The notes: generated by a model from the sequence alone, not told the origin. DNA of 63,594 nt, filler included, from Octopus bimaculoides (GCF_001194135.2; 5 parts of 4 records of this genome joined end to end with filler, not necessarily neighbours in it), one strand, 5' to 3'; counted from the whole stretch's first letter, positions 1 to 63,594 are shown. Numbers and translations: made by a program.

Positions 1-177
1 ATATATATGTATGTATGTATTTTATATGAACTGCATATTTCCATATTTTGAGAGAAATAATCGTTTGAAAAATATCTGCCCCACCCCCAATATATGCATG
101 TATATTTGTATGTAAGTATGTATGTATGTATGCATGAATGTGTCAATGCATATATATAAGTATATATATACATACAT

Positions 178-253
<76 letters not shown>

Positions 254-490
254 GAATGTATATGTGTGAATGTGTGTGTATAAATGATCGTTGGTAGATA
301 GGGAAGTAGGTAGGTAGTTATGCATGTATGCATGGGTATATCTATATATGTAAGTATGCATAGAAATAAATACACACGCTACCATGGAGGGATATGAACA
401 TACATATATATATATATATGTATATATGTATATGTATATATATGTATATATACATATATGTATATATATATATATGTATATATATATGTA

Positions 491-525
<35 letters not shown>

Positions 526-541
526 TATATATATATATAAT

Positions 542-578
<37 letters not shown>

Positions 579-1954
579 GGATATATATATATATATGTCA
601 ATATACCTACCTAATTACATGTGGATATTCGTATACATATATNNNNNNNNNNNNNNNNNNNNNNNNNNNNNNNNNNNNNNNNNNNNNNNNNNNNNNNNNN
701 NNNNNNNNNNNNNNNNNNNNNNNNNNNNNNNNNNNNNNNNNNNNNNNNNNNNNNNNNNNNNNNNNNNNNNNNNNNNNNNNNNNNNNNNNNNNNNNNNNNN
801 NNNNNNNNNNNNNNNNNNNNNNNNNNNNNNNNNNNNNNNNNNNNNNNNNNNNNNNNNNNNNNNNNNNNNNNNNNNNNNNNNNNNNNNNNNNNNNNNNNNN
901 NNNNNNNNNNNNNNNNNNNNNNNNNNNNNNNNNNNNNNNNNNNNNNNNNNNNNNNNNNNNNNNNNNNNNNNNNNNNNNNNNNNNNNNNNNNNNNNNNNNN
1001 NNNNNNNNNNNNNNNNNNNNNNNNNNNNNNNNNNNNNNNNNNNNNNNNNNNNNNNNNNNNNNNNNNNNNNNNNNNNNNNNNNNNNNNNNNNNNNNNNNNN
1101 NNNNNNNNNNNNNNNNNNNNNNNNNNNNNNNNNNNNNNNNNNNNNNNNNNNNNNNNNNNNNNNNNNNNNNNNNNNNNNNNNNNNNNNNNNNNNNNNNNNN
1201 NNNNNNNNNNNNNNNNNNNNNNNNNNNNNNNNNNNNNNNNNNNNNNNNNNNNNNNNNNNNNNNNNNNNNNNNNNNNNNNNNNNNNNNNNNNNNNNNNNNN
1301 NNNNNNNNNNNNNNNNNNNNNNNNNNNNNNNNACACACACACACACAATCAGTTTGACTTATAATTGTCTGTTTCTTGTTGGTGGTGGCACTTTTACGGT
1401 ACTAATAAGAAACCATTCACTTATGATATTTTCTTGTTCTGTCATTATTTTTAATGATGAACTTGGTATCTTTCTCAAATATTTCTATCTCGTTTGATTA
1501 TGAGGATGTCCAAATATACGACCTTATTGACCGTTTTCATTGCGTCTGCATAGTCAGTTTCCACGAACGAGGGCGTAGATTTTAGCCTAAAGCAGTAATT
1601 TTTGTGCAGTCATTTATCACCATTAAAAAAAAAAAATCTTTTATGTTTTATGTTTTATCTTTCATTTTTTTTCAGTCATCAGACGAGGAAATCGCCCGCA
1701 GTGCGATATATTTCGAAAGTCTAAAACTTATTCTATTGGTCTCTTTCGCCGAACTGCTCATTTCATGAGTACGTAAACAAAGCAACACCGGTTGTCAAGT
1801 AGTGTTGGGGGACAAACAGATACAGACTCACACACAAATACATGCATATATATAAGTATATACATACATGCCTAGCGCCAAGCGGGGTTTAGCCATAAGC
1901 GAACATTATATTAGTTATATGTTTATGACACATTTCAACTTCTAAAAGCACATT

Positions 1955-2270
1955 CACTGCAGTTGCCATAGAGAAAAAATTCTCTGAAAAAAGGTGTCAA
2001 AACACCATGTCTCCTGGGTGCTGATGCTGCTGTAATTAATTCCGACACGGTGGTCTAATGGCACAGTTTAGTCAATGTTGTGATTTAGTTAAAGCTATGG
2101 TTTTAATTAAGTCTGTTCAGAGTTACACCTCTTCGGTATTTCCTATTGATAACGGCTAAAGAGCGAGAAACGCATTTGGGAATCCGATAGGGGGCAACAC
2201 TAGACAGATATGGTGTTTTTACAACTTTTTATCATAAGAGAGAATTCTTTTCTGTACGGGAGCTGCAGTG
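1955..2270. mobile_element. MITE with about 60-bp imperfect TIRs starting CACTGCAG (CACTA/CMC-like termini)
   Basis: Left CACTGCAGTTGCCATAGAGAAAAAATTCTCT...AAAACACCATGTCT aligns with the reverse complement of the right end, CACTGCAGCTCCCGTACAGAAAAGAATTCTCT...AAAACACCATATCT. No clean TSD. Confidence 0.72.
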
Positions 2271-2846
2271 AATTTACCTTCAGAATTTAAAATATATCAC
2301 AAACGTATTTTAAGTAACCGAAAGGTCGTTTAGGTTAGTTCAAGTTCACGATTTCCGTCTACCAAATTCCCTGAATTATCATGTGAGCAGCTGAGTATTC
2401 CGTAGACTAGACTCTCGTTCCCTTAACGTAATTCTCAGACACAATAAGCATGACACTGCGTATGATAAGGCTAGCCTTTTGAAGTAAAAGTGTTGTACAT
2501 CCCACGGGCTTCATTCTAGTTTTTTCATCAACACAGTTGCACTGAGAGACTTGGTTCGCCTTGAAGATATAATAATTGACACTTGTTAAAATTATACTCT
2601 CAATAAAATTGAACCCAAAGCCCCATGGTAACGACTCAAACTTCTTAACTACTCGGTTAAGTCTGCGTTCATGTACATGCATAAAATGTATTGCACAAAC
2701 ATAACATCCCAGTATGGCTGACCGTTGAGATAATTGCGCATTATAATATCCTTAAATTAAATATTTTTTAAGGTATAATTAATTATAACCCATCATCTGT
2801 TTTGCTGAATTCCACTTATTTATTGATACACACACACACACACACA

Positions 2847-2896
<50 letters not shown>

Positions 2897-3799
2897 NNNN
2901 NNNNNNNNNNNNNNNNNNNNNNNNNNNNNNNNNNNNNNNNNNNNNNNNNNNNNNNNNNNNNNNNNNNNNNNNNNNNNNNNNNNNNNNNNNNNNNNNNNNN
3001 NNNNNNNNNNNNNNNNNNNNNNNNNNNNNNNNNNNNNNNNNNNNNNNNNNNNNNNNNNNNNNNNNNNNNNNNNNNNNNNNNNNNNNNNNNNNNNNNNNNN
3101 NNNNNNNNNNNNNNNNNNNNNNNNNNNNNNNNNNNNNNNNNNNNNNNNNNNNNNNNNNNNNNNNNNNNNNNNNNNNNNNNNNNNNNNNNNNNNNNNNNNN
3201 NNNNNNNNNNNNNNNNNNNNNNNNNNNNNNNNNNNNNNNNNNNNNNNNNNNNNNNNNNNNNNNNNNNNNNNNNNNNNNNNNNNNNNNNNNNNNNNNNNNN
3301 NNNNNNNNNNNNNNNNNNNNNNNNNNNNNNNNNNNNNNNNNNNNNNNNNNNNNNNNNNNNNNNNNNNNNNNNNNNNNNNNNNNNNNNNNNNNNNNNNNNN
3401 NNNNNNNNNNNNNNNNNNNNNNNNNNNNNNNNNNNNNNNNNNNNNNNNNNNNNNNNNNNNNNNNNNNNNNNNNNNNNNNNNNNNNNNNNNNNNNNNNNNN
3501 NNNNNNNNNNNNNNNNNNNNNNNNNNNNNNNNNNNNNNNNNNNNNNNNNNNNNNNNNNNNNNNNNNNNNNNNNNNNNNNNNNNNNNNNNNNNNNNNNNNN
3601 NNNNNNNNNNNNNNNNNNNNNNNNNNNNNNNNNNNNNNNNNNNNNNNNNNNNNNNNNNNNNNNNNNNNNNNNNNNNNNNNNNNNNNNNNNNNNNNNNNNN
3701 NNNNNNNNACATATATATATACATATATATCTATACGTATATACATATTGATATATTCGTGTATGTATATGTATGTATGTATATATGTATGTATGTATG

Positions 3800-3830
<31 letters not shown>

Positions 3831-5720
3831 ATTCATTCGTCTTTCGGAATTGCTCATGTAAATGTAATTCGTGTGTGGTATTTGCTTCTGTGTCTCTATC
3901 GATTCGGTTGCTGGTGGAGTCTTGTATCTTGTTCATTTTTCAGCCAGACGTTCCTGAAGTATTTGCCAATAAGATAAATAGTGTTATAGTTTTTGTTGAC
4001 AAACAATTTTTTCTCTATTAAATTATAGCTTTATAACTGTAACTGAATTATCGTTGGAAAATGGATCCGTTTTTGTGTAGATCCATTCGCTTATTAAATA
4101 TTTATAACATTACTTTAACACTTTTACTCTGAGGGGAGTTATTTGCAGACGAAAGCTACTTAGTACAGGAAACGTGTGTGTGTGTGTATGTGTGAATATA
4201 TACATACATACATATATATATATATATANNNNNNNNNNNNNNNNNNNNNNNNNNNNNNNNNNNNNNNNNNNNNNNNNNNNNNNNNNNNNNNNNNNNNNNN
4301 NNNNNNNNNNNNNNNNNNNNNNNNNNNNNNNNNNNNNNNNNNNNNNNNNNNNNNNNNNNNNNNNNNNNNNNNNNNNNNNNNNNNNNNNNNNNNNNNNNNN
4401 NNNNNNNNNNNNNNNNNNNNNNNNNNNNNNNNNNNNNNNNNNNNNNNNNNNNNNNNNNNNNNNNNNNNNNNNNNNNNNNNNNNNNNNNNNNNNNNNNNNN
4501 NNNNNNNNNNNNNNNNNNNNNNNNNNNNNNNNNNNNNNNNNNNNNNNNNNNNNNNNNNNNNNNNNNNNNNNNNNNNNNNNNNNNNNNNNNNNNNNNNNNN
4601 NNNNNNNNNNNNNNNNNNNNNNNNNNNNNNNNNNNNNNNNNNNNNNNNNNNNNNNNNNNNNNNNNNNNNNNNNNNNNNNNNNNNNNNNNNNNNNNNNNNN
4701 NNNNNNNNNNNNNNNNNNNNNNNNNNNNNNNNNNNNNNNNNNNNNNNNNNNNNNNNNNNNNNNNNNNNNNNNNNNNNNNNNNNNNNNNNNNNNNNNNNNN
4801 NNNNNNNNNNNNNNNNNNNNNNNNNNNNNNNNNNNNNNNNNNNNNNNNNNNNNNNNNNNNNNNNNNNNNNNNNNNNNTTGCTGACCTTATGCCAAAATTT
4901 TAAATTATTATTTATAGTTTTGTATAAGGTGGAGAACTAGCAGAAGTGTTAGCGCGCCGGAGAAAATTCTTAGTGGTATTTCGTCCGTCCTGACGTTCAC
5001 AGTCGAGGAATCGCGGGTTCGAATCTCAGACCGGGCGATGTGTGTGTTTATGAGCGAAACACGTAAGCTTCACGCGGGTCCGGCAGAAGGTAATGGCGAA
5101 CTTCTGCTGACTCTTTCGCCACAACTTTCTCTCACGCTTTCCTCCTGCATCTAGCAGCTCACCTACGACGGACCGGTGTTCCGTTCAGGTGGGAAACCTA
5201 TACGCCAATGAAACCGGGAAACCGGCCCTAATGAGCCAAGCATGCCTCGTGAAGGAACAAGCAACAACAATATATAATATAATATAATATAATAAGATAT
5301 ACTATAATATAATACAATATAATATACTCTTTTACTCTTTTACTTGTTTCAGTCATTTGACTACGGCCATGCTGGAGCACCGCCTTTAGTCAAGCAAATG
5401 GACCCCAGGACTTATTCTTTGTAAGCCTAGTACTTATTCTATTGGGTCACTTTTTCCGAACCGCTAGGTTACGGGTATGTAAACACACCATCATCGGTTT
5501 TCAAGCGATGTTGGGGAGACAAACACAGACACACAAACATATACACACACATACATACATATCTACATATATACGACGGGCTTCTTTCAGTTCCCTTCTA
5601 CCAAATCCACTTACAAGGCTTTGGTCGGCCCGAGGCTATAGTAGAAGACATTTCGCCCAAGGTGCCACGCAGTGGAACTGAACCCGGAACAATGTGGTTG
5701 GTAAGCAAGCTAGTTACCAC

Positions 5721-5763
<43 letters not shown>

Positions 5764-5845
5764 AATATATATATTTAGCCATGCACAATGTATTACCATA
5801 AAGGAAAATTATAATTGTCACTAAATCCGACCCAGGGTGTCACTT

Positions 5846-5945
5846 NNNNNNNNNNNNNNNNNNNNNNNNNNNNNNNNNNNNNNNNNNNNTTAATTAATTA
5901 ANNNNNNNNNNNNNNNNNNNNNNNNNNNNNNNNNNNNNNNNNNNN
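5846..5945. other. Artificial scaffold spacer 44N-TTAATTAATTAA-44N (also 35591-35690, 45014-45113, 61710-61809)
   Basis: Identical 100-nt architecture four times; the 12-mer is palindromic with stop codons in all six frames. Confidence 0.95.
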
Positions 5946-6098
5946 TGATGATGATGATGATGATGGCCTATTTAAATGCTAAAGGGTTTAAGTATGTTTT
6001 AATGTTGCTACGAAGAAAGTTTCAGAAGTACAGCTAAAAGGGAATTAGAGAAAATACAAGTTGATCATTAAAATCATAACTGACCATTTGAAATCCTC

Positions 6099-6132
<34 letters not shown>

Positions 6133-7068
6133 AGAAAGAGAGGGGGATGGGAAGGTTGTATGGAAGGCGGAGAGAGAGAGCACATATTGGCATTTTCTTA
6201 ACAAAAAGCTATCAGGGAATATTATTTCATAACACAACACACTTCATCTTGCCGTTCAAGCTACTCCCATCCACCCTTATATAATGTAGGGTGGACATGT
6301 ATTTCTTTCATAGCAAGACACCTGTGCTTGCCCCCTTCATCATAATTTAGCCTCCCAATATGGGGTGTAAAGCTACTCTGCCTCTCACTCTCAAACACAC
6401 TCTTACATGGCGAAGAGGATATTTTCTTGTCTTGTGAGGTACTTGGCAACCTCACTAGGGCAGGTGCCAGGAAAAAAAGGCACCCAGGGGCACACTGTAA
6501 AGTGGTTGGTGTTAGCAAGGGAATCCGGCTATAGAAACCACGTCATAGCTGACATTGAAGTTTGATGTGGTCCTCAGGCTCATTGGATCATGGGAAACCA
6601 TCCACCAAATACCAGCATGGAAAATGGATGTTAAATTCTTTTACTTGTTTCAGTCATTTGACTGCAGCCATGCTGGAGCACCACCTTTAGGTGAACAAAT
6701 TGACCCTAGTACTTATTCTATTGGCCTCTTTTTGCTGAACTCCTATGTGATGGTGACATAAACACACCAACATCGGTTGTCAAGCGATGGTAGTGGTGGG
6801 ACAAACACAGACACAAACAGTAAATACATACATATATATATATATANNNNNNNNNNCTATAGTAGAAGACACTTGCCCAAGGTGCCACACAGTGGGACTG
6901 AACCTGGAACCATGTTGGGAAGCAAGTTTGATAATGATGATGAATTTCTGGAGACGTTAAAAAACGTGTATCCCTGTCCTTGGTGCTGCACTATTACCCA
7001 CCAGTCGTAAGTTCAAATCCTGTAACAACCATCAAAATAATAATAATAACAACAATAGGATTACTTAC

Positions 7069-7136
7069 TTGAGGAAATGGTGCTTCCCAGTAACGGCGAC
7101 AATCTAAGAATGAGCAAACTTCATTGGAAAACACAT
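7069..7136 (-). CDS. Exon 6 (DVFSNEVCSFLDCRRYWEAPFPQ); downstream exon(s) not located
   Basis: Acceptor ttttttatttattcccag, donor CAA|GTAAGT, 68 nt, phase 1/0, completes GAT across the junction. Cys spacing (C-x4-C) continues the family pattern. Confidence 0.87.
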
Positions 7137-7850
7137 CTGGGAATAAATAAAAAACATAAATGAATCCTCATCAGTCATGGCTCTCCATCACCTCAATCAC
7201 CATTGCTTTTTACATCAGTTTTGTTCTGCCTGATTCACTGAGTCTCCGTGATACAAGATCTGTCAATGTTTCTTCATTGAGAGCCCAATGTTCTCCAGTC
7301 AGACGTAACTATTTCTCACCCCATATCTTCCTACTAAAACTTGTGACCTTGCCTTGTTCATTAACTCCTGGAGGAGTTGTATGGTCACCATTATGTGAAG
7401 CCCTGTAGCTTAGTGGTTAGGGTATTTGGTTTACTGTTGTAAGGTCAGGAGTTCGATTCCCAGCAACGCTTTATTTCACATTTCTCCAGTTCACTCAACC
7501 GGCAAAACTGAGTTGTACCTGTAATTCAAAAGGGCCAGCCTTGTCACATTCTGTGTCATGCTGAATCTCCCTGAGAACTATGTTAAGGGTACATATGTCT
7601 GTGGAGTACTCGGCCATTTGTATATTAATTTGTGAAGACATGTAACTTAGCGGTTAGAGTATTCGGCTCGCATTTGTAAGGCCACGAGAAATGCAGTGAA
7701 GCATGTTGTCCAGCGTGCTAATGATTTTGCCAGCTTGACCACCCCCTCAATAACATTAACTAATGCTAATTCTCTAATAAAGTTGATAACATGAATGAAC
7801 AAAGCCATTTTAACTTTAAAAAAAAAAGCAAAAAAGAAAGACAAATTTAC

Positions 7851-7911
7851 CTTGAATATGTCTTGATGAATTTGTAGATGCTGTGGAGGGGATGCATTCT
7901 TTGATTATTTC
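7851..7911 (-). CDS. Exon 5 (EIIKECIPSTASTNSSRHIQ+G)
   Basis: Acceptor ttatttccacttccag, donor AAG|GTAAAT, 61 nt, phase 0/1. Open in frame with both neighbouring exons. Confidence 0.85.
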
Positions 7912-8397
7912 CTGGAAGTGGAAATAAAATAATTGTAAAACGTCAAACAGAAAGATCTTGTGCCTTTTTTTTCTTGGAATTTTAAAAATAATAATCATAA
8001 AATGGAGAAAAACAAAAAGAAAAAAACAAAAACAAGACAAAAACAGAAAAGTAGATAATGAAGAAATCAAATTTGGCGTTGTGTGAAATGGTAGAAAATT
8101 GGTTCACAGATTTGAAAGAATTGATTAAACTTGTGTCGCAGAAGTGGATTTTAATGCCCTGACAAATGGAGGTTTCCTAACTCTTTTGATACTAAACCAC
8201 ATGAGGCTGTTCTTGGTCCCATGACTCAAAGACCCTGTTTAAAAGTGATCTAAAACAATGTCAATTTGTGTTCCAAACATGAGGTCAATAATATCAATTT
8301 ATTTTACTTAATTATTATTTTAAAAATTAATTCAAGTAAAAGGAAAGTATTTCAACAGAAATATGGTAACAAAAGTGTTAAAGTGATGATGATGATG

Positions 8398-8665
8398 ATC
8401 ATCATCATCATTTAACGTCCGTTTTCCATGCTGGCATGGGTTGGATGGTTTGACTGGAGACTGGCAAGCCAGGGGGCCTCACCGAACTCCAATCTGATCT
8501 GGCAATGTTTCTACAGCTGGATGCCCTTCCTAACGCCAACCACTCCGAGAGTGTAGTGGGTGCTTTTTATGTGCCACCAGCACAGGAGCCAGTCAGGCAG
8601 CACTGGCATCGGCCACGTTCGGATGGTGCTTTTTACGTGTTACTGGCACAGGAGCCAGTTGGGGC
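8398..8665 (-). mobile_element. RTE-tail-derived short retroposon ending in (ATG)n
   Basis: catcatcatttaacgtccgttttccatgctggcatgggttgg...ctacagctggatgcccttcctaacgccaacc; homologous to 33735-34045 (opposite orientation) and 12280-12530. Confidence 0.7.
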
Positions 8666-9055
8666 AAAACCTTTCATCAAAATTTCATGTTATGTTCCAA
8701 ACACCAGCTTAAAAATGAACTGAGGTATTTTCTGTAGTTCTTGATTATTTTCAAAAATTAATTGAAACAAAGTTATTTATCAAAATTCTTCATGATTTTT
8801 GAAAATTAACAGAAATACTTTTTATCTTTTACCTGTTTCAGTGTGCAACCATGCTGGTGCACCACCTTGAAGAAATCCCAGTCGAACGAATTGATCCCTG
8901 GACTTATTTTTTAAAACCTTACTTATTCTATCATACCTTCCATAAACATAGAATGGATGGTCATGGCTGGGAAGACTGATCCTAAATCTGCTGAAGGAGG
9001 GCCGACCTGATGTTTGTTAAATACCAGCCAAATTGCAACACAAGCAGTTACTTAC

Positions 9056-9193
9056 CATGCATTTCTGTTGAAGCTCAAACATATCATCTTCAAGACACAA
9101 CGCCATGTCCCAATAGTTTGGTTCCAGAGCACCAGAAAGTATTTCACAACGGAAGATATCACAATAGTCTGCCAGACACATCGAGTCATTCCC
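9056..9193 (-). CDS. Exon 4 (GNDSMCLADYCDIFRCEILSGALEPNYWDMALCLEDDMFELQQKCM)
   Basis: Acceptor tttctttttcag, donor ATG|GTAAGT, 138 nt, phase 0/0. The CLADYCDIFRC motif follows the zinc-finger exon as in the plant-type family (CLADxCxxLxC). Confidence 0.92.
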
Positions 9194-10067
9194 CTGAAAA
9201 AGAAATCCTGGCTTTTATCAGAGATGTCACTTTAATACAATGACGTAGTCTTTTGATCTGCTTCGGGTGGCACTTTTAATGGGGCACCACTTTTGGGTCT
9301 GCTGTAGGCAATATGTGCTTTTTATGGGGTCTAGTGGGCAGCAAACGGAAGGGCTGCCCTGAATGGCACACACTCTAGCTACGCTAGTGCTACTCCTCAA
9401 CACCATTCAATGTCCACTTTTCTGTGCTTGCATGGGTTGGACGGAGTTTATTTTGGGGGTAGATTTAACCCTACCTGTGTCCAAAGCAAGATAATGCTGA
9501 TTTCAAACTTTAGCATGAGGCCAACAATTTTGGAGGGGTGGGGGAATCGATTACATCAACCCCCCAATATTTAACTGGTATGAATTTTATCAACACCGAA
9601 AGGATGACAGGCAAAGTGGATCTTGGCAGAATTTGACCATGGAACACGAAACAGATGAAATGTCACTAAACATTTTGTTCAGAATGTTAATGATTCTGCC
9701 AGCTTGCAGCTTTTCCAAATAAGGTAGTATTGTCCCATGGCCAGACATGTTCTCGTTGAACAACACCGATTGTATGACAGTGATCATCATTTACAACTGT
9801 CACATGACATCAAAATAAGGACACACACACGATGGGCATCTTTCAGTTTCGCTCTACCAAATCCACTCAAAAGGATTTGGTTAGCCCAAGGCTATAATAG
9901 AAGACACTTGTCCAAGGTGACACTCAGTGGGACTGAACCCAAAACCATGTGCTTTGAAAGCAAGTTTCTTACTCACAGAAGCTATGCCTCTGCTGTCATA
10001 CACGAAGAATTATTTTTTTTATCAGTTCTAAAATGGAAAAATGGTAAAGTAACAAAAAATAACTTGC

Positions 10068-10277
10068 CGTTCGGACATATTGTGGGTGTCTGTTATCAAA
10101 GTGTTTGTCGAGATAGTTTTCTCCATAGAATTCTTTGCCACAGAAGGAGCAATGCCATTTGGTTAAAGTCTTCATGAATTTCTGCCGTTCTTGTATAATG
10201 TAGACATCTCGCTCTTCTGTGAATGGGCAGGAATATGGCATCTCAACTTTGGTGTCTTTGAAAGATTTGAAGATTCT
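10068..10277 (-). CDS. Exon 3 (RIFKSF...WHCSFCGKEFYGENYLDKHFDNRHPQYVRT), C2H2-like zinc-finger motif
   Basis: Long polypyrimidine acceptor (t13-gtcctttcctccag), 210 nt / 70 codons, CxxC-x12-H-x4-H motif ending HFDNRH. Donor is non-canonical ACG|GCAAGT. Confidence 0.93.
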
Positions 10278-10767
10278 CTGGAGGAAAGGACAAAAAAAAA
10301 AAAAAAATGAAAGCAGAAGACACAATATGAAAAAATGCAGCAATCATCACTATTCTCCTTTCACTAATAATAATAATAATCCTTTCTACTAGATGAAAGG
10401 CAAAATCAAAATAAGGTAAAGTAATAATAATAATGATTCTTTCTTATATAGACACAAAGCCTGACCCCACTACTTGATAGGCACTTATGGTCTTATGCAA
10501 AGTTTTCATTGACCTCATTAAGATATTTCCTCTTGCTGTGTATGATGGCTTCTTTGAAATTCTCTGAGGACTGGTTTTACAATGCAGTGCCTCATCGCAA
10601 TTGTACAGAGTTGTACTCCAACCACCTGAGCTGCAGACACTGCAGAAATTAATCACAACTGTAGACAATGATGTAGCGGTGGACATCCCTAACCATACCG
10701 ATATATGTTTCTGTTCATAATTCACTACAAACTGAAGAAAATATTAAAAAAAATTTTTTAAACTTAC

Positions 10768-10851
10768 CTTGCGAAGTATTTCGCGAACTATCCGGGCTCG
10801 ATCACGTAAACATGCTGTATTAACTGAATAGATGTTCACTAGAAAGATGAC
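10768..10851 (-). CDS. Exon 2 (VIFLVNIYSVNTACLRDRARIVREILRK) of uncharacterised C2H2-like Cys-rich protein
   Basis: Acceptor ttttactatcaccag, donor AAG|GTAAGT, 84 nt, phase 0/0. CLRDRARIV resembles the CSRERSR motif I recall from plant At5g63280-like proteins. Confidence 0.88.
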
Positions 10852-12279
10852 CTGGTGATAGTAAAACAAATACAGAAATGAGCGGTGTGATTATTTCGAA
10901 CGGAGAGAGAAAATTGTGAGCAAGGATCAAACTGGATGGTGGAATTTTGTTTTAAGTAAGCCATATAACCCTCTCGTAACTTTTCTACTTTTTGAAATTT
11001 TCATAAAACTTTTGCAAANNNNNNNNNNNNNNNNNNNNNNNNNNNNNNNNNNNNNNNNNNNNNNNNNNNNNNNNNNNNNNNNNTCATACAATTATGCAAA
11101 CCCTGTCCCCACAAAAAAAAATCTTTTTTTGGTGCATGATGTAAGGGCTAATTAGCTGTTATTTTTAGCACACCTCATGACCACCTTGTACTCTTTTTGT
11201 TAGTCAGTCAGACTTGTTGACGTTTTTCAATATCTTTCTCTCCCCATAAACACATTTAATGGTCTGTTGCTGAGACTGAAGACAAATCTTTGGACAGTCC
11301 GTGATTTAAAAAAGGAAAATTTTAAAAATTAACCACAAAATTAAAAAAAAAAAAAAAAAAAAGTGGGGGGTAACGTGTTCCTTTCTGAGTGACACTGACT
11401 CACAAGGGTTGGTTTGCTGGTTTCCATGGCATATATGATTCCCCAGCCAGACAGGGGCGCCAATCCATTGCAGGAGGACTCATTTTTGCCAGCTGAGTGG
11501 AATGCAGCAATGTGAAATAAAGTGTCTTGCTCAAGGACACAACACACAGAACTCACGACCTCTAAGTCATTCAAATGAAAGATTTGATACACACACCTTC
11601 CTAACCAGGCGGTTTGGGGTTCAAATCCACTGCATGGCACCTTGGACAAGTTCTACTAGACCCTAGGTGAATCAAAGCTTAGTGAATGGATTTGGTAGGC
11701 GGAGAGTCAAGTAAAATCAAAAATTAAAATCACAATCGTAAATGGAAATTGTAGTTGTGGCCGATGCCAGTGCCGCCTGACTGGCTCTCATGCTGGTGGC
11801 ACGCAATAAGCACCATTCATGCGTGGGTTGTTGCCAGTGCTGCCTGACTGGCTCCCTGTGCCGGTGGCATGTAAAAAGCACCATCCGAACGTGGTCGATG
11901 CCAGCTCCCCCGCCCGATGATGAAGAAATTGAAAGCATTTTACTGTATGTATACATACATACATATATATATATATATATTTGAATTTAATTAGAGGTTG
12001 TGTTAACCTCATGAAGGGATGGTTCCATCCAAGGAAATACTGGTTCAATACTTAGTATTTTGGGGGAATAAATTTCCTTAAAATAATAGGTATCCATAAA
12101 AGAACATTTGGTTTATATTCCTTTAAAAGAAGAGAAAATGGAGATTGGGAAGTTATTAATTATTAACAGCAAATTGGTCATCTTCACTGACAGTCGTTAA
12201 TAATAAACAATTATTAACTTCCCAATCTCCATTTTCTCCTATTTTATATATATGTATGTATAAGCATATATCAATCTCC

Positions 12280-12775
12280 TCATCATTCAGCATCCGTTGT
12301 CCATGCTGGCATGAATTAGATGGTTTGACTGGAGATGGTAAGCCAGAGAGCTGCATCAGGCTCCAGTCTGAATTTGGCTTGGTTTCTACAGCTGGATGCC
12401 CTTTCTAATGACAACCATGCCAACCACTCCATAGAGTGTAGGGGGTGGACACCTTTAAGTGACACCAGCATGGGTGCTTTTTATGTGTCATCTGCATGGA
12501 TGTATCACCGGCACTGGCCACAACTATAATTTCATTTGGCTTGACGAGTTTTCTCAAGCACAGCAAATAACCAAAGGTCACAATCGCTTGTCATCACCTC
12601 TGTGAGACCCCACATTTGAAGATCATGCTTCACCACCTCATCCCATGTCTTCCTGGATCTACCTCTTCCACAAGTTCCCTCTACAGTTAGAGATTGGCAC
12701 TTCTTTACACAGCTATCCCCATCCATGTGTGCACGCATGTGCATTTTGGCCTCCATGTGTCGACTGTGCGATCGT
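12280..12775 (-). mobile_element. RTE-clade LINE 3' end with associated 3'UTR / SINE-like tail
   Basis: SCVKKCQSLTVEGTCGRGRSRKTWDEVVKHDLQMWGLTEVMTSDCDLWLFAVLEKTRQAK-stop, the RGRPRKTW motif of RTE RT C-termini. The tail is shared with copies at about 8398-8665, 11750-11915, 16060-16230 and 33735-34045. Confidence 0.85.
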
Positions 12776-13652
12776 AAATGAGTGTCACTGTCATAGAAGC
12801 AGTGCCATCAATTTCTTATCTCTGTGAAAATATGTCTGATCGAGGAGAAATATTACTTTGTTTCGAAACAGGTAAGGATTCGCAACAAAGAGAACCTGGT
12901 CGTAGAAAATCTGCCTCATGGAAGCACACAAAGGTGGACATTAAAACAAACGATTACGACAATGATGCTAGAAACATAGCTTCCTCTTCTGAACCTACTG
13001 GCCAACACCCAAGAAATACTTCCAACTAAACTACACCCCCACCACCATTCATGCCAATGCATATTACAGAGCTGAAAAATCATACCTGACTCACATTTCC
13101 CCAGCGTTACAATTCCTATGCATGAATGAAATGAAATGAACCATCCACAAGCCAAGAATGGTGTTTGCACTCATATTATAACACCAGAGAACCAATCCAA
13201 GGTGAATCAATACAAAAATATTGATTACACATTATATATTTACAGGACATATTGGATAGAGTCCAAAATGATAAACAGTTCAAGATGAAAATAGATTCAG
13301 AACAGCAATTGTAGCCAACTTGAGCAGAATATCAACCACGTTGTTTATTTACTGTTTTATTGCTTAATAGTTTGTGCTTTGGAGAGGAGTGCAGACATGG
13401 CTGTGTGGTTAAGAAGTTTGCTTCCTAGTTACATAGTCTCAGGTTCAGTCCCACTGCGTGGTACCTTGTGTAAGTGTCTTCTCTTGTAGCCCCCAAGCTA
13501 ATCAAAGCCTTGTATGTGGATTTGCTAAAGGGAAACTGAAAGAAGCCTATCATATAATCATTAGCACTGTTTTGAAGTTCGCTTCCCATGTTCATCATAT
13601 ACACACACACATATATACATACGTACATATATACATTCGTACCTATATTCGA

Positions 13653-13733
13653 GGCTCTGATGAAGCTATAAGGTGTTACTCAGACACTCAACAAAGAACC
13701 CACTACATCTTACAGCAGAAACAACTGTAAGCT
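13653..13733 (+). ncRNA. Type I hammerhead-ribozyme-like motif (Penelope-like element type)
   Basis: GGCT-CTGATGA-A-GCTATAAG-(36 nt)-CTTACAGC-A-GAAAC-AACT-GTA-AGCT: intact CUGAUGA/GAAA core, 7/8-bp stem II, minimal near-palindromic stem III, GUA cleavage triplet, 4-bp stem I. Confidence 0.6.
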
Positions 13734-13851
13734 AATGAAGCTCATAAGATAATTATTTATCCCTTTATCATCTATCTTCTTTATTATCAGGGCTCTGTAC
13801 TTAGCCAACATTTCATTCTGAAACATATGTATGAGTTTTATATTGGGTTAT

Positions 13852-13914
<63 letters not shown>

Positions 13915-14823
13915 GGTCTGTAAACTTCCATATAAAATCAACAGAGAGAGTACTTTTGTTTTCAATTTCTCTTTTCCTTTTTGAATATTATTTTATTTAA
14001 CTTTAAAGTAAATATTTTTCTTTTTTACTATTCTTTTCATTATTTCGTATAAAAAATACCAATAAATTTGATCAAAGTCATTTCATAATTATTGTATGTA
14101 TACCATATTTCTTGACATTACCCATGGTGGCATAAGTATATTTCCAAATACCTGTCATATGATCGCTCATACATATTATATATATACATATTATATATAT
14201 ATATATATAATATATTATAGATATATATACATATATATATTATATTTATATACATATATATATATTATATATATATGTGTGTATATATATCTGAAAGTGG
14301 CTTCTTTCTATCTCCAGGCAAGTATGAAGCCCAAGATTTTCAGAGAGGGTGGAATGGTGATAAGCAATGCTTTTCAAAAGAGTTCTAGCAAAATGGAGAC
14401 CAAAACTAGGTCAAAGACTCAAATGAACTAGAATTATTCTGATCTCTGCTACTCACAATTACACAAATATATTTTATTCTTAGAACATATCCAAATCATT
14501 TATAAATATAACAGGCTTTCGTTCTTTTGGCCGATAAATTTTATGCAAGGCAGCTGGGTCATTACACTTGGTTAAACATCCACAACAATGGAAACCTTCC
14601 AAAAAATAATTATTACTCGACAGAATGGGAAGTAAACTATATTGATTGTTTTTATTGAGAAATAAAAGAAATTAGGATTTTGAGAAGAGAAAATTTTTTT
14701 TAGGTCAAACAAGGTGTGACTATTTAGAGCAGTAATGTAAAATGAATACTGACATAGATTTATAATAAATTCATATATCATTGTTAACAAGTGACATTGG
14801 AATTGTTATAGATCTTTAATATA

Positions 14824-15210
14824 GGCGCAGGAGTGGCTGTGTGGTAAGTAGCTTGCTTACCAACCACATGGTTCCGGGTTCATTCCCACTGCATGGCACC
14901 TTGGGCAAGTGTCTTTTGCTATAGCCTCGGGCCAACCAAAGCCTTGTGAGTGGATTTGGTAGACGGAAACCGAAAGAAGCCCGTTGTATATAAGTACAAA
15001 TATGTATGTGTGTGTATATGTTTGTCCCCCCAACATCGCTTGACAACTGATGGTGGTGTGTTTATGTCCCTGTTACTTAGCAGTTCGGCAAAAGAGACCG
15101 ATAGAATAAGTACTAGGCTTACAAAGAATAAGTCCTGGGGTCGATTTGCTCGACTAAAGGCGGTGCTCCAGCATGGCCGCAGTCAAATGACTGAAACAAG
15201 TAAAAGAGTA
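14824..15210 (+). mobile_element. Full-length tRNA-derived SINE (family A) with an internal (TA/TG) microsatellite
   Basis: Head with A-box-like TGGCTGTGTGG and B-box-like GGTTCATTCCC; core ccttgggcaagtgtct...ggatttggtagacggaaac; microsatellite; tail ...ggtgctccagcatggccgcagtcaaatgactgaaacaagtaaaaga. Other full or partial copies at about 5332-5721, 6640-6925, 9835-9975, 11600-11710, 13390-13555, 19800-19930, 35095-35290, 40670-40760, 53875-54050, 54362-54498, 59560-60942 and 63200-63350. Confidence 0.85.
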
Positions 15211-16824
15211 TGCATAGTGGGCAACTGCAGTTTTCGTAGGTTATTTAATTGATTAACCCTTTCGCATTCAGCTTACTCTGTCAAACGTAAAGCTTATTCA
15301 TTCCCATTGATTTAAATCAATCATGCATCAGCTTGTAGCTTTGAGATTTCGATGATGTGATTATTTATTAATGGGTTCTAATTTAGGCAGAAGACCAGAA
15401 ATTTGGAGAGAGCGGGGTGGGCGATTGGTCGAGACCAATGACCCGAGCTTTCAGACTGTTACTTTATTTAATCAATAGGGGAAAGGATGAACGGCAAAGT
15501 TGACTTTGGTGGAACAGGAACTCACATTATTATGAGTCTGAAAGAAATACTGTAAAGGGTTTTGCCTGATGTAGTAGGCACACTCACAAACGCACATACA
15601 TGTGTGTATATATATATATAAATAACGTTGACCACTAACGTGGACAATTAATGTGCTAGAAATGGATCACATCTTGTGTCTATTAAGACCTAAATTGTTC
15701 TCAACATGAAATATAGCAGCATACCAAAACGTAGGCGGGCAAGACATTTAAAATCACCTAAAAAAACATTATTAAACATGTACCGGTTTCGGATTTAACA
15801 AATCTTACCGATTAATCCCCTGAGATTGCAGATACTATTTCTGAATCTCTTTGATTCTTTAGATGTGCTGGCCTCCTGATAATTAATCGATATTAATTAA
15901 TATATGATTAATTACCAGATTTTATAATAATATATATATATATATACACACACACACAGTAATCCCCCGACTATTGCAGGTGAAAATCCATAAAGTAGAA
16001 ACAGTACTGTATTATATATACATTTTTTAATTATTTTTATAATTTGTATATATATCCGAACATGGCCGATGTCAGGTCCACTTGACTGGCTCCTGTGCCG
16101 ACGTCATGTAAAGAGCACCACCCGAACGTGGCCGATGCCAGTGGCATGTAAAAAGCAACATCCGAGCGTGGCTGATGCCAGTGCCCCCGACTGGCTCCTG
16201 TACAAATGGCACATAAAAAAACACCCACTACACTTTCTAAAAAATTTTTTAAGAGAGAAATTCTCAATTCTTTTAATTTTAAGAATAACAATTTGCCCCG
16301 CTACTTTTTACAACATCAACTCCCCTCCCCCGTCAGCCATGAAGCATACAACAAGATCTAACTGAAGTTTATATATATATATATATATATATATAAAAGC
16401 TAAACTAGTTGAATGTTTACGTAAACAACGACCTCCGATACAACATGGAAAGAGCCATATAGAAACTACATGATGGAATACCAGGAATTTCTACAAAAAA
16501 TTCTAAAGTATTGTGTTTTATTGGTCAATAAAAATATACTATAAAACAGGTAATAAAATTAATTTAATTAGACTTAGTAATCACGGGGTCATGAAGTATT
16601 ATGTACACAGCACGTGTGAAAATCATGAAATATCTACAATTCGAAAATATGGTGTTTTATTAATAAAATCGGTAAATTTGTAAAAAATTACCATAAAGGT
16701 AAGGTAAGGTAAAACAGGTAAATAAGTCAGTTTAGTTTAATTAGGCCTTACTAATCATAAACTGCCTAGATGTGGATCTAGATATTAACCCTCCCTCATT
16801 GGTTCATAAAGTATTTTTGGCGGA

Positions 16825-16897
16825 GGTAAAGAATACGCACATCACCCATTTTCGGCGCAACCCTAACCCTAAACACCGGGTGTGCGTATTCTTTACC
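16825..16897. repeat. Perfect 17-bp inverted repeat enclosing (CCCTAA)2; mini-MITE or Helentron-like remnant
   Basis: GGTAAAGAATACGCACA (16825-16841) and TGTGCGTATTCTTTACC (16881-16897); 39-nt spacer containing AACCCTAACCCTAA. Confidence 0.7.
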
Positions 16898-17229
16898 CTA
16901 GGCCGTATGTTTTACATTACACACGCGGAATCCCCGAATGTCTACAAAAATTATATCGTCTTGTGTCTATAAAATATACTATTGATGTTTCTTTCTTTCT
17001 TCTCCTCCCACCTCTTTGCTCTTGTTTATGTTTTTTCTTTGGTTTGGGATTTGTATCTTAATGCGATTTTGTATTAGGTTATACATCATGTATATGCGCG
17101 TTATATATGTAATTATTAAATTATCTAAACTATATCAAATTATTATTTTCAACAAAGACTATACATATGTTTAAATATACTATAGAACAGTAATTAACTC
17201 AATTTAATTAATCTTAAGGTCAAAACTAA

Positions 17230-17440
17230 AGGGTTGTGGAATTCATAGCCTACAAATAGCAAAGACGTAGTATGAGAAAACTCAAGAAGGAGTCACCGAA
17301 AATGAGAATCCTCTGGGATGCAATGATCCAGTGTGATCATCTGACCAGAAATCAGAACTGGATGTTGTTGTGGTGAATAAAAAAAAAATGAAAGAACATG
17401 TATGATAATCGACATACCATGCCCAGGTGACAACAGGATC
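17230..17440 (+). mobile_element. R4/Dong-type LINE RLE fragment
   Basis: KMRILWDAMIQCDH...ELDVVVVNKK...MIIDIPCPGDNRI, i.e. the W-D...PD...IID..P.D RLE motif, frameshifted. Confidence 0.75.
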
Positions 17441-18111
17441 AATCTTAATAATTACTTATGGAAAATAATAATTTGAGTGAATGGTAGTATGCCGTTTTTC
17501 TGTTTCCGTACATGTTTGACAGCTTTGATTATATCCATAATTAACGTGAGCAAAGCGAAGCTATTGACTTCGTAAGTGTATCGAATGTTAACAGATGAGA
17601 GAACGATGAAGAATAAATATAACATACGAGGCACAATTACTGTCCTGCAAAATTACGATCTTCTTCGTCGTATTCGCCTTTTCGTCCACACCAACATATC
17701 AACAATTTGCGATGGAGATCACATCTTATTTCAAAAAGTAAAAATAGTTTCACTTTGACCTGGAAAGCCCCCAGCTTCCAACAAGGCAAATACTTTCGTT
17801 TTTGGTTTTTCTTTTTGGATCCTAGGGACAAAGATGTGTCAACTGAAACATTGCATACACTATAAAAAGACCTGCAGGTAATTTCTTGCCTCGTTAATTA
17901 TATTGTTATATTTGTAGCCGTAAGATTTAAGGGGATAAAGATAAAAGGGAGTTGCAACGTCCTGCAAATGTTCTTGAGAAAGTCATCAATATCACAACTT
18001 CTCTCCACTTCTGTGTGTGAAATCGTTTTCTTTCTGTAGAGCCATTGGATAGAAGCAGACATAGATGAAAAATGAAATTATAGAAGGAAACATGAAATAA
18101 AGTGTACTTAC

Positions 18112-18138
18112 TTGCCACAACAAGAAACAGATGTTCAT
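18112..18138 (-). CDS. Exon 1 (MNICFLLWQ) of uncharacterised secretory-pathway C2H2-like Cys-rich protein
   Basis: ATG at 18138-18136, perfect donor CAA|GTAAGT at 18111. Phase 0 joins exon 2 to give a continuous hydrophobic signal-peptide-like N-terminus (MNICFLLWQVIFLVNIYSVNTA). Lies just downstream of a CpG-containing promoter-like patch. The exon is short, so assignment rests on splice, phase and signal-peptide logic. Confidence 0.72.
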
Positions 18139-18139
18139 T

Positions 18140-18240
18140 CAGAAGGATTTGGTTGAAGACAAATTGTCAAAATAAAGTCAGAAAAATGGTGGCCGGTGTC
18201 GACCGAAAATAATCCACTTCCGATTTGGACCGGGTAAACT
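18140..18240 (-). promoter_or_regulatory. Probable core promoter / 5'UTR of the C2H2-like gene
   Basis: Local CpG enrichment in an AT-rich background. ETS-type CGGAAGTG (18222-18215) and YY1-like GGCCACCATTTT (about 18194-18183), immediately upstream of exon 1. Confidence 0.55.
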
Positions 18241-18927
18241 GACAGGCTTTCTTTCTCTTTTAAGCCTTTAGCATTAAAACCAGACGTGTCACCTTCAAAT
18301 ATTCTGCCTCTTTTGTGTCCAAACTGGCCAGATCCGGGCTATCACACCTACCCTACAATATCATCCTCAAAATAAACAATCGCATCATCATATTAAAAAT
18401 AATTTGAGTAAATAAGCATTATAGTCGATAGTAATTTGAATGCTAAAAAGTTAAGTAAATCTATTATAAATCACTTATATCCATCGGAAAATAACACAAT
18501 TTACGTATGTAAACAATTAATAGAATAACAAATAACAAAAGAAATCAGTAAATAAATAGATTAAATAAAAAGTTATACCCTCCCACTCAATTTTACCCCA
18601 CAACAAGAGATATCGACACAACTCAAGTGTTCCACCCCCTCCCGATATTGTTCCCTCATAACTTTCTGAAGAATAAATATTTTTAAATAAATCTTTTAAT
18701 TCCAGATGGTGTAGATTACGAATATATCGGAATTTGTTGCGAAAAACTTTATCGGGGAGGTGGAAATATGATTTCCGAGAAAGTTATGGGGAAACCAAGT
18801 TATGTTCATGGTACACACTCTTGTTTTGCCGGGACTTTTGTATTCTCGACTTAAATATTTAAGTAGCTCAAAATACTGACGGCATTACCATAATTAATTA
18901 CGGGGTTGAGGTGTGGGAACAGCCAAA

Positions 18928-19429
18928 CAGAGCTAGCCCTAAGCCAATTGGACCGATTGCTCCCAATCGGGCCTTGCGCTCAAGGAGGCTACATTCTATA
19001 CTGCGAAATTTCATGAAGGTGGTCTCCCTGAAGTTCAAAAAATCTACATAAAAATGCTCCTTAAAAAAAACACATACTTTCTACAATTTAGCGACACAAA
19101 ATACCAAAAGATAAACCCATTCATCCAAAATGTTAAATTTCTTTCTAATTTTTGCCAGAATATTTTTAAAAAGCATAGTTTCAATGTAGTTTCGCTTACT
19201 GATGGTGAAAATTTTTGGTAAATTTATAGCTTAACACGCAACTCAATTTCGGTGGAAAATAATGCTTTTTCCTCGTTTTTATTTTATTTTTTTTCCTGGT
19301 GCTATCAAATCTAATATGCCGCAAATAATATTTTCCACGGAAATCGGAGGGGGTGGGGTAGAGTGGACCCACAGAAATCCCCCCATCACCTCACCCAATT
19401 GGGCCCCGCACCTCCTAAGGCTGGTCCTG
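18928..19429. mobile_element. Non-autonomous hAT (Tip100-like) element, about 502 bp, with 8-bp TSD
   Basis: Imperfect TIRs CAGAGCTAGCCCTAAG / revcomp CAGGACCAGCCTTAGG; GGGCCCC subterminal motifs; flanks CAGCCAAA (18920-18927) and CAGCCAAG (19430-19437). Confidence 0.8.
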
Positions 19430-19763
19430 CAGCCAAGCACCCTTGCGACACAAATTACACATACTCTGCTTCAGAAATATGTTAAATAAAATCATGTTTT
19501 TTTCTTTTTTCTTTTTTCTTTTATTCTTTTATTTGTTTCAGNNNNNNNNNNNNNNNNNNNNNNNNNNNNNNNNNNNNNNNNNNNNNNNNNNNNNNNNNNN
19601 NNNNNNNNNNNNNNNNNNNNNNNNNNNNNNNNNNNNNNNNNNNNNNNNNNNNNNNNNNNNNNNNNNNNNNNNNNNNNNNNNNNNNNNNNNNNNNNNNNNN
19701 NNNNNNNNNNNNNNNNNNNNNNNNNNNNNNNNNNNNNNNNNNNNNNNNNNNNNNNNNNNNNNN

Positions 19764-19796
<33 letters not shown>

Positions 19797-20335
19797 TACG
19801 ACGGGCTTCTTTCAGTTTCCATCTACCAAATCCACTCACGAGACTTTGGTCGACCTGAGGCTATAGTAGAAGACACTTGCCCAAGGTGCCACACAGTGGG
19901 ACTGAACCTGGAACCATGTGGTTGGTAAGCCATGCCTTCGCCTATATTTTCTTCATTTAATTTTCATTGGATCTTTCTGATTTGGCGGACGCCATTTGTT
20001 TTCTAAGTGATATATTGGAACAATTCCAGCATTAATAAAAAAAAAACAAGACAAAAAACTCCGCATGGACGTAACGAATCAATCAGATTTAGATAACCAT
20101 TATATGCAGTTAAAGGGAAATAAGTCTGATGTTGAATGGAAGTGCTAGAATTATTTCCCTTTAAATATTATTAAAAAAAAACAACAGAATCCTCATCACG
20201 AACATTTTATTATTTACTACTGCATATTTACATTCGAATTGAATAAAGATATTTAATGTTTATATTTAATCTGAATAAAGATCAGTGACGTAGCGTAGAT
20301 TTTGACTGTCTCATTCTTTAAACGCAACATACCTT

Positions 20336-22545
20336 TAACTTGCCAGACGTCCCTTATATACGACACATGTCCCATATTTGAGAATTTTGTCCCTTGTCCT
20401 GCACTGACCTTTCAGGGACACCCCAAACGTCCCGTATTTAATTCATTTTCAAATATCGTAATAAAAATATATTTTTACTTCCCTTTTCACGGTTCTTAGT
20501 TGTAACTTTATAAGCAATTATTCTTTCTTTTTTCATATTCTCTTCATGAAAATAACCTAAATGTCACTAGGAAACTAGTGTTGCTAGAAGTTTACACAAA
20601 ACTGACGTGTTTGCAACTTAATACTGTCAACAAAGTGTGTTGTTACTACTTGCCACGCCCCACTAATCCACCCATTCCAAGATGCCAAAACGTAAGTGTA
20701 AATTTTGTGATGAATATTCCAGCGAATGGACATTTATCAAACAAGGCAGAAGCTGTTTTGAAGCAAACTGTGTTGTATGTAATTGCACAATGGCAGGAAG
20801 TCTGAGATCAAGCAACACATAGAAACAGCAAAGCACAAAAGTAGTATTGCCTCTACTTCAAAAGAAGCGGGTAAACTAACAAACTTCTTGATCAAGAAAA
20901 ACAGATGAAGAAAGTAAAATAATAGCTGCAGAAGTTGCAATGGCATTTCATACTGTCCATCACCATCAATCATTCAGTTCAAATGACTGTATGGACGTAC
21001 TACTACCAACAGTATTTCCTGATTCTAAAACTGCATGCAAATTTTCAAGTGTTAGGATTAAATGTGCTGTAATAATAAAAAAAAACTGTTTTGGCTCCAT
21101 ATACTATGACAGAGATTGTTAAAAATATAATTAACTCTTCTTTTTATGGCATATCTACTGATGCAAGTAATCACAACGTTGAGAAAATTTTTCCCATTGA
21201 TTGTGCAATGTTTTTCACGTGAAAAAGGTTTGCTGATAAAGTTATTGCGAGTAAGATTCCTCCCAAATCAGACCTCGGAAACAATAGCAAACTTCTGCAG
21301 AGAGAGCTTCATCAAGTTAGGACTAGACGTGAAGAAATGTATAGCTTTTGGTGGAGATAACACAAATACTAATTTTGGTGGTTGTTTGTGCATAAGCACA
21401 AATAATGTCTATTCAAAATTCAAGGAAAGCATGAATGAATCAATAGAAGGTGTTGGATGTCCAGCCCATATTCCATACAATGCTGCTCATACTGTGGCCA
21501 ATGTTCTTTCTGCTGATGCTGAAGTAATTGTTGCTAAATTGTTTTCATACTTTGGTATTTATACTGTTCGATCTGAGAAGTTGAAAGATTTCTGCGAGTT
21601 TGTTAGTGTGCAGTATGCCTCAATTCTCTCACATTCTAAAACTCATTGGCTTTCTTTGATGAGAGCAGTTGAGAGAATTCTAAGGTTATTTAAAGTACTG
21701 AAATCATTTTTTTGATTCTGAAGAAAAGCCCCCACCCCTCCTAATTCTTGTCGAATTCTTCAATAATCCACTGAGTAAAACTTACTTATATTTTGTTCAC
21801 AGTTTTGAATATGTTTTTAGCAACAGGATTACGAAGATAGAATTGAGAGAAAACATCATTATTGAAGTGCTTGGCTGTTTCAAAGAACTCATTGCAGTTA
21901 CAAAGGAAAGAATTAATGGAAAGTTTATTCCTCTCAGTGAGAAGGATTTCCTTAATAAAGACGATGTCAAATCTGAAGAGAAAACAAAATTTCTGCTTGA
22001 AGTCGATAACTACTATTTCATTTGCCTTGAGAATCTGGAGAAATGGGTTTCATTTTTTGAAAATTTTGATAACTTTATATGGATGTTATTAGATACAGTT
22101 CCAGCATGGGAGAATGTAGAATCATCTTGTTTAGAGTGAAAGAACAAAGGTTTAAAAATTGATGGCAACATTCTTCTCTGTCAGTGGTCAACATTTAAAA
22201 AAACTCCTTTCTAAAGAGATGCAGATCAAACCTGATGAATGGAAGACCAAACTATGTCATGAAAGATGGTTTTCTATCCTTCAGTAGATTGTTTCAAGAA
22301 CAATACTCCAAGTTGTTAATTTTGTGCCAGTTCTTATTTACCATACCAGTGCATAATGCTAATGTTAAGCATGTCTTCTCAATGGTGAATGTTCCATGGA
22401 CTAAAGAATGAAATAAGTCGGATGTGACTACTGTAGAAGCTATCTTACAATGCACACGGAACCTTAACTGTCAATGTAAAGAATTTCATAGGCATGTGTT
22501 AGACAACAAGGATCTGTTAATAAAAGCCAAATCGTTAAACTAATA
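20336..22545 (+). mobile_element. Decayed hAT DNA transposon (Blackjack-like) with frameshifted transposase pseudogene (ATG 20682 to about 22543)
   Basis: N-terminal MPKRKCKF and BED-finger-like CVVC...KQHIETAKH; ISTDASNH (first catalytic D, frameshifted), GGDNTNTNFGG, GVGCPAH (CxxH), KTHWLSL, and dimerisation-type HNANVKHVFSM. Multiple stops and frameshifts. The 5' end has TTGCCAGACGTCCC subterminal motifs typical of Blackjack-type ends. Confidence 0.9.
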
Positions 22546-22602
22546 CATTCATTTGTTGTTTACACCACCTGTCTTCGTCTGTTGTTTTTTTCGTAAATTC
22601 TC

Positions 22603-22645
<43 letters not shown>

Positions 22646-25019
22646 TCTATATAATGTCAATTTCTTTGTAAAACAGAACAATTCAGGAAAGTAACAAAAC
22701 ACTTTTTGTTTTATTTTACATATTTATTTACCACAGTTGTTTAAAAGTTTATCTTCCATTCAAGAATGTCAATAAACATTGTTAAGAAATAAAGAATAAC
22801 AGCCATAGATTTTGAAGTGAGAGAAAAATAGCTTTAGAATTCTGGCATAACAACATCATCATCATCATCATCAACATTTCAGCACTTTCTGGTATGAAAC
22901 TATAGCGAAATCATACAGCTCTTTCATTGACACATATATACACTCCTTGCTCTCCACGTCCACAAAATATAGCAACACAGGAAGAGATATACATACATAC
23001 ATACATATATATAATATAATATATATATCCACAGATTAATGTATACAGGCTGTCCCATACATTAGGCAGTATTTAANNNNNNNNNNNNNNNNNNNNNNNN
23101 NNNNNNNNNNNNNNNNNNNNNNNNNNNNNNNNNNNNNNNNNNNNNNNNNNNNNNNNNNNNNNNNNNNNNNNNNNNNNNNNNNNNNNNNNNNNNNNNNNNN
23201 NNNNNNNNNNNNNNNNNNNNNNNNNNNNNNNNNNNNNNNNNNNNNNNNNNNNNNNNNNNNNNNNNNNNNNNNNNNNNNNNNNNNNNNNNNNNNNNNNNNN
23301 NNNNNNNNNNNNNNCTCCACGTCCACAAAATATAGCAACACAGGAAGAGATATACATACATACATACATACATATAATATAATATAGATATCCACAGATT
23401 AATGTATACAGGCTGTCCCATACATTAGGCAGTATTTAACATTGAACTGTTACTTTATAACCCAACAGACATGTGAGACACAGAGTATGTATATATATAT
23501 CTCAATGTTTGTTTTTATACCAAGTTATATATAGAAACAATTTAACATTAAACTGAAGTATGACCCAATACTTTTTTGTAGAATACATGTTTAGTAACTT
23601 ATACCAGGAGATCGTTGACAGTAACTTTGAAGTGTGTGGCCTGCTTGCTTCCATCAAACTGTACTCTGCTTTGGTTCCCCTGTCCAACACCAACACCATA
23701 CCTAATTGTCATTCACATAGCTGCACCTACCAAAAAGACGACCTGCCAAAGACTATATAAAGCCCCCCAAAAAACCAATATGAATAGCAGCCTGATGCTG
23801 AGCAGCAGCCCAAAACATCAAAGTTACAGAAAACCTTTTCCTTATAAAAGTTTATATATGCACACAAACACACATATATACATACACACACACATATTGT
23901 GTGTGTGTGTGGCAGGGTTTATAAATGAGAGGAAGAGAAATTAAAACAAAAGGTAGAGTGTATATAATTCTTTTTTTTTTTATTATCTGAGAATATTAAA
24001 GTTCAAAAAAGGACGAGAGCTTTGTGTCAAAGCAGTTAATACAAGCCCTTCTGTAACTCCTGTAGTATTCTCACCCAATAATAATTAATAATAATAATAA
24101 TTTCAACTATAGGCACAAAGCCTAAAATTTGTGGGGAGGGGACTAGTTAATTACATCAACACTAGTATTCAAACTGGTACTCATTTTATCAATCCTGAAA
24201 GGATGAAATGCTAAATAGACCTCAGTGGAATATAAGAATTATACGTATATATATGTTTATATGCTTGTGTATATATACATACATACATACATATACATAT
24301 ATATATATATATATATATGTATATAGGGAGAGAAAGAGAGAGAGAGAGAGAAAGATACACACACACACATATGTATACAAACACAGACATGTATAAACAC
24401 ATGTATACACAGACACACACATCTATGTATTAATATATATATATACACACACACATAGACATGCACACACATACATATATGTATACTGCTAAGACAACGA
24501 TGCATACATCTCTATTCAGGCGTAATTCTTTGTGTAAATGTGCAAGTGTCGATGTAGATGGATATGCATATGTACATGTACAAAATATACAGATATTTGC
24601 ATAAAGTTTTTTGAAGCTATAATGAATATAATATAATATATATATATATATACACACACACAGACATAGATAGATACACATATACATACAGATGAAAAAA
24701 ACCCATCTATTTACACACATACACACACATATATATATATGTATACTTATATATATAAATTAACAGTTAAAAGACCAGCCGACAACCACATATATTTACA
24801 AAACATCATATAAATAGAATTCTGAATGAAACAACTGCCTACATGCATATTAATGAACTCACACATACATGGATAGGTGCAATTAACAGTGTATATGTGT
24901 AAACATGCAAAAAAAAAAACAAGAATAAAACGTGCATCACCTGAGTACATGCATGTTAGTGTTTTTAATAACACATTTTAAATATAAATGTCGAGTGTTG
25001 TAAACGAGAAAATTTGGTT

Positions 25020-25560
25020 GTTGTTTTTTTCTTCTTAATAATAATTAAGCATAAAGCTGTGAAGTTATAGGCAAAGGTAAAATATGAAGTTGTGGCATTG
25101 ATGCTTTTCCCAAAGGCATTATTAGCAGAGTAAGTCATTCCAATTGAGAATCAAAATTGAATTTTGCTATGAACTTGATTCAGTTACTTACTCCTCTGTC
25201 AGCAAAATTATTCTTAAAATTGGCATGAAATAGGATGTTGTGGCCTTCATGGTTTTCTTTAGTGTCATAATAATTGCCTATAAGGGCAAGGAATTACAGG
25301 ATTATCGTGGAGAGAAGGAAATGGAAAGTTGTGGTTCTTAGTGGAGATGTAAGTAGAACTTGTCCAAAAATGTCTATGACTGTGTGTACCAGTTATATGC
25401 TAGGGGATTTTAATACTGAAATAGGTTAGATGTTTTAGATCTGTGTCTCGTTGTTTTAAATTCAATCCTGACTCATTTCTTAAATGGTAATTAGCTCTAG
25501 ATAATTAGTGACATAGATGTAGTTTTCCTCATTGACCATCAGAATCAGGAAATGTAAATC
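25020..25560 (+). mobile_element. Possible ancient LINE remnant (APE endonuclease region)
   Basis: TATATGCTAGGGGATTTTAATACTGAAATAGGT encodes YMLGDFNTEIG (GDFN motif) at about 25394-25426; the surrounding frames are broken. Confidence 0.3.
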
Positions 25561-28096
25561 AGTTTAATTTTGATCACTTTAACCCTTTTGTTACCATATT
25601 TCTGTTGAAATACTTTGCATTTGTGTCAAATTAATTTGGAAAATAACAAGGAATTTACTAAAATAACTTTGTCATTATTAAACTGAAGTTTAGAACATAA
25701 CATGAAATTTTGATGGAACATTTATCATGGAACCAGGGTTGGTCTCAAAAGGGTTAAAGTGAAATGAAATGGTTATAAGATGGAAGGAAAACCATGGGCC
25801 ATGATAATTGGTTTATTATGAGATTAGTTTGTGGTATTGAGCATGGGTTGAGTTCTAATAACATTCTAGATTAAAAGAGGCTTCATGTAGACAATATTGC
25901 CAACTCACTAAAAAATTTTAAATAAGACAAGTAAAAAAATATCTAAATGGACATTTCTATTGTTAGGAATCAACTCTAAAATGCAGTCCACTTTGGCAGA
26001 ATTTGTTTTGAAAAAAAAAAATTTTTTAAAATCAGTTCAAATATTTCTGGAAAACAAGAAATCAGAAAAAAAATATATAAGAAAAACAAACAAATAAAAC
26101 TTATGTTTCAAATAACATATTGTTGAATATCATACGATAAATTCCTCGATTTCTCTGCCTTGGACCCAAAACGGTAAGAGCAGTACATTGGTGAGAAAAA
26201 TATATTCTTTAAAAACATGGCGCAACATTTAAAAAATAGGGGCAGAATTAACTGTGGGTGAGTAGAACATTTAATAATTTTAACCAATGAGGAGGAAGGG
26301 GTGTTACTGTCTATAGTTGAGGGCATGGATGGAGGTTCTTGGATAGAAATTGTAAACAGTGAAGCAAAATAGAAATAAGTATGTGTATTTAAAGAATTGA
26401 AAGTTAGTGTTTGGTTTTGGAGTATAATGGAGACAGAATGTTTTAGGGAGTTGCAGAAAATAAGGAGGAAATAGGAAGAAAGAATACAGACGGAGTGCCA
26501 CCATAGTATGGCTAGGGGGTAAGTAAAAAAAAAAGGGGGCGAGGGGCTCACACTCACAGACATACCTATTAGCAAACCTCTACCTGTTTTATATCTGTTG
26601 AGCACTTTGTTCCTAAACTAATCTGTACACCTTTAGAAATTTATTACATATAAAAAAAAAATGCTAAAAATGTAGTTTTTATGTCATTATATCAACTTAA
26701 GTAAAATTAATTAACCTTCAATATAAATTGACTTTGTAGTGGAACCACGCTTATTTCTAATATTGGTACAAAACAGGCAGTTTTGTGAAGAGAGGGCTTA
26801 TCAATATAACTGACCCCAGTACAAACCTGGTATTTTGATTTTATTGACCCCTGAAAGGATGAACAACAAAGTTGAATCCAGAGTCTAAAGCATTGAAATA
26901 ATTACTACAGATTATTTTGTCCGATGCTTTAGCGGTTCCACCAACTCACCATTCTAATAGAACCAACAATACTGAGACATAAGACCAAAGTGTACAACAA
27001 CAATCCTTTCTTAAATTACTCCTATTTTTATAATTTCTTCTTCATTTACAGGCATTATCAGATGAAATAATAATCTCGCTTGGAAACCCAGTTTTGGTAG
27101 CTACAACATCAGCAAAACACCTTTTAGTATTGGTTGAAAACTAGAAAAATAGCTAGACTTTCTCCATGCTGTACTTTAGAAAGAAGAGCTAAGTTTCCAG
27201 GTTGAAAGTCGTTTACTTAATAGCACTAATTAATTATATGATGTAATAAGGCCCCATATATTGACTAAAATACAGTAAAAATGTCAAAATAAATGGACTN
27301 NNNNNNNNNNNNNNNNNNNNNNNNNNNNNNNNNNNNNNNNNNNNNNNNNNNNNNNNNNNNNNNNNNNNNNNNNNNNNNNNNNNNNNNNNNNNNNNNNNNN
27401 NNNNNNNNNNNNNNNNNNNNNNNNNNNNNNNNNNNNNNNNNNNNNNNNNNNNNNNNNNNNNNNNNNNNNNNNNNNNNNNNNNNNNNNNNNNNNNNNNNNN
27501 NNNNNNNNNNNNNNNNNNNNNNNNNNNNNNNNNNNNNNNNNNNNNNNNNNNNNNNNNNNNNNTGGACTTGGAAGCAAAAGCAGCAAGAACTACAAGATAA
27601 GCAGGTGACAATTTCTGAAGCAATAATGAAAGGTTTCTCTTGACTATGAACAACAAAAAAAAATCATTCCTTGAAGTGGAAGAAAGTGGCTGAAATGAAT
27701 GGATCCCAGTATGTTACTGTTATTTGACAAACAAAAACTAAAGAAGCAAAATCAATCTTGGAACATTTAAAGTCAGAATGAAGATGGTGGGGCAAAAAAA
27801 CTAAAATGCTGTAAAGAATTTAGTCTTATCTCTACTTCTTTTGTTGTTTCTTCATGTTTTTTTAGTTTAAATAATAATAATAATCTTTTCTACTATAGTC
27901 ACAAGGCCTGAAATTTTAGGGGAAGGGGCCAGTTGATTAGATCAACCCCAGGACTTAACTGATACTTAATCTATTGACCCTGAAAGGATGAAAGGCAAAG
28001 TCAACCTCGGTGGATTCTGAAGTCAGAACGTAGCGGCAGACGAAATACCGCAAAGCATTTCGCACGGTGTACTAACGATTCTGCTAGTTCGCCACC

Positions 28097-28133
<37 letters not shown>

Positions 28134-28468
28134 TAATAATAATGGTTTTACAATTAGATACAAGGCCACACATATTTAGTGGTGAAAAGGGTGAGATTGA
28201 GTGACATTCATGCATTTGGGTATTGGCAGCACAAGTGAAGAAATTTAAAAAAAAAATCCTTTCTACTAAAGGTACAAGGCCTGAAATTTTTGGGGAGGGG
28301 ATAGTCAATTATATTGACCCCAGTGAGTAACTGGTACTTAATTTATCGACCCTGAAAGGATAAAAGGCAAAGTCGACCTTGGCGGAATTTGAACTCAGAA
28401 TGTAGGGATGGGCGAAATACTGATAAGCATTTCGCCCGGTGTGCTAATGATTCTGCCAGCTCATCACC

Positions 28469-28500
<32 letters not shown>

Positions 28501-31500
28501 TACTGTTTCTAATGTTTGCACAAGGCTAGTGATGTAGGGGGGAGGGGGTTAGTTGATTAAATGCTTTCCCAGAATTTAGCTGGTCCTTTATTTTATCAAC
28601 TCCCAAAAGGATGAAAGGCAAAGGTGACCTTGGAAGGGATATTTGGAACTGAGAAGGTACAGAACCGCAACGAACGAAGAAAGATTTATAGATAAATTAT
28701 ATTTAATAATTTCTTTTATTTTGGAATATTCAGCCAAATAAATAAATAAATAAATAATAGCAAGTGACTTGATCCAAGACTGTCTCTTAAAACTGAAGCA
28801 ACTAAACCATGGAAGAGCCTATTAAGCAATTTTGTTGTTATATCTCTGTTGAAATACACTGCTGTAACCCTTTAAGTGCTCAAATTATTCTGGCAAATGT
28901 AAAGCTCATTTATTCATATTGCTTTCAATTAAGTATTGTCTCATAGCTTTGAGATTTCAATGATGTTATTGCCTATTTTTAGAATGACATTGTAGGGTTA
29001 GTATGAGAGGCTAGATCTGGCCCAGTTTGAACATAAAACAGGAGGTATATTTGGGCTGGATATGGCCAGTTTAAAGGCTAAAGGGTTAATAATGAAATAT
29101 AACCTTGTTCTTTTATTTATCTGATGTTTGGAAGAAATTAACACGAAATTTAAATGGAAGGTTTTAATTTGGATTACTTTAACCTGTTACTAGATTTCTT
29201 TTGAATTACATTGCTTTTCTTTCAATTTGTTTAAAAAGTAACGAAGAATTTAGTAAAATAACTTTTGTCATTAATAATCTGCTGTTTGGGACATAACACA
29301 AAATTTTGATGGAAGCTTTTAACCCATATATGCCCATAAAAAAAATGGAGTCTTAAAATTTCACTGTGTTTAGATTAAACATTATGGTAAGCTTTTACAA
29401 TCTGGAAGAGAAGGACAGTATGCAACTGTTAGCCATGGGTGTTGACTACCTACTGAACATTTCGTATGTTCAGTCAAATGCTTCCTGGCAAATTCATGTC
29501 CAAACAAGTAGGAGCAGATTCTACATTGCGAAAACGCAACCAGGGGGTATATATGGGTTAATTTATATCTATTTAAAACAAGAAGTTAGTATTGTAGAAC
29601 TAGAACAGTTTCAGAGATGTTACTATCAAAAGGGTTAATAACATGGAAAGATGAAGTTAAATTCACTTTAAATTTATTTCATGAGAGGTCAAAACCCTCA
29701 TTACACAACTGTGAACCTGGTCAGTTTACTGACACACTTACCCCACAAGTGTATGATGAAAATCTTAGCACCTCATTTAAATAAATTCAAATTTGAAGAG
29801 AACTTAACATTTTCATGCGTTATTTAATGGTTCTTCCATGACACTTTTGCTTCAAAATATGGAAATATCAATTTACTGATAAATGTCATAAGATATTTCA
29901 TATTATTAAATTTATTTATTTCTTCTTATATTATCCAAATTATATATCTTAACTGTTTTTTAAAAAATTTACTGTTGCATAATTGAGATTTATTTAACCA
30001 AGGATGTCAATCTGCTTACATTGAGTTGGTACAATATATATTTTTTACCAAAATCCTTTAGAAATAGAACTTCGTATAATTATAATTAAATCTTTCATTA
30101 CTATATTTCTGGTGAAATACACCATCTTCGCCTTAATTAATTTAAAAGATAAAAAGAACTTTTCAAACAGCTTTCTCGTTAATAGTGTTTTGAATATAAA
30201 TTAACATTGAATTTTAATTGATGGTTCTAATTTAGATCACTTTAACACAGGAAGTTGTTGCCATGGAACCAGGTTGGTGGGAGTTTTCAGGTGGGTTAGT
30301 ATAAAAAGGGTTAAGATAACCTGATTAGTTAGAAATGAGGGTTCCATAGGTATTACTTGTTTTATAAATGGCTGAACAAATCTTCTCATTGCAGATTATT
30401 ATCTATACAAGGATTATTGGCAAGGAAACCTAAGATAAGATTAAAGGAATGTAATCTAAGTAAGATATTCACTTTAGACATATGTGTGTGTATATACACA
30501 TACATATATATACATATAAGTATATATATATTATATATATATAAATGTTTATTTAAATTTTAAGTTTGCTTTTCTCATTTATTTTTTTATCTTTCTCTCT
30601 AAAGATCTTGGAAATTTTTTTTTTAGATAATCCTGTGAGATTAGCCAAATTCCAACAATAGAGTTTTTTTATTTTAAAACTACTCTTATATTTCTAGAAG
30701 TATTAAGTCTAAGAATGGTAATGCAAATAGTTTCAGAATTTGTAATGTAGAAACTAGTGATGCTATATTTTGGGCATTCATAGAATTACTATAAAACTAA
30801 GAATGGTAATGCAAGTTGTTTTGGAATTTGTATAGTTAGAAAGTAGTGTTGCAAGAAATATATTATAATTATCACTCTGTATGTCTTACTTAACATGGAT
30901 ATGCTGTAGAAAGTCACAAAACTGAAGAATTTGTCTTGAGAAAGCAACTTATGTAGATACATATGTATAGTGCTAAAAAGCACAGAAGTATCATTAGCAG
31001 ACAGAAACTGCTCAACAGTGGTGAACGATTTTTGTTTCCAACTGTTTTCTTTTTAGCACTATGTCTGTATGAGATTCTTTCTTGAGACAAATACCACAGT
31101 TTTGTGACTTTCTACAGTGTATCTATATTAAGTAAACTATACAGAATGATATTTTGAAATAATACTGATTCCATCATTAATAATGAATATTATAATCAAA
31201 TATATACTAAATAATCACTAACAATCACATGTAACTTCATTGTTAAAATTTTTTATTATATTTTGTTATATTTTATTTGAGCATCTCTGGGTTGGTATTG
31301 GCTTGGAATAGAGAATGCTAAATACTGATGTCTTAGACTGGCAGGAGGACGTATATTCATTTGGGGATGGCTGTTGTGAATTGAAATTAATTTAATATAT
31401 GAGCGGTGTTCATTTTCTCAATCTCAGACACATGGAAGGAAATAAGAGAATTAAAAAAAAAAAAACTGCCCTGGCAGGATTTGAACTCAGAATCTGGAAG

Positions 31501-32831
31501 AATGTGAGTATAATAAATATGTGAAGGCATTTTGATTTTAAGTCAACTTTGTTCTACACAGAAGAATGGAAATAATTCTAAATCTTTCTAATATAAGCAC
31601 AAGGCCTGAAATTTGTCGGTGGGGTGGGAGGGTAAGTTAATTACATTGACGCCCAGTAAATATCTGGTATTTCATTTTATTGACCCTGAAAGGATAAAAA
31701 GTGAAGTTGACTTCGGTGGGATTTGAGCTCAGAAATGTAAAGAACCAGAAGAAATGTTGCAAAGTACTTTTGTCTGACATCCTAATGATTCTGCTAGCTC
31801 TCTGCCTTCAGGTGTGGAAATAATTAATAAGTAAATGAAATTTGGAAATAATTGGGGTTTTTTTTAAATTCTGTTTTTTAAGTTTAGAAATATACAAATG
31901 TCACCTTCATAATGGAGGGAGTCATGAGAAGAAAACACACACAAAAAAAAACCCCTGCAAACAAAAACACACATACACCAGAAGAAAAAAAAAAATAAAA
32001 GGAAGCGGAAAAATAGTCACATGATATTTAGTTTGGTGAAAGCGTTTTATAGAGTTCTTAAATAAGAAAAGATTAATATCCAATTTTTTTTTTCTGCAGC
32101 AGGAATTGAAAATGCCTTTGTCTGTTTTGTATTCTTTTAGTACAGGAACATTTGGAACACGNNNNNNNNNNNNNNNNNNNNNNNNNNNNNNNNNNNNNNN
32201 NNNNNNNNNNNNNNNNNNNNNNNNNNNNNNNNNNNNNNNNNNNNNNNNNNNNNNNNNNNNNNNNNNNNNNNNNNNNNNNNNNNNNNNNNNNNNNNNNNNN
32301 NNNNNNNNNNNNNNNNNNNNNNNNNNNNNNNNNNNNNNNNNNNNNNNNNNNNNNNNNNNNNNNNNNNNNNNNNNNNNNNNNNNNNNNNNNNNNNNNNNNN
32401 NNNNNNNNNNNNNNNNNNNNAGTGACATCAATTAGCCGACATTGATAATGGTGATAATGTAGTGTTTGATGGAAGTGATAACGGTATATTTTATTTTATT
32501 CATTTATGTTTTTTTTTTTTTGAAGATCCATTTCGGTGATCTTCGTGGTTTTATGTAATTGAATCTAAAATTTCATATGGTGTGTGGAAAAAAAAAAAAA
32601 AAAAATTACGGTTTGGACCCTTTCTGACAGGCTTCTTGCAGTTACAACACTTGCACAAACAAAAGCTCTGGTTTAACAGTGAAAAAATGTAAAAAGTTTT
32701 TGGTCATGCTAAACTCTCTGTAAGGGCTTTCTCCACCATCACCAGTGAACTGTCTCTGATAAACCATTTCGGTTCCACAGAAGGAACTAGTAATTCCTTA
32801 TTTACTCTATTAATACTGTACAAATTTCGAT

Positions 32832-32844
32832 TTATGTCTGCATT
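32832..32844 (-). CDS. RASGEF1B: RASGEF1B-like probable terminal coding exon (K-MQT-stop), followed by 3'UTR
   Basis: Very strong acceptor (tttctttttcttttcctttcag at 32845). Phase 2 gives AA+A ATG CAG ACA TAA, a C-terminal length comparable with vertebrate RASGEF1B. Confidence 0.62.
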
Positions 32845-33567
32845 CTGAAAGGAAAAGAAAAAGAAACATTTTAATATCTTTAATAAAATCTAAAGAATGT
32901 TAGATTGTAACTAACAAAAATACTAGAGAAGGAACCAAAGGGGATAATACTTCCACTTCACTCTTTTCTATTCCAGGCACAAGGTCTGAAATTTGGGGGG
33001 AGGGGCCAGTCCATTAAATTGACCCCAGTACATGACTGGTACTTAATTTATTGACCCTCGAAAGGATAAAAAGGTAAAGACGACCTTGGTGGATTTTGAA
33101 CTCAGAACGTAAAGACAGACAAAATATTGCTAAGCATTTCACCTGGTGTGCTAACGATTCTGCCAGCTCGCTGCCTCACCACTTTGATTATTGAGATAAC
33201 TCTTCTCCCTATTAAATATTCTGAACACAAACAACAACAACAACAACAACCATCACCACCACCGCTGCTGCCACACACATACCACCCGGGTACTTTTCTT
33301 GGGTTATTATTCCAGACAATCAAGAGGTGAGCTGGCAGAATTGTTAGCATGTCAGACAAAATGTTTAGTGGCATTTCTTCTGACTCTTCATGTTCCGAGT
33401 TCAAATTCCGCTGTTTAACGATATTTCTTTCGGAGTTCGAATTTTGCTGAGGTCACCTTTACCTTTCATCTTTTTGGGGTTGCTGTAATCAACTAACTTC
33501 CTCTCACCAAAATTGTTGGCGCAATGCCAAAATTAGAAAGAATAATTATTATCATTCTTTTACTTAC

Positions 33568-33667
33568 TTCATCTGTTTGTGTCTTCCTTTGTCTGCCAAT
33601 TGCTTGTATTTCTCTTTTTCATGACTTGTTTCTGGTCCTTCACATTCAAATGATGCCAAAAGAAGAG
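33568..33667 (-). CDS. RASGEF1B: RASGEF1B-like exon (ALLLASFECEGPETSHEKEKYKQLADKGRHKQM+AA)
   Basis: Acceptor tttatttgactttcag, donor GAA|GTAAGT, 100 nt, phase 1/2. Matches ALYLASYESEGPENHIEKDRWKSL. Confidence 0.92.
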
Positions 33668-34188
33668 CTGAAAGTCAAATAAACACATAAATAAATTTAT
33701 ATGCAAAGAAAATAAATGAATAAGGAAATCTATGGCAGGCATGTAAAAAGCACCAACCGAATGTGGCCAATACCAGTACCCAACAGATTGGTTCTCGTAT
33801 CAGTGGCACGTAAAAAGCACCATCCAAACGTGGCTGATTCCAGGTCTGCCTGACTGGCTCCTGTGCCGGTGCCATGTAAAAAGCACCCACAACATTCTGG
33901 TTGGCATTAGGAAGGGCATCCAGCTGTAGAAACCTTGCCAGATCAGATTGGAGCCTGGAGCAGCCACTGGCTCTCCAGACCTCAGTTGTCAAGCCGTCTA
34001 ACCCATGTCAGCATGGAAAATGGATGTTAATTGATGATGATGATGATAAAAACAAGAGAATATACAAAGCTGATATGGAGCAGGTAATGTAGATAAGCAT
34101 AATTAGGCTTCACACGCACACACAGACACACACACGCACACACACTCATGGGTGCCCAAGCAGATGTAGATATTTATGTAAAACTTAC

Positions 34189-34255
34189 CCGTTTCAGAGT
34201 AGATTGGGGTGGTAAGAATATAACTAAGGATGTCGGTTTTCTTTGCGTATGGACA
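34189..34255 (-). CDS. RASGEF1B: RASGEF1B-like exon (CPYAKKTDILSYILTTPIYSET+G)
   Basis: Acceptor tttccatttcag, donor CGG|GTAAGT, 67 nt, phase 0/1. Matches CPFERDxxILQYLLTVPVFSE. Confidence 0.92.
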
Positions 34256-34560
34256 CTGAAATGGAAATTATAGGAAATGACAAGAAAAACCCCACAAAAA
34301 ACAAGTCTACAGAAATTTCTCCCAAATCTATTAATATAATTGGCAGTGTATCTCTTTCTATGTTTGTCCATCTCACTGATATGCACATCAAAGGTAATTA
34401 GCTGCTGTGATACTTTCACTATGTTAGTGTTTTAACAAAACACTGAGAAGTCATTTACTTAGTTGAATATTGAGTAGAATGTTATATTAAACTTCTGGCA
34501 TTTGCATGTCTATTTTTAAACATATCGCATGTAATAGTTGCTAAAAATATAAACACTTAC

Positions 34561-34617
34561 CTCAACTTTCTGCCATGAAACAAATTCAGACAATCTTTTA
34601 GCCAATAACCAGAATTT
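34561..34617 (-). CDS. RASGEF1B: RasGEF domain-containing family member 1B-like, internal exon (KFWLLAKRLSEFVSWQKVE)
   Basis: Acceptor tttactttattttacag, donor GAG|GTAAGT, 57 nt. Matches the RASGEF1 C-terminal motif KFWELAKQVSEFxxWKQVE as I recall it. Confidence 0.92.
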
Positions 34618-35059
34618 CTGTAAAATAAAGTAAAATACAGAGATTATTAGTCAGAATTAAGATTGTGAACCCCCTAGCTTTCTCTACAACACAGAACTGC
34701 ATTGATTAGCTTGTCTTCAAATGCACTTGCTATTTCAAGCCCACTACATATTCTATCAGTCTCTTAGACTGAACTGCTAAGTTGTAAAGATATAAGCACA
34801 CACACACACACGAACACACAATTTGTTTGTAGTGATCAAATGTTTGTGTTGCATACAAGCTCACTCCATCCATAAAATCGATGACATTACCTGTACAGGT
34901 GCATAAGTGTGTCACACATCAGGTGTTGAAGTAATTTCGGGGCAATGTGAAATAAAGTGTCTTGCTCAAGAACGCAATGCATCACCCAGCCTGGGAATCA
35001 AGGTTATAATTGCGCAATCATTAGTGTAACATCCTAACCACAAAGTCATCATGCATCTC

Positions 35060-35091
<32 letters not shown>

Positions 35092-35558
35092 TTGTGTGTC
35101 TGTGTTTGTCCCCCCAACATCGCTTGACGACTGATGGTGGTGTGTTTACGTCCCCGTAACTTAACGGTTCGGCAAAAAATGTAGATAGAATAAATACTAG
35201 GCTTACAAAGAATAAGTCCTGGGGTTGATTTGCTCAACTAAAGATGGTGCTCCAGCATGGCCACAGTTAAATGACTGGAACAAGTAAAAGAATATAAACC
35301 TATCTATGCATCTATCTATCTTTCTCTCTCTTTATATATATATATATCTACACATCTATATTTTATTAGTCATTAAATGATAAATCGAAATAAGAGAATA
35401 TGTTTTTTTGTTCATTTAATCCATTTCAGTAGAGGTTGCTGCAAGCAATCAATTATTGAATATTTTTTGGGGGTCTTAGATTTTCTATGGGTAACCATTA
35501 GTTTGTTAAAAGATGGCAGCAAATGCCAGGGGCTGAGAGGAGAACATTCTAGGATTGA

Positions 35559-35590
<32 letters not shown>

Positions 35591-35690
35591 NNNNNNNNNN
35601 NNNNNNNNNNNNNNNNNNNNNNNNNNNNNNNNNNTTAATTAATTAANNNNNNNNNNNNNNNNNNNNNNNNNNNNNNNNNNNNNNNNNNNN

Positions 35691-36070
35691 GTAGCTTATA
35701 ACTGGGACAGCTAAAGTGTTGATACCCATTATCTTGTTTTTAGCATTGAGCTCTGTTTTTAGTATTGATCTAACTCGTCGATAGTACTCTTTCTTTATTT
35801 TTTCTTTCATTTGTGTATGTTGTATCCTATCTAGTTCATTGACTCCTAAATACTTATATGGTTGGCTTTCGTCTAGTTCTCTTATTTCATTGGCTTTATC
35901 TAGTGTTATATTGCTACTTTTAACTAATTTTCCTCTTTTCAGGGTTGCTTTGGCACATTTTTCTAATCCGAATTTCATTTCTATTTCCTTGCTAAAGCCG
36001 TGTACTGTCTGTAGTAGTGTTTCTAGCTCTTTGTCGTTTTTTGCATATAATTTTAGGTCATCCATATATA
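35691..36070 (-). mobile_element. R4/Dong-clade non-LTR retrotransposon, reverse transcriptase fragment
   Basis: LLYMDDLKLYAKN...FGLEKCAK...YKYLGV...ILKTELNAKNKIMGINTLAVPVISY; open frame running into a gap. Confidence 0.92.
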
Positions 36071-39000
36071 GAAGGTTACGGCAAATACGGGACACAACTG
36101 GATATATTTTTGCTTTCTTGTGAATACTCTGGGAAAGGTAGTCGTCTCACATTTGAGCGAAAATATATCTAATAACTAAACGAGAAATGTAGAAATCTTG
36201 TTTCATGAAATTATTCTGAGACACAATGTACATGATAAATTTCGTGGAAATGCGTATCAGCCTATTTAATGCTTGCATTTCTATGTTTTCTCCGTCGGTT
36301 TTCTTGATGGAGCTTAGTCGTTTCATAAGCAAAATTAATTGGTCGTTCACTTGTAAGTGACTAAGGACTCCGCTGAAACGCGTGTTCATAACGTAATTCT
36401 CAGGAATAATCAGTGTTACAGAGTGAGTGACAGAGAAATCCAGCCAACGGACTACTACAAAGCTTCTGTGTAGCCAATTTTACTCACAAGTAATGGCTCA
36501 ACTCGAGGCTACAGAAAAATTATATTTGCGCAAAGGTGACACAATGAGATTTAATTCAAGTCCACGTAGTTGTGGGTCGACTCTCTATACCATTCTAGCA
36601 TTGTAGGACTATGCAAAATTTGCTATAATAAAATATCCAGCGCGAATTCTACTGAATTGAGTATGCACAATTAATGAGTACTCTCACCATGATTTGCTGA
36701 AGCCGTTTACATCTTTACATATATATTAGTTTAGTACACTACAACGAAAAATAACCTTTGGATTGGCTTGTGATACATCAGTTTCCAGGCAACAACTGCG
36801 AAATCACTCAGACATTAGAAATGAATAGTGTCGATTATCTTGATATACAAATTTAAAGACACATGAGACAAATAATTTCCTAGAATCCGTGTATTGAACG
36901 GGGATTCCTGAGACTTGTATATTCATGAATAAGTCCAGTGATTCAGTCTCAGTAGAGAATCAGAAGTACATTGACATCTCGACTTTTCAGAGGCTTAACA
37001 TTTGCTCTGCAAGCTTCAACATAAACATGACGGGCTTCTTTCAGTTTCCGTCTACAAAATCTACTCGCAATTTTCAGTAGGCTCAGGTCTATAGAGTAAG
37101 GCACTTGCCCAATACGCTTAGCAGTGGAAATGAAGTCAAAGCCAAATGGCTCAGAAACAAGCTTTTTACCACATCGACGCCCGCAGCTGTACAGGTATAT
37201 TTTTGTTTTTATTTTTTAGGATTAAATACTCTGTAATTCATGGAAAGCGGTATTAGAAGATTTTTATTCAAATATTTCCAGAGCGTATCAGTAGATGTAA
37301 AGAAACAGAATGCCTTCAACATGGAAATAAACCATCATCCCGATTCCATACTGTTAAACAATTACTTTTCTTTTTTCTTTCACTTTTGTCAAAATCAATG
37401 CAAAAATTGTATAACGATCCCAACATAGATATGTAACTTTTATAAATTGTCAAGGTCTTCTAATTAGATATAACGTTGATTGTTGTACCAAAGATCCACA
37501 AAGCATTATAGATTCGAAGTAGATGAGTAATACTTCAAGTTTATTAAGCTAAATCTATTTGTAACGTTGATTTTTAACTCTTTCTCGAAGTCAGCCATTA
37601 TACCAGATAATCGAACTAATTAAAACCAGCACTGATCTAATCTCCCCTCCCTGTGGAATAAACTGAAAATAAAATCGTTTCTTTTTTTTATAATCCACGT
37701 TTCATTTAGAAAGGTACTTAAAGTCCACGAAGAATCCTACGCGATATTTGGATCTGCTAGAGATAGCAACCAAATCTCTTCCACATTGCATCTGGAATAA
37801 AGAATAGGGCTTGAAAAATACATATGACCATAGCTTTGATCGCAGTTTTATTGTTCGGACCACTATCGGTCTATCTGCAATATTAATAATACTTATTCTT
37901 ACACCTTTAAATGACGTACTACAGATATGACTCAATCAAGTTTTGAACATTGACTATAAAGAAACTAATCTTGATTTGAGAATCTAAAGTGTCTGCAAAC
38001 ATACCATCCTCATATTGTGAAATATCAAGAGGAAAAACATTAGAAAATAGCGAAAATAGTATTACAGAATATATTATTGACTGTCATAACACAAATTCTG
38101 TCGAGAGGTTGTTACCATAACAGAGAAACAACGGATATATCTAATAAGAACAAAAATATAATAAAACAAAATTGATAGTATTATACAGCACTTTCTTTCC
38201 TAAATGGAATTACAGCAGAAGACCCCAAGCGTTCGGTTTATATAACCAAAGACACACCACATTATTGTCGCTTATCATTTATGCTACCAACTACAGTATG
38301 TTTATTTTACCATTGTTGTTGAGATTTTCTTCTGATTTCTTCTGTTATACGCTAATTTGTTGTATTTTTGTTGTCTATCTTCAATAATGTTTACTTGTGA
38401 AACACCCTCAGGCTATTCTGTAGGATTTTCAGTTTTATTGCATTCCTAAGTATTTTAGATTCCTTTATAAACAAATTTGCCTGTAGATTTTAAGTATTCT
38501 ATGTTTTAAACAGTAACAAAAAGGAATTTAAAAGAAGACGATAATTAAAATATAAAAGTACGAAATACTGAATTTGGCTAAACACGAAAATTCTATTGTT
38601 GCATATTATACATGGGAATTGACAAAGGAATGTTATAAAAATTGTTTTTTGTTTAATTCGAGAATTTATATATTAATTTATTCAATCGAATTAAATGTGA
38701 ACCTATTTCTAGCTGTTGTTGATGTTATTGTCGGTATTCAGAATTGGTTTTAAACCTTGTTTTGTTTCATTAAAGTAACAATAATGAAATATTCTTCGGT
38801 GATAATGAATGAATATTAATGAGATCAAGTGAAGATTAAGAATCGTATCTCTCGAAACGAAATCTAGTGTACACGCACAAACAGGATTATACATCACAAA
38901 ACTTGATTGAAAAGCAATTTTATCAGTTTTGCATCGAGATATTCACACTTCAGAATTTTAAGATTTTATACCAGAAATCCATGTTAATAGGTTCGAAATT

Positions 39001-63594: not shown

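What the first reader, a model, noticed from the sequence alone, without database searches (positions are those of the whole stretch)
7069..18138. Uncharacterised signal-peptide-bearing 'C2H2' protein: a zinc-finger-like motif apparently routed into the secretory pathway
Seen in sequence: six phase-compatible exons give at least 196 aa, MNICFLLWQVIFLVNIYSVNTA-CLRDRARIVREILRKRIFKSF...CPF...WHCSFCGKEFYGENYLDKHFDNRH...GNDSMCLADYCDIFRC...ALC...KCMEIIKEC...VCSFLDCRRYW. It has a hydrophobic N-terminus, 12 Cys after the predicted cleavage site and two N-glycan sequons (NDS, NSS). Recalled from memory, not searched: the motif order matches the plant At5g63280/At5g40710-type 'C2H2-like' proteins, which end in a TM helix and whose function I do not know to be established. 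Inference: this is not a transcription factor but a lumenal or extracellular, disulfide-rich (possibly metal-binding) type I membrane protein of an old family shared between plants and invertebrates. It is the best candidate for undescribed biology in the window, and the ORF track shows only two of its six exons in frame (exons 3 and 5).
Basis: partly seen in the sequence, partly recalled or inferred. Interest (0 to 1): 0.75.

Follow-up and report, generated by a model that had tools for sequence, protein, structure and literature searches.

The report
Zinc-finger membrane protein facing the secretory lumen
This is a real octopus gene from an old, unstudied family found in plants, protists and invertebrates, whose classical zinc finger most likely sits inside the secretory pathway rather than on DNA, so its "transcription factor" label in plants is probably wrong.

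Summary
Six minus-strand exons (18138-7069) with conserved splice sites encode 196 aa. They give a short hydrophobic N-terminus, 12 invariant Cys, 2 invariant His and two N-glycan sequons. Exon 3 uses a GC donor.

- **Assembly gap:** it lies in intron 1. Its flanks are collinear in two other Octopus genomes, 22 nt apart, so no exon is lost.
- **Missing end:** exons 7 (TM helix) and 8 (tail) lie beyond the piece edge.
- **Orthologues:** O. vulgaris (96%), cuttlefish (confirmed by spliced transcripts), other lophotrochozoans, cnidarians, a sea urchin, arthropods (Drosophila CG4133), Arabidopsis, Chara, a glaucophyte and marine protists.
- **No precedent found:** no Pfam family, no PDB or BFVD fold match beyond the finger, and no functional paper.
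- **Lumenal orientation:** published data for Arabidopsis AT5G63280 give a SignalP signal peptide, a mass-spectrometry N-terminus at F27 and N-glycosylation at N133, just after the finger. In addition, 41 plant/protist members end in KKXX or KXKXX.

AlphaFold (pLDDT 91) gives a compact helical domain around a ββα finger. The finger most resembles the peptide-binding finger of ARS2.

Most likely this is a type I secretory-pathway membrane glycoprotein with a structural, protein-binding zinc finger. Zinc occupancy, disulfide pairing and function are untested.

The parts
18112..18138 (-). Exon 1, coding part: MNICFLLWQ, the first half of the signal-peptide-like segment. An in-frame TGA sits directly upstream of the ATG. 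Donor gtaagt.
   Evidence: The exon and donor are 98.7% conserved in O. vulgaris and O. sinensis. The cuttlefish transcript has the same layout, with a stop just before its ATG.
11019..11083 (.). Assembly gap inside intron 1. It is not part of the gene product.
   Evidence: The flanks are collinear in L001 and L002 with 22 nt between them. The orthologous proteins are collinear across e1/e2.
10768..10851 (-). Exon 2: the rest of the hydrophobic segment (VIFLVNIYSVNTA), the first invariant Cys (C23) and the start of the basic helix CLRDRARIVREILRK.
10813..10851 (-). Codons 10-22, the second half of the predicted signal peptide. The likely cleavage site is after S18 or A22.
   Evidence: The hydrophobic core I3-Y17 is 15 residues long. 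The best 10-aa Kyte-Doolittle window of the orthologue scores 2.65. 316 of 350 complete family members have such an N-terminal segment, and only 73 of 345 reach TM length.
10068..10277 (-). Exon 3 (residues 38-107): C54-P-F, the RD.Y..QE..K motif, the zinc finger and V-R-T. It ends at a GC donor (ACG|gcaagt).
10086..10151 (-). Classical C2H2 finger, C80-x2-C83-x3-F87-x5-L93-x2-H96-x4-H101.
   Evidence: C80, C83, H96 and H101 are invariant in 62/62 sequences. The model has a hairpin at 70-80 and a helix at 90-100. There are weak sequence hits to the CTCF, ARS2 and KCMF1 fingers. Foldseek superposes this segment on zinc-finger chains at about 2 A over 35 residues.
9056..9193 (-). Exon 4 (residues 108-153): sequon N109-D-S, the most conserved motif C113-LADY-C118-DIFR-C123-D, then C140 and C152.
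9182..9190 (-). N-glycan sequon N109-D-S.
   Evidence: In the BLASTP alignment it lies in the same short stretch, just after the finger and before the CLAD motif, as the only sequon of Arabidopsis P0274 (N135-A-S). AT5G63280 is N-glycosylated at N133 by mass spectrometry.
7851..7911 (-). Exon 5 (residues 154-173 plus one base): C159 and sequon N167-S-S (7864-7872).
   Evidence: A sequon falls in one of these two adjacent alignment columns in 30 of 62 sequences.
7069..7136 (-). Exon 6 (residues 174-196): C181, C186 and YWEAPFPQ. The donor is gtaagt and the frame stays open. The TM exon and the tail exon lie beyond the piece edge at 5946.
   Evidence: None of the three frames of 5946-6993 holds the TM sequence.

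Best explanation
The window holds exons 1-6 of the 8 exons of a single-copy octopus gene. The gene encodes a type I membrane glycoprotein of the secretory pathway.

**How it is made (inferred).**
1. A short cleavable signal peptide (about residues 1-22) sends the N-terminal ~175 residues across the ER membrane.
2. That part folds into one compact, mostly helical domain built around a classical ββα C2H2 zinc finger (C80, C83, H96, H101).
3. The ten other invariant cysteines most likely form five disulfides, and one or two N-glycans are added.
4. A single TM helix (exon 7, outside the piece) anchors the domain. A short tail of about 40 residues faces the cytosol.

**Where it acts.** Plant and protist relatives end in KKXX or KXKXX, the COPI retrieval signal. 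The ancestral place of work is therefore the ER or early Golgi lumen. The octopus tail lacks that signal, so its steady-state compartment is open.

**What the finger does (inferred).** The finger is structural. By analogy with its closest relative by sequence and fold, the ARS2/SERRATE finger, which binds short peptide motifs, it most likely serves protein-protein recognition on the lumenal side. Candidates are a client, a cargo or a partner. It does not bind DNA.

**Shown.** The gene model, family membership, conservation pattern and predicted fold. Lumenal exposure is shown for the plant homologue only.

**Inferred.** Lumenal exposure in octopus, zinc occupancy, disulfides and the binding function.
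For: **Gene model**
- Canonical acceptors and donors, with one GC donor, are conserved in two other Octopus genomes.
- The product is 96% identical to annotated O. vulgaris P0001.
- The cuttlefish orthologue is found uninterrupted on ~2.1-kb transcript contigs in 87 sequencing runs. One of these contigs maps to the genome in eight exon blocks.

**Family**
- The exhaustive profile search found 117 representatives below 1e-30 and 748 below 1e-10.
- Named members include Arabidopsis, Chara, Cyanoptyche, Hydra, Hydractinia, Actinia, Strongylocentrotus, Homarus, mites and Drosophila CG4133.

**Topology**
- 316 of 350 complete members have an N-terminal hydrophobic segment. It reaches TM length in only 73 of 345.
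- There is one TM helix after the domain.
- 41 plant/protist members end in a dilysine motif.
- In that dilysine group there are more K+R residues after the TM than before it, 3.98 against 2.69.
- For AT5G63280, SignalP 6 and DeepSig predict a signal peptide and the Aramemnon secretory score is 26.9. Mass spectrometry found an N-terminus at F27, N-glycosylation at N133 (the finger is 105-128, the TM 223-246) and reversible oxidation of C162.
- Sequons recur at two ectodomain positions in animals.

**Fold**
- AF2 gives pLDDT 91.3 and pTM 0.82, with a ββα finger at 70-101 inside a helical domain. The full-length orthologue has a TM helix at 198-233 and a disordered tail.
- No PDB or BFVD structure matches the whole domain, the best E being 0.13-0.23.

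**Finger affinity**
- The best weak hits are to ARS2: Pfam PF04959 at 19.9-21.6 bits, PDB 6f7s at E = 0.0012, and Foldseek 6f7j_B at probability 0.90 over 64 columns.
- That the ARS2 finger binds peptide motifs is my own knowledge. It was not checked here.
Against: - No signal-peptide or topology predictor could be run on the octopus protein. The lumenal call rests on homologues at 27% identity.
- The positive-inside rule does not help in animals. Short animal members are neutral, with 1.79 K+R before the TM and 1.52 after it. Arthropods go the other way, 2.24 before and 0.77 after.
- The review that holds the plant data lists AT5G63280 as TMHMM 'type II', meaning a cytosolic N-terminus. It also reports lysine acetylation at K122 inside the finger.
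- Six protist members replace both finger Cys by Ser or Ala and keep both His. Zinc is therefore dispensable in some lineages. A CxxC disulfide instead of zinc cannot be excluded.
- The octopus tail has no dilysine signal.
- The proposed binding function has no direct evidence at all.
Confidence: 0.6

Rival explanations
1. It is a membrane-tethered C2H2 transcription factor, as plant databases and a 2022 review classify AT5G63280. The N-terminal finger domain would face the cytosol, held at a membrane by the C-terminal TM helix. Proteolysis would release it to enter the nucleus.
For: The review lists AT5G63280 among 64 membrane-bound transcription-factor candidates, with TMHMM type II topology, a SeqNLS score of 0.906 and K122 acetylation. 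The helix after C23 is strongly basic. In arthropod members the positive charges lie on the finger side of the TM. Cytosol is where C2H2 fingers normally work.
Against: - The same review's supplement gives a signal peptide by SignalP 6 and DeepSig, a mature N-terminus at F27 and N-glycosylation at N133, between the finger and the TM. That is possible only in the lumen.
- Dilysine C-termini in 41 members require a cytosolic C-terminus.
- N-terminal hydrophobic segments are too short for a TM span in 79% of members.
- There is only one finger. Its helix positions -1, +2, +3 and +6 are G, N, Y and K, and the surrounding positions carry conserved acidic residues.
- Ten further invariant Cys are not a multiple of four, as zinc sites would need.
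- No paper shows DNA binding or nuclear localisation.
Confidence: 0.07
2. The topology is as in the best explanation, but in animals the protein works at the cell surface or in endosomes as a receptor or adhesion-type molecule. It would not be an ER or Golgi resident.
For: Animal tails lack KKXX. Instead they carry a conserved Tyr-rich juxtamembrane stretch (YYC.AY.YFYTD.F.D) and a distal [IL]R.R motif. Arthropods have a long cytosolic tail, median 147 aa. A preprint reports Drosophila CG4133 as expressed mainly in neurons.
Against: There is no localisation data for any animal member. The ectodomain is small and lacks every known adhesion or receptor module. Its strict conservation from plants to animals suggests a housekeeping lumenal role rather than a cell-surface role specific to one lineage.
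Confidence: 0.25
3. The conserved CxxC and the other cysteines are catalytic or metal-handling rather than structural. The protein would then be a lumenal thiol-disulfide oxidoreductase, or a zinc sensor or chaperone for the secretory pathway.
For: The CxxC is invariant in metazoa. C162 of AT5G63280 is reversibly oxidised in vivo. The domain sits where zinc has to be supplied to secretory enzymes, which is my own knowledge.
Against: The CxxC sits in the β-hairpin knuckle of a canonical finger, with the exact C-x2-C-x3-F-x5-L-x2-H-x4-H spacing. It is not at a helix N-terminus as in thioredoxin-like or Erv-like enzymes. There is no structural match to any oxidoreductase. Six protist members lose both Cys yet keep the rest of the domain, which fits a dispensable structural site better than a catalytic one.
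Confidence: 0.08

Closest known systems
Arabidopsis AT5G63280 / AT5G40710 ('C2H2-like zinc finger protein', listed as a membrane-bound transcription-factor candidate) and Drosophila CG4133
   Same: They share the whole architecture: a signal-peptide-like N-terminus, the same 12 Cys and 2 His in the same order, the CLAD.C....CD motif, a sequon just after the finger, one TM helix and a short tail. These are true homologues, with a profile E of 3e-31 for the Arabidopsis cluster.
   Different: - Plant and protist tails end in KKXX or KXKXX. The octopus tail ends ...LQHPLV.
- Arthropod members carry an acidic, low-complexity insert of roughly 150-250 residues between C123 and C140, plus a long tail.
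- None of them has a demonstrated function.
Zinc finger of ARS2 / SERRATE (Pfam PF04959; PDB 6F7J, 6F7S, 7QY5)
   Same: This is the best sequence and fold match to the finger and its flanks. The shared pattern is W.C...GK.F.G.E(F/Y)(L/V).KH...(K/R)H, with an H-x4-H spacing. To my knowledge the ARS2 finger is a protein- or peptide-binding module, which suggests how this one might work.
   Different: The similarity covers only about 40-65 residues and stays below the Pfam threshold (19.9-21.6 bits against 30). ARS2 is a nuclear, soluble RNA-metabolism factor with no signal peptide, no TM helix and no Cys-rich helical domain. The octopus protein is not a member.
Classical DNA-binding C2H2 fingers (CTCF, Gfi-1, SALL4 and others)
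   Same: The ligand spacing, hydrophobic core positions and predicted ββα fold are identical.
   Different: This is a single finger embedded in a larger domain. It scores below every Pfam zf-C2H2-type cut-off. It lies behind a signal peptide and next to a glycosylation site.

Membership tests
CG4133 / AT5G63280-AT5G40710 family (uncharacterised; no Pfam model) | Full-length collinear similarity of the ~170-residue domain with the 12-Cys and 2-His pattern | tested here: met
   P0001 at 2e-125. Pairwise E with Arabidopsis P0274 is 6e-24, with all Cys and His aligned. These residues are invariant or ≥90% conserved in 62 sequences.
CG4133 / AT5G63280-AT5G40710 family (uncharacterised; no Pfam model) | N-terminal signal-peptide-like hydrophobic segment | tested here: met
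   MNICFLLWQVIFLVNIYSVNTA. 316 of 350 complete members have one. This is a hydropathy test only; SignalP was not available.
CG4133 / AT5G63280-AT5G40710 family (uncharacterised; no Pfam model) | Single TM helix after the domain, followed by a cytosolic tail | not testable with these tools
   The coding exons lie outside the piece. They are present in the 96%-identical O. vulgaris orthologue as exons 7-8, with a model helix at 198-233.
Classical C2H2 zinc finger | C-x2-4-C-x12-H-x3-5-H spacing with conserved aromatic and Leu core positions | tested here: met
   C80-SF-C83-GKE-F87-YGENY-L93-DK-H96-FDNR-H101.
Classical C2H2 zinc finger | ββα fold | tested here: met
   In the AF2 model, strands 70-74 and 77-80 and helix 90-100 all have pLDDT ≥95. 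Foldseek gives about 2 A rmsd to finger chains over 35 residues.
Classical C2H2 zinc finger | Score above a Pfam zinc-finger gathering threshold | tested here: not met
   zf-met scores 16.2 against a cut-off of 21.2. zf-BED, zf-C2HC_2 and zf-Di19 are all below their cut-offs.
Classical C2H2 zinc finger | Bound zinc ion | not testable with these tools
   This needs metal analysis of the protein. Six protist members lack both Cys.
Membrane-bound transcription factors | [quoted passage not shown] | tested here: not met
   Tested in the plant homologue only: a signal peptide by SignalP 6 and DeepSig, an N-terminus at F27 and N-glycosylation at N133. Dilysine C-termini occur in 41 members. It was not tested for the octopus protein itself.
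ARS2 / SERRATE (PF04959) | Match to the Pfam ARS2 model above 30 bits, covering more than the finger | tested here: not met
   19.9-21.6 bits, covering profile positions 55-97 of 195 only.
Dilysine-retrieved type I ER membrane proteins | KKXX or KXKXX at the extreme C-terminus | tested here: not met
   The O. vulgaris orthologue ends ...TRTLQHPLV. The motif is met in Arabidopsis (..KKKPF), Cyanoptyche (..KSKRF) and other plant/protist members, 41 in all.

The most novel reading that the evidence does not exclude
This may be a eukaryote-wide family, older than the plant-animal split, that places a genuine zinc-loaded classical C2H2 finger in the ER/Golgi lumen. The finger would sit inside a disulfide-rich helical domain with no solved structural relative. 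The domain would work as a lumenal recognition module, for example a cargo, quality-control or metal-dependent partner receptor. That would make it the first lumenal C2H2 finger and would remove a whole family from plant transcription-factor catalogues.
Probability: 0.4. Interest if true: 0.7.

Novelty: new variant of a known kind. Interest (0 to 1): 0.55.

Why it matters
C2H2 fingers are treated almost by reflex as nuclear nucleic-acid binders. Automatic annotation has accordingly filed this family under transcription factors in plants and under 'C2H2-type domain-containing protein' in animals.

The evidence assembled here points to a finger that works on the other side of the membrane. The domain is conserved from glaucophytes and plants to cnidarians, molluscs, insects and a sea urchin. 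No vertebrate turned up among the named hits, but that absence was not tested exhaustively.

If this is confirmed, three things follow:
- Regulatory-network inferences built on AT5G63280 as a transcription factor would need correcting.
- A new fold would be added to the small set of lumenal metal-binding domains.
- A tractable 'conserved unknown' becomes available for asking what the early secretory pathway needs it for. It is single-copy in flies and has two copies in Arabidopsis.

For the octopus genome itself, the gene is an ordinary, already annotated orthologue.

Tried and rejected
- **Pfam.** Scans of the window protein, P0001, an ant member (P0036) and a sea-anemone member (P0025) gave nothing above threshold.
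- **PDB by sequence.** Only finger-sized hits.
- **Foldseek.** Searching the confident model against PDB and BFVD gave no hit below E = 0.1.
- **Literature.** 'PTHR21385' returned 0 papers, and 'luminal/lumenal zinc finger' returned nothing relevant. CG4133 appears in 3 papers and At5g63280/At5g40710 in 4, none of them functional. The PANTHER identifier was a recollection of mine and could not be verified.
- **Cys pairing from co-loss.** The apparent loss of C140-C186 in arthropods is an hmmalign artefact caused by their long insert. MAFFT shows those residues conserved. Only the joint loss of C80 and C83 in six protists is real.
- **Model geometry.** Disulfide and zinc geometry could not be read from the AF2 model because no coordinates are exposed.
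- **Positive-inside rule.** As a topology test it gave mixed results and cannot decide the question for animals.
- **GT donor at 10077.** Rejected as the exon 3 end in favour of the GC donor at 10068.
- **A hidden exon in the assembly gap.** Rejected.
- **ORFs at 21146-22139.** I suspected a transposase remnant, but there is no Pfam support.

Full report
**1. What is in the sequence**

On the minus strand, six open segments are bounded by AG acceptors and GT donors, plus one GC donor:

| Exon | Window coordinates |
|---|---|
| e1 | 18138-18112 |
| e2 | 10851-10768 |
| e3 | 10277-10068 |
| e4 | 9193-9056 |
| e5 | 7911-7851 |
| e6 | 7136-7069 |

- They join in frame to a 196-aa product: MNICFLLWQVIFLVNIYSVNTA/CLRDRARIV...CPF...WHCSFCGKEFYGENYLDKHFDNRHPQYVRTGNDSMCLADYCDIFRCE...VCSFLDCRRYWEAPFPQ.
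- The ATG is directly preceded by an in-frame TGA.
- Exon 6 ends at a gtaagt donor with the frame open. None of the three frames of the remaining 1.1 kb of the piece holds the next coding segment.
- Exon 3 needs the GC donor at 10068 (ACG|gcaagt). The GT donor 9 nt upstream would remove V-R-T, which all homologues have.
- O. vulgaris and O. sinensis keep the same gcaagt. A spliced cuttlefish transcript joins at exactly this codon, where its genome has GT.

**2. The assembly gap, tested first**

- The gap at 11019-11083 lies in intron 1, 168 nt upstream of the exon 2 acceptor.
- The 300 nt above it and the 167 nt below it map collinearly to the orthologous introns of O. vulgaris (L001) and O. 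sinensis (L002). Only 22 nt separate them there.
- The orthologous proteins run straight from exon 1 into exon 2.
- The gap therefore hides a few intronic bases and no exon.

**3. Is the gene real?**

- The spliced product matches an annotated O. vulgaris protein of 271 aa (P0001). With the GC-donor version the identity is 96%.
- It is 84% identical to Argonauta and 77% identical to the cuttlefish Acanthosepion.
- All six exons with their splice sites are conserved in two Octopus genomes. There the gene has eight exons over about 30 kb. Exon 7 encodes the TM helix and exon 8 the tail, and exon 7 lies 3.8 kb beyond exon 6. This is why both are missing from the piece.
- The cuttlefish protein is encoded without interruption on ~2.1-kb contigs assembled from 87 sequencing runs. 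These are transcripts, since the genomic gene spans 16 kb in eight blocks. An in-frame stop sits just before its ATG.
- The first exon, which encodes the hydrophobic start, is thus part of the mature mRNA in a cephalopod.

**4. The family**

A profile of nine lophotrochozoan sequences was searched against every one of 1.84 billion representatives. It found 1364 proteins below 1e-3, 748 below 1e-10 and 117 below 1e-30. Some of the weak hits are ordinary multi-finger proteins.

Named members:
- **Lophotrochozoans:** many molluscs, an annelid, nemerteans and a brachiopod.
- **Cnidarians:** Actinia, Hydra, Hydractinia.
- **Deuterostomes:** a sea urchin.
- **Arthropods:** lobster, mites and a very large set of insects, including Drosophila melanogaster CG4133.
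- **Plants, algae and protists:** Arabidopsis, Cardamine, Chara, the glaucophyte Cyanoptyche and marine picoeukaryotes from Tara samples.

Arabidopsis P0274 aligns over 164 residues at 27% identity, with a pairwise E of 6e-24 and all 12 Cys and both His in register.

I saw no vertebrate, fungus or nematode among more than 250 named hits.

No Pfam model reaches threshold on any member tested. In the library, CG4133 appears in three papers and the Arabidopsis genes in four. None of these papers is functional.

**5. Conserved anatomy**

In 62 metazoan sequences:
- C80, C83, H96, H101, C113, C118 and C123 are invariant.
- C23, C54, C140, C152, C159, C181 and C186 are present in at least 89%; most of the exceptions are alignment gaps.
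- The strongest motif is C113-LADY-C118-DIFR-C123-D.

The finger has the textbook spacing C-x2-C-x3-F-x5-L-x2-H-x4-H.

Sequons recur at two places. One lies just after the finger: N109 in molluscs, and N135 in Arabidopsis P0274, where it is the only sequon. The other is at about residue 166-167 and is present in 30 of 62 sequences.

Six protist members replace both finger Cys (S..S or S..A) and keep both His and all the other Cys. The two Cys therefore behave as a unit, and the site can be dispensed with.

**6. Which side of the membrane?**

*Evidence for a lumenal or extracytoplasmic domain*
- (a) 316 of 350 complete members start with a hydrophobic segment. It is too short for a membrane span in 79% of them. 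In insects, for example, it is followed by a helix-breaking PWP motif.
- (b) There is exactly one long hydrophobic helix after the domain.
- (c) 41 plant/protist members end in KKXX or KXKXX, for example ..KKKPF..KSKRF and ..KDKHF. By established knowledge this COPI-binding signal works only on a cytosolic C-terminus of a type I protein.
- (d) There are published data on AT5G63280 (271 aa; finger 105-128, TM 223-246), in a review that nevertheless lists it as a membrane-bound transcription-factor candidate (PMC9237531):
  - SignalP 6.0 and DeepSig both call a signal peptide.
  - The Aramemnon secretory score is 26.9.
  - Mass spectrometry found a new N-terminus at F27, N-glycosylation at N133 and reversible oxidation of C162.
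  - A glycan five residues past the finger puts the finger in the lumen.

*Evidence against, or neutral*
- TMHMM called the same protein type II, and K122 is acetylated.
- The positive-inside rule supports the model only in the dilysine group (2.69 K+R before the TM, 3.98 after). It is neutral in short animal members (1.79 against 1.52) and contrary in arthropods (2.24 against 0.77).
- No predictor could be run on the octopus protein.

I put the lumenal orientation of the family at about 0.8, and slightly lower for the octopus member.

**7. Predicted structure**

With a 62-sequence alignment, AlphaFold2 gives mean pLDDT 91.3 and pTM 0.82 for the 196 window-encoded residues:

| Element | Residues |
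|---|---|
| N-terminal helix, lower confidence | 3-17 |
| Long helix | 25-45 |
| Short helix | 64-68 |
| β-hairpin | 70-74 and 77-80 |
| Finger helix | 90-100 |
| Helices | 114-121, 123-127, 134-138, 142-159, 166-179 |

- The full-length O. vulgaris orthologue adds a confident TM helix at 198-233 and a disordered tail.
- Foldseek finds nothing for the whole domain in PDB (best E 0.23) or BFVD (best E 0.13). Only finger-sized pieces match: the ARS2 finger (6f7j_B, 64 columns, probability 0.90) and short zinc-finger chains of U2 snRNP structures at about 2 A over 35 residues.
- Sequence searches agree. The best weak hits are the ARS2 finger (Pfam PF04959 at 19.9-21.6 bits against a cut-off of 30; PDB 6f7s at E = 0.0012), CTCF and KCMF1.
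- Coordinates are not exposed, so I could not measure the zinc site or the Cys-Cys distances.

**8. Most likely mechanism**

- *Shown:* the gene model, the homology, the invariant Cys/His pattern, a confident compact fold containing a ββα finger, a single TM helix in the orthologue, and lumenal exposure of the plant homologue.
- *Inferred:* the octopus protein is made with a cleavable signal peptide. Its ~175-residue domain folds in the ER with five disulfides, one structural zinc and one or two glycans. It is held by one TM helix with a short cytosolic tail.
- *Site of action:* the dilysine tails of plants and protists argue that the ancestral workplace is the ER or early Golgi. Animal tails have exchanged that signal for a conserved Tyr-rich juxtamembrane motif and a distal [IL]R.R motif. 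Where the octopus protein resides is therefore open.
- *Function:* to my knowledge the nearest finger, that of ARS2, binds peptide motifs. The helix positions that contact DNA in classical fingers are G, N, Y and K here, amid conserved acidic residues. I therefore take the finger to be part of a protein-recognition surface. This last step is the weakest, at roughly 0.3.

**9. Rivals**

- A cytosolic, proteolytically released transcription factor (0.07) conflicts with the glycosylation, the signal peptide and the dilysine evidence.
- A cell-surface or endosomal role in animals (0.25) is a variant of the main model that I cannot separate from it.
- A redox or zinc-handling activity (0.08) fits the finger geometry and the Cys-less protist members poorly.
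- That the exon chain is a chance artefact is excluded.

**10. Verdict**

The gene itself is an already annotated orthologue. What is of interest is the family:
- It is widespread and strongly conserved.
- It is unstudied and has no Pfam model and no structural relative.
- It probably carries a classical zinc finger into the secretory lumen, while being catalogued as a transcription factor in plants.

Noticed in passing
window 10062-10068 (minus strand), intron 3 donor: The intron after exon 3 is a GC-AG intron (ACG|gcaagt), conserved in O. vulgaris and O. sinensis. The cuttlefish has GT at the same junction (AAG|gtaaat).
   Followed up: yes
window 9807-9972, 13404-13491, 14844-15019, 19766-19930; also 8548-8657, 11749-11814, 16054-16119, 33789-33898; also 6631-6719, 15125-15207, 35209-35297: At least three families of short dispersed repeats (60-210 nt, 64-90% alike, in both orientations) fill the introns and the region upstream of the gene. 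They look like SINE-type elements but were not classified.
   Followed up: partly
window 21146-21715 and 21843-22139 (+ strand): Two adjacent ORFs of 189 and 98 aa lie 3 kb upstream of exon 1. They have no Pfam match (best E 0.048, which is noise). They may be a decayed mobile-element gene or may arise by chance.
   Followed up: partly
window about 19.54-19.79 kb, 23.1-23.3 kb, 27.3-27.56 kb and 32.15-32.42 kb: Four further assembly gaps (runs of N) lie upstream of the gene, several of them next to (TA)n or (CA)n microsatellites.
   Followed up: no
Relatives P0250, P0280, P0289, P0164, P0224, P0246 (marine protists): Both zinc-finger cysteines are replaced (S..S or S..A), while both histidines and the ten other cysteines are kept. 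This is a natural zinc-site-less variant of the domain.
   Followed up: partly
Arthropod relatives, e.g. P0036, P0029, P0419 (CG4133): They carry an acidic, low-complexity insert of roughly 150-250 residues between the CLADYCD motif and the next conserved Cys, plus a long cytosolic tail (median 147 aa). This tail ends in a conserved Y.YV..P..LK.RL-type motif. A faint echo of that motif appears in mollusc and cnidarian tails as [IL]R.R.
   Followed up: no
PMC9237531, main Table 1 against Supplementary Tables S2 and S3: The review lists AT5G63280 as a type II membrane-bound transcription-factor candidate. Its own supplement reports a signal peptide (SignalP 6, DeepSig), an N-terminus at F27 and N-glycosylation at N133. 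These imply the opposite orientation.
   Followed up: yes
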